A stretch of 64,000 nucleotides of DNA from Bacteroidaceae bacterium (GTDB taxonomy: Bacteria; Bacteroidota; Bacteroidia; Bacteroidales; Bacteroidaceae), in NCBI GenBank assembly GCA_963649665.1, contig CAVJJO010000001.1, forward strand, positions 6,435 to 70,434, given 5' to 3'. Numbering within the stretch: position 1 is the stretch's first letter; every line of letters starts with the position of its first letter. The position numbers and the translations under genes are program-made. Below are positions 1 through 64,000 of the stretch, piece by piece. The notes beneath the pieces were generated by a model, which searched no databases, was not told where the DNA came from, and worked only from the letters and a program-made list of their open reading frames with translations.

Positions 1-980
1 GCCACGTCGACCTCCACGTTTTTGTTGATTTCCGAGGGGTCTATGTCGAAATGTATCTTCTTGGCCTGACGGGCATAGGTGGAGAGCTTTCCGGTGATGC
101 GGTCGTCGAAGCGCATGCCTACGGCGATGAGGAGGTCGCACTGCTGCGTCATTTTGTTCGAACCGAGCGAACCGTGCATGCCGAGCATGCCCACGGAGAG
201 GGGGTGGCCGGTGGGAAGGGCAGACAGGCCGAGGAGCGTGCGTCCGGCGGGAAGACCGGCTTTCTCGATGAATTCGCGCAGTTCCTGCTGGGCGTTGCCG
301 AGTTCCACACCTTGTCCCACGAGCACGAGCGGCCGTTCCGCTTCGTTGATGAGGCGTGCGGCTTCGGTAAGCGAGCGCGGGTCGGTGGCGGGCACGGGCA
401 CGTAGCTGCGTATGAAGTCGATGGTGCCCTGCACGTATTCGGCTTTTCCCGTCTGTGCGTTTTTGGCAAAGTCGAGCACCACGGGGCCGGGGCGTCCGCT
501 GGAGGCTATGTAGAACGCACGGTGCACGGCCCATGCCACATCCTTGGCGGAGCGTATCTGGTAGCTCCATTTGGCTATGGGCTGCGTCACGTCCACGAGG
601 TCGCACTCTTGGAAGGCATCGGTGCCGAGCATGGCAGTGCCCACCTGTCCGGCAATGACCACCATGGGGGTGCTGTCCATCATGGCATCGGCAATGCCGG
701 TGATGGTGTTTGTGGCGCCCGGTCCGCTCGTGACGAGACACACGCCAGTCTGTCCGCTCACGCGGGCATAGCCTTCGGCGGCGTGGGCGGCACCTTGCTC
801 GTGGCGCACGAGTATGTGGTTGAGGCGGTCGCGGTAGTCGTAGAGAGCATCGTAGACAGGCATGATGGCACCTCCGGGATAACCGAAGAGGGTGGTCACG
901 CCTTCGTCGAGCAAGGCCCGCATGAGGATTTCCGCACCGCTGATGAGGGGAGCGTTATGTGTAGTTTCAGTTTTTGTCAT
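1..980 (-). CDS. ilvB: acetolactate synthase large subunit (partial, runs off the window start)
   Basis: Absent from the ORF track. Manual reverse translation from ATG at 980 gives MTKTETTHNAPLISGAEILMRALLDEGVTTLFGYPGGAIMPVYDAL...HILVRHEQGAAHAAEGYAR...TSGPGATN; lies directly downstream of ilvD. Confidence 0.95.
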   Translation of the reverse strand, partial: MTKTETTHNAPLISGAEILMRALLDEGVTTLFGYPGGAIMPVYDALYDYRDRLNHILVRHEQGAAHAAEGYARVSGQTGVCLVTSGPGATNTITGIADAMMDSTPMVVIAGQVGTAMLGTDAFQECDLVDVTQPIAKWSYQIRSAKDVAWAVHRAFYIASSGRPGPVVLDFAKNAQTGKAEYVQGTIDFIRSYVPVPATDPRSLTEAARLINEAERPLVLVGQGVELGNAQQELREFIEKAGLPAGRTLLGLSALPTGHPLSVGMLGMHGSLGSNKMTQQCDLLIAVGMRFDDRITGKLSTYARQAKKIHFDIDPSEINKNVEVDV

Positions 981-1064
981 AAAGGAGTATTGCGAACTTC
1001 GCCACACGGTATGTCGTGTGGCTGATGAGCGGGAGAATGTGGGTTTGGCGCCGTCGGCGTGCGC

Positions 1065-2870
1065 TTACACCAACCTCACGCCGCCCTTGTCGGCACTGCT
1101 CACCATGGAGGCGTAGGCTCGGAGAGCCTTGCTCACGGTGCGCTGGCGCTGGAGCGGGCGCATGGGGCGTGCGGCAAGTTCTTCGTCGGTGAGGCGAACG
1201 CTGATGGAGCGTGAGGGTATGTCGATGACAATGATGTCGCCGTCCACAATCTTTCCGATGTTTCCGCCGGCTGCCGCTTCAGGCGAAATGTGGCCTACGC
1301 TGAGTCCCGATGTGCCGCCTGAGAAGCGTCCGTCGGTGATGAGGGCGCACTCTTTTCCGAGGTGGCGGCTCTTTATATAAGAGGTGGGGTAGAGCATTTC
1401 CTGCATGCCGGGTCCTCCCTTCGGACCTTCGTGGGTGATGACCACCACGTCGCCGGCATTGACCTTTCCGCCGAGAATGCCTTCGCAGGCTTCTTCCTGC
1501 GAGTCGAACACGCGGGCGGGGCCTTCGAAGTGCCAGAGCGACTCGTCGACGCCAGCCGTTTTCACCACGCATCCGTCGAGGGCAATGTTGCCGAAGAGCA
1601 CGGCGAGTCCGCCGTCGTGGGTGTAGGCGTGGTCAAGCGAGCGGATGCAGCCTTCGGCGCGGTCGGTGTCGAGTTCGGGCCACGATGCGTCCTGCGCACC
1701 CATTTGCGTGCAGAACTTTCCGCCCGGCGCGCTGTGGTAGATGCGGAGCGCTTCGGCATCGGGGGAGGGCACGGTGATGGAGTAGCGCGCTATGTCGGCG
1801 CCGAGCGTCGTGCCGTTTACGCGGTGGGCGTCGAGGTGGAGCAAATGGCCCTTGGCAAGTTCGCCCATGATGCCGAGTACGCCGCCGGCGCGGTTGCACT
1901 CCTGCACGGAGTACTTCTGCGTGTTGGGCGCCAACTTGCAGAGGCAGGGCACGTGACGGCTAAGCGCGTCGATGTCGGCCATCTTGAAGTCGACGCCGGC
2001 TTCGTTGGCCACGGCGAGGAGGTGAAGCACGGTGTTGGTGGAGCCGCCCATGGCTATGTCGAGCGTCATGGCGTTGAGAAACGCTTCGCGAGTGGCTATG
2101 GAACGCGGCAGGACGCTTTCGTCGCCTTCGCCGTAGTAGCGCATGGCATTTTCCACAATGAGATGTGCGGCGTCCTGGAAAAGGCGGCGGCGGTTGGCGT
2201 GGGTGGCAAGGATGGTGCCGTTGCCCGGAAGGGAGAGGCCGAGGGCTTCGGTAAGACAGTTCATGGAGTTGGCGGTGAACATGCCGGAGCACGAACCGCA
2301 TCCGGGGCAGGCCTTGGATTCTATTTCGGCCAGTTCCTCGTCGCTCACGGAAGTGTCGGCACCTTTTATCATGGCCACTACGAGGTCGAGGTTTTCGCCC
2401 TTGTGGCTGCCGGCTTCCATAGGTCCTCCGCTCACGAACACGGTGGGTATGTTGAGGCGCATGGCGGCCATGAGCATACCGGGGGTCACCTTGTCGCAGT
2501 TGGAGATGCACACGAGGGCGTCGGCTTTGTGGGCCTGAACCATATACTCCACGGAGTCGGCTATGACGTCGCGCGAGGGTAGGGAGTAGAGCATGCCGTC
2601 GTGGCCCATGGCTATGCCGTCGTCGACGGCTATGGTGTTGAACTCCGCGGCGTAGCAACCGAGGCGTTCTATCTCGTGCTTCACAAGCTGTCCCACCTCG
2701 TGGAGATGGGTATGGCCGGGAACAAACTGGGTAAACGAGTTGGCTATGGCTATAATGGGCTTACCAAGTTGTTCGCGCTTCATGCCGGCGGCATGCCAAA
2801 GGGCGCGTGAACCGGCCATGCGGCGGCCGTCGGTGCAGACGCTGCTGCGGAGGGGTATTTTCGTTGTCAT
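1065..2870 (-). CDS. ilvD: dihydroxy-acid dehydratase
   Basis: Motifs [54 protein letters not shown]; start taken at MTTKIPLRS. Confidence 0.97.
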
Positions 2871-3007
2871 GCGTTGTCCTATATAATTAATGAGTGCCGT
2901 TTTGCTGCGCGCGTTGGTTGCAGAGTCGCATTTTAGGCCGAAACAAGGGTGTCCCGGCAAACGGCGGTTGATATGGCAGTTTGGCGCTCGTTATTTTGAT
3001 TGCCTTG

Positions 3008-3015
3008 CAAATGTA
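3008..3015 (-). promoter_or_regulatory. Bacteroidetes -7 promoter box for ilvD-ilvB
   Basis: TACATTTG on the minus strand matches TAnnTTTG, ~140 bp upstream of ilvD. Confidence 0.6.
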
Positions 3016-3147
3016 TACATTTTGCCTGAGTTGGAAAACATTATGCAAGCAAAATGCAAATTTTGCGTATAAACTCTCTTAGAAGAAGCCCGGGGCGGTG
3101 CGACGTATAAAAAGGCACTTGGGCAACTTTTGACCGACGGTTTGAAA

Positions 3148-3279
3148 GCGCAGCGCATGGAGGTCAAGACGGGAGTCTTGACAGACGTGTGCGGAGATTA
3201 TAAGATGCGGCCACGAAGAAGCCTCCGTGTGAAAGTGTAGAGCAGTCAAGACGGGAGTCTTGACCTCCATGCGCTGCGC
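3148..3279. repeat. REPIN-like doublet of two inverted REP-like hairpins
   Basis: GCGCAGCGCATGGAG-GTCAAGAC-GGGA-GTCTTGAC ... GTAGAGCA-GTCAAGAC-GGGA-GTCTTGAC-CTCCATGCGCTGCGC; related copies elsewhere in the window. Confidence 0.85.
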
Positions 3280-3340
3280 ACGTAAATGCCGCTTGATAAA
3301 TGCTTTAGTCGTTTTTTATGCGCTACAAAGCACCTTGTAA

Positions 3341-3457
3341 AAATTCCAAGGCGGGGAATTTAAATTCCAAGGCACGCCGTAAAAATTCCAAGGCACGCCG
3401 TAAAAAATCCCTGCCTTGGAATTTAAATTAGCCCAAGGCCCAACACGTTGGGCCTTG
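3341..3457. repeat. 21-bp-phased AAATTCCAAGGC repeats, inverted copy and palindrome
   Basis: AAATTCCAAGGC at 3341, 3362 and 3383; GCCTTGGAATTT at 3413; CAAGGCCCAACACGTTGGGCCTTG at ~3434-3457. Confidence 0.85.
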
Positions 3458-3556
3458 AGCCCCAAATTACAGAACGATTGCAATTGCGCCCTCCGCAATT
3501 GCCCTGCAAAAAAGCGTCCGTTACATTCCGATTGTTCCTTCCCTCCGTTTCCCCTT

Positions 3557-4183
3557 TCAAATGACCCCTGCTTCAACCATGCGCACCACGCGCTCCGTGT
3601 AGCGATCATCGCCTTCAGGGTCGTACTTCTTGTTCAAACTGTTGCCGAAAAGCACAGCAATGCCTTGGTATACGTTGGCCTTGAACGAACCGATGAAAGC
3701 CTTGGCAATGTTGTAGCCCGTCATGTTGCACTCGCGGTTTACCAGTTTGATGAGCAGTTTGCCCTGCGAGCGCGTCAGCTTTTTCAGCGCCGGCGCATAC
3801 TGCTTCTTCAGTCCCGCTTCCACGAGTTTGATGTGCTCGTCGCGCGAACGCTTGTCGGGAAGCGTCTCAAGATATTCGTAAGTCTCTATGATGGTGAGCT
3901 TCGCCAACTTGGCCCAAGGGAGCACCTTTTTCACGTTGTAGACCAGACGGTTGTATTCCTCCCGTTCCTTTTCGGAAGAAAACTGCATGGGGGCATATTT
4001 GGGCAAGGAGGGGAAAATGACGTGCGGTATGGTCTTTCCCTCATACTGCGCCGTGCCCACCTGTGTGATGATGGGCACTTCCACCTCCTCCACCTCCGTC
4101 TGCTCCTTCGCAGGCTGCTGAGCCCACAAAGTGAACGGGAAAAGCAAGAAGAGCATTGCGACGATGTAACTGCGGATATCCAT
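3557..4183 (-). CDS. DUF4294-family exported protein
   Basis: Signal peptide MDIRSYIVAMLFLLFPFTLWAQ; YNRLVYNVKKVLPWAK and LTRSQGKLLIKLVNRE are typical of this Bacteroidetes family; divergent from rnr. Confidence 0.75.
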   Translation of the reverse strand: MDIRSYIVAMLFLLFPFTLWAQQPAKEQTEVEEVEVPIITQVGTAQYEGKTIPHVIFPSLPKYAPMQFSSEKEREEYNRLVYNVKKVLPWAKLAKLTIIETYEYLETLPDKRSRDEHIKLVEAGLKKQYAPALKKLTRSQGKLLIKLVNRECNMTGYNIAKAFIGSFKANVYQGIAVLFGNSLNKKYDPEGDDRYTERVVRMVEAGVI

Positions 4184-4428
4184 AATAGTTCTATTTAAGT
4201 CCGGCTGTGCGGAAATGTCTGTCAGGCCATAGCGACCGAGTGTTTGCAAAAGTACTAAGTTTTGCATTGCACGTGCGTTATTATATATTAATTGACTGCT
4301 AAGATTGGCGGAAAAAGCGTTACTTTGCAAAGAGCGCACGGCATTTCGCCGCGCTTAAAACAGAGGACGGGGCCACACGGAAGCGCTGCAACGCTTACGG
4401 CACACCGCCCTATAAAAACACAACGAAC

Positions 4429-6792
4429 ATGGCAAGAAAAGAAAAAAATAAGGGAAGCGGACGTCTCAAGAAAAAAGTCGCCGCACAAATGCTCGTGGAC
4501 CTTTTTGAGAGAGAGCCCGACCGCGAATTCAACGTGAAGGAACTCTTCGCGCTGCTCAAGGCCTCCAACCATCCCGCAAAGATGATTGTGATGGACGCCC
4601 TCTCCGAACTCGTGCTCGACGACTACATATCCACCGACGGCAACGGCAACTACCGCAACGCCGTGCGTTCCAACGTGATGGAAGGCACTTTCCAGCGCAA
4701 GCGCAACGGACGCAACTCCTTCGTGCCCGACGACGGCGGAAAGAGCATACTCGTGTGCGAGCGCAATTCGCTCCACGCCCTCGACGGCGACCGCGTGAAG
4801 GTGACCATGCTCGCACGCCGCGCCGGCCACACGCGCGAAGCCGAAGTGACGGAAATCCTCGAACGCGCCAACGACACCTTCGTGGGCCAACTGCAGGTGG
4901 AACGCGGCTACGGATTCCTCGTCACGGAAAGCCGCTCGCTCGCCACCGACATATTCATTCCCAAAGACAAACTCGGCGGCGGCCAGAACGGCGACAAGGC
5001 CGTGGTGCAGATAACCGACTGGCCCTCCAACTCGAAGAGCCCCGTGGGACGCGTGGTGGACATCCTGGGCAAACAGGGAGAGAACAATGCCGAGATGCAC
5101 GCCATTCTCGCACAGTACGGACTGCCCTATTCCTACCCCGAGAAGGTGGAAAAGGCAGCCGAAAAGCTTTCACCCGAAATTCCTGCCGACGAAATAGCCC
5201 GCCGCGAGGATTTCCGCGCCGTCACCACCTTCACCATTGACCCCCACGACGCCAAGGACTTCGACGACGCGCTCTCCATACGCCCTCTCAAGGACGGCGA
5301 ATGGGAAGTGGGCGTACACATTGCCGACGTGTCGCACTACGTGAAAGAGGGCGACATCATAGACCGCGAAGCAGTGAAGCGCGCCACCAGCGTTTACCTC
5401 GTGGATCGCACCATACCCATGCTCCCCGAGCGCCTCTGCAACTTCATCTGCTCCCTCCGCCCCAACGAGGAAAAACTCGCCTATTCCACCATATTCCGTC
5501 TCAACGCAAAAGCCGAAGTGCTCTCGTGGCATCTGGCACACACCGTGATACGTTCCGACCGCCGCTTCACCTACGAAGAGGTGCAGAACATACTTGAGCG
5601 CAACAACCAGGCCTCCGAAGCCGACCTCAACCTGCCCGGCGAGCACCCAGAGCCGCTCCCCGAAGGCGCAGCGCCCGAGGGCGAATATGCCGAAGAACTC
5701 ATCACGCTCAACACCCTTGCCAAACGCCTACGCGAGAAACGCTTCAAAAACGGAGCCATCGGTTTCGACCGCTCCGAAGTGCGCTTCGAGATAGACGAAA
5801 AGGGACACCCCATATCCACCTACGTGAAAGTGGCAAAGGACGCCAACAAACTCGTGGAAGAGTTCATGCTCCTTGCCAACCGCAGCGTGGCGCAGAAGAT
5901 CGCCGTCGTGGCAAAAGGAAAAAAGCCCAAGACCTTCGTATACCGCATACACGACGTGCCCGATCCCGAGAAGATGGAGAAACTCAGCGCCTTCATCGCC
6001 CGTTTCGGCTACAAGATACGCACCGACGGCACTAAGACCGAGGTGAGCAAGAGTCTTAACCGCCTGCTTGCCGACGTGAAAGGTCAGAAAGAGGAAGAAG
6101 TGGTGGAACTCGTCGCGCTGCGCGCCATGATGAAAGCACGCTACAGCACACACAACATAGGCCACTACGGACTCATGTTCGACTACTACACCCACTTCAC
6201 CTCGCCCATTCGCCGCTACCCCGACACCATGGTACACCGTCTGCTCACGCGCTATGCCGAAGGCGGACGCACCGTCAGCGAGAAGAAGTATGAAGAACTC
6301 TGCGAACACGCTTCCAACATGGAGCAGCTCGCAGCCACCGCCGAGCGCGCCAGCATCAAGTATAAGCAAGTGGAATTCATGGCCGACCGCCTCGGACAGG
6401 AATTCGACGGCACGGTGAGCGGCGTCACGGAGTTTGGCCTTTACGTCGAAGTGACCGAAAACAAATGCGAAGGCATGGTGCCCTTGCGCATGCTCCTCGA
6501 CGACTACTACGAATTTGACGAACGCAACTTCTGCCTCGTGGGCCGTCGCTTCCACAAGCGCTACGGGCTTGGCGACAAAGTGCGCATCCGCGTGGAGCGC
6601 GCCAATCTCGAGCGCCGCCAGCTCGACTTCGCCCTCGTAGGCGAAGACGGCGCCGCCAATACGCCCGCCAATGCCAAGCCGCAGCCCCACAACGGATTCG
6701 GCAAAGACTTTCACAAAGGCTCCCGCAAAAAAGGCAACGCCAAAGGCAAACGCAAAAAAGGAAGCGGAAGCAAACGCGTGGGAGAAAAATAA
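4429..6792 (+). CDS. rnr: ribonuclease R
   Basis: RNB motif TIDPHDAKDFDDALS, HFTSPIRRYPD, C-terminal S1 domain and basic tail. Confidence 0.96.
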   Translation: MARKEKNKGSGRLKKKVAAQMLVDLFEREPDREFNVKELFALLKASNHPAKMIVMDALSELVLDDYISTDGNGNYRNAVRSNVMEGTFQRKRNGRNSFVPDDGGKSILVCERNSLHALDGDRVKVTMLARRAGHTREAEVTEILERANDTFVGQLQVERGYGFLVTESRSLATDIFIPKDKLGGGQNGDKAVVQITDWPSNSKSPVGRVVDILGKQGENNAEMHAILAQYGLPYSYPEKVEKAAEKLSPEIPADEIARREDFRAVTTFTIDPHDAKDFDDALSIRPLKDGEWEVGVHIADVSHYVKEGDIIDREAVKRATSVYLVDRTIPMLPERLCNFICSLRPNEEKLAYSTIFRLNAKAEVLSWHLAHTVIRSDRRFTYEEVQNILERNNQASEADLNLPGEHPEPLPEGAAPEGEYAEELITLNTLAKRLREKRFKNGAIGFDRSEVRFEIDEKGHPISTYVKVAKDANKLVEEFMLLANRSVAQKIAVVAKGKKPKTFVYRIHDVPDPEKMEKLSAFIARFGYKIRTDGTKTEVSKSLNRLLADVKGQKEEEVVELVALRAMMKARYSTHNIGHYGLMFDYYTHFTSPIRRYPDTMVHRLLTRYAEGGRTVSEKKYEELCEHASNMEQLAATAERASIKYKQVEFMADRLGQEFDGTVSGVTEFGLYVEVTENKCEGMVPLRMLLDDYYEFDERNFCLVGRRFHKRYGLGDKVRIRVERANLERRQLDFALVGEDGAANTPANAKPQPHNGFGKDFHKGSRKKGNAKGKRKKGSGSKRVGEK

Positions 6793-6860
6793 AAATCGAA
6801 AAAATAAACGCCCAAAAATTTGGAGAACCAAAAACATTCCGTAATTTTGCACTCGCAATT

Positions 6861-6935
6861 CGGGGTGTAGCTCAGCCCGGTTAGAGTACGCGTCTGGGGG
6901 GCGTGGGGTCGCTGGTTCGAATCCAGTCACCCCGA
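6861..6935 (+). tRNA. tRNA-Pro (GGG)
   Basis: CGGGGTG/CACCCCG acceptor stem, TAGCTCAG D arm, anticodon loop CTGGGGG, GGTTCGAATCC T arm; TAATTTTG box at 6842-6849. Confidence 0.97.
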
Positions 6936-6944
6936 CAGAATTGT

Positions 6945-6982
6945 AAAGCAGCAACGGTTTACGAATCGTCGCTGCTTTTTTT
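6945..6982 (+). terminator. intrinsic terminator after tRNA-Pro
   Basis: AAAGCAGCAACG...CGTCGCTGCTTT followed by a T tract. Confidence 0.7.
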
Positions 6983-7109
6983 ATGCCCAAAAGAGAGCGT
7001 TACATACACGAAACGAAGCGTTTGCGGAACAAAACTTCACAAGCCGTAAAAGTTTTTGTAATTTTGCACGCTATCCGAAAATTCAAGAACAAGAACCAAA
7101 CCTCAATAA

Positions 7110-7982
7110 GTGGAAACCAAAATATGCTGCATTGGGCACATCACGCTCGATAAAATCATTACGCCCAAGAGCGAATGCCACATGCCCGGCGGAACATCCT
7201 ACTACTTTGCCCACGCCATGTACCACCTCAACGGCGGCAAGGGCTTCAAACTCGTCACCTCCCTCGCAGAAAGCGAGATGAGCGCCGTGGACGAACTGCG
7301 CGGAAAAGGAATCGCCGTTGACGTGATACCCTCGCGCCACACCGTCTATTTCGAAAACAAATACGGCGAAAACCAAAACAACCGCACGCAGCGCGTGCTC
7401 GCTAAAGCCGATCCCTTCACCGCAGAATCGCTGCGCCAGGTGAAGGCAGGAGTGTATCACCTCGGCTCGCTCCTTGCCGACGACTTTTCGCTTGAAGTAA
7501 TCCAGTCGCTCGCCGGCCGCGGCGTGGTGAGCATCGACGCTCAAGGCTATCTGCGCGAAGTGCGCGGCGACAAAGTGTTTGCCGTGGACTGGCCCTGGAA
7601 ACGCGAAGCGCTGAAAGTGACCGACGTGTTGAAGGTAAACGAATACGAGATGGACGTGCTCACCGGATGCAACGAGGCTCACGATGCCGCCCTCCAACTC
7701 GCGGAATGGGGCGTGAAGGAAGTGTGTGTCACACTAGGCGACTATGGTTCTGTGGTTCTCGAAAACGACCATTTCTACGATATTCCCGCCTACGCCCCGA
7801 AAGCCATCGTTGACGCCACGGGTTGCGGCGACACCTATTCCACCGGTTACCTCTACATGCGTTCGCGCGGAGCGTCGCCCGAAGAAGCCGGACGCTTCGC
7901 AGCCGCCATGTCCACCCTCAAGCTTGAAGCCATCGGTCCCTTCGCCAAAACAGAAGACGACATCTGGCGCATCGTTCGTTAA
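7110..7982 (+). CDS. PfkB/ribokinase-family carbohydrate kinase
   Basis: GHITLD, PGGT, KVNEYE, VTLGDYG, DATGCGDTY signature; GTG start. Confidence 0.9.
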   Translation: METKICCIGHITLDKIITPKSECHMPGGTSYYFAHAMYHLNGGKGFKLVTSLAESEMSAVDELRGKGIAVDVIPSRHTVYFENKYGENQNNRTQRVLAKADPFTAESLRQVKAGVYHLGSLLADDFSLEVIQSLAGRGVVSIDAQGYLREVRGDKVFAVDWPWKREALKVTDVLKVNEYEMDVLTGCNEAHDAALQLAEWGVKEVCVTLGDYGSVVLENDHFYDIPAYAPKAIVDATGCGDTYSTGYLYMRSRGASPEEAGRFAAAMSTLKLEAIGPFAKTEDDIWRIVR

Positions 7983-8055
7983 GCGCCGCAAGCAAACATT
8001 TGCAGGCGAAGCGCATGGCCTTGCTGAGGCTTTTGCGTGCTGAACCCTACGCCTT

Positions 8056-8110
8056 ACAATGAAGCCCTTATCTGTCAAAACTTTGTATTGACAGATAAGG
8101 GCTTCATTGT
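8056..8110. terminator. perfect 23-bp stem-loop between convergent genes
   Basis: ACAATGAAGCCCTTATCTGTCAA - 9 nt loop - TTGACAGATAAGGGCTTCATTGT. Confidence 0.75.
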
Positions 8111-8167
8111 TGAAGTGCCGCAATTGTTATCCAACATATAAGCGGCTCTTCCGCATGTGATTTCCAT

Positions 8168-10849
8168 TCAAAAATTCCAGCGGCACGTCATAACGGCTTC
8201 CGCCGGACGCAGCGCATAGCGGCACGTTGTCACGTCGGTAGAAGAAAAGCTACGCGTGAGATAGGTGCGCGCATTGGTAAGGTTTGAAGCCTTGAGCGAA
8301 AGTTCCACGCGCTTTGAAACGTTCCACGTGGCTCCGCCGTCGAGGTAAAACTGCTTTACGCCGCCTTGGTGTGTGGTTTCCGTATAGCGGAACTGACCGG
8401 ACAAACTAAAGGAAAGGGCATTGATTGGCTGCGAGGAAATGCGCAGTTCCGCCTTGTAGTCCGTAAGCAAGTAGTCCATAGCGGCAATGCCTTTTGAGCT
8501 TACGTTCATCGACTGCCAGCCGGCTATAATTGTCAAGGAGAGCCGACGGTCGAAATAGTGCTGCTCGGCAGAAGCGCTCAGTTGCTGCGAAAGCGAACGC
8601 ACGGAAAGTTCCATCCCTTGGCGGTGGAGCGGAGAGCGCGACGAATTGATGCCGTACTGCATGAGCAGATAGGCATGACAAGCGTAGATGCTACGCGAAA
8701 GACGCGCCTGGCCGTACCATGTGTGCGTCAGCGTAGTGCCGTCGGCAGACGTGTTGACGGTGCTTCCGTCGGCGTTGACATACGAAGCTGAGGCAAGGTT
8801 GTATTCGTTGCGTGAATATCCGCCACTTGCCGTCAGAGCGCGTCCTTTTATGTGGTTCGTCCAAAAGAGTTGTCCCGAAGCCTGTGCCGTATTGGTCTGC
8901 TGGAGTGTTCCGCATCCCGTAGTGGAAAGCGAGCGGTAAGAAGTGTAGACGGGTTCCGATAGCCATTCGTCGAGTTGTGCAAGCCGCTCGGCATAGGAGG
9001 CGTTGAACAGGAATCGCAGATTGCGCTTTAGGAACCACGTTGCTTCGCATTCCGGCGAGACATGAGGGCGGTGGTGCTCTACGCGTTGCTGCAAGGCATG
9101 GTCTGTGTAGCGTATGTCGAACTGCCGCACGGGCACCGCCAGGCGGATAGCCAAGTGAGGAATGCTCACCTCATACTGCGGCCCGACAACCGTTTGTATG
9201 CGATAGGCATTTGCCTGAGCAGCGGCGAGCGGCTTTCCTTGCGTTGCTTCAGCGTTGGCGAAGGCTTTTTGCTTAAAGGAAAAATCCATGGAGTGGAAGT
9301 CCGCTCCTAAAGCCATTGACAGTCCCAGGCGTCCGCCCCGGTTGTGTTTTCCCAGTCCCCAAGAGAGGGAAGTGGAGTGGGCGGAACGGAAACTCAAACC
9401 TTCCACCGCTTGCCGCATGTAGCGTGTGTCAGCGCTTTCTTCATCTGCTTCAGACGTGTTGCTCCAAATGGCCGCCATTGTGTTGCGGGGCGAGAAAGCC
9501 AACTGTACTTTGCTGGAAAATGAGAGTACACGGCGTCCGGCACGCATTTTCCAGTTCAGCCCGTTGCGAATGCCCCATTCGTCTTGTACGTTACGTTGAT
9601 TCACACCGTTTGCCGAAAAGGCATACCCGTTGCGCTTCCAGCTGCCTTGCAGCGAGAGGCGGTCGGTGAGATAGCGCAGCGAGTCGTTGCGCTCCCAATG
9701 CGCTGAAAGGCGTGCTTTGTGGAGCGTAAGGTTTGTGCGGTTGTCGTCGACCGCCGAAACGGTTTCGCCCTGCGTGCCGGCTGTGTAAATGGTTTGCGAA
9801 GCCAAGCGGTAATCGTTGTCGGCCAGCGTATAGTCGGCGTTGGCTGTAAGCGTAAGTCCTTCGCGTAGCTTTGTCAAATGACTGGCGGAAGCCATTGCTG
9901 AACGGTTGTTGAGATAGCGGTTCTCGGGTACGGAAGGGGAACCGAACGGGCGGTCGGGGAAAGCATTGGCTGCGAGAGAATTTTCCGATTCTGTTTGTTC
10001 GTCGTAGAAAGTCTGCGTTTCGCTACTGTAGTTCTCTCCGCAGTCGTTCGTCTTTAGTGTAAGGAGGCTTTGGCTGTTTTTGCCGACTGTCAACCCAAAA
10101 GCTTCTGCGGTCCATAATGCACGCTCTCCCCATCCGCCGCCAAGGAGAAGATACCCTACGGGACGCGACAAGCGTGACTTCTTCAGTTTTAAATTTAGTG
10201 CGGCACGTGAGGAGTGCTCCACTCCGCGCAACATGCTGATGGGCTGATGATTCTCGTAGACTTCAACGGAAGCCACATCGGACGGGCGCACATTGCGCGT
10301 AACGAGTGAATAGCGTCCGTCGAGCATGTCAAGTCCTTCTATGTAAAAACGGTTGATGCTCTCGCCGTTGTATTTGATGGCGCCGGAAGCCTCTACGCTT
10401 ACTCCGGGGATGCGGCGTATTACGTCTTCCATGTTGCGGTCGGTTCTTGAACTGAGGTTAGAGACGCTATAGGAAAGCGTGTCGCCAAGCGAACGTACGG
10501 CAGGCGCACGCACCGTCACTTCGCGTAGCCCCGTGGGGGTGTCTGTCAATGTTATGTCCTTTCGTCCCGAGCGGTTGGGCAACTCCAACGTCTGGCTTTT
10601 ATAGCCAAATGCATTCACGCGCATCCGCACTTTTTCCCCGGCATCGGTGCTTACCAAAAGCACATACTCCCCTTCCTCGTTGCCTTTCGTAAAGGCAACG
10701 AGTTCCTCTTTCTCAGCTTTGTAAACTTTTACGATGGCATGAGCCACACCTTTGCCTTGTGCGTCAACTATGCGGCCTGCCAAACGCGTCTGCCCCAAAG
10801 CCAAATTAGCAAGAAAGAAAAAGAACAGGAAAAGTGTGTTTTGCTTCAA
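8168..10849 (-). CDS. outer-membrane beta-barrel protein with CarboxypepD_reg-like N-terminus and plug (TonB-dependent-receptor-like, GLPGLI-associated)
   Basis: Signal peptide, GRIVDAQG...VNAFGYK domain, LREVTVRA, GDTLSY, EDVIRRIPGV plug, SNLTN near the end, terminal Phe. Confidence 0.8.
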   Translation of the reverse strand: MKQNTLFLFFFFLANLALGQTRLAGRIVDAQGKGVAHAIVKVYKAEKEELVAFTKGNEEGEYVLLVSTDAGEKVRMRVNAFGYKSQTLELPNRSGRKDITLTDTPTGLREVTVRAPAVRSLGDTLSYSVSNLSSRTDRNMEDVIRRIPGVSVEASGAIKYNGESINRFYIEGLDMLDGRYSLVTRNVRPSDVASVEVYENHQPISMLRGVEHSSRAALNLKLKKSRLSRPVGYLLLGGGWGERALWTAEAFGLTVGKNSQSLLTLKTNDCGENYSSETQTFYDEQTESENSLAANAFPDRPFGSPSVPENRYLNNRSAMASASHLTKLREGLTLTANADYTLADNDYRLASQTIYTAGTQGETVSAVDDNRTNLTLHKARLSAHWERNDSLRYLTDRLSLQGSWKRNGYAFSANGVNQRNVQDEWGIRNGLNWKMRAGRRVLSFSSKVQLAFSPRNTMAAIWSNTSEADEESADTRYMRQAVEGLSFRSAHSTSLSWGLGKHNRGGRLGLSMALGADFHSMDFSFKQKAFANAEATQGKPLAAAQANAYRIQTVVGPQYEVSIPHLAIRLAVPVRQFDIRYTDHALQQRVEHHRPHVSPECEATWFLKRNLRFLFNASYAERLAQLDEWLSEPVYTSYRSLSTTGCGTLQQTNTAQASGQLFWTNHIKGRALTASGGYSRNEYNLASASYVNADGSTVNTSADGTTLTHTWYGQARLSRSIYACHAYLLMQYGINSSRSPLHRQGMELSVRSLSQQLSASAEQHYFDRRLSLTIIAGWQSMNVSSKGIAAMDYLLTDYKAELRISSQPINALSFSLSGQFRYTETTHQGGVKQFYLDGGATWNVSKRVELSLKASNLTNARTYLTRSFSSTDVTTCRYALRPAEAVMTCRWNF

Positions 10850-10866
10850 TATGAATCTATATGAGG

Positions 10867-11688
10867 TTATTCAAGCTCCAATGGGCTGTAGAAGCTGCGT
10901 CGAGAGTGGCTTTCGGAGGGTTCTAAACCGACTTTACGCGATTCTCCTGCCATATCCATAGCTATGGAATATTCTTCATCGCGGAATACCTTGCGCTTTA
11001 CCTTATACCAACGCTTCTCGCGCTTTATTATAGGGAATTTAGGTTCACGAATGGAAATGGCTTCAAAGTCATGTTGCCCTGAATTGTCCGTGGCTTTAAG
11101 CACAAGACCTGGCAATCCGTGAAATTTCCAGGGACCAGTGCTGAAAGGTAAATCCTCTGCATACCATACTGTCCAGGTGCGCCCTCTAAATCCTTGCACA
11201 GCCTTATGGCAAAGATAGCCGCAAACACGCATTGTATCGGATGAATATGTCCAATTGGGCCAAGTCACCACATCTTCATATTCCATATTGGAAAACATCA
11301 GCCATTGTCGTTCGTAACAGGTGTCGCCATGTTGGGCAAAATGCTTGCTATAGCTACTTTGTAGACTGTCCATTATTGCCATAGCTCTACGTATAGAATA
11401 TTCTTCGTAATGCCCGTAGAAGATTGAATCTTGCTTATACTCCTGATAAACCAAAGTCTTGGAGAAATTCTTTCCAATCTGAAGCATCAACTCGTGGTTC
11501 CTACTCTCGTTCAAAACTGAATCAATCTCGGTAAAAGCATATATGCATTCAGCTACGATAGAGGAGTCCTGTACATCGAACTTGTCAAACCGCGCTGGTG
11601 CATCTTTCCACGAATCGTCGGCTAACTCTTGAGCTATTGAAAGCAGAGGGAAAAAGGTGAAGAGTAGTAAGATTATTGTCTTATTCAT
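10867..11688 (-). CDS. GLPGLI-family protein
   Basis: Signal peptide; GYLCHKAVQGFRGRTWTVWYAEDLPFSTGPWKFHGLPGLVLKA. Confidence 0.92.
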   Translation of the reverse strand: MNKTIILLLFTFFPLLSIAQELADDSWKDAPARFDKFDVQDSSIVAECIYAFTEIDSVLNESRNHELMLQIGKNFSKTLVYQEYKQDSIFYGHYEEYSIRRAMAIMDSLQSSYSKHFAQHGDTCYERQWLMFSNMEYEDVVTWPNWTYSSDTMRVCGYLCHKAVQGFRGRTWTVWYAEDLPFSTGPWKFHGLPGLVLKATDNSGQHDFEAISIREPKFPIIKREKRWYKVKRKVFRDEEYSIAMDMAGESRKVGLEPSESHSRRSFYSPLELE

Positions 11689-11907
11689 AAGCGCGACAAT
11701 TTATTCATATTTATATCTTTTAGCTTGACGCTTGTATTGCAAATATAGGGTATCTTTTTCAGAATGCAAACAATCCTGTACAAAACACGTCGAATGGGTC
11801 GGTGTAGATGGCGTAAAGAACATATTTCTAATGGCCGCTTGTAAACTTGTTGCGGTCTAGCATTGCTCTTGGCTGGAACGTAAAAAATGCAGACAGAAAA
11901 GAAAACT

Positions 11908-12180
11908 ACTCGCCTTGCACTACTTTGCTTCGCGAAGTTAGGCTGCGGCTCGGCTGTGAAAAGAAAATTTTCTGATTTTCTTTTCGCATCACTCGCCTTG
12001 CACTACTTTGCTTCGCGAAGTTAGGCTGCGGCTCGGCTGTGAAAAGAAAATTTTCTGATTTTCTTTTCGCATCACTCGCCTTGCACTACTTTGCTTCGCG
12101 AAGTTAGGCTGCGGCTCGGCTGTGAAAAGAAAATTTTCTGATTTTCTTTTCGCATCACTCGCCTTGCACTAACTTTGCAC
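11908..12180 (+). repeat. tandem 83-bp hairpin repeat (3 identical units plus a terminal part carrying the promoter box)
   Basis: ACTCGCCTTGCAC recurs at 11908, 11991, 12074 and 12157; inner inverted repeat GAAAAGAAAAT/ATTTTCTTTTC. Confidence 0.95.
12170..12177 (+). promoter_or_regulatory. -7 promoter box of tRNA-Arg, inside the last repeat
   Basis: TAACTTTG ending 15 nt before the tRNA. Confidence 0.75.
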
Positions 12181-12192
12181 CCCGAAGATTCC

Positions 12193-12264
12193 GCCCTCGT
12201 AGTTCAATGGATAGAACACCGCTCTCCTAAAGCAGTGATCTGAGTTCGATTCTCAGCGGGGGTA
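12193..12264 (+). tRNA. tRNA-Arg (CCT)
   Basis: GCCCTCG/CGGGGGT acceptor, TAGTTCAATGGATAGAAC D arm, loop CTCCTAA, GAGTTCGATTCTC T arm. Confidence 0.95.
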
Positions 12265-12409
12265 CTTCATGCCGTTCCGTAACGGACTACCGAACCACCC
12301 TTCATTGTGCTGCATAGGTGCAATGAAGGGTGCGTTTCGTTATAAAGGGCGTGTTGAGCGCGTGGTTTTGAAAACTTGCCCCCATGTGCGGTGCTCCAAA
12401 GGCCGATTT

Positions 12410-12778
12410 TTTTAACACTGAGAATCGCGTAGAAATCACCAAACGCACAGACGCTTGAAAAAACGCGATTTTCAGCGTGCATAATTATGCACTTTGTTGC
12501 CGCTAAATGCGCATATATTCAGAATTTGCTGCATGCTGCTGCATAAAACGTCTTGATGGAGCAAAAAACAGAGCCTTTTTCGTGAAAATTCCAAGCCTTC
12601 TAGGAAAAATTCCCCTTAGGCCCAATGTTTTGGGCCTAAGGGGAATTTTTACGAGATGCCTTGGAGTGACGGAAATGTGCTGAAAAGGGGTCAAAAATCA
12701 TTGGTCTGCTCTCTAGTTTGAAGCGCGCGGGCGAAAAAGGAGAGCTCCTAAATTAACAAATTAAAGGTTCGTTCACGA
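12410..12778 (+). repeat. ~370-bp dispersed element, copy A
   Basis: Starts TTTTAACACTGAGAATCGCGTAGAAATCACC; colinear with 37569-37938 and, inverted, with 49279-49627 and 59017-59385. Confidence 0.85.
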
Positions 12779-12795
12779 AAGGTGCAAGCATTAGT

Positions 12796-13048
12796 GCGAA
12801 GCGCATGGGGGTCAAGACTCCAGTCTTGACTGATAAGCGCAAAGTTTTCAATGCGAAACTACGCAAAAGCCTCTGTGAGGCCGTGTAGAGCGTGACGTTT
12901 TGAAAACGTCACCCCCATGGGGAGCTGCAAACGCCTTTCCGTAATTCTATCTTTTCAAGATATTGGGAAAATTCTCTAATTCTTGACCTATTAATAATGT
13001 ATAGAGCTGTCAAGACAGGAGTCTTGACCTCCATGCGCTTAGCACCAT
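12796..13048. repeat. cluster of three REP-like hairpin units
   Basis: GCGCATGGGG-GTCAAGAC-TCCA-GTCTTGAC (12801); GTAGAGC-GTGACGTTTT-G-AAAACGTCAC-CCCCATGG (12885); ATAGAGCT-GTCAAGAC-AGGA-GTCTTGAC-CTCCATGCGC (13001). Confidence 0.85.
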
Positions 13049-13147
13049 ACTATTGCGCAAGTCGTTTTTTACATGTTACTATACAACAAGCGCATTGCAT
13101 CATGGGTAATGAAGCAATGCGCTTGTTATTATTGTTTTTCCCTTATT

Positions 13148-13876
13148 CTATTTTATGGAATCGGTGTGTGCAGCTGGTGTCGCAAGCGTTTGTTCTTCCT
13201 CGGCTTGTGCTTTGTGTGCAGCCTCTTCCGCTTTGCGGCGGCGCCAGTAGGCACGTTCGGCAGCGCGGCGCAACGAGTCGTTTCGCAGGCTATCTAAAAG
13301 GGCGGCTTGCGCAGCAGTGTCGGGAACGGCTGCGGGGCGTGGTGCAGGGCGCAGGGCACTGGAGTCAACGGCTTCGGGTGCGGGCTGCTCCTCTTCGCCG
13401 TTCCACCGTTCTATTTCCGGCAAAGTCCACGGCAGCGATGCGGCTACGGCCAACAGCAATACGAGAAGGAGCATCCACCACCAATGGCGGCGAAAGAATC
13501 CCGGTTCGCGGTGTGCGCGGATGCGGTGTTGACGGGCGGGAAGGGTAGGTTCGTCGGCCACCGATGCCGAACGAAGGGCGCCGATATGCTCCACGGCCGC
13601 AGCCTCGCCCTTCCTGCTGCTCGCCTTCTTATCTTTCTTTGCCGACTCTGGCGCGGAAGGTGCAGGAGCAAAGCCTGCGGGCATCAGCGGCGGTATGTTC
13701 GTGGTGCGGCTTTTGCTTTTTGCGGGGCGAAGGGTGGGGGCGGCTTCACCGGCAGCAGAGCTTGCATTGCTTTCGCCGCTTGTTTCCGTTTCGATGAGGC
13801 TGTCTTCGGTATGTTCGTTTTCGGAAGCTGAAAGACCCTCGGCTTCAGCTTTTCCGTCGTTGAGTTCTTGGTTCAT
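13148..13876 (-). CDS. hypothetical bitopic membrane protein with low-complexity Ala/Pro/Glu-rich regions
   Basis: Single hydrophobic segment WWWMLLLVLLLAVAASLPW preceded by basic residues; divergent from gltX. Confidence 0.6.
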   Translation of the reverse strand: MNQELNDGKAEAEGLSASENEHTEDSLIETETSGESNASSAAGEAAPTLRPAKSKSRTTNIPPLMPAGFAPAPSAPESAKKDKKASSRKGEAAAVEHIGALRSASVADEPTLPARQHRIRAHREPGFFRRHWWWMLLLVLLLAVAASLPWTLPEIERWNGEEEQPAPEAVDSSALRPAPRPAAVPDTAAQAALLDSLRNDSLRRAAERAYWRRRKAEEAAHKAQAEEEQTLATPAAHTDSIK

Positions 13877-14050
13877 GAAATATATGCTTTTAGTGGCGGC
13901 AAAGATACCACTTTGCACCCTCTTGGCAAAGCCGCGCATCGGGCACGACGGGCCGTAAGAGAAAAGGCCAAAGGCTTATTTTCTCCCATATTATAAAAAA
14001 GATGTACATTTGTAGTCGGAATCAAAAAATCAAAACGTTTACATCACATT

Positions 14051-15568
14051 ATGTGCTCCGATAGAAAAGTACGCGTGCGTTTCGCACCCAGTCCCACAGG
14101 TCCCCTTCATATAGGCGGTGTGCGCACCGCACTCTACAACTACCTCTTTGCCCGTCAGCACGGCGGCGACATGGTGTTCCGCATTGAAGACACAGACTCC
14201 AACCGCTTCGTGCCCGGAGCGGAAGATTACATCATAGAGTCGTTCAAGTGGCTCGGCATAGAGTTCGACGAAGGTGTAAGTTTCGGTGGCGACCACGGTC
14301 CTTATCGCCAGAGCGAGCGTCGCGACATCTATAAGAAATATGTGCGCCAGCTCCTCGATGCCGGCAAGGCCTATGTGGCTTTCGACACCCCCGAAGAGCT
14401 CACCGCCAAGCGTGAAGCTGTGGAAAACTTCCAGTACGACGCCCACACCCGCATGCAGATGCGCAACTCCCTCGTGCTCGGCGAGGAAGAAACGCAGCGC
14501 CTCATCGATGCCGGCGAGCAGTATGTGGTTCGCTTTAAGGTGGAACCTGGCGAGGAAATCCATGTGAACGACATCATCCGTGGCGACGTGCGCATCATGT
14601 CCGACATTCTCGACGACAAAGTGCTCTACAAGAGCGCCGACCAGCTCCCCACTTACCACCTTGCCAACATTGTGGACGACCACCTCATGGAAATCACCCA
14701 TGTGATTCGTGGCGAAGAGTGGCTTCCCTCCGCACCGCTTCATGTGCTTCTCTACCGTGCCTTCGGCTGGGCCGACACCATGCCCCAGTTTGCCCATCTT
14801 CCCCTTCTTCTCAAGCCCGACGGCAAGGGAAAGCTCTCCAAGCGCGACGGCGACCGCCTCGGTTTCCCCGTGTTCCCCCTCGAGTGGCACGACCCCAAGA
14901 CCGGCGACGTCAGCTCGGGTTATCGCGAAAGCGGCTATCTTCCCGAAGCCGTCATCAACTTCCTCGCTCTCCTCGGATGGAATCCCGGCACCGACCAGGA
15001 ACTCCTCTCCATGCAGGAACTCATTGAACAGTTCGACCTCAGCAAGTGCTCCAAGAGCGGCGCCAAGTTCGACTACGTCAAAGGCCAGTGGTTCAACCGC
15101 GAATACATCCTTCGCAGCGACGACGCCAAACTCGCTCCCGCTTTCGACAAGATACTCAAGGAAAACGGCATCGACGCGCCCATTGAACGCGTGGAAGCCG
15201 TTGTGGGCATGATGAAGATGAAGAAAATCAACTTCATCAAGGAACTTTGGCCCCTTTGCGACTTCTTCTTCATCGCACCGCACTACGATGCCGAAGACAA
15301 GTTCACCCGCAAAAACTGGAAAGAAGGCGCAGCTGCCGACATGGCAGAACTCGCTTCGCTTCTCGAAGGCCTCACCGACTTCAGCATAGAGAGCCAGAAA
15401 ACCGTGGTGGACAAATGGGCTACGGAAACGGGCAAAAAGCCCTGGAACCCCTGGCGCGTATGCCTCGTAGGCGCAGGCAAAGGCCCCGACATGTACGAAC
15501 TCGCAGCCTTCCTCGGCAAGGACGAAACGCTCCGCCGCATGAATGCCGCCATAGCCGCACTCGGATAA
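14051..15568 (+). CDS. gltX: glutamate-tRNA ligase
   Basis: [43 protein letters not shown] box at 14005-14012. Confidence 0.97.
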
Positions 15569-15579
15569 GCGAAATGCGG

Positions 15580-15628
15580 AAAAACAACTTGCGCGGCTTT
15601 CTGAAGGCAATCGCGCAAGTTGTTTTTT
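15580..15628 (+). terminator. stem-loop with T tract after gltX
   Basis: AAAAACAACTTGCGCG...CGCGCAAGTTGTTTTTT. Confidence 0.75.
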
Positions 15629-15737
15629 AATATGCAATAAAAGGCGGCGCAGTGCATCGCCGCTACACAATATTCACGTAGAGAGGCAACTGGCAACAAG
15701 GCTCCCGTTCGTTGTCTCCCGTATCAATCACCCCACA

Positions 15738-16958
15738 GTGTATTCCCTCGCAATCTATATAATGATGCTGTGTTGCAACGTGGCATCGCTCTTCAACCGG
15801 AAGATTCGCACCATGATGCGCGGACACGTCGACGCATGGCGCATACTGCGCCGTAGCGTGGAGAAAGGCCAGACCTACGTGTGGTTCCACGCTGCCTCCC
15901 TCGGCGAGTTTGAGCAAGGACGCCCTCTTATGGAACGTCTCAAGCGCGAACATCCCGAGAAGAAGATACTCCTCACCTTTTTCTCCCCCTCGGGCTACGA
16001 AGTGAGGAAAGACTATGCAGGAGCCGACATCGTCTGCTATCTCCCCTTCGACACTCCCTTCAACGCACGCAAGTTCGTACGCCTGGCGCAACCCGAAGCA
16101 GCCTATTTCATCAAGTATGAATTCTGGCGCAACTACATCGAAGTGCTTCACAAACGCGGCATACCCTCCTATAGCGTGTCGAGCATATTCCGCGAAGGAC
16201 AGATATTCTTCCGTTGGTACGGACGCGGCTATGCCCGCGTGCTCCACCGCATGACCCATCTCTACGTGCAGAACGAAACCTCGCGCCAACTCCTCTCGCA
16301 GTTAGGCGTGAACCACGTCACCGTGGTGGGCGACACACGCTTCGACCGCGTCATCGACATTCGCAACGCCGCCAAACCCCTTCCCCTCGTGGAGCGCTTT
16401 GCCGGTTGCTGGCGCGTGCTCGTGGCGGGAAGTTCGTGGGCTCCCGACGAGGACATCATCATCCCCTATTTCAACTCCCATCCCAATCTCAAACTCGTGC
16501 TCGCTCCCCACGTGGTGAGCGAAGAGCACCTCCGGCAGATAGAGGGAAAGCTCCAGCGCCCCGCCATCCGTTACTCCGCAGCCACGTCGAAAAGCGTGGT
16601 AGAGGCCGACTGCCTCATCATAGACTGCTACGGACTCCTCTCCAGCATCTACCGCTACGCCGCCGTGGCCTACGTGGGAGGCGGATTCGGAGTAGGCATC
16701 CACAATGTGCCTGAAGCCGCCGTCTACGGTGTACCCGTCGTGATAGGTCCCAACAACAAGAAGTTCCGCGAAGCACAGGCGCTGCTCCAAAACGGCGGAT
16801 GCCGCGAAATAACCAGTGCCGAAGAGTTCAATGCGCTCCTCGACCGCTTCCTTGCCGACAAGGACGAACTCCAGCGTGCCGGTGAAGCCGCCGGAAGCTA
16901 TATCAGTGAAAATGCCGGTGCCACCGACGTGATTCTCGGCACAGCCACCAACGTCTGA
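15738..16958 (+). CDS. waaA: Kdo transferase
   Basis: WFHAASLGE, TFFSPSG, YLPFD, GDTRFD, YVGGGF...HNVPEAA. Confidence 0.93.
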   Translation: MYSLAIYIMMLCCNVASLFNRKIRTMMRGHVDAWRILRRSVEKGQTYVWFHAASLGEFEQGRPLMERLKREHPEKKILLTFFSPSGYEVRKDYAGADIVCYLPFDTPFNARKFVRLAQPEAAYFIKYEFWRNYIEVLHKRGIPSYSVSSIFREGQIFFRWYGRGYARVLHRMTHLYVQNETSRQLLSQLGVNHVTVVGDTRFDRVIDIRNAAKPLPLVERFAGCWRVLVAGSSWAPDEDIIIPYFNSHPNLKLVLAPHVVSEEHLRQIEGKLQRPAIRYSAATSKSVVEADCLIIDCYGLLSSIYRYAAVAYVGGGFGVGIHNVPEAAVYGVPVVIGPNNKKFREAQALLQNGGCREITSAEEFNALLDRFLADKDELQRAGEAAGSYISENAGATDVILGTATNV

Positions 16959-16997
16959 GCAAACCACGGCGCAAGCCCAATACATGAAGAACAGCGA

Positions 16998-18272
16998 ATG
17001 AAAGTACTCCACGTCAACACATCCGACCACACCGGCGGTGCGGCAATAGCTGCATTGCGGCTCATAAAGGCTTTGCGGCAGAACGGCGTCGACGCCAAAC
17101 TCCTTTGTCGCGACCGCACGCTCCCTCTCGAGCGCACAGAAGTGGTCAGCCTCGCCCCCTCTCCTTGGCGCAAGCTTAAGTTTGCCCTCGAACGTGCCGA
17201 AATCTTCGCTGCAAACGGCTTCAGCAGAAAAGGGCTCTTTGCCGTCGACACAGCACGCTACGGCAACGACATCACGCTCCTTCCCGAGTTTGCCGAAGCC
17301 GACATCATTCACCTCCATTGGACAAACCAGGCCATGCTCTCCCTTCCCCTTCTTGAGAAAATACTCAAGAAAGGAAAACCCGTAGTGTGGACCATGCACG
17401 ACATGTGGACCTTTACCGGCGTGTGCCACTATGCCGACAAATGTACCCAATGGCAGCAAGCCTGCCACCACTGCACGCAACTGCGTCGCCCCTCGGCAAA
17501 CGACTTGTCGGCACGCGTGTTCAAGCGCAAGGCAAAAGTCTACGCCCATCCCAACCTCACCCTCGTTGCTTGTAGCAATTGGCTCGCCGACCTTGCCCGC
17601 AAGGCACCCCTTCTTGAAGGCCATCGCATAGAGAGCATACCCAACCCCATCGACACCCAGTTCTACCAGCCCGCGGCCGACAAGGCCGAAGTGCGTCGCT
17701 CGCTCGGCATACCCACCGACAAGACGGTGCTCTTCTTCACCGCCTTCAAGGTGACCGATCCCAAGAAAGGCGTGGACTATCTCAGCGAAAGTCTCACCCT
17801 GCTCGTTCAGGAGCATCCCGAACTGCGCGAGAAACTTGTGCTCGTGCTCGGCGGACAACAGTCCGACACCATGGCCGACTCCTTCTGCATACCCACCGTG
17901 GCACTCCCCTTCGACAACAGCGAAGAAGTGATGCGCGCCCGTTACCAGGCAGCCGACCTCCTGCTCATGCCCACGCTTATGGACAATCTGCCCAACACCA
18001 TCGTGGAAGCCATGGCCTGCGGCGTGCCCGTTGTGGGCTTCAACGTGGGCGGACTGCCGCAGATGATAGAAACGGGAGTAAACGGCTATTTGGCCGACTA
18101 CTGCAACAGTCTCGATTTTGCCAACGGCATAGCCCGCATTCTCTCCTCTGCAAGTTATCCCGCACTTTGCCGCAACGCGCGTTCCAAAGCGTTGCAAGCC
18201 TATTCCGAAAAGGCAGTGGCAGAAAACTTCATCAAACTCTACAGCGAAGAACTCGCAAAATGCGCACGCTGA
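16998..18272 (+). CDS. glycosyltransferase family 4 (WcaC-like)
   Basis: GGAAIAALRL, IIHLHW, WTMHDMW, DNLPNTIVEAMACGVPVV. Confidence 0.9.
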   Translation: MKVLHVNTSDHTGGAAIAALRLIKALRQNGVDAKLLCRDRTLPLERTEVVSLAPSPWRKLKFALERAEIFAANGFSRKGLFAVDTARYGNDITLLPEFAEADIIHLHWTNQAMLSLPLLEKILKKGKPVVWTMHDMWTFTGVCHYADKCTQWQQACHHCTQLRRPSANDLSARVFKRKAKVYAHPNLTLVACSNWLADLARKAPLLEGHRIESIPNPIDTQFYQPAADKAEVRRSLGIPTDKTVLFFTAFKVTDPKKGVDYLSESLTLLVQEHPELREKLVLVLGGQQSDTMADSFCIPTVALPFDNSEEVMRARYQAADLLLMPTLMDNLPNTIVEAMACGVPVVGFNVGGLPQMIETGVNGYLADYCNSLDFANGIARILSSASYPALCRNARSKALQAYSEKAVAENFIKLYSEELAKCAR

Positions 18273-18334
18273 AAGCCACGTCGCATTTTCCCCGACAAAT
18301 CCCCCATACTCCTTATTATATATAACACCAAATC

Positions 18335-19117
18335 ATGCCTCCGCTAAAAATCACCGTCGCTACGGTTACGTACAATGCCGGTGCGCTCGTTTCGCGAACC
18401 ATCAAAAGCGTGGAAGAGCAAACCTACCCCTACGTGGAACACGTAATCGTGGACGGTAACTCGCAGGACGAAACCCTCGAACACATCCACCACTATCAGG
18501 AACGCAACAGTGTGGCCGCCGTGCGCCACGAAATTCAGTGCATCAGCGAGCCCGACGAAGGACTCTACGACGCTATGAACAAGGCCATAGACATGGCCAC
18601 GGGCGACTACATACTCTTCCTCAACGCCGGCGACACCCTTCACGACGCCGACACCCTGGCTGAAGTGGCATGCTGCGCTGAAAACTCCAAGCGCAAAGCC
18701 GCCGTGCTTTACGGCAACACCCACATCGTGGACAGCAACGGCAACTTCGAGCGCGAGCGCCGCCTCACGCCCCCCGAGCACCTCACGTGGCGCTCCTTCA
18801 AGAGCGGTATGCTCGTGTGTCATCAGGCATTCTTCGCCCATACCGCCATAGCCCGCAAAATCCACTACGATTTGCGCTACCGCTTTTCCGCCGACTTCGA
18901 TTGGTGCATACGCATCATGCGGCAGGCAGCGCGCGAAAACTTATCCCTCGTGAATACACACCGCGTGGTGGCAGACTACCTCCACGAAGGACTTTCCACC
19001 ATACACCACAAGGCTTCGCTTCGCGAGCGCTTCAACATCATGACGCGCCACTACGGCCTCGCCTCCACCCTCGCACACCATGCGTGGTTTGTGCTGCGGC
19101 AGTTTACGAAGAAGTAG
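18335..19117 (+). CDS. glycosyltransferase family 2
   Basis: ITVATVTYN, IVDGNSQD, SEPDEGLYDAMNKA, FLNAGD, CHQAFF. Confidence 0.92.
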   Translation: MPPLKITVATVTYNAGALVSRTIKSVEEQTYPYVEHVIVDGNSQDETLEHIHHYQERNSVAAVRHEIQCISEPDEGLYDAMNKAIDMATGDYILFLNAGDTLHDADTLAEVACCAENSKRKAAVLYGNTHIVDSNGNFERERRLTPPEHLTWRSFKSGMLVCHQAFFAHTAIARKIHYDLRYRFSADFDWCIRIMRQAARENLSLVNTHRVVADYLHEGLSTIHHKASLRERFNIMTRHYGLASTLAHHAWFVLRQFTKK

Positions 19118-19170
19118 ACTGACGACACGCTCCGTCATGGGGCGCAAAATCCTTTTCCAAATACATTCCT

Positions 19171-19632
19171 ATGGACCTTCACGAAAGCTACATTTGGGCC
19201 GCACGCCGCTGTTCCATGAAGGAATATTGCCGCTACGACATCGTGGCCAAACTCATTGCCAAAGGGGCAAGCGAGAGCGATGCCCAAGCTGCGGCCGACA
19301 AGCTCGAAGAAGAGAATTACCTCAACGACGAGCGCTTCGTGCGCGCTTTCGTGGCGGACAAATTCCGTTTCGACCATTGGGGAAAGCAGAAGATAGTGCA
19401 GGCGCTTCGCCTCAAGGGATTCTCGCAGCGCTATGCCGAAGAGGCTTTCCACGAAACGGTTCACGAAGAAGACTACACCGCCGCGCTTCGTGAATTCCTC
19501 GCCGCCAAACTCCGCACCACGAAGGCCGACACTCCCTTCGCCCAACGCCAGAAAGTGGCGCGCTCGGCCATCAGCCGCGGCTTCGAACCTCATCTCGTGT
19601 TCAATGCGCTCAGCATGGATGACTTCCAATGA
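19171..19632 (+). CDS. recX: regulatory protein RecX
   Basis: YLNDERFVRAFV...WGKQKIVQALRLKG, SRGFE. Confidence 0.85.
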   Translation: MDLHESYIWAARRCSMKEYCRYDIVAKLIAKGASESDAQAAADKLEEENYLNDERFVRAFVADKFRFDHWGKQKIVQALRLKGFSQRYAEEAFHETVHEEDYTAALREFLAAKLRTTKADTPFAQRQKVARSAISRGFEPHLVFNALSMDDFQ

Positions 19633-19707
19633 AACGCATAGTATAAACGGCGGATATCCTATTGCCGCCTATCCTTCATAAGAACCTTATCGTAAACCTA
19701 TACCTTC

Positions 19708-20940
19708 ATGAAACTGATTAGCTATCTCTTTTCCGCCACGCTACTCCTTGCCGGATGTACGTCGGACCTCGCAGAAGGTTTGCAACCCGAGTCGAACGCC
19801 GTCAAGACCGATGCTTCCACCGATTACCAGGAGGAACTCTTTCCTCAGGGCGATGGAGCCACGATGCTCAGTACCACCACCGCCAAAGGCGTATGGCAAA
19901 TTCTTGAAAAGTTCGACAAAGCTCGTGCGCTCACCATGGGCGAAACGTCTATCACCGACGCGCAATTCCAGGAAATAAAGACTTTCGTGGACGAGAACCT
20001 CAAGGCTGGCAACGACTACGACACCTACTGCAACATCTTTAGCTGGATATACAAGAACATGACCTATGCCAGCGACGGCATGGCCTACCTCAATCCCTAC
20101 GAAGTGTTCGTCAACAAGCGCTGCATTTGCCAGGGCTACGCCAACTTGCTCAAGACCATGTGCCTCACGCAAGGCATTCCCTGCTTCATAGCCAATGGAT
20201 GGCTCGGCACCATCGGCGGACATGCCTGGAACTACGTCTATGCCGGCGACAAATGGATTGTGAGCGACCCTACGAACAATATGCAGTTCGATGCCGTAAA
20301 CGTCACTTCGTACCAGAGCAAGCTTATTCCCCAGCGCCTCGACGTTACGGTTTTTGAGGACGACAATTTTGCCTACAACTATCAGGACAACGAACTCAAC
20401 GTGCAGCAGGTGAAGCCCACGCCCAATGCTTACGTCGTGGTGCCCTGGAGTGTGAGCGGATTGCGCATTGGTTCCTTCCATCCCACTACAGCCCTGCCGA
20501 ACAACGTCACGCAACTTTACATTGGAAAGAACATCGGTTCGTTCGGTTCCGAGCCCGCCTCGCTTTCCTCCTTCACCCCACGTCTTGCCGAAGTGTTCGT
20601 CGATCCCAAGAGCACGAAACTCAGTTCCTACAAAGGCGTGGTCTACAAAGGCAAGTCGGGTACCACGCCTTACTACATTCCCACTGCTATCACGCGGCTT
20701 GAACTGCGCGCCATGAAGACGATGGAGAAGAACGTCATCGTCAATCTTAGCCATGTGGAGGAAATCGTCATAGCTGAAGGCACAGAGCGCATTGAGGCCT
20801 ACGCTGTGGAAAACTGTCCGAAGCTCAAGACGGCCTACATTCCCGAGTCCGTCAGCTATGTGGACAGCAAAGCCTTCTACCGTTGCGGCAACGTGTCCAT
20901 CGTGCGCACTCCCACGGGCATCAAGGAAGTGACGAAATAA
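19708..20940 (+). CDS. lipoprotein with transglutaminase-like domain and BspA-type LRRs
   Basis: Lipobox LLLAGC; Cys-His-Asp motifs CICQGYA / GHAWN / VSDPT; IEAYAVENCPKLKTAYIPESVSYVDSKAF repeats. Confidence 0.8.
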   Translation: MKLISYLFSATLLLAGCTSDLAEGLQPESNAVKTDASTDYQEELFPQGDGATMLSTTTAKGVWQILEKFDKARALTMGETSITDAQFQEIKTFVDENLKAGNDYDTYCNIFSWIYKNMTYASDGMAYLNPYEVFVNKRCICQGYANLLKTMCLTQGIPCFIANGWLGTIGGHAWNYVYAGDKWIVSDPTNNMQFDAVNVTSYQSKLIPQRLDVTVFEDDNFAYNYQDNELNVQQVKPTPNAYVVVPWSVSGLRIGSFHPTTALPNNVTQLYIGKNIGSFGSEPASLSSFTPRLAEVFVDPKSTKLSSYKGVVYKGKSGTTPYYIPTAITRLELRAMKTMEKNVIVNLSHVEEIVIAEGTERIEAYAVENCPKLKTAYIPESVSYVDSKAFYRCGNVSIVRTPTGIKEVTK

Positions 20941-20962
20941 AAACGCAACCGCCTAAAACGAG

Positions 20963-21004
20963 CAATCCCCGCTGCAACGCTTTGCGTGCAGCGGGGATTG
21001 TTTT
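20963..21004. terminator. bidirectional terminator
   Basis: CAATCCCCGCTGCA...TGCAGCGGGGATTG between convergent genes. Confidence 0.75.
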
Positions 21005-21043
21005 GCTTTAGCCTGTGGAGAGGCATCGGCTTTGCGAAGAGAA

Positions 21044-21313
21044 TTACTTACGCAGACCGAGAGCCTTCACGATGGCACGATAACGCTCGATGTCCTTGCG
21101 CTTGAGGTAGTTGAGGAGCGCACGGCGCTTACCTACCATCTTCACGAGTGAGCGTTCAGTCGTATGATCTTTACGGTTTTGCTTCATGTGCTCCGTCAAG
21201 TGGGCAATACGGTAAGAGAACAAGGCCACCTGGCTCTCTGCAGAACCCGTGTCCGAATTAGACTGTCCGTACTTGCCAAAGATCTCTTTCTTCTTTTCAG
21301 AATCTAAGTACAT
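21044..21313 (-). CDS. rpsO: 30S ribosomal protein S15
   Basis: DTGSAESQVALF...HLTEH...KDH...RRALLNYL...LGLRK; TAACTTTG box (minus strand) at 21366-21373. Confidence 0.98.
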   Translation of the reverse strand: MYLDSEKKKEIFGKYGQSNSDTGSAESQVALFSYRIAHLTEHMKQNRKDHTTERSLVKMVGKRRALLNYLKRKDIERYRAIVKALGLRK

Positions 21314-21523
21314 TGTGTAACGTTGAATTGGATTAAAAATGTTGCCATCTTTCCGATAGCGGCTGCAAAGTTACTGTCTTTCTGACGATTGACAAATCTT
21401 TTCGTCCCTTTTTGATGGCCATTTCGTGCTTCGTGCCGAATTTTTTGTTCCTTTTGCACGGTTTTTGGCCTTGCGCGAGGTGTTGTGGCGCCGAAAAGGC
21501 ATGGAATCTAACTGAAAAGGCAC

Positions 21524-21761
21524 AAAAAAAGAGCGCACCGGCTTCAACAGCCAACGCGCTTCCGAGAACTTTAACTAACAAATAGCATGAAAAAACAAAT
21601 TCTTGAAACTGGTCTTCCCTCGTATGCCGTAGCACGTAGGGGAGACTTGTCACGCTGACCTTCACAGGCTTGCGTCGACAGATTAGCATTTTATCAAATC
21701 AAAAGAAGGGCTTCGCCACGTCATTACAAACTCTCATTGACGGGCGCTTGCCTTTTCTTTA
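21524..21761 (-). ncRNA. candidate small RNA (~240 nt)
   Basis: Minus-strand TACATTTG box at 21767-21774; terminator-like GCGCGTTGGCT...AGCCGGTGCGC plus T7 ending at 21524; no convincing ORF on that strand. Confidence 0.5.
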
Positions 21762-22113
21762 CAGTGCAAATGTACAACGGCTGCTTCTAAGCCGAGATTG
21801 GAAAAATCGTCAAACTCCACAAAAACTCGTCATTCCCCTTTCGTTGACGAATTTTTGGCAAAAACGTGGTCTTTTGCTATCCTCTTTGAACAATTATTGC
21901 CCTTATCGGGCTGTTAAGGGTGATTCTTCTCACACCGCAATGCCGAAAAATTAGTCTTTGCCGCGAACGGATTCTTTCATCGCACTACGGAATTGGAAGC
22001 GAAAAGTACCTCCGTATTCATCGCGGAAATGCAATTTTTCAGACATTCGTTTCAGAAAATCCCCATGCTGTTGTATCTTTGGGCTTTCAATACACGAAAA
22101 CTGTATCACTTTT

Positions 22114-24666
22114 ATGCTATCCAATCTACCACACCGACTTTTCTTTCGCCCTTTGGCACTGCTCGTAGTGGCTGCCGTTTCGTTTACAATGTCTGCGTAT
22201 GCCGCATCTGCCGTTGCCGATGAAGGCAGCGTGGCACAGACTGCCGCTACCACCGCCGGCAACTACGATTTCTCGCCCTATACCGCCGAGACCATGCTTG
22301 AGCTTTTTGCCAAAGCACTCGACGATGGGCGCACCGTGCCCACTGAAGCAGAGTTTACTGCGGCTGGTTTTCTTCCCACCGACCTTGCCTTCATCCGTTC
22401 CCACGTGAAGAAAGCCCCCATACTCGATAGAAGCGACCGTTTGGTAGACCTTACTTATAAGGACCGCCAGCTCTTCCTCAACTTTCCCTGCGCTACGGAG
22501 GAAAACAAGCAGGGAGGTTTCCCCAGCGGTAAGTTCAACACCGACTGCTTCTCCATGTGGCAGTACACCAATCTCTACGGCGCTTGGAACCACAGCTTCT
22601 TCCAGACTCCCGCGGCATGGGTCGACGCTGCCCACCGCAACGGCACCGACATGCTTTCCGGACTTGAGTTTTTCGAAAGTTGGAACAGCGGCGATGCTGC
22701 GTGGGTGGAGTTTTGCACCAAACGCAATGCCGACGGCTCCTTCCGCTACGTAAAGCCCCTCATCAACGCGCTCCTTTATTTCGGCCACGACGGCATCAAC
22801 TTCAACTGGGAAGACGACCACTACGCCAACGTCGACGTGGTGGCTTTCCACAAAGCTCTTTATAAAGAAGCCGAGCGTGTGGGTTTCGACAACTTCCATG
22901 TGATGATGTACACCTCTAACACCGCTTTGGGTTACTCCGTGAGCGATGCCATCTTCGGCTCGAAAGCCACCGGTAAGACCACCGACCTCATGCTCAACTA
23001 TGCCGACGGCGATTTTTCCTCCGAAATGTTCGGTTCCGCCATGTATGCCGAGCAACTCATGGGCACTTGCGAAGGCCTTTATGCAGGTGTGCACATTCTC
23101 ACCATGGACCGCTCGTGGGACATGCTCAGTCCGCGTTACCTTGAAATAGACGACGAAGAATCCCTTGCTTATCTTACCCACTGCGGCATCTGCCTATGGG
23201 GCGAACACGGTTCAACCTGGTTTTGGGGACGCAATGAGGGAGCGACCGACACCCTGTTTCAGGACAATTACCAGCGCCTTCTTGAGCGCGGATTCTCCGG
23301 CGGAAACCGCAATCCGGCCGACCGTCCCATGCCCTCCTCTACAGGCAACAACTGGCAGACGACTGCCGACGGCAAGGCGCCCCTTTCCACTTTCTGCGGA
23401 CTTGCCGAATACATCCCCGAGCGTTCTGCCATTCAAGGCGCACTGCCTTTTGTAACCCATTTCAATCTTGGCAACGGCGCCGTGTATGCCTATAAGGGTA
23501 AACGCACGGCAGGAGCCTGGACCAACCTCAGCATGCAGGACTATGTGCCCACTTTCCGCTGGCTGGTGCTCAAGGCCGGTACGGACCAGGTGTCTACCGA
23601 CGTGCAACCCGAATTTTCTCACAACGATGCTTACATCGGCGGCTCCTGCCTGAGTCTGAAGGGCACGGCCACCGCAGAAGGAACCGATATTGTGCTCTAC
23701 AAAACCTCCCTCACCGCCGTTGCGCAGCCCACGGCACGCCTTGCCGTGAAAACGGGACTCTCCGGTGCCAATGCCTCGCACCTCAGTCTGTTGCTCCGCC
23801 TCAAAGGCAGCACGCAGTGGAAGGAATATGAGGTAGGCGACGTACAGGGCGTGGTGTGGAACGAAAAGGAAATAGCCCTTCCCGGCATAGCTCAAGGCGA
23901 CGTGATAGACCGCATAGCCCTTCGTGTGAAGGGTGGGGGAGAAGCGCTCAACGTGTGGGTGGGAAAACTCCTTCTTGACGACGGCACGACGACGGCAACT
24001 TCTTCCGTGTCGGACGTAGTGGCAGAAGTGCGTGAGGAAACGAAGACCTCCCTCAGCGTGAAACTGGCATGGGACGTAGCAGCCAAAGACGCTCAGCGTG
24101 CCGACTGGCAGATGCTTACCAACGATGAGGCCAATGTGCACCATTTCGAAGTGCTTCTCCGCCACGGCGAAAACGGCCGCGTGAGTGAAGTGATGCGCAC
24201 CGCCTCGTGGGCAGCCCTTGTGCCCCACATCACTTTCACCGATGCCGACGACTATGTGTATGTAGGCGTGCGTGCCGTGTCCACCGACCTTCACACCTGC
24301 TCTCCCGTAGTGTGGACACGCATTCCCCGCAGTGCGCAGGCCGACCTTCCCGACGACAAGACCCCTGCCGACCTCACCTTCTCCACGATGGACCGCGGCA
24401 CGGCCGACGAGCCCGATGGGCTTGCCGACAATCCCAGCGGAATAGACGACGCTTCCTCTGCTGCCGTGCCCACAGTCAAGGTTAGCGGTCGCAACCGCAT
24501 AAGCGTGACGGGTGCCGACCGCGTGTGGATTTACACTCCCGACGGCCGTCTCCTCTCACAGCAGGCGTGCAGCGGAACGACCGAAATGTCCGTTCCCCTT
24601 TCCGGCAGCTACGTGGTGCGCATGCAGCGCGGAAGAGTGGTGCACAGCGTAGTGCTTTCGCTTTGA
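22114..24666 (+). CDS. GH85-family endo-beta-N-acetylglucosaminidase with T9SS-type CTD
   Basis: WQYTNLYGAWNH, WVDAAHRNG, catalytic-type DGINFNWE, LPFVTHFNLGNG, DAYIGGSCL; C-terminal SGI...IYTPDGRLL...GSYVVR. Confidence 0.85.
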   Translation: MLSNLPHRLFFRPLALLVVAAVSFTMSAYAASAVADEGSVAQTAATTAGNYDFSPYTAETMLELFAKALDDGRTVPTEAEFTAAGFLPTDLAFIRSHVKKAPILDRSDRLVDLTYKDRQLFLNFPCATEENKQGGFPSGKFNTDCFSMWQYTNLYGAWNHSFFQTPAAWVDAAHRNGTDMLSGLEFFESWNSGDAAWVEFCTKRNADGSFRYVKPLINALLYFGHDGINFNWEDDHYANVDVVAFHKALYKEAERVGFDNFHVMMYTSNTALGYSVSDAIFGSKATGKTTDLMLNYADGDFSSEMFGSAMYAEQLMGTCEGLYAGVHILTMDRSWDMLSPRYLEIDDEESLAYLTHCGICLWGEHGSTWFWGRNEGATDTLFQDNYQRLLERGFSGGNRNPADRPMPSSTGNNWQTTADGKAPLSTFCGLAEYIPERSAIQGALPFVTHFNLGNGAVYAYKGKRTAGAWTNLSMQDYVPTFRWLVLKAGTDQVSTDVQPEFSHNDAYIGGSCLSLKGTATAEGTDIVLYKTSLTAVAQPTARLAVKTGLSGANASHLSLLLRLKGSTQWKEYEVGDVQGVVWNEKEIALPGIAQGDVIDRIALRVKGGGEALNVWVGKLLLDDGTTTATSSVSDVVAEVREETKTSLSVKLAWDVAAKDAQRADWQMLTNDEANVHHFEVLLRHGENGRVSEVMRTASWAALVPHITFTDADDYVYVGVRAVSTDLHTCSPVVWTRIPRSAQADLPDDKTPADLTFSTMDRGTADEPDGLADNPSGIDDASSAAVPTVKVSGRNRISVTGADRVWIYTPDGRLLSQQACSGTTEMSVPLSGSYVVRMQRGRVVHSVVLSL

Positions 24667-24695
24667 GGAGCGTGGAAACAGCACGCCCGATATTG

Positions 24696-24747
24696 ATAAA
24701 GGGTGGCTCTATAAATTGCCTTGACAATTTATGGAGCCACCCTTTAT
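24696..24747. terminator. long stem-loop after the GH85 gene
   Basis: ATAAAGGGTGGCTCTATAAATTG...CAATTTATGGAGCCACCCTTTAT. Confidence 0.7.
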
Positions 24748-24887
24748 AGTACAAGTTCTGCAAATCATAGGCGAGTGTATGGGGCGCAGCGCATGTAGGC
24801 AGTACTCCGTTCTGGCAGTTGTGCACGAAGGGTGAAGCGAAGCACGGAAAGCGACTGTGCAGCATGCGGAAGTTATGGCGTGGCCGT

Positions 24888-24926
24888 GTAGAGCGCGAGG
24901 TTTTAAAAAACCTCGCCCCCATGGGC
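24888..24926 (+). repeat. GTAG REP-like unit
   Basis: GTAGAGC-GCGAGGTTTT-AA-AAAACCTCGC-CCCCATGGGC. Confidence 0.8.
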
Positions 24927-25016
24927 AGTTTTGCACTCGCTTATGTGCGGTTTTTCGCTTGACGGCGGGCGGTTTTCCTGCATCCGTATCCAGTAAAAAT
25001 TTGCTCCTGGCAAATT

Positions 25017-25053
25017 CAAATTATCCCAAGGCCCAACACGTTGGGCCTTGGGA
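25017..25053. repeat. palindromic module shared with 3425-3457
   Basis: AAATTATCCCAAGGCCCAACACGTTGGGCCTTGGGA. Confidence 0.8.
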
Positions 25054-25551
25054 AAGTTCTTCGTATCCGTTAGCATTTTTCGTGGAGATGCCGCAGAGGC
25101 TTTGTTCGATGCCTTGCGCGTGTGAGCAGGCAAGTATGAAATTACTCTCACTTCACCCTTCGGTTCAGCTGGTTGTTTGCCTTTGAAGGTTTCGACTTGC
25201 CCACACGTTTTCCCGACGACTTCTTTCCCTTATGTTCCGCCCGTGCTTTCCAGGCAAACGGATTGTGGCTGCGCGAAGCATTTGATTTCTGCATGATGGC
25301 TTGCTTGTTGTTCGTTCTTTATATGGCTAAAAAGCCCCGTGCCTTCATGCGCAAAATGCCCTTCAGGCTGCGAAGCTGAGCCGCAAAGTTAAGATTTATT
25401 CGCAAAACCTTTGCCGTTAGCGAACTATTGCATATTTTCGCCCTTGATGCATAGCACTTTGCACAGTAAAGCTCTGCTGCGATGCACATTCTGCCGTTGC
25501 GCCAAGGCAACGGCACCTACCTCAAAAATCTAACCCCAAACCTTATTTATC

Positions 25552-27447
25552 ATGGAACTCTTCAACCACGCGGCCGAATTCCTGGCCTCGCCCTCAGGGC
25601 AAGTCAGCATCGTAGTGGCAACCTTTGCGCTCACCATCGTAGCGTTTGTTGCCGACAAGGTGCGCTCCGACATCGTAGCGCTCTGCTCGCTTGCCATGCT
25701 GCTCGTAACCAATGTGCTCACTCCTTCCGAAGCACTTGCCGGATTCTCCAATTCCGCCGTGGTGATGATGATCGGACTCTTCGTGGTGGGCGGTGCCGTG
25801 TTCCAAACGGGACTGGCAAAAACCATCAGCGGACGACTGCTCAAACTTGCGGGGACAAGCGAAAAGAAGCTCTTCTTCCTCGTGATGCTCGTGACCGCCG
25901 TAGTGGCAGCCTTCGTCAGCAACACCGGCACCGTGGCGCTCCTTCTCCCCATCATCCTTGCCATGGCAAAGAGTGCCGGTACGAGTCCGTCGAAACTCAT
26001 GATGCCCCTTGCCTTCGCAAGCTCCATGGGCGGCATACTCACGCTCATCGGCACACCGCCCAACCTCATCGTGGACGGCTACCTGCGCGACAACGGAAAG
26101 CCTGGCTTCGGATTCTTTGAGTTTCTTCCCATAGGTATCATCTGCCTCGGCGTGGGTCTTCTCATGCTCTATCCCCTCTGCCGCTTCTTCCTTGGCAACA
26201 AGGAAAAGGGCAACGAAGCCGGCAGACAGGACGAATCGCTTGAACATCTGCTCCACGAGTATCACATCAACGACCTCGTGTTTCGCCTCACTCCCGCCGA
26301 CGGGAGCAAAATGATGGAGGGGCACACCGTGGGCGAACTTGAAGTGCGCCAGCGCTACGGAGTGACCATTCTCGAGGTGCGCCGCTCCAACCTCACCGTG
26401 TTCAGTCCGTTCATACAGGAAGCGGTGAATTCCACCACTATATTCCACGGCGACGACACGCTCTACGTGCTCGGAAAGCGCGAATGCGTGGACCGCTTCG
26501 CCGCCGACTGCCACCTCCTCGTGCATGAAGATGCAGAGCGTGAGGGCAAAGCCAAACTCGACTTCTACGAGATAGGACTTGCCGAAGTGCTCGTGGCTCC
26601 CGACTCCGCCCTCGTGAACCGGCCGTTGCGTGCGGCCAATTTCCACGAACGTTTCAATGTGAACGTGCTCGCCGTGAAGCGCAGTGGAAAATATCTTTTC
26701 GAAGACGTGCTCGACGCTCCCGTAAAGAGCGGCGACATGCTTCTCGTTCACGGCGCCTGGAAAGGCATCTCGAGCATGGCGAAGAAAAACCGCGAATGGA
26801 TAGTTATCGGTTCGCCCAGCGAAGACGAGGAAAGCGTGGCCCTCGACCACAAGGCCCCTCTTGCCGCTGCGCTCATGGTGGCCATGGTGGCCGTCATGGT
26901 GTTTGCCGACCAGCTTGGCATAAAGCCCGTGGCCGCAGTAATCATAGCCGGACTGCTCATGGTGCTCACACGCTGCGTGCGCAGCGTCGACGCCGCCTAC
27001 AAAATGATAGGCTGGGAGAGCATCGTGCTCATTGCCGCCATGATGCCCATGTCCACCGCGCTGTCCAAGACCGGCATCTCGGCATGGATTGCCACCACCC
27101 TCGTGGAGGCGCTCCGCGCCTACGGTCCCATTGCCGCCATGGCGGGCGTCTACATAGTCACCTCCGTGTTGAGCACGTTCATCAGCAATTCCGCCACGGC
27201 CATCCTCGTGGCACCCATCGCCTGGGCGGCAGCCGAGCAGCTCGGCGTTTCGCCCGCACCATTCATGATGACGGCTGCCGTGGCTGCAAGCGCTTGCTTT
27301 GCCACCCCCATCTGCACCCCGCCCAATGCCATGGTGATGAATGCCGGACACTACAACTTCATGGACTACGTGAAGGTGGGCGTTCCATTGCAGATAGTGA
27401 TGGGCATAGTGGCCATCCTCGTCATTCCGCTCTTCTTCCCCTTCTGA
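25552..27447 (+). CDS. SLC13/CitMHS-family permease with two TrkA-C domains
   Basis: Multiple TM segments, SNTGT and SNSAT motifs, TLIGTPPNL, central RCK_C repeats, TPPNAMVM. Confidence 0.9.
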   Translation: MELFNHAAEFLASPSGQVSIVVATFALTIVAFVADKVRSDIVALCSLAMLLVTNVLTPSEALAGFSNSAVVMMIGLFVVGGAVFQTGLAKTISGRLLKLAGTSEKKLFFLVMLVTAVVAAFVSNTGTVALLLPIILAMAKSAGTSPSKLMMPLAFASSMGGILTLIGTPPNLIVDGYLRDNGKPGFGFFEFLPIGIICLGVGLLMLYPLCRFFLGNKEKGNEAGRQDESLEHLLHEYHINDLVFRLTPADGSKMMEGHTVGELEVRQRYGVTILEVRRSNLTVFSPFIQEAVNSTTIFHGDDTLYVLGKRECVDRFAADCHLLVHEDAEREGKAKLDFYEIGLAEVLVAPDSALVNRPLRAANFHERFNVNVLAVKRSGKYLFEDVLDAPVKSGDMLLVHGAWKGISSMAKKNREWIVIGSPSEDEESVALDHKAPLAAALMVAMVAVMVFADQLGIKPVAAVIIAGLLMVLTRCVRSVDAAYKMIGWESIVLIAAMMPMSTALSKTGISAWIATTLVEALRAYGPIAAMAGVYIVTSVLSTFISNSATAILVAPIAWAAAEQLGVSPAPFMMTAAVAASACFATPICTPPNAMVMNAGHYNFMDYVKVGVPLQIVMGIVAILVIPLFFPF

Positions 27448-27503
27448 TGCCATGCGGGACGGCTCACAACTTCTTGCATACAAAAACTATAGATATACGA
27501 CAC

Positions 27504-28157
27504 ATGAAAAAAGTAGCTACACTTTGCGCAGCCTTCGCGCTGACGCTCGCCTTCGCCGCCACGGCAAGCGCACAGACATTCAGCTATGGCATCACGGCCG
27601 GTCTGAATCTCACCAAGCTCAAGTACAGCACGAAGAACTTCCAGGGCAACCTTTCGTCCGACAACCGCGCCGGATGGTTCGTGGGTCCGAAAGTGGCTTT
27701 CAACACCGCATTGGGCATCGGCGTTGACGCCGCACTTGAATACTCCGAACGCAACCTCTACATGTCTGCCGAAAACACCAACGGCTCCACCACCACCGAA
27801 ACGAAGAAATACCGCACGCTGGAAATCCCCGTCAACCTTCGCTACAACATCGGTCTCGGAAGCAAGGCCGGCATCTACGTGGCCACCGGTCCGCAGTTCG
27901 GCTTCGCCCTTCAGAACATGGACTGGGGCAACTTCGGCACGGGCAACAACTTCAGCCGCAGCAACCTCAACACCACTTGGAACATAGGCGCCGGCGTGCG
28001 TCTCCTCGGTCACCTCGAAGCCGGTGTAGGCTACAACTTCGCCCTCGGCAAGGCCGGCAAGGGAATCCTCGGCGACCAGTATGCCGGAACCTCCACCGAC
28101 GCCGAGCTCGAGTACAAGACCAACACCTTCCAGGTGCAGCTCACCTACCTCTTCTAA
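27504..28157 (+). CDS. outer-membrane beta-barrel (porin-family) protein
   Basis: Signal peptide MKKVATL...ASAQ, YGITAGLN, LEIPVNLRY, GPQFGF, terminal TYLF. Confidence 0.85.
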   Translation: MKKVATLCAAFALTLAFAATASAQTFSYGITAGLNLTKLKYSTKNFQGNLSSDNRAGWFVGPKVAFNTALGIGVDAALEYSERNLYMSAENTNGSTTTETKKYRTLEIPVNLRYNIGLGSKAGIYVATGPQFGFALQNMDWGNFGTGNNFSRSNLNTTWNIGAGVRLLGHLEAGVGYNFALGKAGKGILGDQYAGTSTDAELEYKTNTFQVQLTYLF

Positions 28158-28183
28158 AATCATCAATTTAATCAGATACTCCC

Positions 28184-28468
28184 ATGATTAGACTAAACTG
28201 TTTCTTCCAGGCCAACGAGGGAAAATACGAAGAAGCCCTTCAGGCCGCCATTGCACTTACCGCAGCTTCCGTCAAGGACGAAGGCAACGTGGCCTACGAC
28301 TGCTTCGAAAGCGCCACACGCCCCGACGTGTTCATGATTTGCGAAACGTGGAAAGACCAAGAATCGCTTGACAAACACATGGCTCAGGACCACTTCAAAC
28401 TCTATGTGGGTCAGCTCGAAGCCTGCGGTACGCTCAAGCTCGAACAGTTCGACTTCCCCGAAAAATAA
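28184..28468 (+). CDS. ABM-domain protein (putative quinol monooxygenase)
   Basis: DEGNVAYD...FMICETWKDQESLDKHM...HF. Confidence 0.85.
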   Translation: MIRLNCFFQANEGKYEEALQAAIALTAASVKDEGNVAYDCFESATRPDVFMICETWKDQESLDKHMAQDHFKLYVGQLEACGTLKLEQFDFPEK

Positions 28469-28632
28469 CCACGAAACTCAACCGTATGACGAGGTTGCGG
28501 CTCCCCGTGCCGCAGCTTCGTCATACTTGCTTTTGCGCCGCCGGCGCACACACACTGTTTCCTTCCGGCGTGCGTCGTCCCCCTGACGCGTCGCACCATT
28601 ATTGTTTCATCCGTAAAAAACACAAAACGTCT

Positions 28633-31600
28633 ATGGCAAAAACTCTACGCACCTTATTGCTGGGAGCGGTAGCCGCTATCAGTTGCACGGCCACGGCACA
28701 AAGCGTGACGCGGGCCACAGCTCCCGACCTCCAGCTCTATGGCAGCATCATCGGCTCGTTCAACGAGCCCGGAAGCTACTACAACGAAAGCGGAGGTATC
28801 TACACCTTCAACCTTCGCCAGCCCGCCGGCATAACCCTCGTAAAGAGCGGTGTGCACACCTACGGCGGAGGAACCTATGCGCAAGGCTCCTATTACCACA
28901 ACGACTTCACCGAAAGCAGTGACGGCAGCCGCATCACCATGCCCATCCGTCTCTACCGCCACAACGCAACGGACTGGAGTCAGGAAAGCCTCAGCTACGG
29001 CTACGCCTTCAGCTGCATCACCTACGACATGACCTTCGACCCCGAGACGCAGCAGCTCTACGCCATCTTCGCCGACGATGCCTACTCCGGCAAACGCCGT
29101 CTCTTTGGGCGTTTCCGCTATAAGGAGCAGGAAGGCGCGCCGCTCTATGAGTGCGACTCAATAGCCGCCTTCCCCGAAGTGATGGTTGCACTCACCGCCG
29201 ACCGCAACGGCACGCTCTACGCCATCGACAAGAAAGCCAATCTCTACACCGTAGACAAATACACCGGAGCCACAAAGCTCGTCGGCAACACCGGCGTGCA
29301 GACCCAGGCCATGTTCCAAAGCGCGGCTTGCAACTACACAAACGGTAAAATCTACTGGGCCACTATCTACAACGACATGTGGGACACCGGCATTTTCGAA
29401 GTAGACCCCGCCACCGCCAAGAGCACCCTCGTTTCCGACTTCGGCTACGACTACGGCACCGCCACGTGCGACCAGTTTACCGGCATCTACTTTAAGGAAG
29501 ACCTCGACCTCCAAGCACTTCCCGACACCGTAGCCAACCTCTCCGCCACCTTCTCCTCCGCCACATCGGGCGAGGCCGTCTTCACCCTTCCCTCTACGGC
29601 AACCGACGGCACCACCCTTTCCGGCACGGTAAACTACACCGTGCGCCTCAACGGCAACGTAGTAGCCACAGGCAGCGGTGAGGCCGGAGCCATAACCACC
29701 GTGCCGTTGCAGACCGCTGCCGAAGGCGAAACGAAAGTAGGCGTCGTGTCACAGCGTCCCGCTACCGCCACGCAACCCGCAGCCACAAGCAAGGAAGTGA
29801 CCGCTACGGCTTGGGTGGGACACGACGTGCCCGAAGCACCCGCCCGTGTGTCCATCCGTGCCGCAGGCAACGACGTCACCGTTTCGTGGAAAGCTCCCTC
29901 GCAGGGCGTGCACCGCGGCTACATCGACGCCGAAAACATGACCTTTACCCTCACGCGCTACATCGAAGGACGCGACGAGCCCGATGCCGTGGTGGCAAAG
30001 GACATCAAAGCCACCACCTACACCGACCACATCGCCTCAGAAGCCAAAAACGTCTACTACTACACCATCACCGCCCGCAACGGCGACTTCACCAGCAAGC
30101 CCGCCACCACACGCACCGTGAAGCTCGGCACGCAGATAGGTTTCCCCTACAGCAATGCCTTCGCGTCCAGTCCGTTCGACGAAGACTTCACCGTGATTGA
30201 CGCCAATGCCGACGACAACACCTGGACTTATAGCGAATCGGACAAGAACGTGCAGTACAACGCCAACGCTCAGAGCGCCGACGACTGGTTCATCACCCCA
30301 GCCTTCAGCGTGAAGAAAGGCGCCATCTACACTTTCTCCTTCACCATGAAGGGTGGCTACTCCGCCGAACGCATTGCCGCCTATCTCGGCGAAGCGCCCA
30401 CGGCAGAAGCCCTCACCACCGAGGTCATCGCCCCCACCGAAATAGCACAGGCCTATTACGGACAGACGCTAAAGGGCACCTTCCGCGCCACAGCCGACGC
30501 CACGCTCCACTTCGGCATACATGCCACGAGCGATGCCTATGCCGGCACGCTTCAGGTAGACGACTTGAGCATCACGGAATGCCCCGTCACCGCCCCCGAG
30601 CCAGTCGCTCAGTTCAAAGCCACGCCCGGAGCCAAGGGCATCAACCAGGCCGACATCACCTTCACCGCACCTTCAGCCACCCTTGAAGGCACACCGCTCA
30701 AAGGCGCGCTAACCATAGACATCACACGCGACGGCAAAACGCTCAAAACGCTCACCGGCGTGCAGCCCGGCGCCGCCTGTTCTTACTCCGACACCTACGT
30801 GTCTACCGACTTCCACACCTACGCCGCCACAGCCACCGCTGCCGATGGACAGCAAAGCGTGGAAGCCGCAGCAACCATCTTCGTGGGCCTCGACAAGCCC
30901 GGTCCCGTACGCAACCTCCGCATTGTGGAAGACCTCGACAAGGAAGGCCTCGTACATCTCACCTGGGATGCTCCCGAAACGGGTATGAACGGCGGATATA
31001 TCGACCCCGAAGGTCTCACCTACTACATCTCCGGCGGCGTGAGCAGTTCGTCGGACTTCTCCATTGGCAATGCAACTCACTACGACGAGCAACTCTCGCC
31101 CAACGGCAAGCAGATTTACCAGGCCTACAGCGTGTATGCCGGCAACAGCGCCGGCAACGGCCGTTCGCAGGTTTGGCAGACGGCCTCCGTCATTGCCGGT
31201 CCTGCGCTGAAGGCCCCCGTCTTCGAATCGTTCGACGGCGCCACCATGAAGAGCGGTCCGTGGCTCACCAAGATGACCAACGGAAAAATTGGCGAAGCCT
31301 ACTGCTACGTAATGAGCGAAGCCACCGACATTGTCCCCGCCGACCTCGATGGCGGTCTGCAGGTGTTCTCCGCCACTTCGCTCGGCAAGTCGGCACGCAG
31401 CGAGAGTCCGAAAGTCGACATCAGCGCACTTGCGAAGCCCGTGCTTCACTTCTGGGCCTACTTCAACGGTAAGGGCGACTCCCTCACCGTGAGCGTATCG
31501 CCCGACTACAAAGGTTTCGAACCCGTGCTCCGTCTCTCTTCCGCCGATGCCGCAGGGTGGAAACGTTTCGCCGTAGACCTCTCGCCTTATCGCTCCAGCC

Positions 31601-33105
31601 GTTTCGTGCAAATCGGTCTTGAAGGAAAGGCAGTGGCCTCGCTCGAGTATTTCATGGCTTACGACAACGTGAGCATCACCGACACTTATGCCGATGACCT
31701 CATGATGCGCGCCCTCACCTCGCCCGACGAGATGAACACGCTCGACGAGAGCGACTTCAAGGTGGCCATTCGCAACAATGGCGACCGCAGCGTGAAGGCT
31801 GCCGACTATAGCATTGTGCTCTACCGCAACCACAAGGAAGTGGCGCGTCAGCAAGGCGAAGACCTCGCCGTCGATGCCAAAATAGAGTTCATGTTCACCG
31901 ACAAGGCTTCCGTGCTTGAAACGGAGAAGAACGTCTACCAGGCTGCCATAGAGTTTGCTGCCGACGAAAATCCCGCCAACAACTTCTCGCAGGCCGACAC
32001 CGTGAAAGTTACGCTTCCCGATTATCCTACGCCCTCTGCCCTTAAGGCCACGAAAGCTACCAACGGCGCAACTCTCAGCTGGACGGCTCCCGACCTCGAT
32101 AACCTCAAGAAGCAGAGCTACACCGAAACGTTTGAGGACTTCCCCGCCTTCACCATTAGCGAAATGGGCGAATGGACGCTCGTCGACGGCGACAAGCAGG
32201 AAACGAAGCGCATCATGCTCAGTAGCGTAATCGGTGCACTCCAGTACGACCACGCCGGCGAAGCCATGGCCTACCAGGTGTTCAACGTGACGCAGGCGGG
32301 CATTCCCTTCGCCACTTGGGATCCCCACTCCGGCGAACAGATGCTTCTCTGCTTTGCCGCTTCTTCTACCGACGAGAGCAATCCCGTAAAGCCCAACGAC
32401 GACTGGCTCATCTCGCCCGCACTCGACGGCTCCGCGCAGACCATAAGTTTCTACGCCAAAGCCGCCCAGGCCTCTACCTACGTGCCGGAAGAAATGGAAC
32501 TCCTTTATTCTATGGAGAGCACCGACACGGCTACCTTCGTCAAGGTAGATAAAGTGAGTGTGACGAATGCCAAAACTTGGGACGAATATCGCTTCGACGT
32601 GCCTGAGGGCGCGAAGTACTTCGCCATCCGCTGCGTGTCGAACAATAAGCTCGCGCTGATGCTCGACGACATCACCTTCATCCCCGAAGGCGCAGAAAGC
32701 GTGGAACTCACGCTCAAGGGCTACAACGTATATCGCGACAGCGTGCTCGTCAATGCATCTCCCGTCACCGCTACGGACTATGTGGACACGACGGTTGACA
32801 CTGCCAAGGACTACACCTATCACGTCACCGCTGTTTATGCCGAGGGCGAATCGCTTCCCTCAAACGCTGCCTGCACCGACGGCACGTCGGCCATCGTCCG
32901 TCCTTCCGCTTCTGCGGTGACGGTAAGCACCGCGGGCCACACCATCGTGGTGAACCATGCAGCAGGTCTCGACGTGGCGCTCTACACTGCCGACGGCCGC
33001 ACGCTTGCCGTGCGCAAGGCCGCGAACCGCGAGACGTTCTGCGTGGAACCCGGCATTTATGTAGTGAAAGCCGGAAGCGTGCGCAGCAAGATTGTAGTGA
33101 AATAA
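28633..33105 (+). CDS. large secreted adhesin-like protein (propeller-like N-terminus, FN3, cleaved-adhesin-like domains, T9SS CTD)
   Basis: Signal peptide; DDWFITP / DDWLISP and KYFAIRC motifs; SWKAP / TWDAP FN3; GYNVYRD; LYTADGR...GIYVVK CTD. Confidence 0.8.
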   Translation: MAKTLRTLLLGAVAAISCTATAQSVTRATAPDLQLYGSIIGSFNEPGSYYNESGGIYTFNLRQPAGITLVKSGVHTYGGGTYAQGSYYHNDFTESSDGSRITMPIRLYRHNATDWSQESLSYGYAFSCITYDMTFDPETQQLYAIFADDAYSGKRRLFGRFRYKEQEGAPLYECDSIAAFPEVMVALTADRNGTLYAIDKKANLYTVDKYTGATKLVGNTGVQTQAMFQSAACNYTNGKIYWATIYNDMWDTGIFEVDPATAKSTLVSDFGYDYGTATCDQFTGIYFKEDLDLQALPDTVANLSATFSSATSGEAVFTLPSTATDGTTLSGTVNYTVRLNGNVVATGSGEAGAITTVPLQTAAEGETKVGVVSQRPATATQPAATSKEVTATAWVGHDVPEAPARVSIRAAGNDVTVSWKAPSQGVHRGYIDAENMTFTLTRYIEGRDEPDAVVAKDIKATTYTDHIASEAKNVYYYTITARNGDFTSKPATTRTVKLGTQIGFPYSNAFASSPFDEDFTVIDANADDNTWTYSESDKNVQYNANAQSADDWFITPAFSVKKGAIYTFSFTMKGGYSAERIAAYLGEAPTAEALTTEVIAPTEIAQAYYGQTLKGTFRATADATLHFGIHATSDAYAGTLQVDDLSITECPVTAPEPVAQFKATPGAKGINQADITFTAPSATLEGTPLKGALTIDITRDGKTLKTLTGVQPGAACSYSDTYVSTDFHTYAATATAADGQQSVEAAATIFVGLDKPGPVRNLRIVEDLDKEGLVHLTWDAPETGMNGGYIDPEGLTYYISGGVSSSSDFSIGNATHYDEQLSPNGKQIYQAYSVYAGNSAGNGRSQVWQTASVIAGPALKAPVFESFDGATMKSGPWLTKMTNGKIGEAYCYVMSEATDIVPADLDGGLQVFSATSLGKSARSESPKVDISALAKPVLHFWAYFNGKGDSLTVSVSPDYKGFEPVLRLSSADAAGWKRFAVDLSPYRSSRFVQIGLEGKAVASLEYFMAYDNVSITDTYADDLMMRALTSPDEMNTLDESDFKVAIRNNGDRSVKAADYSIVLYRNHKEVARQQGEDLAVDAKIEFMFTDKASVLETEKNVYQAAIEFAADENPANNFSQADTVKVTLPDYPTPSALKATKATNGATLSWTAPDLDNLKKQSYTETFEDFPAFTISEMGEWTLVDGDKQETKRIMLSSVIGALQYDHAGEAMAYQVFNVTQAGIPFATWDPHSGEQMLLCFAASSTDESNPVKPNDDWLISPALDGSAQTISFYAKAAQASTYVPEEMELLYSMESTDTATFVKVDKVSVTNAKTWDEYRFDVPEGAKYFAIRCVSNNKLALMLDDITFIPEGAESVELTLKGYNVYRDSVLVNASPVTATDYVDTTVDTAKDYTYHVTAVYAEGESLPSNAACTDGTSAIVRPSASAVTVSTAGHTIVVNHAAGLDVALYTADGRTLAVRKAANRETFCVEPGIYVVKAGSVRSKIVVK

Positions 33106-33126
33106 GCTCCGCAAGCGTTTTTGTTT

Positions 33127-33239
33127 GTCAAGAATTTGAGAATTGAAGAAGACTGCTTTACTTCTCTGATGCTTGAAAGTTTCTATTTGTCAAGAATTTG
33201 GGAATTGAAGCAATGTGCTTCGGTTCTCAGATTCTTGAC
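33127..33239 (+). repeat. two tandem 62-bp-period stem-loop units
   Basis: GTCAAGAATTTG(A/G)GAATTGAAG at 33127 and 33189, each followed by its inverted complement. Confidence 0.8.
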
Positions 33240-33266
33240 TTTCTCTATTCAGTTTCTTCAAACCTT

Positions 33267-36200
33267 ATGATACGACCTTTACTCTTTACCCTTGCCCTCG
33301 GCGCATTTGCAGCATCGGCGCAAGCCCAGCAAAGCGCCGCGCTCCCCGACATCTACGGCAGCGTGGTCTTCGGACATGGATGGGAGGACATGGGCGACAA
33401 TGCCCCCTATGGCATCTACTCCGTGCCGCCGACCGACGGCAGTGCCATCAAACTCGTCAAAGCCGGCAAGCAGTACCATGCCATTGGCGGCGGCGTTTAT
33501 GTGGACGGACGCTACTATCTCGTGGACTACTCCACGCTGCAGACCGAGGGTGCCGTCTACTTCCGCACCTACGACGTGGCCGACGGATGGAAGCTCCTGC
33601 GCGAAGAGCCACTCTCCTCGCTCGAAAGCATTGCCTCCGACCTCACCTACGACCCCGTCACCGACCAGATATTCGGATGCTTCGTGGATGCCGCCACCTA
33701 TTCCTCTGAATCGAAAACCTACTTCTTCGGTACGCTCAATCCGCTCACCGGCGCCAGCACGCATATAGCCTCCCTGCCCGAAGAACTCATCTGCCTTGCC
33801 GCCAACCGCGAAGGCGAACTCTACGGCATCGGTGCGCTCGGTGCCTTGTATAAAGTGGACAAGACGAGCGGCGCCGTAACGAAAATCGGTGAAAGCAACC
33901 GTCAGGTGAAATATGCCCAAAGTGCCACCTTCGACTACGCCAGCGGCCGCCTGCTCTGGGCTATGACGCCGCACTACACCGACGAGTCGCCCGAGGTGTG
34001 CGAAGTGAATCTGCAGACGGGCGCTGCCACCACGCTTACCACCATTCCCGAGCGCTACGAGCTTACGGGCATCTACACCCTCAGTCCCTTTACCCTCGAC
34101 GGTGCGCCTGCGCGTCCCGCCAACTTTGAGTGCAACTATTCCGAGGGTGCGCTCTCCGGCACCGTCGCTTTCGACGTGCCCACCGCCACCTTCGCTGGCG
34201 GCACGCTCGGCGGCAACCTGCGTTACGAGGTGAAACTCGACGGCGAGATAGCCGACGAGGGCACGCTCGAAGCTGGTGCCAAACGCTTCACCCTTCGTGC
34301 CGACCTCGAGCGCGGCATGCACGAAGTGAAAGTGGCGGTAAGCAACGCCACCGGCCGCAGTCCCTATGCCATAAAGGACTTCTGGGCGGGCGCCGACGTG
34401 GCACAGGCCGTGGCGCCCACAGCCACGAAGGTCAACGACACCGACGTTTCCGTCCAATGGACGGCTCCCACAGAGGGTATCCACGGCGGATACATCCACG
34501 CGGACGGTCTCTCCTACATGGTGACGCGCATGCCCGACGGAGTGAAACTCTACGAAGGCACAGCCACCTCCATGACCGACAAAAACGTGGACCGGCTCAG
34601 TTTCGACAGCTACTACTACCAGGTGACCGCCCGCGTCGACGGCACCGACGGGCAGGCAGCCTACACCACCCCCATGCACTTGGGCAAAACGCTCCATTTG
34701 CCTTACCTCCAAGGCTTTAATAGCGAGATGGAAGCGAGCACCATGACCATAGAGAACCGCAACAACGACTGCAGCACGTGGGAATATTACGACATGGGCA
34801 TGGTTTACGGTCTCAGCGACGACGAGAAGGACGCCGACGACTGGCTCATCACCCCTGCCTTCACCCTCAGCGCCGACTCCGTCTACCACGTGAGCATCGA
34901 CGCCTCCACCGATGAAGGCGCTACCGAAACGCTCGGCATCTTTGCCGGTGCAGCGCCCAAGGGCGATGCCATGACGCAGACCATCGTGCCCCACACGGCC
35001 GTGACCAACGTGCCCTATCAGAGCTACGGCGGCTATTTCCGTCCCGCCGCCACCGGCACGTGCTACGTGGGCATACACGCTGCCAGCACCTATGCCGACG
35101 GCAGCTACCTCTATGCCGACAATCTGCGCGTTGACCTCGTGGCCTCCGTCTACGCCCCCGCAGCGGCCACTAACGTTTCGGCGCTTCCGCAGGGCACGGA
35201 GCAGAAAGTGCAGCTTTCCTTTGCAGCACCTTCCACCGACTATGTCGGAAACACCCTTTCCTCCATCAGCCGCATAGAAGTGGTGCGCACCACCGACGGC
35301 GAGAAGGTGGCCACGCTCACTGATGCCGTACCCGGAAAGCTCTATACGCTCACCGACGAGCCTTACGACGAGGGCACAAACGACTATCTCGTCACCGCCT
35401 ACAACGACTACGGTGCAGGCATCCCCGTCAGTGCGAGCGCCTATGTGGGCCTCGACACGCCCGCTGCGGTGACCGACGTGAAACTCTCCGCCACCGACGA
35501 CGGCCAGGTGACGCTCTCTTGGAAAGCTCCCGAAACCGGACTCCACGGCGGAAACATCGACCCCGCAGCGCTCACCTACCGCGTAGGAAACCTCAACGGC
35601 ACGGAGTCTGCCACGACCATCGTGAGCGAAACGTCGTACTCCGAGCAAGTCACGCTCACCGAAGGCACGCAGCGCCTGACGTGGTACACCATTCAACCGC
35701 GCAACACCAAGGGACAGGGCCGCAAGGTGCAGACCGACACCATCTTTGTAGGCGCACCCTACGACATGCCCTACAACGAGTCGTTCAAGCTGCGAAGCCT
35801 TGAGCGCGGACCGTGGAACACGCTCAACAGCGACCTCGCCGAGTGGAACCTCCTGCAATACGGTTCCTACACCGACGCTGCCGACAACGACAACGGACTC
35901 ATTGCCTTCTCCACCCTTTCCGAAGGCTCCGAGGCACAGCTCGTCAGTCCCAAGATATCCCTCAACGGCGGCACGCAACCGCGTCTCACCTTCTACCTTT
36001 GGAACATGAAGCGCGCCGTACACTCGCTCCGCGTGCAGCTCCGCGGTTCCGGCGGCCGCGTCTACACGCTTGCTACCATCACGCCCAACGAGACTGACAA
36101 CGAAACGCTCGACGGCGAGTGGAAACGCTACGAGATAGACCTCTCTTCCTACGTCCGTCTCAACAAACACGTGCAAGTCATCTTCACCGGCGTGGGCGGC

Positions 36201-37568
36201 CACATTACCGACTACACCGTCATCCCGCCCGTATATCTCGACCGCATTTGCCTTGACGACCCTACGCCGCAGAACCTTGCAGCGCAGCAGCTCGTGGCAA
36301 AGAAGGATCACGTGGCCGTGGGCGACGACGTGAACTTCACGCTCACCGTCAACAACAAGGGTACGCGTGAAGCCGACAACTACCGCGTGTGTCTCTACCG
36401 CGACGGGCTTTGCGTAGACTCCGTGGCAGGACGCGCCGTAGCAGCGGAAGCCTACACCACGGTACAGCTCCACGACGCGCCCAATGCCGATGCTTCCGAA
36501 ACGAGCCGCTACACCGCCACCATAGACTGGGACGACGATGCCGACCTCTCGGACAACACTTCGCCCACGTGCGTAGTCACCGTGCTTCCCGGCCAACCGT
36601 TCATCCGCCGCGTGCAAGCAGCCAAGGACAACGGCAGCGTGAAGCTCTCCTGGGAAGAACCCGAAGGCATTGCCGCAGGCACCGAAGCCGCCACCGTGAC
36701 GGAGGACTTCGAATCGTATGCCGCATTCACCATCAGCCACTTCGGTGAATGGAGCCTCCACGACGGCGACCGACAGACCACGCTCGGCATTCAGGACGGC
36801 ACGGGCTACTTCGTGCAGTACGACAATGTGGAGTCGCCCATGGCGTTCCAGATTTTCAACCCCTCGGCTGCAAATCTCAGCAGCTACTACTTCCCCACCC
36901 ATTCGGGTAAGCAAGTGGCAGCCGCCTTCAACGCTGGGCGCTACACCGCCAACGACGACTGGCTCATCTCGCCCGAAGTGGACGGCGCACAGACCATCAC
37001 GTTCTGGGCATGCAGTCCCGACGCCAGCTACTACGGTACGCAAGAGCAGATGGAAGTGCTCTACTCCACTACCGACACGCTCACCGAACACTTCACAAAG
37101 CTCGGCAGCACCTACACCGTGCCCGGGAAGTGGACGCAATACAGCGTGGCGCTCCCCGAGGGCACACGCCACTTTGCAATCCGTTGCACCTCGCTCGACC
37201 AGTACATCCTCTTCGTCGACGACATCACTTACCGCAAAGCGCCGCGCGACTTCCGTCTGCTCGGCTACAACGTCTACCGCAACGGCACGCTCCTCACTCC
37301 CGCACCCATAACTTCCACGAGCTACACCGACGCTTTCTCTTCCGAAGCCGACTACAAGGTAAGCGCCGTGTACAACACGGGTGAAAGCCGGCAGACCCAA
37401 GCAGAGTGGGGCACGCCCTCAGCCATCAGCAACGTAAGCGCCGATGCTTCAGCACCCGCTGCCGTTTACGACGCCCAAGGCCGACTCCTTCCCTCCACTA
37501 CGCTGCCCTCCGCCCATGGTGTCTACATCGTGCGCAAAGGCGGAAAAACGGTGAAGGTGATGAGATGA
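33267..37568 (+). CDS. large secreted adhesin-like protein, paralog of the upstream gene
   Basis: Same domain order; DDWLITP / DDWLISP, RHFAIRC, GYNVYRNG, VYDAQGR...GVYIVRK CTD. Confidence 0.8.
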   Translation: MIRPLLFTLALGAFAASAQAQQSAALPDIYGSVVFGHGWEDMGDNAPYGIYSVPPTDGSAIKLVKAGKQYHAIGGGVYVDGRYYLVDYSTLQTEGAVYFRTYDVADGWKLLREEPLSSLESIASDLTYDPVTDQIFGCFVDAATYSSESKTYFFGTLNPLTGASTHIASLPEELICLAANREGELYGIGALGALYKVDKTSGAVTKIGESNRQVKYAQSATFDYASGRLLWAMTPHYTDESPEVCEVNLQTGAATTLTTIPERYELTGIYTLSPFTLDGAPARPANFECNYSEGALSGTVAFDVPTATFAGGTLGGNLRYEVKLDGEIADEGTLEAGAKRFTLRADLERGMHEVKVAVSNATGRSPYAIKDFWAGADVAQAVAPTATKVNDTDVSVQWTAPTEGIHGGYIHADGLSYMVTRMPDGVKLYEGTATSMTDKNVDRLSFDSYYYQVTARVDGTDGQAAYTTPMHLGKTLHLPYLQGFNSEMEASTMTIENRNNDCSTWEYYDMGMVYGLSDDEKDADDWLITPAFTLSADSVYHVSIDASTDEGATETLGIFAGAAPKGDAMTQTIVPHTAVTNVPYQSYGGYFRPAATGTCYVGIHAASTYADGSYLYADNLRVDLVASVYAPAAATNVSALPQGTEQKVQLSFAAPSTDYVGNTLSSISRIEVVRTTDGEKVATLTDAVPGKLYTLTDEPYDEGTNDYLVTAYNDYGAGIPVSASAYVGLDTPAAVTDVKLSATDDGQVTLSWKAPETGLHGGNIDPAALTYRVGNLNGTESATTIVSETSYSEQVTLTEGTQRLTWYTIQPRNTKGQGRKVQTDTIFVGAPYDMPYNESFKLRSLERGPWNTLNSDLAEWNLLQYGSYTDAADNDNGLIAFSTLSEGSEAQLVSPKISLNGGTQPRLTFYLWNMKRAVHSLRVQLRGSGGRVYTLATITPNETDNETLDGEWKRYEIDLSSYVRLNKHVQVIFTGVGGHITDYTVIPPVYLDRICLDDPTPQNLAAQQLVAKKDHVAVGDDVNFTLTVNNKGTREADNYRVCLYRDGLCVDSVAGRAVAAEAYTTVQLHDAPNADASETSRYTATIDWDDDADLSDNTSPTCVVTVLPGQPFIRRVQAAKDNGSVKLSWEEPEGIAAGTEAATVTEDFESYAAFTISHFGEWSLHDGDRQTTLGIQDGTGYFVQYDNVESPMAFQIFNPSAANLSSYYFPTHSGKQVAAAFNAGRYTANDDWLISPEVDGAQTITFWACSPDASYYGTQEQMEVLYSTTDTLTEHFTKLGSTYTVPGKWTQYSVALPEGTRHFAIRCTSLDQYILFVDDITYRKAPRDFRLLGYNVYRNGTLLTPAPITSTSYTDAFSSEADYKVSAVYNTGESRQTQAEWGTPSAISNVSADASAPAAVYDAQGRLLPSTTLPSAHGVYIVRKGGKTVKVMR

Positions 37569-37938
37569 TTTTAACACTGAGAATCGCGTAGAAATCACCA
37601 GACGCACATACGCTCGGAAATACGCGATTTTCAGCGTATGTAATAATGCATCTTGTTGCAGCAAAATGCATATGCATTAAGAATTCGCTGCATACTGCTG
37701 CGGAAAACGTCCCGTTGGAGCAAAAAAGGGAACCTTTCCCGTGAAAATTCCAAGGCATCTAGTAAAAATTCCCCCTAAGCCCAAAATTTTGGGCCTAGGG
37801 GGAATTTCTGTAAGACGCCTTGAAGTGACGGAAATGTGCTGAAAAGAGGCAAAAAGTCATCGCTCTTCTCTCTAGTTTGAACCTCGCAGACGAAAAAACG
37901 AAGGGCGCAAAATTAACGATTGAAAGGTTTGTTTACGA
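37569..37938 (+). repeat. ~370-bp dispersed element, copy B
   Basis: Begins immediately after the stop codon with TTTTAACACTGAGAATCGCGTAGAAATCACC; colinear with copy A. Confidence 0.85.
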
Positions 37939-38222
37939 TGCCTCCGTCTCGACGGCGCTCTGCGGCTTCCCGGAGGCTTCTGCGTGGCTATTCCCTCTAT
38001 GGGCGTGACGTTTCCAAACGCTTCGCCCTATGCGAGCCTTGAGCTGAAACGCATGCTGGCGCCGGCGCATGGGCGAAAATGAATAAATGCTCGCTTAGAG
38101 AAAATTCCAGGTCTGAAATAACTTTCCAAGGCTTGGAATTTTTGTTTACCAAATAGGTTGGCTATATTTGCACGTAGCGACATATGGCCCATCGGCCCAT
38201 TACTAAAAAAGAAAGACCTTTC

Positions 38223-38729
38223 ATGAAACGAATGCTACTCTCTGCCGTCATGCTCTTCGCTGTGCTGACGGCCATGGCGCAAAGCCAAATTAAGTACGGC
38301 TACCTCAGTTACAACACCATACTCCGTTCCATGCCCGACTACACCGAGGCGCAGCGGCAGATGGGCGAATTGAAGAAAAAGTATGAAGCTGAGGCTTCCT
38401 ACAACGAGCAGAACTTCAAGCGCCAGTTTGCCGAATTTCTCCAGGGGCAGAAGGACTTTCCGCAGAACATTCTGCTCAAGCGCCAGCGTAGCCTTCAGGA
38501 CGCCATGGAGAAAAGCCTCAGTTTCCGCCACGACGCAGACAGTCTGCTCAAAGTGGCCGAAACGGAAGCCCTGGCTCCCGTGCGCAAACGCCTCGACGAC
38601 GCCATCCGTGCCGTCGGTCTTGAGCATGGCTATGAATACATCGTCAACACCGACGCCAACACCTATCCCTTCCTGCACCACTCCGTAGCTGAAGACGCCA
38701 CTGCCTACGTCGAAGCAAAACTTAAGTAA
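38223..38729 (+). CDS. skp: OmpH/Skp-family periplasmic chaperone
   Basis: Signal peptide, KYGYLSYNTILRSMPDY, coiled coil, GYEYIVN; upstream of murI; TATATTTG box at 38163-38170. Confidence 0.85.
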   Translation: MKRMLLSAVMLFAVLTAMAQSQIKYGYLSYNTILRSMPDYTEAQRQMGELKKKYEAEASYNEQNFKRQFAEFLQGQKDFPQNILLKRQRSLQDAMEKSLSFRHDADSLLKVAETEALAPVRKRLDDAIRAVGLEHGYEYIVNTDANTYPFLHHSVAEDATAYVEAKLK

Positions 38730-38735
38730 CAGCCC

Positions 38736-39560
38736 ATGACTCCTATAGGCGTTTTCGACTCAGGATACGGCGGACTCACCATTCTCCGCCAAATACGCCA
38801 GCTCCTGCCGCAATACGACTACCTCTACTTGGGCGACAACGCCCGTGCCCCGTATGGTTCCCATTCCTACGACGTGATATACGAATACACCTTGCAGGCC
38901 GTGGAATATCTCTTCGCCCAAGGCTGTCCGCTCGTCATCCTGGCGTGCAACACGGCTTCGGCCAAAGCGTTGCGAACCATTCAGGAACGCGACCTGCAAC
39001 GGCTCGACCCCACCAAGCGCGTGCTCGGCGTGATACGCCCCACGGTGGAAGCCATCGGGCCGCTCACGCAAACGCGCCACGTGGGACTCCTCGGCACCGC
39101 AGGCACGGTAAATTCGGGTTCCTACACCATGGAAATCCACAAGCTCTGGCCCGACATCCAACTCACGGGGCAGGCTTGCCCCATGTGGGTGCCGCTCGTG
39201 GAAAACTACGAGTTCGACTCTCCCGGAGCGGACTATTTCGTGAAGAAACGCATCGATGCCATACTCCGCATCGACCCGCAGATAGACACTCTCATACTCG
39301 GATGCACGCACTATCCGCTCCTCATGAACAAAATAGTGAAATACACGCCGCCCGGCGTGCGCATCGTGCCGCAAGGCGAATATGTGGCGCAGAGCCTGCA
39401 GGACTATCTCGACCGACACGCCGACATGGAAGCGCGCCTGACGAAGCAGGGTTCCTGCCACTATCTCACCACGGAGAGCGCCGACAAGTTCCGCCAAAGC
39501 GCCGCCCTCTTCATGCATCAGATGGTCGACGTGGAGCACATTTCACTCGAAGAGAAATAA
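38736..39560 (+). CDS. murI: glutamate racemase
   Basis: IGVFDSGYGGLT, ILACNTAS, LGCTHYP. Confidence 0.97.
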   Translation: MTPIGVFDSGYGGLTILRQIRQLLPQYDYLYLGDNARAPYGSHSYDVIYEYTLQAVEYLFAQGCPLVILACNTASAKALRTIQERDLQRLDPTKRVLGVIRPTVEAIGPLTQTRHVGLLGTAGTVNSGSYTMEIHKLWPDIQLTGQACPMWVPLVENYEFDSPGADYFVKKRIDAILRIDPQIDTLILGCTHYPLLMNKIVKYTPPGVRIVPQGEYVAQSLQDYLDRHADMEARLTKQGSCHYLTTESADKFRQSAALFMHQMVDVEHISLEEK

Positions 39561-39584
39561 GCGGTGCCTCCACATCGCTAAACG

Positions 39585-39628
39585 AAAGCATCCCGCATTT
39601 TGCTTCTATGCAGAATGCGGGATGCTTT
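39585..39628. terminator. bidirectional terminator
   Basis: AAAGCATCCCGCATTTTGC...GCAGAATGCGGGATGCTTT. Confidence 0.75.
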
Positions 39629-40560
39629 TAGTCTTTTCCTTTGGCACGGCGCTGTTCGCGCTCCACACTTTCGCGTGTGTGTTTCCAGCGGCGGTGGCTC
39701 CAGAGCCAGAGGTAGGGGGTGTCGTTGATTTCCTGCTCAAGCCGTCGCATGTAGAGTTCGGTGAGCTTGAAGTCGGGATAGTCTTTCATGTCGTGGGTCA
39801 GACATTCAAGATGGCATTCGTAATAGCCGCGACGCGGACGGGTCACGTGGGCAAAATAGGCAGCGGCGCCCACTTTCTTGCCGATTCGTTCGGCGCCGGT
39901 AAATATCGGCGTGTCCTGGTGCAGAAAGTCCACCCAGTCGTGAATGCTCAGCGGAGACGGACTTTGGTCGGAGATGAAGCCGATGTGGCTGCGGATGCCT
40001 TTTGAGCGAAGGGTGAGAATGTGGCGGAAAGCGTCGTACTTCGAAATGTTTTCCGCACCGAACCGCGAGCGCATATGGAAGAAAAGCCGGTCGAACACGG
40101 GGTCGCGGAGCGGACGGTAGAGTTGTCCGCAGTGGTGACTGCTCCACATGCCGATGGAACTTATCCATTCCCAGTTGCCGTAGTGCCCGAGCATGAGAAA
40201 CACGAACGGCTGGTGGTCAAGTTCGGCATCCATGGCCTCTATGCCCACAACCTTCATGCGGCGCTTCATCTCCTCGGGCGTGATGGTGAGCAGTTTCACC
40301 GTTTCCACGGCATAGTCGCAGAAGAAACGGTAGAAGCGCCTTTCTATGCGCCTGCGTTCCAGCGGCGAACGGTCAGGGAACGAACGTTTGAGGTTGGTGT
40401 GCACCACGCGCCGGCGATAGCGCACCACGTAGTAAAGCACGGGAAATATAAGGTCTGATATACGGTAGAGCCACCAAAGGGGAAGGCGCGAAAGCAGGTG
40501 GAGGAGTTTGCCTCCGAGCTTGACGTACCATTTCGAGAGTGACGGAGTAGATTCTGTCAT
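39628..40560 (-). CDS. lipid A biosynthesis / lysophospholipid acyltransferase (LpxL-like)
   Basis: GHYGNWEW, ISDQ, WLWSHRRWK. Confidence 0.9.
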   Translation of the reverse strand: MTESTPSLSKWYVKLGGKLLHLLSRLPLWWLYRISDLIFPVLYYVVRYRRRVVHTNLKRSFPDRSPLERRRIERRFYRFFCDYAVETVKLLTITPEEMKRRMKVVGIEAMDAELDHQPFVFLMLGHYGNWEWISSIGMWSSHHCGQLYRPLRDPVFDRLFFHMRSRFGAENISKYDAFRHILTLRSKGIRSHIGFISDQSPSPLSIHDWVDFLHQDTPIFTGAERIGKKVGAAAYFAHVTRPRRGYYECHLECLTHDMKDYPDFKLTELYMRRLEQEINDTPYLWLWSHRRWKHTRESVEREQRRAKGKD

Positions 40561-40608
40561 ATTCTAAGAGGATGTTCTTGAGTTCATGGAAGATGGGTTA
40601 GCCGTCGG

Positions 40609-42039
40609 TCAGCGTCCGAGCCATGCTTCGGGATTGAGTTTCGACGTTTCCTTGCGGAGCTGGAAGTGGAGCGTGCAGTTGCCCGAGGCGTCGGTAGCCA
40701 CAGAGCCGAGCGTCTGGCGTGCTTCCACCTGCTGTCCGCTGCGCACGGAAATGGAACTGAGGTTGCAGTAGACGGAAAGATAGGAGCCGTGGCGCACAAT
40801 CACGTTGTACATGCCTCCGAAGGGGAACACGCTCGTCACCTCGCCACGGAATATGCAGCGCGCCTGCGCTCCGGGGCGGCCCGTGATGTTGATGCCCTTG
40901 CTGTCGAGCTGCACGCCGCGGAGCCCTTCCACGTTATACGAGCCGAAATGGGTGGTGATGGCATAAGCGCCGGTAATGGGCATGGGGAGACGTCCGCGGT
41001 TAGCGGCAAAGTTGTTGGAAAGTGCGCGGTCGGCATTGTCGGCGGCGTTGAACGAGGGCGTGGCGGTGCGCTCTTCTTCGGTCACCCTGCTGGGCTTCGA
41101 CGATGAAGCGCCTTTGTCGCGCGAAGCCGTAGCCGCCTTCGAGCCCGACTTCGACGAGGCCTGCGCCTTGCGGCGCGCAGCTTCCTCGCGCTCCTTGCGC
41201 TTCTTTTCGGCTGCCGCCTGCTCGCGTTCGCGTTTGAGCTTGGCCTGACGTGCCGCTTCGGCCTTGCGCCGCTTCTCTTCTTCGGCCTTGCGCCGACGTT
41301 CGGCCGCTGCTATCTCCTGCTGGATGAGCCGGTCAATCTGCGCATCGAGAGCGGCGGACTTCTTGCGCTGCTGGGCGATGGATGCCTGAAGCTCACGCTG
41401 CTTTTGGTTAAGTTCGTCGACCACCTGCTGCCGCTCTGCCTGCTGCCCTTGGAGCTTTTGCGTCTGCGCCTGTCCCTCGGCAAGCAACCGGTCTTTCTCC
41501 GTTTTCACGCCGAGCAGTTCGTTGCGCTTGGCCTGCACTTCGCTCTCTTTCTGGCTGATGAGTTTGGCCTGCGCGTGCTGGTAGCGCGTGAAGTCGGTCA
41601 TGTAGCGCATGCGGCGGTACATTTGTCGGAAATTCTTGGCAGAGAGAATGAACTGCCACTTCGACACTTGCATGCGGTTGCGGAACATGTAGTTCACGGC
41701 GCGGCGGTAGCGTCGCTTGCAGTCGCTCAGGTCGGCCTCAAGGAGGGCAAGTTGCTCTTCAAGCCCCTTGATGCTTGAAGCGAGCGTGGTGAGTTCGGTG
41801 TGGATGTGATCCACATACTTCTGCTGGCCTTCAATCTGCGCGTTGATCACGCGCAGGTCTGCCAGCTGGGCGTTGACGTTCTTCTTCGTGGAACGCAACA
41901 TCTTTTCCTGGTCGGCAATTTCGCGTTTCAGCGTCTGTTGCTGGTTTTGCAGTTTGCGTATGTTGCGGTTGGTCTGCGCGCCAAGTGGCGTGCACACCGT
42001 AATACAGAGAACGAAGCAGAAGAGAAGTATGCGGGTCAT
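40609..42039 (-). CDS. EnvC-like murein hydrolase activator (coiled coil plus degenerate M23)
   Basis: Long coiled coil, GRLPMPITG, VIVRHGSYLSVYCNL, LHFQLRK...LNPEAWL. Confidence 0.88.
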   Translation of the reverse strand: MTRILLFCFVLCITVCTPLGAQTNRNIRKLQNQQQTLKREIADQEKMLRSTKKNVNAQLADLRVINAQIEGQQKYVDHIHTELTTLASSIKGLEEQLALLEADLSDCKRRYRRAVNYMFRNRMQVSKWQFILSAKNFRQMYRRMRYMTDFTRYQHAQAKLISQKESEVQAKRNELLGVKTEKDRLLAEGQAQTQKLQGQQAERQQVVDELNQKQRELQASIAQQRKKSAALDAQIDRLIQQEIAAAERRRKAEEEKRRKAEAARQAKLKREREQAAAEKKRKEREEAARRKAQASSKSGSKAATASRDKGASSSKPSRVTEEERTATPSFNAADNADRALSNNFAANRGRLPMPITGAYAITTHFGSYNVEGLRGVQLDSKGINITGRPGAQARCIFRGEVTSVFPFGGMYNVIVRHGSYLSVYCNLSSISVRSGQQVEARQTLGSVATDASGNCTLHFQLRKETSKLNPEAWLGR

Positions 42040-42088
42040 ATTATATATGGAGAAGAATGCGGAGAAGAACGATTTTGCGGAAGTGTGC

Positions 42089-42937
42089 TTATTTCAGCAG
42101 TTTGCCGAGCACCTGGTCCACCGAGCGGCGGGTGTATTTCGACGATACCGTGGTGCGCGTTTCCCAGTCGGAGTCGTTCGCGAGACGGGACAGGTTGAGC
42201 TTGAGTCCTACGTCCTTTCCCGTGTCGGTAACTTTCATGCTCATGGCATTGGGGAACTGTCGTCCGTCGAATGCGCTGAAGTCGGAATAGTCGAAGCGGA
42301 ATTCGCCTTTGTCGGTATCCTTTGTTCCTTTCACCACGAGGGCGGTGAGGAGCGCGGGGTTGGGTTGGGTGAGGAAGGAGTAAGAGAGTTGCGGCGTGTT
42401 GGTAAGGGAAAGGACGGGCGTGCCGTTTTGGTACGAGAGCGTAAAGCGCGAAGCGGAGTTTGCCGCGTTGCGTTCGCCCGGCACGAAGAGTTCGTTCCAG
42501 AACACCGACTGCAGGGCGTAGAAGTCGAGATTGGCTTTCTTTAGGAAACTTACTTCGCTATAGGCGGCACGCACGTACTGCTTGTTCAGACGGTCCACGA
42601 TGAGCACGTCCTGCGGAGTAAACTCCAAGCGTCCCACCTCCATGCCGAGGAATGTGACGGAAAGCTGCACCACGTCGTTGCGCTTCATGCGAAGCGTTCC
42701 GTTGGCGCTCAAGCTTTTGCCGAGACCTTCAATCTCTACTTTCACTTTGGCGGTGAGGAACGTCTTCGTCACTTGGTTCTTTGCCACGTTCTTCACCACG
42801 GCGGCCGCTGTACTTTCCGTGGAGGAAGGTGCGGTCACGGCAGAGGAAGATGTGGTGGCGCTTCCTATATTTTTTGTGGAACGGCACGAAGCAAACGCTA
42901 CCGCACAGAGCAGTAAGGCTATGGAGAGATGTTTCAT
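42089..42937 (-). CDS. DUF4292-family lipoprotein
   Basis: Lipobox FASC; GTLRMKRNDVVQLSV...GMEVGR; conserved position between TPR and EnvC-like genes. Confidence 0.75.
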   Translation of the reverse strand: MKHLSIALLLCAVAFASCRSTKNIGSATTSSSAVTAPSSTESTAAAVVKNVAKNQVTKTFLTAKVKVEIEGLGKSLSANGTLRMKRNDVVQLSVTFLGMEVGRLEFTPQDVLIVDRLNKQYVRAAYSEVSFLKKANLDFYALQSVFWNELFVPGERNAANSASRFTLSYQNGTPVLSLTNTPQLSYSFLTQPNPALLTALVVKGTKDTDKGEFRFDYSDFSAFDGRQFPNAMSMKVTDTGKDVGLKLNLSRLANDSDWETRTTVSSKYTRRSVDQVLGKLLK

Positions 42938-42987
42938 TTCTTCTGACTGTTTGATGATAGATTAGGTATCGCCGCGCTTTCCGGCAC

Positions 42988-44745
42988 TCAGGGGCGCCCT
43001 CTTTTCAATTTGAGCAGGATGCGCTTGCGGTCGGCTTTCTTTTCGGTGAGCGAGCAAGCCTTTTGCCAGTAAGCCCTTGCCTTTTTCCTTTCGCCGGTGC
43101 GGTAGTAAATGTCGCCGGCGTGGTCGAAGAGCGAAGCGTTCTCGCGGTCGGTAGCGTCCGCGAGGCGGAGCATCTGGTCAATGAAGATGCGGGCCTGGGC
43201 GTGTTGTCCCATGCGGTAGAGCACCCAGGCATAGGTGTCGAGGTAGGTGGTATTGTCGGGCTCCGCGTCGACCGTCTGCTTGCTCATGGCGCGCGCTTTT
43301 TCAAGGTTGCGCTGGTCAAGGGAAAGGAAGTAGGCATAGTTGTTGAGGCAGAGAAGATTGCGCTCATTGTAGACCAATGCGCTGTCGTAGGCGGCATAGG
43401 CGCGCTCCTTGCGGCCGCCGTCGTGAAGCACGTCGCCCAGTTGGGCGTAGAGGTCGGAAGCGAGTTCGCGGTCGGTGTTTTCGTCTATGCGTTCCGCTCC
43501 GCGCGAAAGGGCATCGATGGCCTCTTCATCGCGGCCGAGGCGATAGAGCGCCACGCCCTCGTAGTAGTAGTAGGTCACCTCGCCCGGTTGGTACACTTCG
43601 CCTTTTCGGCAGATGTCGGCGGCTTGTTGCATATTGTCCTTCTGCAACATAATCTGCAGCAACTGCAAGCGCGCCGTGGTGTAGTCGGGTTCTATTTCGA
43701 GAATCTTCTGCAGCACGGGAATCAAAGAGTCCGCCGGCATTTTCAGACTCGCCATGTAAAAGGCGCAGAGTTCCGCCATGTCGCGAGACTCCTGCGGCTG
43801 GGCGAGGACTTTGTGGAAGAGTTCGAGCACTTCGGCGCTGTCGCCCTTGCGGTTGAGGTTGTCTATGGCGAACGACTTCATGGCTTCAATGCGAGCCGTA
43901 GTTGTGGTGCGGGGATTGAGCACAACTTGGTTGAGCAGGCCGCGGTAAAGCGAGTCGGCCTCAGCGGCTTTGTAGTAGGCGAGGAGCGAGAGCTGGGCGT
44001 AGCTGTTGTTGGGTTCGGCGGTAAGCACGTCCTTGTAGATTTCTATGGCTCGGTCGTGGTAGCCGTGCTGGTCGTAGAGGTCGCCGAGGAGCACGCGGTA
44101 GCGAAGGTCGAGGGGGTATTCGGCACAAAGGTCTTCGATGGCTTTGTAGGCGTGTTCGTCGTCCTTCATGGCAATGTAAGTCTGGAATTTCTCGAGGCTA
44201 AGCGCTTCGCTTTGCCCGTCGAGTTTCTCCAGCCGCTCGATGGAACGTATGGCACCGGCGTAGTCGCCGCTTTGCTTGTAGAGCCAGATGAGCGAGGCGA
44301 GGTTTTCCGTGGTGGCTTGGTGCTCGGAGATTTCCTCGTAGATTTGTATGGCGCCGTGGTAGTCGGCGCTGTTGGCAAGGTAGGTGCCGAGCGTTTCTTT
44401 GTAGCTGAGGTTTTCGGGGTGGAGGCGTACGGCTTTGCGCAGGAGGGAGTCGCCTTCGTGGCGCGATAGGGTGTCGGAATAGGTGGAGTACGAGAGTTTG
44501 AGCACGCCCATCTCGTAGTTTGCCTCAGGTGCGTCGGGGCAGAGTGCAAGGGCGGCGTGGAGGAGTTCGAACTCTGCGTCGATGTGCTCGGCTTCTTTTT
44601 GGCGGATGGCTTCAAGGAAAAGTTCGTTGTAGCGCCGCGGTGTTGCGTGCTGGGTGGCGGACACGGCGGCATTGTCGTCCTTCGCCGGTGACGAAGACGA
44701 CTTTTCTGCGTGCTGCGTGTGGCATGAAGCGAGCGCGCAGAGCAT
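42988..44745 (-). CDS. tetratricopeptide-repeat lipoprotein (start uncertain, 44745-44829)
   Basis: Many TPRs, LNNYAYFLS...YLDTYAWVLY; LASC lipobox. Confidence 0.85.
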   Translation of the reverse strand: MLCALASCHTQHAEKSSSSPAKDDNAAVSATQHATPRRYNELFLEAIRQKEAEHIDAEFELLHAALALCPDAPEANYEMGVLKLSYSTYSDTLSRHEGDSLLRKAVRLHPENLSYKETLGTYLANSADYHGAIQIYEEISEHQATTENLASLIWLYKQSGDYAGAIRSIERLEKLDGQSEALSLEKFQTYIAMKDDEHAYKAIEDLCAEYPLDLRYRVLLGDLYDQHGYHDRAIEIYKDVLTAEPNNSYAQLSLLAYYKAAEADSLYRGLLNQVVLNPRTTTTARIEAMKSFAIDNLNRKGDSAEVLELFHKVLAQPQESRDMAELCAFYMASLKMPADSLIPVLQKILEIEPDYTTARLQLLQIMLQKDNMQQAADICRKGEVYQPGEVTYYYYEGVALYRLGRDEEAIDALSRGAERIDENTDRELASDLYAQLGDVLHDGGRKERAYAAYDSALVYNERNLLCLNNYAYFLSLDQRNLEKARAMSKQTVDAEPDNTTYLDTYAWVLYRMGQHAQARIFIDQMLRLADATDRENASLFDHAGDIYYRTGERKKARAYWQKACSLTEKKADRKRILLKLKRGRP

Positions 44746-44848
44746 GATGAATATGTAAACTTTCCGGAGCAGGGTGTACGAATAGTGTGAAAAGTAGGTG
44801 TGAGTTACTGCTTGTAAGAAACGCTGCAAACGTGACTTTTTTGAAGCG

Positions 44849-45283
44849 TTACTTTTTTCCGCTGTGTCCGAAGCCGCCTTCGCCGCGCTCCGTTTCGTCG
44901 AGCGAGGGTACGGGTGTCCACTCTACTGTTTCGTGGCGTGCCACGACGAGCTGCGCTATGCGGTCGCCGTCGTTCACGGTGAAGGGTTCGGTAGAGAGGT
45001 TTACCATAATCACGCCGATGAGTCCGCGGTAGTCGGCGTCGATGGTTCCGGGTGTGTTGAGCAGCGTGATGCCGTGCTTGAGTGCCAGACCGGAACGCGG
45101 ACGCACTTGTGCTTCGTAGCCTTGTGGCAATGCTATGCGCAGGCCTGTGGGCACGAGGCGGCGCTCCATGGGCTGAAGCGTGAGCGGTTCGTCGAGGTTG
45201 GCGCGGAGGTCCATGCCGGCACTCAGGGGGGTGGCGTATTGGGGAAGGTCGTGGTGCGACTCGTTTACGATTTCTATTTTCAT
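44849..45283 (-). CDS. dut: dUTP diphosphatase
   Basis: [33 protein letters not shown]. Confidence 0.98.
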
Positions 45284-45589
45284 TTTCCGTAAGTGTGGTT
45301 ACTGGGCTTAGGGTGTTCCTTGCCGTGCGGTTGGAGCAAAAGTGAGCCTGCATGGTCTGTGGTAGCTCTTGCCGCAGTGTAAGGCACTGCCATAATCATG
45401 CAAAAATACGCAAAACGGGGCATACCCGCCTTTGTTTCTGCGGAAAATGCTTATTGCGGCGACTTTTTCGTACATTTGCCGAGAGCGTCTTTGGCCTAAT
45501 CCTTCTGCAATGGATTCTGTAAGGACTTTGATTGGAATGGATTGCTGCCCAAGCTCATTTTTCTCACAAAAACGATTCGTCCTATGCCC

Positions 45590-46945
45590 ATGAACTGGCA
45601 AACCCTCATTTCCTCCAAACGTTTGGGGAAGGAAAACAAACAAAAGCCGCTTGAAGAGCGCCGCACGGAGTTTCAGCGCGACTACGACCGCCTTATCTTT
45701 TCGGCGGCCTTCCGGCGCATGCAAAACAAAACGCAGGTGTTTCCCCTTCCCGGAAGCGTGTTTGTTCACAACCGCCTGACGCACAGTCTTGAAGTGTCGA
45801 GCGTGGGCCGCTCGTTGGGCACTGACATAAGCCGCGAGCTTATCCGTCGGCGTCCCGAACTTGCCGACACGGAACTTACGGGTATGGGGGCCATAGTGAG
45901 TGCGGCTTGTTTGGCGCACGATATGGGCAACCCGCCTTTCGGCCACAGCGGCGAGCGCGCCATACGCACTTATTTCAGCGAAGGAAACGGCCGCGCGCTT
46001 CACGACCTGGTTACTCCCGATGGCCGCGAACTTTCCGAAGCGGAATGGATGGACATGACGCGCTTCGACGGCAACGCCAACACGTTCCGCTTGCTTACGC
46101 ACCACTTCAACGGTCGTCGGCGCGGCGGCTTCGTGATGACTTATTCCACGCTGGCTGCCATCGTGAAATATCCCTATGGTTCGGACCGTGCCGTGAGGAA
46201 GCCAAAGTTCGGATATTTCGAAAGCGAACGCCTCACTTATCTCCATATTGCCCGCGAACTCGGCATACGTTGCATGGAAGAGGGCGCTGACGGCTCGCAG
46301 CGCTTTGCCCGCCATCCGCTGGTTTATCTTGTGGAGGCTGCCGACGACATTTGCTACGAGATTATGGACATAGAAGATGCCCACAAGCTGCGCATTCTCT
46401 CCGACGAGCAGACCATGGACTTGTTCCTTGCCTTCTTTGAGCCGCAGGAGCGCGAACGGCTGCGCAATGCCTACAGTTCGGACACCGACGTCGACGACCA
46501 GATTGTCTACTACCGCTCGTGTGTGATCAACGCCTTGGAGCGCGCTTGCGTGGGCGTATTTTTGGAGAATGAGAGCGAGATTCTCAACGGCACATTCGAA
46601 GGTTCGCTTGTCGACCACATTCCGCCATTGCTCCACGAAGCCTACCGTTGCTGCGAAGAAGTGGCCACGAGCCGCATTTACCGTTGCAAGGAGGTGACCG
46701 ACGTGGATCTTGCCGGTTACCATATCATCTACACGTTGCTCGAACTGATGACGGATGCCGTGATGGCGCCCGAGAAGGCATACTCCTCGCTGCTTTTGGC
46801 GCAAGTGCCTTCGCAGTATGAGGTGCGTGCCGAACGCCGCGGCGACCGCCTCATGGCTGTGCTCGACTTCCTCTCGGGCATGACGGACGTCTATGCCCTT
46901 GACCTTTACCGAAAGATAAACGGCCACTCGCTTCCCAGCGTATAA
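45590..46945 (+). CDS. dgt: deoxyguanosinetriphosphate triphosphohydrolase
   Basis: RDYDR, NKTQVF, HNRLTHSLEV, AHDMGNPPFGHSGE, EAADDICY, SGMTD. Confidence 0.93.
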   Translation: MNWQTLISSKRLGKENKQKPLEERRTEFQRDYDRLIFSAAFRRMQNKTQVFPLPGSVFVHNRLTHSLEVSSVGRSLGTDISRELIRRRPELADTELTGMGAIVSAACLAHDMGNPPFGHSGERAIRTYFSEGNGRALHDLVTPDGRELSEAEWMDMTRFDGNANTFRLLTHHFNGRRRGGFVMTYSTLAAIVKYPYGSDRAVRKPKFGYFESERLTYLHIARELGIRCMEEGADGSQRFARHPLVYLVEAADDICYEIMDIEDAHKLRILSDEQTMDLFLAFFEPQERERLRNAYSSDTDVDDQIVYYRSCVINALERACVGVFLENESEILNGTFEGSLVDHIPPLLHEAYRCCEEVATSRIYRCKEVTDVDLAGYHIIYTLLELMTDAVMAPEKAYSSLLLAQVPSQYEVRAERRGDRLMAVLDFLSGMTDVYALDLYRKINGHSLPSV

Positions 46946-46973
46946 GCTGCAGAGGGTGTTTTGGTTCAAATAA

Positions 46974-47015
46974 AAATGGGGATGATTGCCGCCACAACGG
47001 CAATCATCCCCATTT
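46974..47015. terminator. bidirectional terminator
   Basis: AAATGGGGATGATTGCCG...CGGCAATCATCCCCATTT. Confidence 0.75.
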
Positions 47016-47036
47016 GTCGTATGCAAAAGGGAGGGC

Positions 47037-49079
47037 TTATCCCACCTGGCTGCCGCCGGCTACGGGGCGGTCCACGGTGACGAGGGAGAGGGATTCGTCG
47101 AAGTTGACGGCGGAGAGAATCATGCCCTGGCTCTCTATGCCGCTGATGGTGCGGGGAGCGAGGTTGGCCACGAAGCACACCTGCTTGCCTACGAGGTCTT
47201 CAGGATTGTAGTGCTGGGCAATGCCGCTGAGGATGGTGCGGTTCTCGAGTCCGTCGGCAATTTCGAACTTCAGGAGCTTCTTGCTCTTCTTTACCTTTTC
47301 GCATGAGAGCACAGTGCCCACGCGTATGTCGAGTTTCTCGAAGTCGTCGAAGGCTATGGTGTCCTTCACGGGAGCAGCCTTGAAAGCTGCGGCTTCGTTG
47401 GCCTTCTTCGTGTCGAGAAGTTTCTGCACCTGTGCTTCTACCACGCTGTCCTCTATCTTCTCGAAGAGGAGTTCGGGCTTTCCGAGCTGATGGCCTGCGG
47501 GAAGGAGGTCCACGGCACCGAGACGGTTCCATTCAGCTTCTTCCACGTGGAGCATGCCACGGAGTTTCTCGCTGGAGAAGGGAAGGAAGGGCTCGAAGGC
47601 AACGGAGAGGTTGGCCACAAGCTGGAGAGAGAGGTTGAGGATGGTCTTCACGCGTTCGGGGTCGGTCTTAATCACCTTCCAGGGCTCGGAATCGGCCAAG
47701 TATTTGTTGCCGATACGCGCGAGGTTCATGGCTTCCTTCTGGGCGTCGCGGAAACGGAAGGTTTCAAGCAGACGTTCCACTTCGGCCTTCACACCCTTGA
47801 ACTCTTCAATAGTGTCGAGGTCGTACTGCGTGAGTTCGCCTGCGGCGGGCACGATGCCGTCGTAGTACTTCTGGGTGAGCTGGAGCGCACGGTTCACGAA
47901 GTTGCCGTACACGGCCACAAGCTCGTTGTTGTTGCGTGCCTGGAAGTCTTTCCACGTAAAGTTGTTGTCCTTCGTTTCCGGAGCGTTGGCGGTGAGCACA
48001 TAGCGGAGCACGTCCTGCTTGCCAGGGAAGTCGCGGAGATATTCGTCGAGCCAAACGGCCCAGTTGCGCGAGGTGCTTATCTTGTCGTCTTCGAGGTTGA
48101 GGAACTCGTTGGAGGGCACGTTGTCGGGAAGAATGTAGGAGCCTTCGGCCTTGAGCATGGCGGGGAACACGATGCAGTGGAACACGATGTTGTCCTTGCC
48201 GATGAAGTGGATGAGGCGGGTGTCGTTGCTCTTCCACCATTTCTCCCAAGAGTCGGGGAGGAGTTCCTTTGTGTTGGAGATGTAGCCGATGGGAGCGTCG
48301 AACCACACGTAGAGCACCTTGCCGTCGGCGCCTTCAACGGGAACGGGGATGCCCCAGTCGAGGTCGCGGCTTACGGCGCGGGGTTTGAGTCCCATGTCGA
48401 ACCAGCTCTTGCACTGGCCCATCACGTTGGTGCGCCATTCCTTGTGCTGCTCGGTGATCCAGGGTTCAAGCCACTGCTGGTGCTTGTCGAGGGGGAGATA
48501 CCAGTGCTTCGTCTTGCGGAGCACGGGCTTCGAACCGCTCACGGCACTTTTGGGATTGATGAGTTCGGTGGGCGAAAGGGCTGTTCCGCACTTTTCGCAC
48601 TGGTCGCCATAGGCGCCTTCGGCATGGCAGTGGGGGCATTCGCCGGTGATGTAGCGGTCGGCGAGGAAGGTGTGCGCTTCTTCGTCGTAGTACTGCTCGC
48701 TTTCCTTTTCAAGGAATTCGCCCTTGTCGTAGAGCGTGCGGAAGAAGTCGGACGCCGTCTTGCGGTGCACATCGGACGTGGTGCGGCCGAAAAAGTCGAA
48801 GGAGATGCCGAAGCCTTCGAAAGATTCCTTGATGACTTTGTTGTAGCGGTCCACTACTTCCTGAGGGGTGCATCCTTCTTTGCGGGCACGGATGGTGACG
48901 GGCACACCGTGTTCGTCCGAACCGCAGATGAAGAGTACTTCACGCTTGCGCAAGCGGAGATAGCGCACATAGATGTCTGCGGGCACGTACACTCCGGCGA
49001 GGTGGCCGATGTGCACGCCGCCGTTGGCGTAGGGGAGAGCCGCGGTGACGAGTGTGCGGTTGAATTTCTTTTCTTCCAT
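47037..49079 (-). CDS. metG: methionine-tRNA ligase
   Basis: ALPYANG, HIGH, Zn knuckle, YVWFDA, KISTS, C-terminal tRNA-binding domain. Confidence 0.98.
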
Positions 49080-49278
49080 AGAATGGGTATGTGTCGTTTT
49101 GTTTGTTACGTTGGGTAAGAACCATGCCCCTTACGGACATAGACTTTGCAAAAGTACGATTTTTTCGGTTGACGTTTGAAGGCAAGTTGTACAAACTTCA
49201 AGCGATAGCGCGCGTACGTGTGCATGAAGCGGGCAGCGGCCTCGCGGAGGCTCTTGCCTTTTCTGCACCGCGAGGCCG

Positions 49279-49627
49279 TCGTTAAATCGCTTTTACCATT
49301 GTTAAATCTGTGACTTTTTCTTGACAGCCGGAATGGCTCAAACTAGAGCGGAAAACGGGTTTTGAAAACGTCGGAAAGCCTCGTTTTTCAACTTTCGGGC
49401 AACTTGTAAAAATTCCAAGGCGGCAAAGAAAAATTCCAAGGCAGCAAATTTTTCCTGGATGCCTTGGAATTTTCGCGGAAATAAGGGGCGTTTTGCGGAG
49501 ACGGCTTGAAGAAATTCTTTTATACTGCAAGTGCGTTCAATAAACTAAACTTTTCTGCACGCTGAGAATGGCGTATTTGTGAGCAACTGGGCAGTTGGTG
49601 ATTTCTACGCGATTCTCAGTGTTAAAA
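49279..49627 (-). repeat. ~350-bp dispersed element, copy C
   Basis: Ends GGTGATTTCTACGCGATTCTCAGTGTTAAAA; AAATTCCAAGGC at 49410 and 49431; colinear with copy D. Confidence 0.85.
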
Positions 49628-49853
49628 TTGCGGGTTCTCTCGCTCCTGAAACGCCGCAAAAGCCACGGGGAATTGCTGAATCCGAAACTCCATTAATCAA
49701 ACCTTAGCAAAAAATAAGCACGTCGCAGATGCGCTACAATAGGAAGTTTTGTAAATTTGCGGTGAAAAAGCTACGGGGCTTGGGCAGGCGCTTCGCCGCT
49801 CGCGACCACCGCACTTTCCATAGGTTCAACATACATTTTACAGCATAAACATT

Positions 49854-50846
49854 ATGGCATTTTTAACTGACGAAAAACTCCTGATTGTCGGCGCAGGCGG
49901 CATGATTGGTTCCAACATGGTACAGAGCGCTCTTATGCTCGGCCTCACCCCCAACATCTGTCTCTACGACATCTATGAACCGGGCGTACACGGCGTGTTC
50001 GACGAAATCCAGCAGTGCGCATTCCCCGGCGTGAACGTAACTTACACTGTTGACCCCGCTGAAGCATTCACCGGTGCCAAATATATCATCTCTTCCGGCG
50101 GCGCTCCCCGTAAGGACGGCATGACCCGTGAAGACCTTCTCAAGGGCAACTGCAAGATTGCTGCCGAATTTGGCGACAACATCAAGAAGTACTGCCCCGA
50201 TGTAGAGCACGTTGTAGTTATCTTCAACCCCGCCGACGTAACGGCCCTCACCGCTCTCATCCACTCTGGCCTCAAGCCCAACCAGCTCACTTCACTCGCT
50301 GCCCTCGACTCCACTCGTCTGCAGCAGGCCCTCGCCCTCGAGTTCGGCGTGCAGCAGGACAAGGTGACCGGCGCACACACCTACGGCGGTCACGGCGAAC
50401 AGATGGCCGTATTCGCTTCTCAGGTAAAGGTCGACGGCAAGCCCCTTTCTGAAATGGGTCTTTCCGCTGAGCGCTGGGAAGAAATCAAGCACCACACCGT
50501 TCAGGGCGGTTCCAACATCATCAAGCTCCGCGGCCGCAGCTCCTTCCAGAGCCCTGCCTACAACGCTGTGAAGATGATTGAGGCTGCTATGGGCGGCGAG
50601 AAGTTCACTCTTCCTGCAGGTTGCTACGTGAACAACGACAAGCTCGGCTTCAAGAACGTGATGATGGCTATGCCTACCACAATCGACAAGACCGGCGTTC
50701 ACTTCACCGAGCCCACCGGCACTCCCGAAGAACTCGCTTCTCTCGCTAAGAGCTACGAACACCTCTGCAAGATGCGCGACGAAATCGTAGAACTCGGCAT
50801 CGTTCCCGCAGTAGAAAAGTGGGGCGAAGACAACCCCAACCTCTAA
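49854..50846 (+). CDS. mdh: malate dehydrogenase
   Basis: GAGGMIG, PRKDGMTREDLL, NPAD, LDSTR, GGHGE; TAAATTTG box at 49752-49759. Confidence 0.93.
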   Translation: MAFLTDEKLLIVGAGGMIGSNMVQSALMLGLTPNICLYDIYEPGVHGVFDEIQQCAFPGVNVTYTVDPAEAFTGAKYIISSGGAPRKDGMTREDLLKGNCKIAAEFGDNIKKYCPDVEHVVVIFNPADVTALTALIHSGLKPNQLTSLAALDSTRLQQALALEFGVQQDKVTGAHTYGGHGEQMAVFASQVKVDGKPLSEMGLSAERWEEIKHHTVQGGSNIIKLRGRSSFQSPAYNAVKMIEAAMGGEKFTLPAGCYVNNDKLGFKNVMMAMPTTIDKTGVHFTEPTGTPEELASLAKSYEHLCKMRDEIVELGIVPAVEKWGEDNPNL

Positions 50847-50868
50847 TCCTCATAAACATAGGATACAT

Positions 50869-50908
50869 AAAATCCCCCTTGCGCTGCAAGCAGAGCAAGG
50901 GGGATTTT
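50869..50908 (+). terminator. terminator after mdh
   Basis: AAAATCCCCCTTGC...GCAAGGGGGATTTT. Confidence 0.75.
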
Positions 50909-50951
50909 CTATTGTCTTTGCGTGAATGTTGGGGACTTTTGCGGTGCTCGG

Positions 50952-51047
50952 TGCATGGGCATCAAGACTTTGTCTTGTCGGTAGAGCGCGAAAAGGCCGT
51001 TCGCGACTGCCGTGTAGAGCGCGAGGCAGGGGAACCTCGCGCTCGTA
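50952..51047. repeat. degenerate REP-like cluster
   Basis: GCATGGGCATCAAGACTTTGTCTTG; GTAGAGC-GCGAA..TTCGC; GTAGAGC-GCGAGG..CCTCGC. Confidence 0.6.
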
Positions 51048-51073
51048 CGCAGTACGCAGACGCAGTAGTAAGC

Positions 51074-53617
51074 CTATTTCGCCATTTCCATGCGTACCTT
51101 CTCGCCGCTGCGCAGGAGATAGGCGCCGGCAGGAAGCGTGCGGCTCCACGAGCCGTAGGGTGCGGTGAAGAGTCGTTGGCCAGTGGTGGAATATACGTCA
51201 ACCGTGGTGGCAGCGTTCCATCCCTCGGCAGCGGTGGCGTGGGCTATGCCCGCCTGGCTTGAAGTCGTGACCAGTTGCTGTGCGCTCCAGGCCGAAGAAG
51301 TGCTGCCTGCAGTGGAACGCACGCGCCAAAGGTAAGGAGTGCTCTTGGTGAGACCTTCTACAGAGAAACTGAGCGCGTCGGTTGTGGCAAATTGCGCCTT
51401 GCGGGTGCTGTCGACGGTAGTTTCCAAATCGGTGTCGGTGAAAGAGCCGTCGTAGATTCCCATGCGCCCCGTGAGATAAACGCGCTTGGCAGAGGTGGAG
51501 AAACTTACGCGGAAGTCTTCGTCGATGTCGTTCACTATCATCACGTTCTCGCTTTCGGTAGCCGAAGGCGCGATGCTCTTGCTCCAAAGCTCCTCGCCGT
51601 AAGCGGTGCTAAGCGTCACTTTGAGTTTGCCCGTGTCGTTGCCGTATTTCTTGCTTGTCACCCGAATGGTCACTGCGCCCGACGTGGGAGCCGAGTAGAC
51701 GGGTGAAGAGATTTCGCCGTTTTGGCTGGAACTTCCGAGCTTGAGGTGCGATGGTCCGACGAAGACCTTCGTACCGCTCCATCCCGCGGTGGCGAAGTAG
51801 TCGTTGAGCTTGGAGCTGATGTCTACGCCGGAGTCGGAGCTGAGCGTAGCGCCGAAGGCATCGAAATCGTCCGAAGCGAGTTCTGCCGTGGGCGTGGCGA
51901 GTGTGCCTGCCGGTCTCACCTCGAGCTCGTAGCCCGTAGTGCCGTCAACGGCCTGCCAATGTGCGGCAAACGACGTGGCGTCGATTTCAGAGGCCGCTTG
52001 CGGTACGGGAGTGGCGAGTTGTGTGCCGCCCATGAATACGAACTGCACCAGACTGTCGGCGGTGATGCTGATGTCGGTGATGGGCTTGCCCATCAACTTG
52101 CTGCCGTCGGAGTTGGCGTTGAAGAGGGTGGCGGAAGGCTTCGACGTGTTGGTCAGCGCATTGTTCTTGCCGTAGGGGTAAAGGTCGCCGTCGAGCGTGT
52201 CGTCGCTGTAGTCGTTGTCGGCGGCGAAGATGGTGCAGCGCTGATGGCTGGGGCTGTCGTTCACCCCGTTGTTCTCCCACACCGTTTTGTTGTAGTCAAC
52301 GTGGGTAATCATGAGGCCGCGGCCTTCGTCGTATTCAAACCAGCCGTCCTTTTCGTGGTTCTCGAGCAGGTAGTATTCGTTGCGGTTGGCGGAGTTGTAG
52401 ACGATGTATGCCACAGGCTCTTTGGCAAGCGAAGGCATGTCGCTGACGGTGACGGGATGAGTGAGCTCCGTAGGTTCAAGCCATCCGCTGATCCATCGCT
52501 CATAGGCGGTGTAGCCGGCGGGACCGAAGCCGTCGTTGTTGTAGCTTCCGTAGTCCATAAGGCTCCAACTGCTCATGCCGAAGCCGCCGCTGTAGTCTGT
52601 GTCGTAGAGGTCAGGGAGTCCCATGCAGTGGGAGAATTCGTGGCAGGCCGTGCCTATGCCGTCCATGCGGGAGTTGGAATTTCCGTAGAGCTCGGTGGAA
52701 CATCCGTAAGTGTCAATCTTCACGCCGTCGAGCGTGAGGCTGTAGCCCTCTCCTGCAAGTTGCCACTCGTGGGGCCATATGTAGTCTTCGTCGTTGCCCG
52801 TATAAGCCTCGCTCTTTCCGGCACAGATTACGAACACCTGGTCAACTTCTCCGTCGCCGTCCCAGTCGTAGTCCTTGAAGTTTACTTGGCTGTCGGCGAG
52901 TTTGCAGGCTTCATAGACCATCTGGGCAGGATGCTTGTCGTTGTCGCTGCTGTCGTTGCCGCCGTAGTAGCTGAGCTTCTGCGACACGGTGACGGGACCT
53001 ACCACGTCGAACTTAATGTTGCACTGACCATAGCTTTGGTCGTAGAAGTAGTCGTGCACACTGCCCGAGTTGCCGTTGTCGGTATAGCCTTCTTTGTTGA
53101 ACATGTCGTCGAAGGCTTCGCGCGTGTTGGCGCTGTACATCTTCAGGTCGGTGAAGTTCACGAGAATGACGAGGCCGCGCTTCTCGTTGCTCTGCGCTTC
53201 GGAAGTGGCGCGTTTTTGGCGGTTGCCCTTGCGGGCGGCGAGCCGTTCGGCGCGGGGCGCATTGCGCAGACTGGTCCGTTCGCTGTGGAGATTGGAGAGA
53301 CGCGTGAGGAGATTGCCGTTCTGTGCGAGGAGTGCAGTTTCTTTCGCGCTGCGGTCTGCGGCTTCGTGCGCCAACGTGTGGTTGGCCACAAGTGCGTTGC
53401 CCTCAAGGCTGGCATAAGAGAAAGAGCCGTCGGCAAGCCGCACGAGGGGAATGCCGTCGAGCGTTTGGTAGAAGTGGAGCGTTTCGTCGCCCATGAGGCG
53501 GACGGTGAGTTGTTTCCCGTCGGGTTGGGTGACGGTGAGCGTGCCGCGCTTCGCGGGAACGGCCAGTGCAGAGAGCGAGAGCAGTGCTGCGGTAGCGAAA
53601 CTGAGAAGGTGTTTCAT
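51074..53617 (-). CDS. M6-family (immune-inhibitor-A-like) metalloprotease with T9SS CTD
   Basis: Start MKHLLSF; AVPAKRG...QPDG...GDE propeptide; DWDGDGEVD, IWPH, CHEFSHCMGLPDLYD, WSLMDYG; VYSTTGQ...GAYLLR. Confidence 0.9.
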   Translation of the reverse strand: MKHLLSFATAALLSLSALAVPAKRGTLTVTQPDGKQLTVRLMGDETLHFYQTLDGIPLVRLADGSFSYASLEGNALVANHTLAHEAADRSAKETALLAQNGNLLTRLSNLHSERTSLRNAPRAERLAARKGNRQKRATSEAQSNEKRGLVILVNFTDLKMYSANTREAFDDMFNKEGYTDNGNSGSVHDYFYDQSYGQCNIKFDVVGPVTVSQKLSYYGGNDSSDNDKHPAQMVYEACKLADSQVNFKDYDWDGDGEVDQVFVICAGKSEAYTGNDEDYIWPHEWQLAGEGYSLTLDGVKIDTYGCSTELYGNSNSRMDGIGTACHEFSHCMGLPDLYDTDYSGGFGMSSWSLMDYGSYNNDGFGPAGYTAYERWISGWLEPTELTHPVTVSDMPSLAKEPVAYIVYNSANRNEYYLLENHEKDGWFEYDEGRGLMITHVDYNKTVWENNGVNDSPSHQRCTIFAADNDYSDDTLDGDLYPYGKNNALTNTSKPSATLFNANSDGSKLMGKPITDISITADSLVQFVFMGGTQLATPVPQAASEIDATSFAAHWQAVDGTTGYELEVRPAGTLATPTAELASDDFDAFGATLSSDSGVDISSKLNDYFATAGWSGTKVFVGPSHLKLGSSSQNGEISSPVYSAPTSGAVTIRVTSKKYGNDTGKLKVTLSTAYGEELWSKSIAPSATESENVMIVNDIDEDFRVSFSTSAKRVYLTGRMGIYDGSFTDTDLETTVDSTRKAQFATTDALSFSVEGLTKSTPYLWRVRSTAGSTSSAWSAQQLVTTSSQAGIAHATAAEGWNAATTVDVYSTTGQRLFTAPYGSWSRTLPAGAYLLRSGEKVRMEMAK

Positions 53618-53646
53618 TATATATAAGGAGAGGATGAGCGGGTGGT

Positions 53647-55482
53647 TTACAATTGCTGCATGTCGTTGAGCCGTTTGTAGTAGCCTCCGAGGGAGAGGAG
53701 CTGTTCGTGTGTTCCGCGCTCCACGATGCGGCCCTCGTAAAGCACGCATATCTCGTCGGCATTCTTGATGGTGGAGAGCCGGTGGGCGATGGCAATGGTG
53801 GTGCGCGTCTTCATAAGGCGTTCGAGCGCTTCCTGCACGAGACGTTCGCTCTCGGTGTCGAGGGCGGAAGTAGCTTCGTCCAAAATAAGTATGGCAGGGT
53901 TCTTGAGGATGGCGCGTGCGATGGATATGCGCTGGCGCTGCCCGCCGGAGAGACGGCAACCGCGGTCGCCCACTTTCGTGTCGTAGCCGTCTTCGCTTTC
54001 CATGATGAAGTCGTGGGCATTGGCTATCTTGGCGGCTTCTATAACTTGCTCCTTCGTGGCGTGTTCTACGCCGAAGGCAATGTTGTTGAAGAAAGAGTCG
54101 TTGAAGAGTATGGCCTCCTGGTTTACGTTGCCTATGAGGGCACGGAGGTCGGAGATGGCAAGCGTCTTCACGTTCTTTCCGTCGATGAGTATCTCGCCGC
54201 CGCACACATCGTGGTAGCGGGGCAGAAGGTCCACGAGGGTCGATTTGCCGGAACCGCTCTGCCCTACGAGGGCGATGGTCTGCCCGCGTTTTACGGTGAG
54301 GTTGATGTCGCTGAGCACGGGAGTACCTTCGTGGTAGGCAAACGACACGTGGCGGAACTCAATGTTCTCGGAGAGGGAGTCGATGTGGGCGGGATGCTCA
54401 GGCTCGGCAATGGGGTTGACGGCATTGAGTATTTTGTTCACACGCTCTACGGACGCCATTCCCTTGGGTATGCTGTAAGAGGCTTTTGAGAAATCCTTCA
54501 GCGGCTGGATGATGCTGTAGAGGATGACCATATAGAAGATGAACGTGGGGGCGTCAATGGGCGAATGGTCGGAGAAGATGAGTGTGCCGCCATACCAAAG
54601 CACGAGCACGATGAGTGTAGTGCCGAGGAATTCGCTTACGGGATGGGCTGAGGATTGGCGGATGGCCACGCGGTTTGAGGCGTTGCGGAAGTCGTTGGTA
54701 GAACGGTCGAAACGGCTGGCCATTTTCTTTTCTGCGCCGAAGGCTTTGATGATGCGCATGCCGCCGAGGGTTTCTTCGAGTTGTGCCATTGTGTCGCTCC
54801 ATTTGTTCTGTGCGTCGAGACTTTGATGCTTGAGTTTTCGGCCTATGCGGCCCATCATCCATCCCATAAGGGGAAGTACCACAATGGTGAAGAGCGTGAG
54901 CTGCCACGAGGTGTAGATGAGCACGCCGAAGTAGCACACGAGGAGTATGGGGTTTTTGATGAGCATGTCGAGCGAGCCGGTGATGGAGTTTTCAATCTCG
55001 TTGACGTCGCCGCTCATGCGGGCTATGATGTCGCCCTTGCGTTCGTCGGAAAAGAAACTGAGGGGAAGGGAGAGTATCTTGTGGTACACGCGGCTGCGGA
55101 TGTCGCGCACGATGCCGGTGCGGAGGGGCACCATGATGCCTACGGAGGCAAAGTAGCACGAGGTCTTGAGCAGCGTGGCGGTCACGAGGAAAAGGCCGAT
55201 GAAGAGTAGGGTGGTGGAGGCTCCGTATTGGTCCATAAGTTCGGTGGTGTACCAATACATATTGTTGACGATGATTTCCTTCATGCCCACTCCGGCTGTG
55301 TTCCAAGGGATGAACTCATAGTGGTTGCGGTCTATGCCGAAGAGTAGCTGGAGCATGGGGATGAGCGACACGAACGAAAACACGTTGAGCACTGCGGAAA
55401 GTAGATTGAAAAGGAGTGAGCCTACGAGGTAGGCTTTATAGGGACGGACGTATTGCCGCATAATGCGGAAAAAATCTTTCAT
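53647..55482 (-). CDS. ABC exporter, MsbA-like (fused TMD-NBD)
   Basis: TM domain, GQSGSGKS, LSGGQRQR, LDEATSALD, AHRL. Confidence 0.92.
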   Translation of the reverse strand: MKDFFRIMRQYVRPYKAYLVGSLLFNLLSAVLNVFSFVSLIPMLQLLFGIDRNHYEFIPWNTAGVGMKEIIVNNMYWYTTELMDQYGASTTLLFIGLFLVTATLLKTSCYFASVGIMVPLRTGIVRDIRSRVYHKILSLPLSFFSDERKGDIIARMSGDVNEIENSITGSLDMLIKNPILLVCYFGVLIYTSWQLTLFTIVVLPLMGWMMGRIGRKLKHQSLDAQNKWSDTMAQLEETLGGMRIIKAFGAEKKMASRFDRSTNDFRNASNRVAIRQSSAHPVSEFLGTTLIVLVLWYGGTLIFSDHSPIDAPTFIFYMVILYSIIQPLKDFSKASYSIPKGMASVERVNKILNAVNPIAEPEHPAHIDSLSENIEFRHVSFAYHEGTPVLSDINLTVKRGQTIALVGQSGSGKSTLVDLLPRYHDVCGGEILIDGKNVKTLAISDLRALIGNVNQEAILFNDSFFNNIAFGVEHATKEQVIEAAKIANAHDFIMESEDGYDTKVGDRGCRLSGGQRQRISIARAILKNPAILILDEATSALDTESERLVQEALERLMKTRTTIAIAHRLSTIKNADEICVLYEGRIVERGTHEQLLSLGGYYKRLNDMQQL

Positions 55483-55693
55483 GCGTCGGAGCGGGGTATT
55501 TTGTACGTAAAGAATAATTAGGAGAGGGCAACACTAGCGCTGCCGTCTGAGTTTCCGCTGCAAAAGTAATGATTAGTAATGTGAAAGAACTGACTTCGGC
55601 AGAAAATATGCTACGGAGTGCCTATTGCGGATTTTGTAAGGGATAAACAATACGTTGTTTCTTCTGGCTAAGTCGGAGTTCTATAGAAGGGTA

Positions 55694-55725
55694 AAAGCGC
55701 AAAAACCGCTTGGCTTTTGCGCTTT
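55694..55725 (-). terminator. stem-loop downstream of the Rpn gene
   Basis: AAAGCGCAAAA...TTTTGCGCTTT. Confidence 0.55.
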
Positions 55726-55764
55726 AATGTTTTGTGCAAGTTGTGTTTCGCTGATTACTAAATG

Positions 55765-56658
55765 TTACAATGTAGTCAATTCGGACTCTGACAATCCCGT
55801 CAGCAAGGAAATCTCTTTGAGTGACATTCCAGCTTTTTTGAGATTCTGCGCGATCTCCATGGCTTTGTCCTTTTGCCCTTCGGCGCGTCCTTTTTGAAGC
55901 CCTTCCTCAAGTCCCTTTTCGTGTCCTTGTAGTATGGCCGTGTCTATAGAGTTCTTGAGGTCGCGGTATGTTTTCAGGCTGTCTTCGTATTCATGGAGTT
56001 CGGTACGGCTGAACTTGGCTATCTCTGCTTGCTCGAAAAGATGGGTGAACACTTTTTCTCTTAATTCAGCTGGGCGTTCGCCAAGGCGCGAGAGGTTGCG
56101 CAGGAGGTAGAGCCATTTGTCGTAGAGGGTTTCTAGTTCGTCCAGCGTTTTGTTGAATTTGCTTATTTCTACGTATTTGAATGTCAGCTTGTCGTTGAAC
56201 ACACGGTGTGTCTTTTTGTCGAGCAAGCCTACGTCGTGGCTGATGTCGTCGCAAGCAAAGGCTTCTTCGTGCATGTTGAAGTTGAGAAGCGCCACGACAT
56301 AGACGTGGTTGAGGCGGAAGTTCCAGTCGGAACCCGTAGGCGCCTGTTCGCGGATGGGGAAGGTGGAATAGAACAGCGAACGGTCTTTGAAGAACTGCTG
56401 GAAGGCATTCTGCATTTCCACAATGAACTTTTCCCCGCGTTCGTTTTCGCAGTAGACGTCGAAGATGGCTTTCCTGTCGGAATAGGTGTCGCCCACGTGC
56501 TCGCTGTTGCGGTAGTGTACGTCCGTCACCACTTGCTCTCCGTCGAAGAGGGAGTTGAGGAAGTTGATGAGGAGTTCTTTGTTCATCTCAGTGCCGAATA
56601 TTCGCTTGAAGCCGAAGTCGGTTAGCAAACTGATGTATTTTTCTTCTGATTGACGCAT
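55765..56658 (-). CDS. Rpn-family / PD-(D/E)XK_2 nuclease (putative transposase)
   Basis: TDFGFKRIFG, FDVYC...FIVEMQ, DRSLFY, EKGLEEGLQKGRAEG repeats, terminal HTH-like LTGLS; own TACTTTTG box (minus strand) at 56699-56706. Confidence 0.9.
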   Translation of the reverse strand: MRQSEEKYISLLTDFGFKRIFGTEMNKELLINFLNSLFDGEQVVTDVHYRNSEHVGDTYSDRKAIFDVYCENERGEKFIVEMQNAFQQFFKDRSLFYSTFPIREQAPTGSDWNFRLNHVYVVALLNFNMHEEAFACDDISHDVGLLDKKTHRVFNDKLTFKYVEISKFNKTLDELETLYDKWLYLLRNLSRLGERPAELREKVFTHLFEQAEIAKFSRTELHEYEDSLKTYRDLKNSIDTAILQGHEKGLEEGLQKGRAEGQKDKAMEIAQNLKKAGMSLKEISLLTGLSESELTTL

Positions 56659-56840
56659 AATTGGGGCTGTTGTGCCTTCTTGTTGAATGGCCTTTTTGCA
56701 AAAGTAATGTCTTTCCTCCATATCTGCAAACTTTGTGGACTGAGGAAATGTTTTTCGTGCGGACGGCATTGCACAGAAAGCCGCCATAGATTTAGGGGAA
56801 TCCAGGGCGGCTTTCATATCGTGTGTGTGGTAAGTGTCGC

Positions 56841-58640
56841 TTATTCGCGGTTGGCGCGCTTGCGGGCAAGGTGGTCGAGGAGAATCTTGCGCATGCGCAT
56901 GGACTTGGGCGTAACTTCTACGTATTCGTCTTCCTTGATGTATTCGAGTGCTTCTTCAAGTGAGAAGATGACGGGCGGGATGATGCGGGCCTTGTCGTCG
57001 GCACCCGAAGCGCGCATGTTGGTAAGCTGCTTGGCCTTCGTCACGTTCACCACGAGGTCGTTGTCGTGAACGTGTTCGCCTACTACTTGGCCGGCATAGA
57101 CCTCATCCTGCGGGTTGATGAAGAAGCGACCGCGGTCCTGAAGTTTGTCGATGGCGTAGGCAAATGCTGTACCCGTTTCGAGGGAAATCATGGAGCCGTT
57201 GGAGCGGCGCTGGATTTCGCCCTTGAAGGGCTGGTATTCCTTGAAGCGGTGGGCCATGATGGCTTCGCCCTGCGATGCGGTGAGCACGTTGGTACGCAGA
57301 CCGATAATGCCGCGTGAGGGGATGTCGAACTCAATGTCCACACGGTCGCCCATGCTCTGCATGGAGGTCATTTCGCCTTTGCGACGCGTCACCATGTCGA
57401 TCATTTTGGAGGAGAACTCTTCGGGCACGTTGATGGTGAGTTCTTCGATAGGCTCGCACTTTTCGCCGTCGATTTCTTTGTAGATAACCTGGGGCTGACC
57501 CACCTGAAGCTCGTAGCCTTCGCGGCGCATCGTCTCTACGAGGATGGAGAGGTGGAGCACACCGCGTCCGCTTACTATCCAGCTACCTTCGGTTTCGCAG
57601 CTGCGAACGCGCAGGGCGAGGTCTTTTTCGAGTTCCTTGGCAAGGCGGTCGCCGATGTGGCGTGAGGTGCAGTATTTGCCTTCCTTGCCGAAGAAGGGTG
57701 AGTCGTTGATGGTGAAGAGCATCGACATGGTAGGTTCGTCGATGGCTATGGTGGGAAGGGGTTCGGGGTTTTCGAAGTCGCAGATGGTGTCGCCGATTTC
57801 AAATCGTTCAAGACCTACCACTGCGCAGATGTCGCCCGAGCTTACTTCGTCGGTCTTCTGGCGGCCCATGCCTTCGAAGGTGTGTACTTCCTTTATCTGT
57901 GTTTTCTCAAGTGTGCCGTCGCGGTGGGCGATGGTGCACTTCATTCCTTCGCGGATGGTGCCGCGGTGAACGCGTCCCACGGCGATGCGGCCCGTGTAGT
58001 TGGAGTAGTCGAGCGAGGTGATGAGCATTTGGGGCGTGCCTTCGAGCTGCTCGGGGGCGGGGATTACTTCAATGATTTTGTCGAGCAGATAGTTGATGTT
58101 GTCTGTCGGCGTGTTGTAGTCTTCGCCCATCCATCCGTTCTTGGCCGAACCGTACACTACGGGGAAATCGAGCTGGTCTTCGGTGGCGTTGAGGTCGCAC
58201 ATGAGGTCGAACACCATTTCGTATACTTCTTCGGGGCGGCAGTTGGGTTTGTCCACCTTGTTGACCACCACGATGGGTTTGAGGCCAATCTGGAGTGCTT
58301 TCTGCAAGACGAAACGCGTTTGGGGCATGGGGCCTTCGAAGGCGTCGACGAGGAGAATGCAACCGTCGGCCATGTTGAGCACGCGTTCCACCTCACCGCC
58401 GAAGTCGGAGTGACCCGGAGTGTCGATGATGTTGATTTTGGTGTCCTTATAACGGATAGACACGTTCTTGGAGAGGATGGTTATACCGCGTTCGCGTTCA
58501 AGGTCGTTGTTGTCGAGGATAAGTTCGCCGGCGTTCTGGTTCTTGCGGAAGAGGTTTCCTGCAAGCAGCATCTTGTCCACGAGCGTAGTCTTTCCGTGGT
58601 CTACGTGGGCAATGATGGCGATGTTACGAATGTCTTGCAT
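56841..58640 (-). CDS. typA: translational GTPase TypA/BipA
   Basis: IRNIAIIAHVDHGKTTL, RGITI, DTPGH, NKVD, GRGVLHL, KQLTNMRASG. Confidence 0.98.
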   Translation of the reverse strand: MQDIRNIAIIAHVDHGKTTLVDKMLLAGNLFRKNQNAGELILDNNDLERERGITILSKNVSIRYKDTKINIIDTPGHSDFGGEVERVLNMADGCILLVDAFEGPMPQTRFVLQKALQIGLKPIVVVNKVDKPNCRPEEVYEMVFDLMCDLNATEDQLDFPVVYGSAKNGWMGEDYNTPTDNINYLLDKIIEVIPAPEQLEGTPQMLITSLDYSNYTGRIAVGRVHRGTIREGMKCTIAHRDGTLEKTQIKEVHTFEGMGRQKTDEVSSGDICAVVGLERFEIGDTICDFENPEPLPTIAIDEPTMSMLFTINDSPFFGKEGKYCTSRHIGDRLAKELEKDLALRVRSCETEGSWIVSGRGVLHLSILVETMRREGYELQVGQPQVIYKEIDGEKCEPIEELTINVPEEFSSKMIDMVTRRKGEMTSMQSMGDRVDIEFDIPSRGIIGLRTNVLTASQGEAIMAHRFKEYQPFKGEIQRRSNGSMISLETGTAFAYAIDKLQDRGRFFINPQDEVYAGQVVGEHVHDNDLVVNVTKAKQLTNMRASGADDKARIIPPVIFSLEEALEYIKEDEYVEVTPKSMRMRKILLDHLARKRANRE

Positions 58641-58671
58641 AAAAAAGTTAGTCTAATACCTATGTTTCAGT

Positions 58672-58802
58672 GTGCAAAGTTACTGCAAGGTGAGCGAAGA
58701 GCAAAGAAAAGGAACTTTTATTTGCTCTTCCGAACCGCAGCGTAACTTCGCGAAGCAAAGTGCAAGGTGAGCGAAGAGCAAAGAAAAGGAACTTTTATTT
58801 GC
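58672..58802 (-). repeat. 77-bp tandem hairpin repeat (about 1.5 units) carrying the typA -7 box
   Basis: TGCAAGGTGAGCGAAGAGCAAAGAAAAGGAACTTTTATTTGC at 58684 and 58761; homologous to the 11908-12180 unit; TAACTTTG (minus strand) at 58675-58682. Confidence 0.9.
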
Positions 58803-58825
58803 ATTGGTCTGAAGCGTATGGGTGA

Positions 58826-58960
58826 CGTTTGCAGCTGCCTATGGGGGTGACGTTTTCAAAACGTCACGCTTTACGCTGACGTATACGCGCGTATATTAAT
58901 AATGTGTAGTATACAAAGCGCTGCGCATGGAGTCTTGCCCCCCATGCGCTTCGCACCATC
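58826..58960. repeat. REP-like units
   Basis: 58826-58874 is an inverted near-copy of 12885-12933 (3 mismatches in 49 nt); 58895-58960 resembles 12989-13048. Confidence 0.8.
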
Positions 58961-59016
58961 TCCCTAAACCACGAACTTGAATATAAGCGCCTAGCGCGTT
59001 CTCGGTTCTCGGCTTG

Positions 59017-59385
59017 TGTTAACCCCGCTTTCACTATTGTTAAATTTGTGACTTTTTATTGACAATCGGCTTTCTCAAACTAGAAAAAGAAAGGGCGCTT
59101 TTGAAGCGTTGAAAGTCTCGTTTTTCAACTTCAAGGCGGTTTGTAGAAATTCCAAGGCATCCCAACGTGTTGGGCCTAAGGGGAGTTTTTTCTAGATGCC
59201 TTGGAATTTTTGCCAAAATAGGGGCTGTTTTGCCTCCATTAAAGGGCGGTTTTTGGAGATGCTTGAATAATATTCTTGAATAGTGAAATAGCTTTCGATA
59301 ATCTAAACTTTTCTGCGCGCTGAGAATCGCGTATTTGCGAGCGACTGGGCAGCCGGTGATTTCTACGCGATTTTCAGTGTTAAAA
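59017..59385 (-). repeat. ~370-bp dispersed element, copy D
   Basis: Ends GGTGATTTCTACGCGATTTTCAGTGTTAAAA; contains AAATTCCAAGGC...GCCTTGGAATTT. Confidence 0.85.
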
Positions 59386-59547
59386 AACGGCCGTTGCCGC
59401 AGGGTGCGCCTAAGAGTTCGTTGTGGCCGAAACTTCAGCACTTTAGAACCTTTTGCAGGCACTACACGTCGGGAAGTAAAAAATAATTGTACTTTTGCCA
59501 CTTGAAAAAAGCATCATCTCAAACTATTATTCAGACCCACACATTTT

Positions 59548-60132
59548 ATGGAAAAGCTTAGCTACGCTCTCGGTATGGTCATCGGCCATAACCTCAAGGG
59601 CATGGGCGTGAACACGCTCGGTGCCGACTTTGCACAGGCCGTCAACGACGTGCTCAATGGCGAAACTCCCAAAATGACCGACCAGGAAGCACAGCAACTC
59701 GTAGGCAACTTCCTTCAGAAGCAGCAGGAAGAAGCCGGAAAGGCCGTTCGCGAAGACGGCGAGAAGTTCCTTGCCGAAAACGCACAGAAAGAAGGCGTCA
59801 CCGTGCTTCCCAGCGGACTCCAGTACACCGTAATCAAAGAAGGCGAAGGCCGCAAGCCTAAAGCTACCGACCGCGTGAAGTGTCACTACGAAGGCACGCT
59901 CCCCAACGGCACCGTGTTCGACTCGTCCTACCGCCGCGGCGAACCCGCCGTGTTCCCCCTCAACGGCGTCATTGCCGGATGGACCGAAGGCGTGCAGCTC
60001 ATGAGCGAAGGCGCCAAGTACCGCTTCTTCATCCCCTACCACCTTGCCTATGGTGAGCGCGGTGCCGGACAGGCCATCCCTCCCTATGCCGCTCTCGTCT
60101 TTGACGTGGAGCTCATCAGCATTGAAGACTAA
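59548..60132 (+). CDS. FKBP-type PPIase (FklB-like, no signal peptide)
   Basis: SYALG, SGLQY, HYEGTL...VFDSS, VIAGW, LAYG; TACTTTTG box at 59490-59497. Confidence 0.93.
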   Translation: MEKLSYALGMVIGHNLKGMGVNTLGADFAQAVNDVLNGETPKMTDQEAQQLVGNFLQKQQEEAGKAVREDGEKFLAENAQKEGVTVLPSGLQYTVIKEGEGRKPKATDRVKCHYEGTLPNGTVFDSSYRRGEPAVFPLNGVIAGWTEGVQLMSEGAKYRFFIPYHLAYGERGAGQAIPPYAALVFDVELISIED

Positions 60133-60155
60133 CAGGAATAAAACAAACATCATAT

Positions 60156-61019
60156 ATGAAAAAGATTTTCCTGGCAACAGCAGTTGCCTTCACGGCTCTT
60201 TTGAGTTCGTGCAACAATGGTACACCGAAGGCCAACATGAAGACCGACGTCGACACCCTCAGCTACGAAATGGGTATGCTCATGTCACCGGGCGAACAGG
60301 TGACCGGCTACCTCGCACAGGCTGGTAGCGACTCTTCCTATGTGGATGAATACATCAAAGGTTTCGCCGAAGGCGTGAAGGCCGGCGACAACAAGAAGAA
60401 GATGGCTTACTACATGGGTGTAATGCAGGGTATGCAGACCAAGATGCAGATGCCCCAGCTTGAGCAGCAGGTATTCTCTGCCGACACCACCAAGAAGGTG
60501 AGCCTCAAGAACTTCCTCTCTGGCTACGTGGCTACCATCAAGAACAAGACGGCGCTCGAACGCGACGGACAGCTCGTTGACAAGCAGGCTGCCAACAAGC
60601 ACATTATGGACTACATGTTCAGCAAGCAGAAGACGGAGTCCGAGAAGTTCATTGCCGACAAGGCAAAGGAAGCCGGCGTGAACAAACTCGCTGAAGGCGT
60701 ACTTTACAAGGTAATCACTCCGAGCACCAGCACCGAACGTGCCTCGCTCAACGACTCTGCCGTAATTGTGAAATACGAAGGCCGACTCGCCAACGGAACC
60801 GTGTTCGACTCCTCTGAAAGCCAGGAAGGCGGCGTGGCTAAGCTCAACCTGAAGAACGTCATCAAGGGTTGGCAGGTGGCCATTCCCCAAATGCCCGTGG
60901 GCGCAACGTGGGAAATCTACATCCCCTACACTGCAGGTTACGGCGAAAGCGGCACAGGTCCCATTCCTCCCTTCTCTGCACTCGTGTTCAAGATTACGCT
61001 CGTAGGCGTAAGCAAGTAA
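60156..61019 (+). CDS. FKBP-type PPIase, lipoprotein
   Basis: Lipobox LSSC; DTLSY, YEGRL...VFDSS, VIKGW, IPPFSALVF. Confidence 0.9.
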   Translation: MKKIFLATAVAFTALLSSCNNGTPKANMKTDVDTLSYEMGMLMSPGEQVTGYLAQAGSDSSYVDEYIKGFAEGVKAGDNKKKMAYYMGVMQGMQTKMQMPQLEQQVFSADTTKKVSLKNFLSGYVATIKNKTALERDGQLVDKQAANKHIMDYMFSKQKTESEKFIADKAKEAGVNKLAEGVLYKVITPSTSTERASLNDSAVIVKYEGRLANGTVFDSSESQEGGVAKLNLKNVIKGWQVAIPQMPVGATWEIYIPYTAGYGESGTGPIPPFSALVFKITLVGVSK

Positions 61020-61095
61020 TAGCCAAACATTCGTACAGACGGGCCGGCTGCCACAAGCGGCGGGCTCGTTTGCACATGATATACACACATCCATC

Positions 61096-62010
61096 ATGCA
61101 ACTCAAATCAGTTCTCGTAGTGGCAATGGCCGCACTCCTCTGCGTGCCCGCCATGGCCCAGAAGAAGGCCAAAAAGGCTGCCAAGGGCAAGAAAGCCGTG
61201 GCTGCAGCCACACTCACTCCCGCTCTCAAGAGCGTCGACGGAAAAACGTTCAGCTACGCCCTCGGTGTGGCACAGGGACAGAGCCTCAAGCAGTATCTCA
61301 TCCAGCGCGAAGGCGTTGACTCCGCTTTTGTAAAAGACGCAATGGAAGGCATGACCGCCACCATCAGCGACACCGAACGCAAGCAGAAGGTGGCCTACGC
61401 TGCCGGTCTGCGCATTGGTGAGATGAACCAGCGCAACCTCGTGATGTTCAACAAGCAGGCCGTAGGCAAGCAGGACTCTGCCTACGTTGACCTCGCCACC
61501 TTCCAGCAGGCTCTTGCCGCCGCCGCCCTCGGTCAGTCTACCGCCATCACTGCCGACAGCGCCATGAAGGTTGTGGAACAGCAGTTCCAGTACCAGCAGA
61601 CGGTCTATAAGAACCTCAACACGCAGTGGCTCGACAACAACAAGAAGGAGAAAGGTGTGAAGACGCTCGCAAGCGGTCTTCAGTACCGTGTGCTCACCGA
61701 AGGCAAGGGCGCCATTGCCACCGACTCCACCGAAGTGGAAGTCCACTACGAAGGTTCGCTCATCGATGGCACCGTGTTCGACTCCTCCTACAAGCGCGGC
61801 ACTCCCGCTACGTTCCGTCCCAACCAGGTAATCAAGGGTTGGAAGGAAGCGCTCACCATGATGCCCGAAGGCTCCGTTTGGAATCTCTACATTCCCGCCG
61901 AGCTCGGTTACGGCGAACGTGGTGCAGGACAGAACATTCCCGGAAACTCCACGCTCATCTTCAAGGTGGAAGTTATCAAAGTAAAGACAGCCGACGCTGC
62001 AAAGAAATAA
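61096..62010 (+). CDS. FKBP-type PPIase, SPI signal peptide
   Basis: AMA-Q cleavage site, SYALG, SGLQY, HYEG...FDSSY, VIKGW, IPGNSTLIF. Confidence 0.92.
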   Translation: MQLKSVLVVAMAALLCVPAMAQKKAKKAAKGKKAVAAATLTPALKSVDGKTFSYALGVAQGQSLKQYLIQREGVDSAFVKDAMEGMTATISDTERKQKVAYAAGLRIGEMNQRNLVMFNKQAVGKQDSAYVDLATFQQALAAAALGQSTAITADSAMKVVEQQFQYQQTVYKNLNTQWLDNNKKEKGVKTLASGLQYRVLTEGKGAIATDSTEVEVHYEGSLIDGTVFDSSYKRGTPATFRPNQVIKGWKEALTMMPEGSVWNLYIPAELGYGERGAGQNIPGNSTLIFKVEVIKVKTADAAKK

Positions 62011-62035
62011 GCGTCGCCAAGCGATGCGCATAAGA

Positions 62036-62073
62036 AAAGCGCCCATGGAAAGTAGCATTTCCATGGGCGCTTT
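62036..62073. terminator. terminator after the FKBP operon
   Basis: AAAGCGCCCATGGAAA...TTTCCATGGGCGCTTT. Confidence 0.75.
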
Positions 62074-62112
62074 GTCTCTGATTGAGAAATACCTTGGTTG
62101 AAAATCCGGCCT

Positions 62113-62152
62113 CGTCTGTCAAGACGGGAGTCTTGACCTCCATGCGCTTCGC
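62113..62152 (+). repeat. REP-like unit
   Basis: CGTCT-GTCAAGAC-GGGA-GTCTTGAC-CTCCATGCGCTTCGC. Confidence 0.85.
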
Positions 62153-62188
62153 CTTAGCAAGGCACAAGTTGTCCTTTTGGCTCGTTGC

Positions 62189-63043
62189 CTACCTCTCCTT
62201 CATTGCTCCACACATGCGCGGATTGCCAAAAGCGTCGTCGCGCACTTCCTCCTTCACCAGGCCCGAGCGGTGGAACAGTTCAGCCGTGGCGTCGGCGTAG
62301 GCACGGTTTGTTTCCACCAAAAGCCATCCTTCAGGGCGTAAAGCGCGTTGCGCACCCTGCGCCAAGGCGCGGTAGAAAAGCAGCGGGTCGCTGTCCGGCA
62401 CGAAGAGCGCCAGCGAGGGCTCGTAGTCGAGCACGTGGCTTTCCATTTCGGCACGCTCGCGCACGCATATATAAGGAGGGTTGCTCACGATGAGGTCGAA
62501 GCCTTCGCCCCCAGACCATGGCTCCAGCGCGTTGCGTTCTTCAAAATGCACGTCTGCGCCGAGCGCTTCGGCGTTGCCTCGCGCCACGGCAAGCGCTTCG
62601 CGGCTCACGTCCCAAGCCTCCACGTATGCCTCGGGCAACGCCAGTTTCAGGCTCACCGCAATGCATCCCGACCCCGTTCCCACGTCAAGAATGCGCAGCG
62701 GGCGCGGCAGCTCGTTCGCCACATCCACGGCCCATGCCACCAGTTCTTCCGTTTCGGGACGCGGTATGAGCACATCAGAGCAAACGCGGAAGCGGCGGCC
62801 GCAAAACCATGCCGTCCCCAGCGCATACTGCACTGGCACACCGCGCACCAGCGCTTCACATATATTGGCGAAGCGCTTGCGCGTTTCTTCTGAAAATTGG
62901 CTAACTTTGCCCGCATAAATGTCGGTGCGCGTCAAGCCCGCCAACTCTTCCATCACAAGGAATGCCACGGCGCGGGCCTCGCCCTCACCGCACACAGGCA
63001 CGAGGCTGTCGCGCAGTTGCACGAATTCTTCTGTCATAGTCAT
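62189..63043 (-). CDS. prmC: release factor glutamine methyltransferase
   Basis: PVQY, VLIPRPETE, LDVGTGSGCIA, SNPPY. Confidence 0.96.
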   Translation of the reverse strand: MTMTEEFVQLRDSLVPVCGEGEARAVAFLVMEELAGLTRTDIYAGKVSQFSEETRKRFANICEALVRGVPVQYALGTAWFCGRRFRVCSDVLIPRPETEELVAWAVDVANELPRPLRILDVGTGSGCIAVSLKLALPEAYVEAWDVSREALAVARGNAEALGADVHFEERNALEPWSGGEGFDLIVSNPPYICVRERAEMESHVLDYEPSLALFVPDSDPLLFYRALAQGAQRALRPEGWLLVETNRAYADATAELFHRSGLVKEEVRDDAFGNPRMCGAMKER

Positions 63044-63143
63044 TGAATCTTTAGGGAACGCGATTCCCTGAATGTATTATCCGTTGCGTACAAAGTTACT
63101 AAAAAACGTATTGTCGCACCTTTCCCTTCCTTTAAGTAGAACC

Positions 63144-64000
63144 ATGCTTCATGAAGACTATATGCGCCGTTGCATCCAACTTGCCCAGCAAGGACAGATG
63201 CACGCCGCGCCCAACCCCATGGTCGGAGCCGTCATTGTAAGTGGCGGACGCATCATCGGCGAAGGTTTCCACACTTGCTGCGGAAAACCCCATGCCGAGG
63301 TCAACGCCATCAACTCCGTCCGCCCCGAGGACCGTCCGCTTCTCAGCGACGCCACGCTCTACGTCAGCCTTGAGCCCTGTGCCCACTATGGCCGCACGCC
63401 GCCTTGCGCGCTGCTCATCGTGCGAACGGGCATTCCCCGTGTGGTGGTGGGCTGTGTGGACCCCTTCGCCAAAGTGCAGGGGCGCGGCATACAGATTCTT
63501 CGCGAAGCAGGAGTGGAAGTCACCGTGGGTGTGCTTGAAGAAGAATGCCGCCGCCTCAACCGCCGCTTCATCACGGCACAGACGGAAGGCCGCCCCTTTG
63601 TCACCCTCAAGTGGGCACGTTCGGCCGACGGCTTTCTCGACGCTTGGCGCGAGTCGGCCGACGAAGCGCCGGCGCGTCTCTCCACGCCCCATTCCCTTAT
63701 GCGCGTGCATCACCTGCGCGCCCTACATCAGGCCATCCTCGTAGGGCATGCCACGCTGAGGCTCGACCGTCCCCACCTCGACGTGCGCCACTGGGCAGGC
63801 GAAAGTCCGCTGCGGGTGGTGCTGGGACGTGTGGCGGAGGGAGAACTCCCCGCAGGTTTTCAGGCCTATGCCGACATCGATACCATGCTCTCCGACCTCC
63901 ATCGCCAAGGCGTGCAGTCGCTCCTCGTGGAAGGCGGTCAGCAAACGCTCCAGAGTTTCATCGACCGCGGCTTGTGGAACGAAGCCTGGGTGGAACTCTC
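63144..64000 (+). CDS. ribD: riboflavin biosynthesis deaminase/reductase (partial, runs off the window end)
   Basis: Absent from the ORF track. Manual translation gives MLHEDYMRRCIQLA...PNPMVGAVIV...HAEVNAI...YVSLEPCAHYGRTPPCA...LKWARSADG...LLVEGG. Confidence 0.95.
   Translation, partial: MLHEDYMRRCIQLAQQGQMHAAPNPMVGAVIVSGGRIIGEGFHTCCGKPHAEVNAINSVRPEDRPLLSDATLYVSLEPCAHYGRTPPCALLIVRTGIPRVVVGCVDPFAKVQGRGIQILREAGVEVTVGVLEEECRRLNRRFITAQTEGRPFVTLKWARSADGFLDAWRESADEAPARLSTPHSLMRVHHLRALHQAILVGHATLRLDRPHLDVRHWAGESPLRVVLGRVAEGELPAGFQAYADIDTMLSDLHRQGVQSLLVEGGQQTLQSFIDRGLWNEAWVEL

What the first reader, a model, noticed from the sequence alone, without database searches (positions are those of the whole stretch)
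11908..12180. Tandemly amplified hairpin element whose 3' arm contains the promoter box, with covariation against a second copy at typA
Seen: an 83-bp unit repeated 3 times upstream of tRNA-Arg and a homologous 77-bp unit upstream of typA (58672-58802, minus strand). Read toward the gene, the tRNA copy is GCGAAGTTAG-GCTGC-GGC-TCGGC-[TGTGAAAAGAAAAT..ATTTTCTTTTCGCA]-TCACTC-GCC-TTGCA-CTAACTTTGC. The typA copy is GCGAAGTTAC-GCTGC-GGT-TCG-[GAAGAGCAAA..TTTGCTCTTC]-GCTC-ACC-TTGCA-GTAACTTTGC. The outer stem has two compensatory changes (AAGTTAG/CTAACTT vs AAGTTAC/GTAACTT; GGC/GCC vs GGT/ACC). The inner hairpin differs in sequence but stays paired. Both arrays end in TAACTTTG, which matches the established Bacteroidetes -7 box TAnnTTTG at a promoter-like distance. 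Inference: a folded ssDNA, cruciform or RNA element with fixed bulges and a variable tip, loosely analogous to integron attC or HUH-recognised hairpins, that either carries a portable promoter or targets promoters and amplifies there. No cognate enzyme is in the window, and I do not know of a described system matching it.
Basis: partly seen in the sequence, partly recalled or inferred. Interest (0 to 1): 0.85.

Follow-up and report, generated by a model that had tools for sequence, protein, structure and literature searches.

The report
Mobile hairpin that replaces bacterial promoters
A tiny gene-less DNA hairpin, found in many gut Bacteroidales, appears to insert itself into the start signal (promoter) of unrelated host genes and to carry a spare copy of that signal at its end, so the gene can stay switched on; the enzyme that moves it is still unidentified.

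Summary
The 83-bp and 77-bp units are copies of a 60-90 bp imperfect hairpin present at about ten loci in this genome, in 67 of 148 genomes of the genus (0-75 copies) and in several other Bacteroidales families. Gene-proximal copies end in an intact TAnnTTTG box (106 of 112 in an unbiased set), usually with a -33 TTTG 19-20 nt upstream, about 30 nt before unrelated genes. Empty/filled pairs in four contexts (typA promoter, a REP, a MITE, a mobilisation gene) all fit one rule: insertion directly after TTT, no target duplication needed, element ending 7 nt after CTTGCA(C/G). The host box is often pushed upstream and replaced by the element's own. Covariation is strong, but arm-to-arm copying was seen, so it does not prove RNA function. 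No Rfam match and no cognate enzyme: RAYTs carry other REPs. Best reading: a non-autonomous single-stranded hairpin element with IS200/IS605-like guide logic that survives by rebuilding the promoter it interrupts; the cut site also equals IntDOT's TTT|GC. Promoter activity and enzyme are inferred, not shown.

The parts
11908..12176 (+). Array of 3.3 units upstream of tRNA-Arg; far end truncated inside a unit, gene-proximal end precise
12101..12107 (+). Left foot of terminal unit (AAGTTAG), complementary to the terminal box, not to the internal junction; putative guide
   Evidence: sequence; family-wide covariation
12108..12119 (+). Conserved left core GCTGCGGCTCGG (bulged side of the stem)
12120..12157 (+). 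Variable AT-rich inner hairpin; its right arm supplies the -33 region
   Evidence: 141 distinct inner sequences in 149 terminal units
12158..12169 (+). Conserved right core CTCGCCTTGCAC (promoter spacer; TT bulge)
12170..12177 (+). Intact Bacteroidota -7 box TAACTTTG; inferred element end and insertion point between 12176 and 12177 (TTT|GC)
   Evidence: consensus in PMC12120099; end rule from four empty/filled contexts
11909..12097 (+). Internal units with right cores at 11909, 11992, 12075, each followed by a box lacking one base and a GC-TTC-GC capped linker
12193..12265 (+). tRNA-Arg(CCT), the gene served by the terminal promoter
58676..58802 (-). Second array (1.6 units, period 77) upstream of typA; terminal unit 58748-58676
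58675..58705 (-). Complete promoter match inside the terminal typA unit: TTTG (58705-58702), 19 nt, TAACTTTG (58682-58675)
   Evidence: sequence; consensus
56841..58640 (-). typA/bipA GTPase gene; its promoter is filled in 11 and lacks the full element in 30 of 41 orthologues examined

Best explanation
A non-autonomous mobile DNA hairpin. SHOWN: one unit is linker - left foot - bulged core - variable inner hairpin - right core - right foot; it is gained and lost at orthologous sites; it inserts directly 3' of a TTT, without a required target duplication, and ends 7 nt after CTTGCA(C/G). In the main subfamily the right foot is itself a Bacteroidota -7 box and the inner hairpin supplies a -33 TTTG at the right distance, so insertion at a host TAnnTTT|GC pushes the host box upstream and leaves an element-made promoter in the same place relative to the gene. 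The end of the element plus the host GC regenerates the target, which allows tandem and mosaic arrays; arrays are also re-amplified and truncated locally, and the arms are kept complementary at least partly by arm-to-arm copying. INFERRED: the element moves as folded single-stranded DNA, handled in trans by a host- or MGE-encoded strand-transfer enzyme; the closest logic is IS200/IS605 peel-and-paste by an HUH (Y1) transposase, with the left foot as a guide that pairs with the element's own end and, loosely, with the target (about 0.4 for HUH specifically). Promoters are favoured because they are the commonest sites matching the foot, may be melted, and tolerate the insertion. INFERRED, untested: the rebuilt promoter is active.
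For: Empty/filled pairs: typA promoter G017/G007, MITE C3/C54 inside this genome (unique register), mobilisation-like gene (1 filled, 75 empty of 76 parsed viral loci), REP in G058 - all fit the same end rule and a TTT| target. Displaced host box within 30 nt upstream of the first unit in 35 of 84 vs 8 and 7 of 84 in control windows; the left foot matches the element's own box in 34 of 36 but the displaced box in only 17 of 36. Terminal units: intact box 106 of 112 vs internal 23 of 52; free nn positions complementary in 95 of 112 vs 33.8 expected. TTTG at exactly 19 or 20 nt in 97 of 149. Sense gene within 150 nt in 99 of 110; downstream genes unrelated. Patchy copy number 0-75 in one genus; typA state needs 7 changes on a 41-row tree; near-identical inner hairpins at different loci of one genome (4 of 13 in G067, 9 of 15 in G058). 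Precise near end, far end truncated anywhere from 0 to 86 nt in 93 arrays. Sister subfamily with the same core, free foot, invariant terminal TT and an unpaired last T (107 units). IS200/IS605 features as stated in PMC8266576: single-strand, palindromic ends, cleavage sites chosen by guides 5' of the palindrome.
Against: No cognate enzyme found. Of 52 Y1/RAYT loci only one has the element nearby, and there it sits in that RAYT's own REP. PF01797 is in 45 of 67 carriers vs 33 of 81 non-carriers (kin-confounded) but 13 of 41 genomes with 10 or more copies had no match; NF047646 shows no association (30 of 67 vs 35 of 81, hand count). No Y1 gene among 106 neighbour proteins scanned. Orthologous copies persist among the three closest genomes, so movement is slow. 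At typA 7 of 11 full copies carry the host-type G before TA, which is rare elsewhere, and in a phage helicase the right foot equals native coding sequence: foot origin is mixed. The folded strand is unresolved (outer-stem mismatches favour the bottom strand, 24 vs 6 and 15 vs 3; the terminal position and inner stem do not). No expression or mobility data.
Confidence: 0.62

Rival explanations
1. Same mobile element, but moved by a Bacteroidales tyrosine recombinase of the IntDOT kind: the folded foot rebuilds a core-type site (as attC or folded phage attP sites do), and one strand exchange at TTT|GC is resolved by replication.
For: IntDOT cores are GTANNTTT (PMC5812530, PMC4145004) and the first cut is between T and G of TTTGC (PMC2817482): the same motif and the same bond as the inferred end. 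Tyrosine recombinases are in 5 of 5 genomes checked. Anatomy (paired foot, bulged middle, variable tip) is attC-like.
Against: IntDOT needs a 7-bp overlap with 2 bp of identity after the cut; junction spacers here are 3 nt in 38 of 59 and start with GC in only 15 of 59, and three of four empty/filled contexts have no identity 3' of the cut. The sister subfamily has no TAnnTTT foot. None of 26 integrase loci has a copy within 1.5 kb. The motif match to IntDOT and to the promoter box is one observation, not two.
Confidence: 0.18
2. No dedicated enzyme: the hairpin spreads by host repair and replication (template switching, microhomology-mediated capture, gene conversion through the shared -7 box) and amplifies by slippage.
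For: Left arm replaced by a perfect reverse complement of the right arm at G163 topA and G000 cysS shows template switching; arrays are re-made locally from the terminal unit in each lineage; two-sided changes with almost no one-sided ones (148 vs 3 cells); no enzyme found.
Against: One exact end in four unrelated contexts, one with zero microhomology; invariant terminal TT with an unpaired last T; invariant asymmetric bulges kept across families despite a process that erases them, which points to recognition by a protein.
Confidence: 0.12
3. A host regulatory element (transcription-factor operator, cruciform switch or structured RNA leader) kept by selection at a regulon of promoters.
For: Strong covariation (92% of cells paired, 0 of 500 shuffles); overlap with the promoter; orthologous copies persist among close relatives.
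Against: Absent from 81 of 148 genomes of the genus including complete ones; downstream genes share no function; copies inside REPs, a MITE and two coding genes; hairpin lies upstream of the expected start site, so it is not in the transcript from its own promoter; no Rfam match. A secondary regulatory effect is not excluded.
Confidence: 0.05
4. An RNA-templated (retro-type) element: precise 3' end and truncated 5' end reflect target-primed reverse transcription.
For: End asymmetry of 93 arrays.
Against: RVT_1 found in only 2 of 5 genomes checked, not in this one; no poly-A or target duplication; the element's promoter points away from it.
Confidence: 0.03

Closest known systems
REPIN/BIME repeats moved by RAYT (TnpA-REP)
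   Same: Short non-coding hairpin populations, two inverted arms around a diverse spacer, tandem arrays, local amplification, slow turnover, conserved bulge (PMC8049555, PMC8266576, passages read).
   Different: No fixed GTAG/CGTC tag; the arms are not palindromes on their own; no flanking RAYT; strictly oriented into promoters and carrying a promoter; inserts into REPs rather than being one.
IS200/IS605 non-autonomous derivatives (HUH peel-and-paste)
   Same: Insertion 3' of a short T-rich motif without duplication, element end resembling the target, complementary 'guide' 5' of an imperfect palindrome, variable linker between left cut and guide.
   Different: One hairpin serves both ends; guide is a 6-bp collinear helix with free sequence; no autonomous parent or TnpA found.
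CTnDOT attachment sites (IntDOT)
   Same: Core GTANNTTT and cut between T and G of TTTGC (PMC2817482, PMC5812530).
   Different: No 7-bp overlap or GC identity in most junctions, no arm sites or integrase, size under 100 bp.
Integron attC sites
   Same: Folded single strand with paired foot, fixed unpaired features and variable tip (PMC5027507, search listing only; rest recalled).
   Different: No invariant GTT/AAC core (recalled consensus), no cassettes, no intI, dispersed rather than arrayed with genes.
Promoter-bearing MITEs and 'putative mobile promoters' (Correia, BrickBuilt of Porphyromonas gingivalis; PMC4596501, PMC3575422)
   Same: Small mobile sequences that bring promoter elements in front of unrelated genes.
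   Different: No terminal inverted repeats with target duplication; here the target is the host promoter box itself and the element restores it in register.

Membership tests
REP/REPIN/BIME | Conserved GTAG (or CGTC) tetranucleotide 5' of a short palindrome | tested here: not met
   Left foot is nnTAG/nnTAC with free nn in the main subfamily and free at five positions in the sister subfamily; single arms are not palindromes.
REP/REPIN/BIME | Cognate RAYT gene flanked by the repeat | tested here: not met
   52 Y1 loci examined; each RAYT has other REPs; one locus has the element inserted in the REP. MAG incompleteness could hide a cognate.
REP/REPIN/BIME | Two inverted arms with diverse spacer forming a hairpin, dispersed, often tandem, mostly extragenic | tested here: met
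IS200/IS605 non-autonomous element | Insertion 3' of a short motif without target duplication | tested here: met
   TTT| in 4 of 4 contexts; unique register in the MITE pair
IS200/IS605 non-autonomous element | Guide 5' of the palindrome complementary to the cleavage site | tested here: inconclusive
   Left foot pairs with the element's own end (95 of 112) but with the displaced target only 17 of 36 at nn; function as guide not testable here.
IS200/IS605 non-autonomous element | Autonomous parent with TnpA between the same ends, separate left and right hairpins | tested here: not met
   None among Y1 loci or neighbours; only one hairpin per unit.
IS200/IS605 non-autonomous element | Strand-specific single-strand cleavage by a Y1 enzyme | not testable with these tools
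   needs biochemistry
IntDOT-type attachment site | Core GTANNTTT and cut at TTT|GC | tested here: met
   (main subfamily only; C is commoner than G before TA)
IntDOT-type attachment site | 7-bp overlap with 2-bp identity next to the cut | tested here: not met
   spacer 3 nt in 38 of 59, 7 nt in 4 of 59; GC start in 15 of 59
Integron attC | Invariant AAC/GTT core (recalled) and association with cassettes and intI | tested here: not met
   foot positions vary freely; downstream genes are housekeeping, no integrase within 1.5 kb of 26 integrase loci
Classical MITE (DDE-derived) | Terminal inverted repeats and target-site duplication | tested here: not met
   no duplication in the MITE and none required in the other pairs
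Rfam structured RNA family | Match at gathering threshold | tested here: not met
   window and 13 other loci: only tRNAs
Bacteroidota primary-sigma promoter | TTG/TTTG, 19-21 nt, TANNTTTG upstream of a gene | tested here: met
   142 of 149 with -7 box, 97 of 149 with TTTG at 19-20 nt; consensus from PMC12120099
Bacteroidota primary-sigma promoter | Transcription actually starts downstream of the element's box | not testable with these tools
   no RNA holder listed

The most novel reading that the evidence does not exclude
An order-wide family of minimal DNA parasites whose single folded hairpin is at once transposition substrate, re-programmable target guide and portable promoter: the most successful lineage evolved a guide equal to the Bacteroidota sigma -7 box, inserts into host promoters and replaces them in register (the promoter counterpart of a self-splicing intron or intein), moved by an enzyme not yet linked to any repeat, possibly a hijacked IntDOT-type integrase.
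Probability: 0.3. Interest if true: 0.92.

Novelty: new variant of a known kind. Interest (0 to 1): 0.76.

Why it matters
Up to 75 promoters per genome, many for housekeeping genes, are rewritten by one repeat in gut Bacteroidales, so it may standardise or retune expression and confound promoter and RNA-motif discovery in this order. It shows a way for a bacterial mobile element to be harmless that I did not find described in the searches run: target the promoter box and rebuild it. The free-sequence foot with a fixed cut makes two open questions directly testable with short oligonucleotides: how REP-like hairpins are actually disseminated, and whether Bacteroides integrases act on folded single strands. 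If the foot is a guide, it is a very small programmable insertion system for an important gut lineage.

Tried and rejected
Rfam at gathering and E-value thresholds: nothing but tRNAs. Own two Y1 genes and 50 others as cognate enzyme: flanked by other REPs. IS91-type Y2 transposase: no match in 5 genomes, but the control genomes were silent too, so uninformative. Reverse transcriptase in 2 of 5. Tyrosine recombinase and RT loci (29): no copy nearby. Autonomous parent among neighbours: 85 of 125 downstream ORFs and 106 of 120 neighbour representatives scanned; one integrase fragment and one DDE transposase, neither enclosed by the element. The idea that the foot is always copied from the target was rejected, though typA and the helicase fit it. 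The MITE found in this genome is a host for the hairpin, not its vehicle (empty and filled forms). A 7.5-kb 'phage' record and a Phocaeicola plasmid record that carry copies show only promoter insertions. One order-level CM hit (G165) is a simple repeat and was discounted. Literature searches found no description of this family; one search returned no paper; subscription journals, ISfinder and supplementary repeat lists (for example of PMC3733652 and of the mobile-promoter survey behind PMC3575422) were not seen and could contain it.

Full report
1. The observation. The array is as described: 11908-12178, period 83, 3.3 copies, 99% matches, just before tRNA-Arg(CCT). The typA copy has period 77. 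Terminal units fold better than all 200 shuffles on either strand, as RNA and as DNA. Rfam gives only tRNAs in the window and in 13 other loci.

2. It is a family. An HMM seeded from regex hits finds 15 near-full units at 9 loci of this genome and nothing in the reversed genome (the seeds include these copies). A covariance model built from 48 hand-picked terminal units finds 16 units at 10 loci plus 5 units of a sister type. A 20-letter right-arm pattern occurs in 67 of 148 genomes of the genus, 0-75 times, with 0 control matches (28 of 59 among good-quality genomes). The model hits 12 of 150 other genomes drawn from the order, one of them a simple repeat. So it is old or travelling, and patchy.

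3. Anatomy. A unit reads: variable linker, left foot (xAAnnTAG), left core GC(T/G)GC-GG(C/T)-TCGG, variable inner hairpin (22-43 nt; 141 different ones in 149 terminal units; 114 of 149 fold better than all 20 shuffles), right core CTC-(G/A)CC-TTGCA, right foot CTAnnTTT. In the 48-row alignment 92% of cells pair, 12 of 24 pairs change on both sides, and 0 of 500 shuffles reach that; slid controls give 38-53%. The search patterns fixed the cores, so core invariance is partly by construction; the nn positions and the TTTG were not fixed in the call-34/35 set, and there nn is complementary in 95 of 112 terminal units against 33.8 expected. Caveat against an RNA reading: one-sided changes are almost absent (3 cells vs 148), and at two loci the left arm has been overwritten by a perfect reverse complement of the right arm while close relatives keep the bulged form. 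Template switching can therefore create the covariation; what needs explaining is that the bulges survive.

4. It sits in promoters and carries one. Terminal units end in TAnnTTTG in 106 of 112 cases, internal units in 23 of 52; a TTTG lies exactly 19 or 20 nt upstream in 97 of 149, matching the Bacteroides consensus quoted in PMC12120099 (one passage read). A sense ORF of 60 aa or more starts within 150 nt in 99 of 110 (median 31 nt) against 20 of 93 on the opposite side; of the 11 others two precede tRNAs and three end in REPs. The genes are unrelated: GTPases, synthetases, helicases, transporters, regulators (85 of 125 ORFs scanned).

5. It inserts, at one bond. Of 41 typA orthologues 11 carry a full unit, 3 were scored right-arm only (one of these is an array broken by Ns) and 27 none, some with decayed remains; the state needs 7 changes on a 240-column tree. 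G007 equals G017 plus 150 nt placed between the host TAACTTT and GCACCC, with the leader unchanged. A MITE of this genome occurs empty (C3, C12) and filled (C9, C10, C54) with a 70-nt sister hairpin. A mobilisation-like gene has a 72-nt in-frame insert in 1 of 76 parsed viral loci and in three metagenome loci. In G058 and relatives 10 copies sit in the centre of a GTAG-type REP whose empty form is in the same genome. One rule fits all four contexts: the element ends 7 nt after CTTGCA(C/G) and lands directly after TTT; the MITE pair has a unique register with no shared bases. Direction (gain rather than loss) is clear for the coding genes, where empties dominate, and inferred elsewhere. A phage helicase of this genome carries a 72-nt in-frame sister insert also seen in 2 of 80 homologues; 77 have no insert.

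6. Replacement of the host box. Where the first unit of an array is not preceded by another unit, a displaced TAnnTTT lies within 30 nt upstream in 35 of 84 (controls 8 and 7 of 84). The left foot matches the element's own box in 34 of 36, the displaced box in 17 of 36: the element brings its own box. Against a simple picture: at typA 7 of 11 full copies carry the host-type G before TA, otherwise rare, and in the helicase the right foot is native coding sequence, so matching targets are preferred or the foot is later converted. Because the end plus host GC rebuilds the target, later units add at the gene-proximal end (G095 vs G002). In 93 arrays the near end is precise (88 intact boxes) and the far end is cut anywhere from 0 to 86 nt into a unit. 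Among the three closest genomes the same loci are filled but differ in copy number and truncation: slow spread, fast local turnover, as reported for REPINs (PMC8049555, passages). Near-identical inner hairpins at different loci of one genome show movement between loci (4 of 13, 9 of 15).

7. A sister subfamily shows what is fixed. With the same bulged core, 107 distinct units have five free foot positions that still pair (96-105 of 107 each), an invariant TT at positions 6-7, and a last T that is almost never Watson-Crick paired (5 of 107). Many lie in other repeats or leaders. The promoter-ended form is thus one foot sequence of a wider family.

8. The enzyme is not found. Each RAYT examined has its own REPs; only 1 of 52 Y1 loci has the element near, inside the REP. 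PF01797 is enriched in carriers (45 of 67 vs 33 of 81; kin not independent) but missing from 13 of 41 high-copy genomes; NF047646 is not enriched (30 of 67 vs 35 of 81, hand count). RT, Y2 and integrase checks and neighbour scans gave no parent. These are mostly incomplete assemblies.

9. Mechanism. Insertion 3' of a short motif without duplication, an end resembling the target, and a complementary stretch 5' of an imperfect palindrome are the IS200/IS605 rules as summarised in PMC8266576 (abstract, introduction and passages read); I put HUH at about 0.4. The rival is notable: IntDOT cores are GTANNTTT and are cut between T and G of TTTGC (PMC2817482, PMC5812530, PMC4145004, passages), the same bond, but the 7-bp overlap and GC identity are mostly absent. 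Host repair alone explains arrays and covariation but not the fixed end. Which strand folds is unresolved.

10. Verdict. It works like a REPIN or IS200/IS605 miniature, is a member of neither by the tested features, and adds in-register promoter replacement. I found no description in nine literature searches of the open library; PMC3733652 mentions Bacteroidetes only for CGTC repeats (passage); supplements were not read. Earlier scan notes describe similar-sounding but not sequence-matched repeats. Shown: family, structure, promoter match, insertion rule. Inferred: promoter activity, single-strand intermediate, guide function, enzyme.

Noticed in passing
window 58820-58950 (upstream of the typA array) and G000 C118 (L022): REP-like palindromes upstream of typA match the repeats that flank the 212-aa RAYT-like gene on C118; this long RAYT class is in 22 of 148 genomes, each with different flanking REPs, and is fused to long ORFs (939-1323 aa frames) in G073, G147, G065.
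   Followed up: partly
G000 C3:34553-34742, C12, C9, C10, C54 and many contig ends: A ~190-bp MITE family with 18-bp terminal inverted repeats and TTA/TAA flanks, also as very short internally deleted forms (window about 24700, C42, C56, C115); no autonomous parent looked for.
   Followed up: partly
G000 C185 (L349) and L401, L409: Phage SNF2-like helicase carries a 24-aa in-frame peptide made from the sister hairpin in a variable loop; a mobilisation-like gene (L525, L532, L585, L586) carries a similar 24-aa insert: hairpin-derived protein insertions like Rickettsia RPEs.
   Followed up: partly
L104 (G163:C20): In a close relative tRNA-Arg and typA are divergent neighbours with an element in each promoter back to back, whereas here they are 46 kb apart; the repeats may have served as rearrangement points.
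   Followed up: no
L006, L010, L028, L033, L330: Further arm variants (left GCTGCACCTCAGC / right TTCGGTTTGCAC; right CTCGCCTTTCAC in other families) form mosaic arrays with the main type.
   Followed up: no
window 3337-3410, 49408-49448, 12580-12680, 59130-59240: Dispersed 21-bp repeats containing AATTCCAAGG, partly in inverted arrangement.
   Followed up: no
window 33117-33238: 62-bp tandem duplication between two very long ORFs (28486-33105 and 33198-37568).
   Followed up: no
G000 C79 (L021): 151-aa IS200-like Y1 gene flanked by multiple GCCCTGAAAGGGC-type palindromes; this class occurs in carriers and non-carriers alike.
   Followed up: partly
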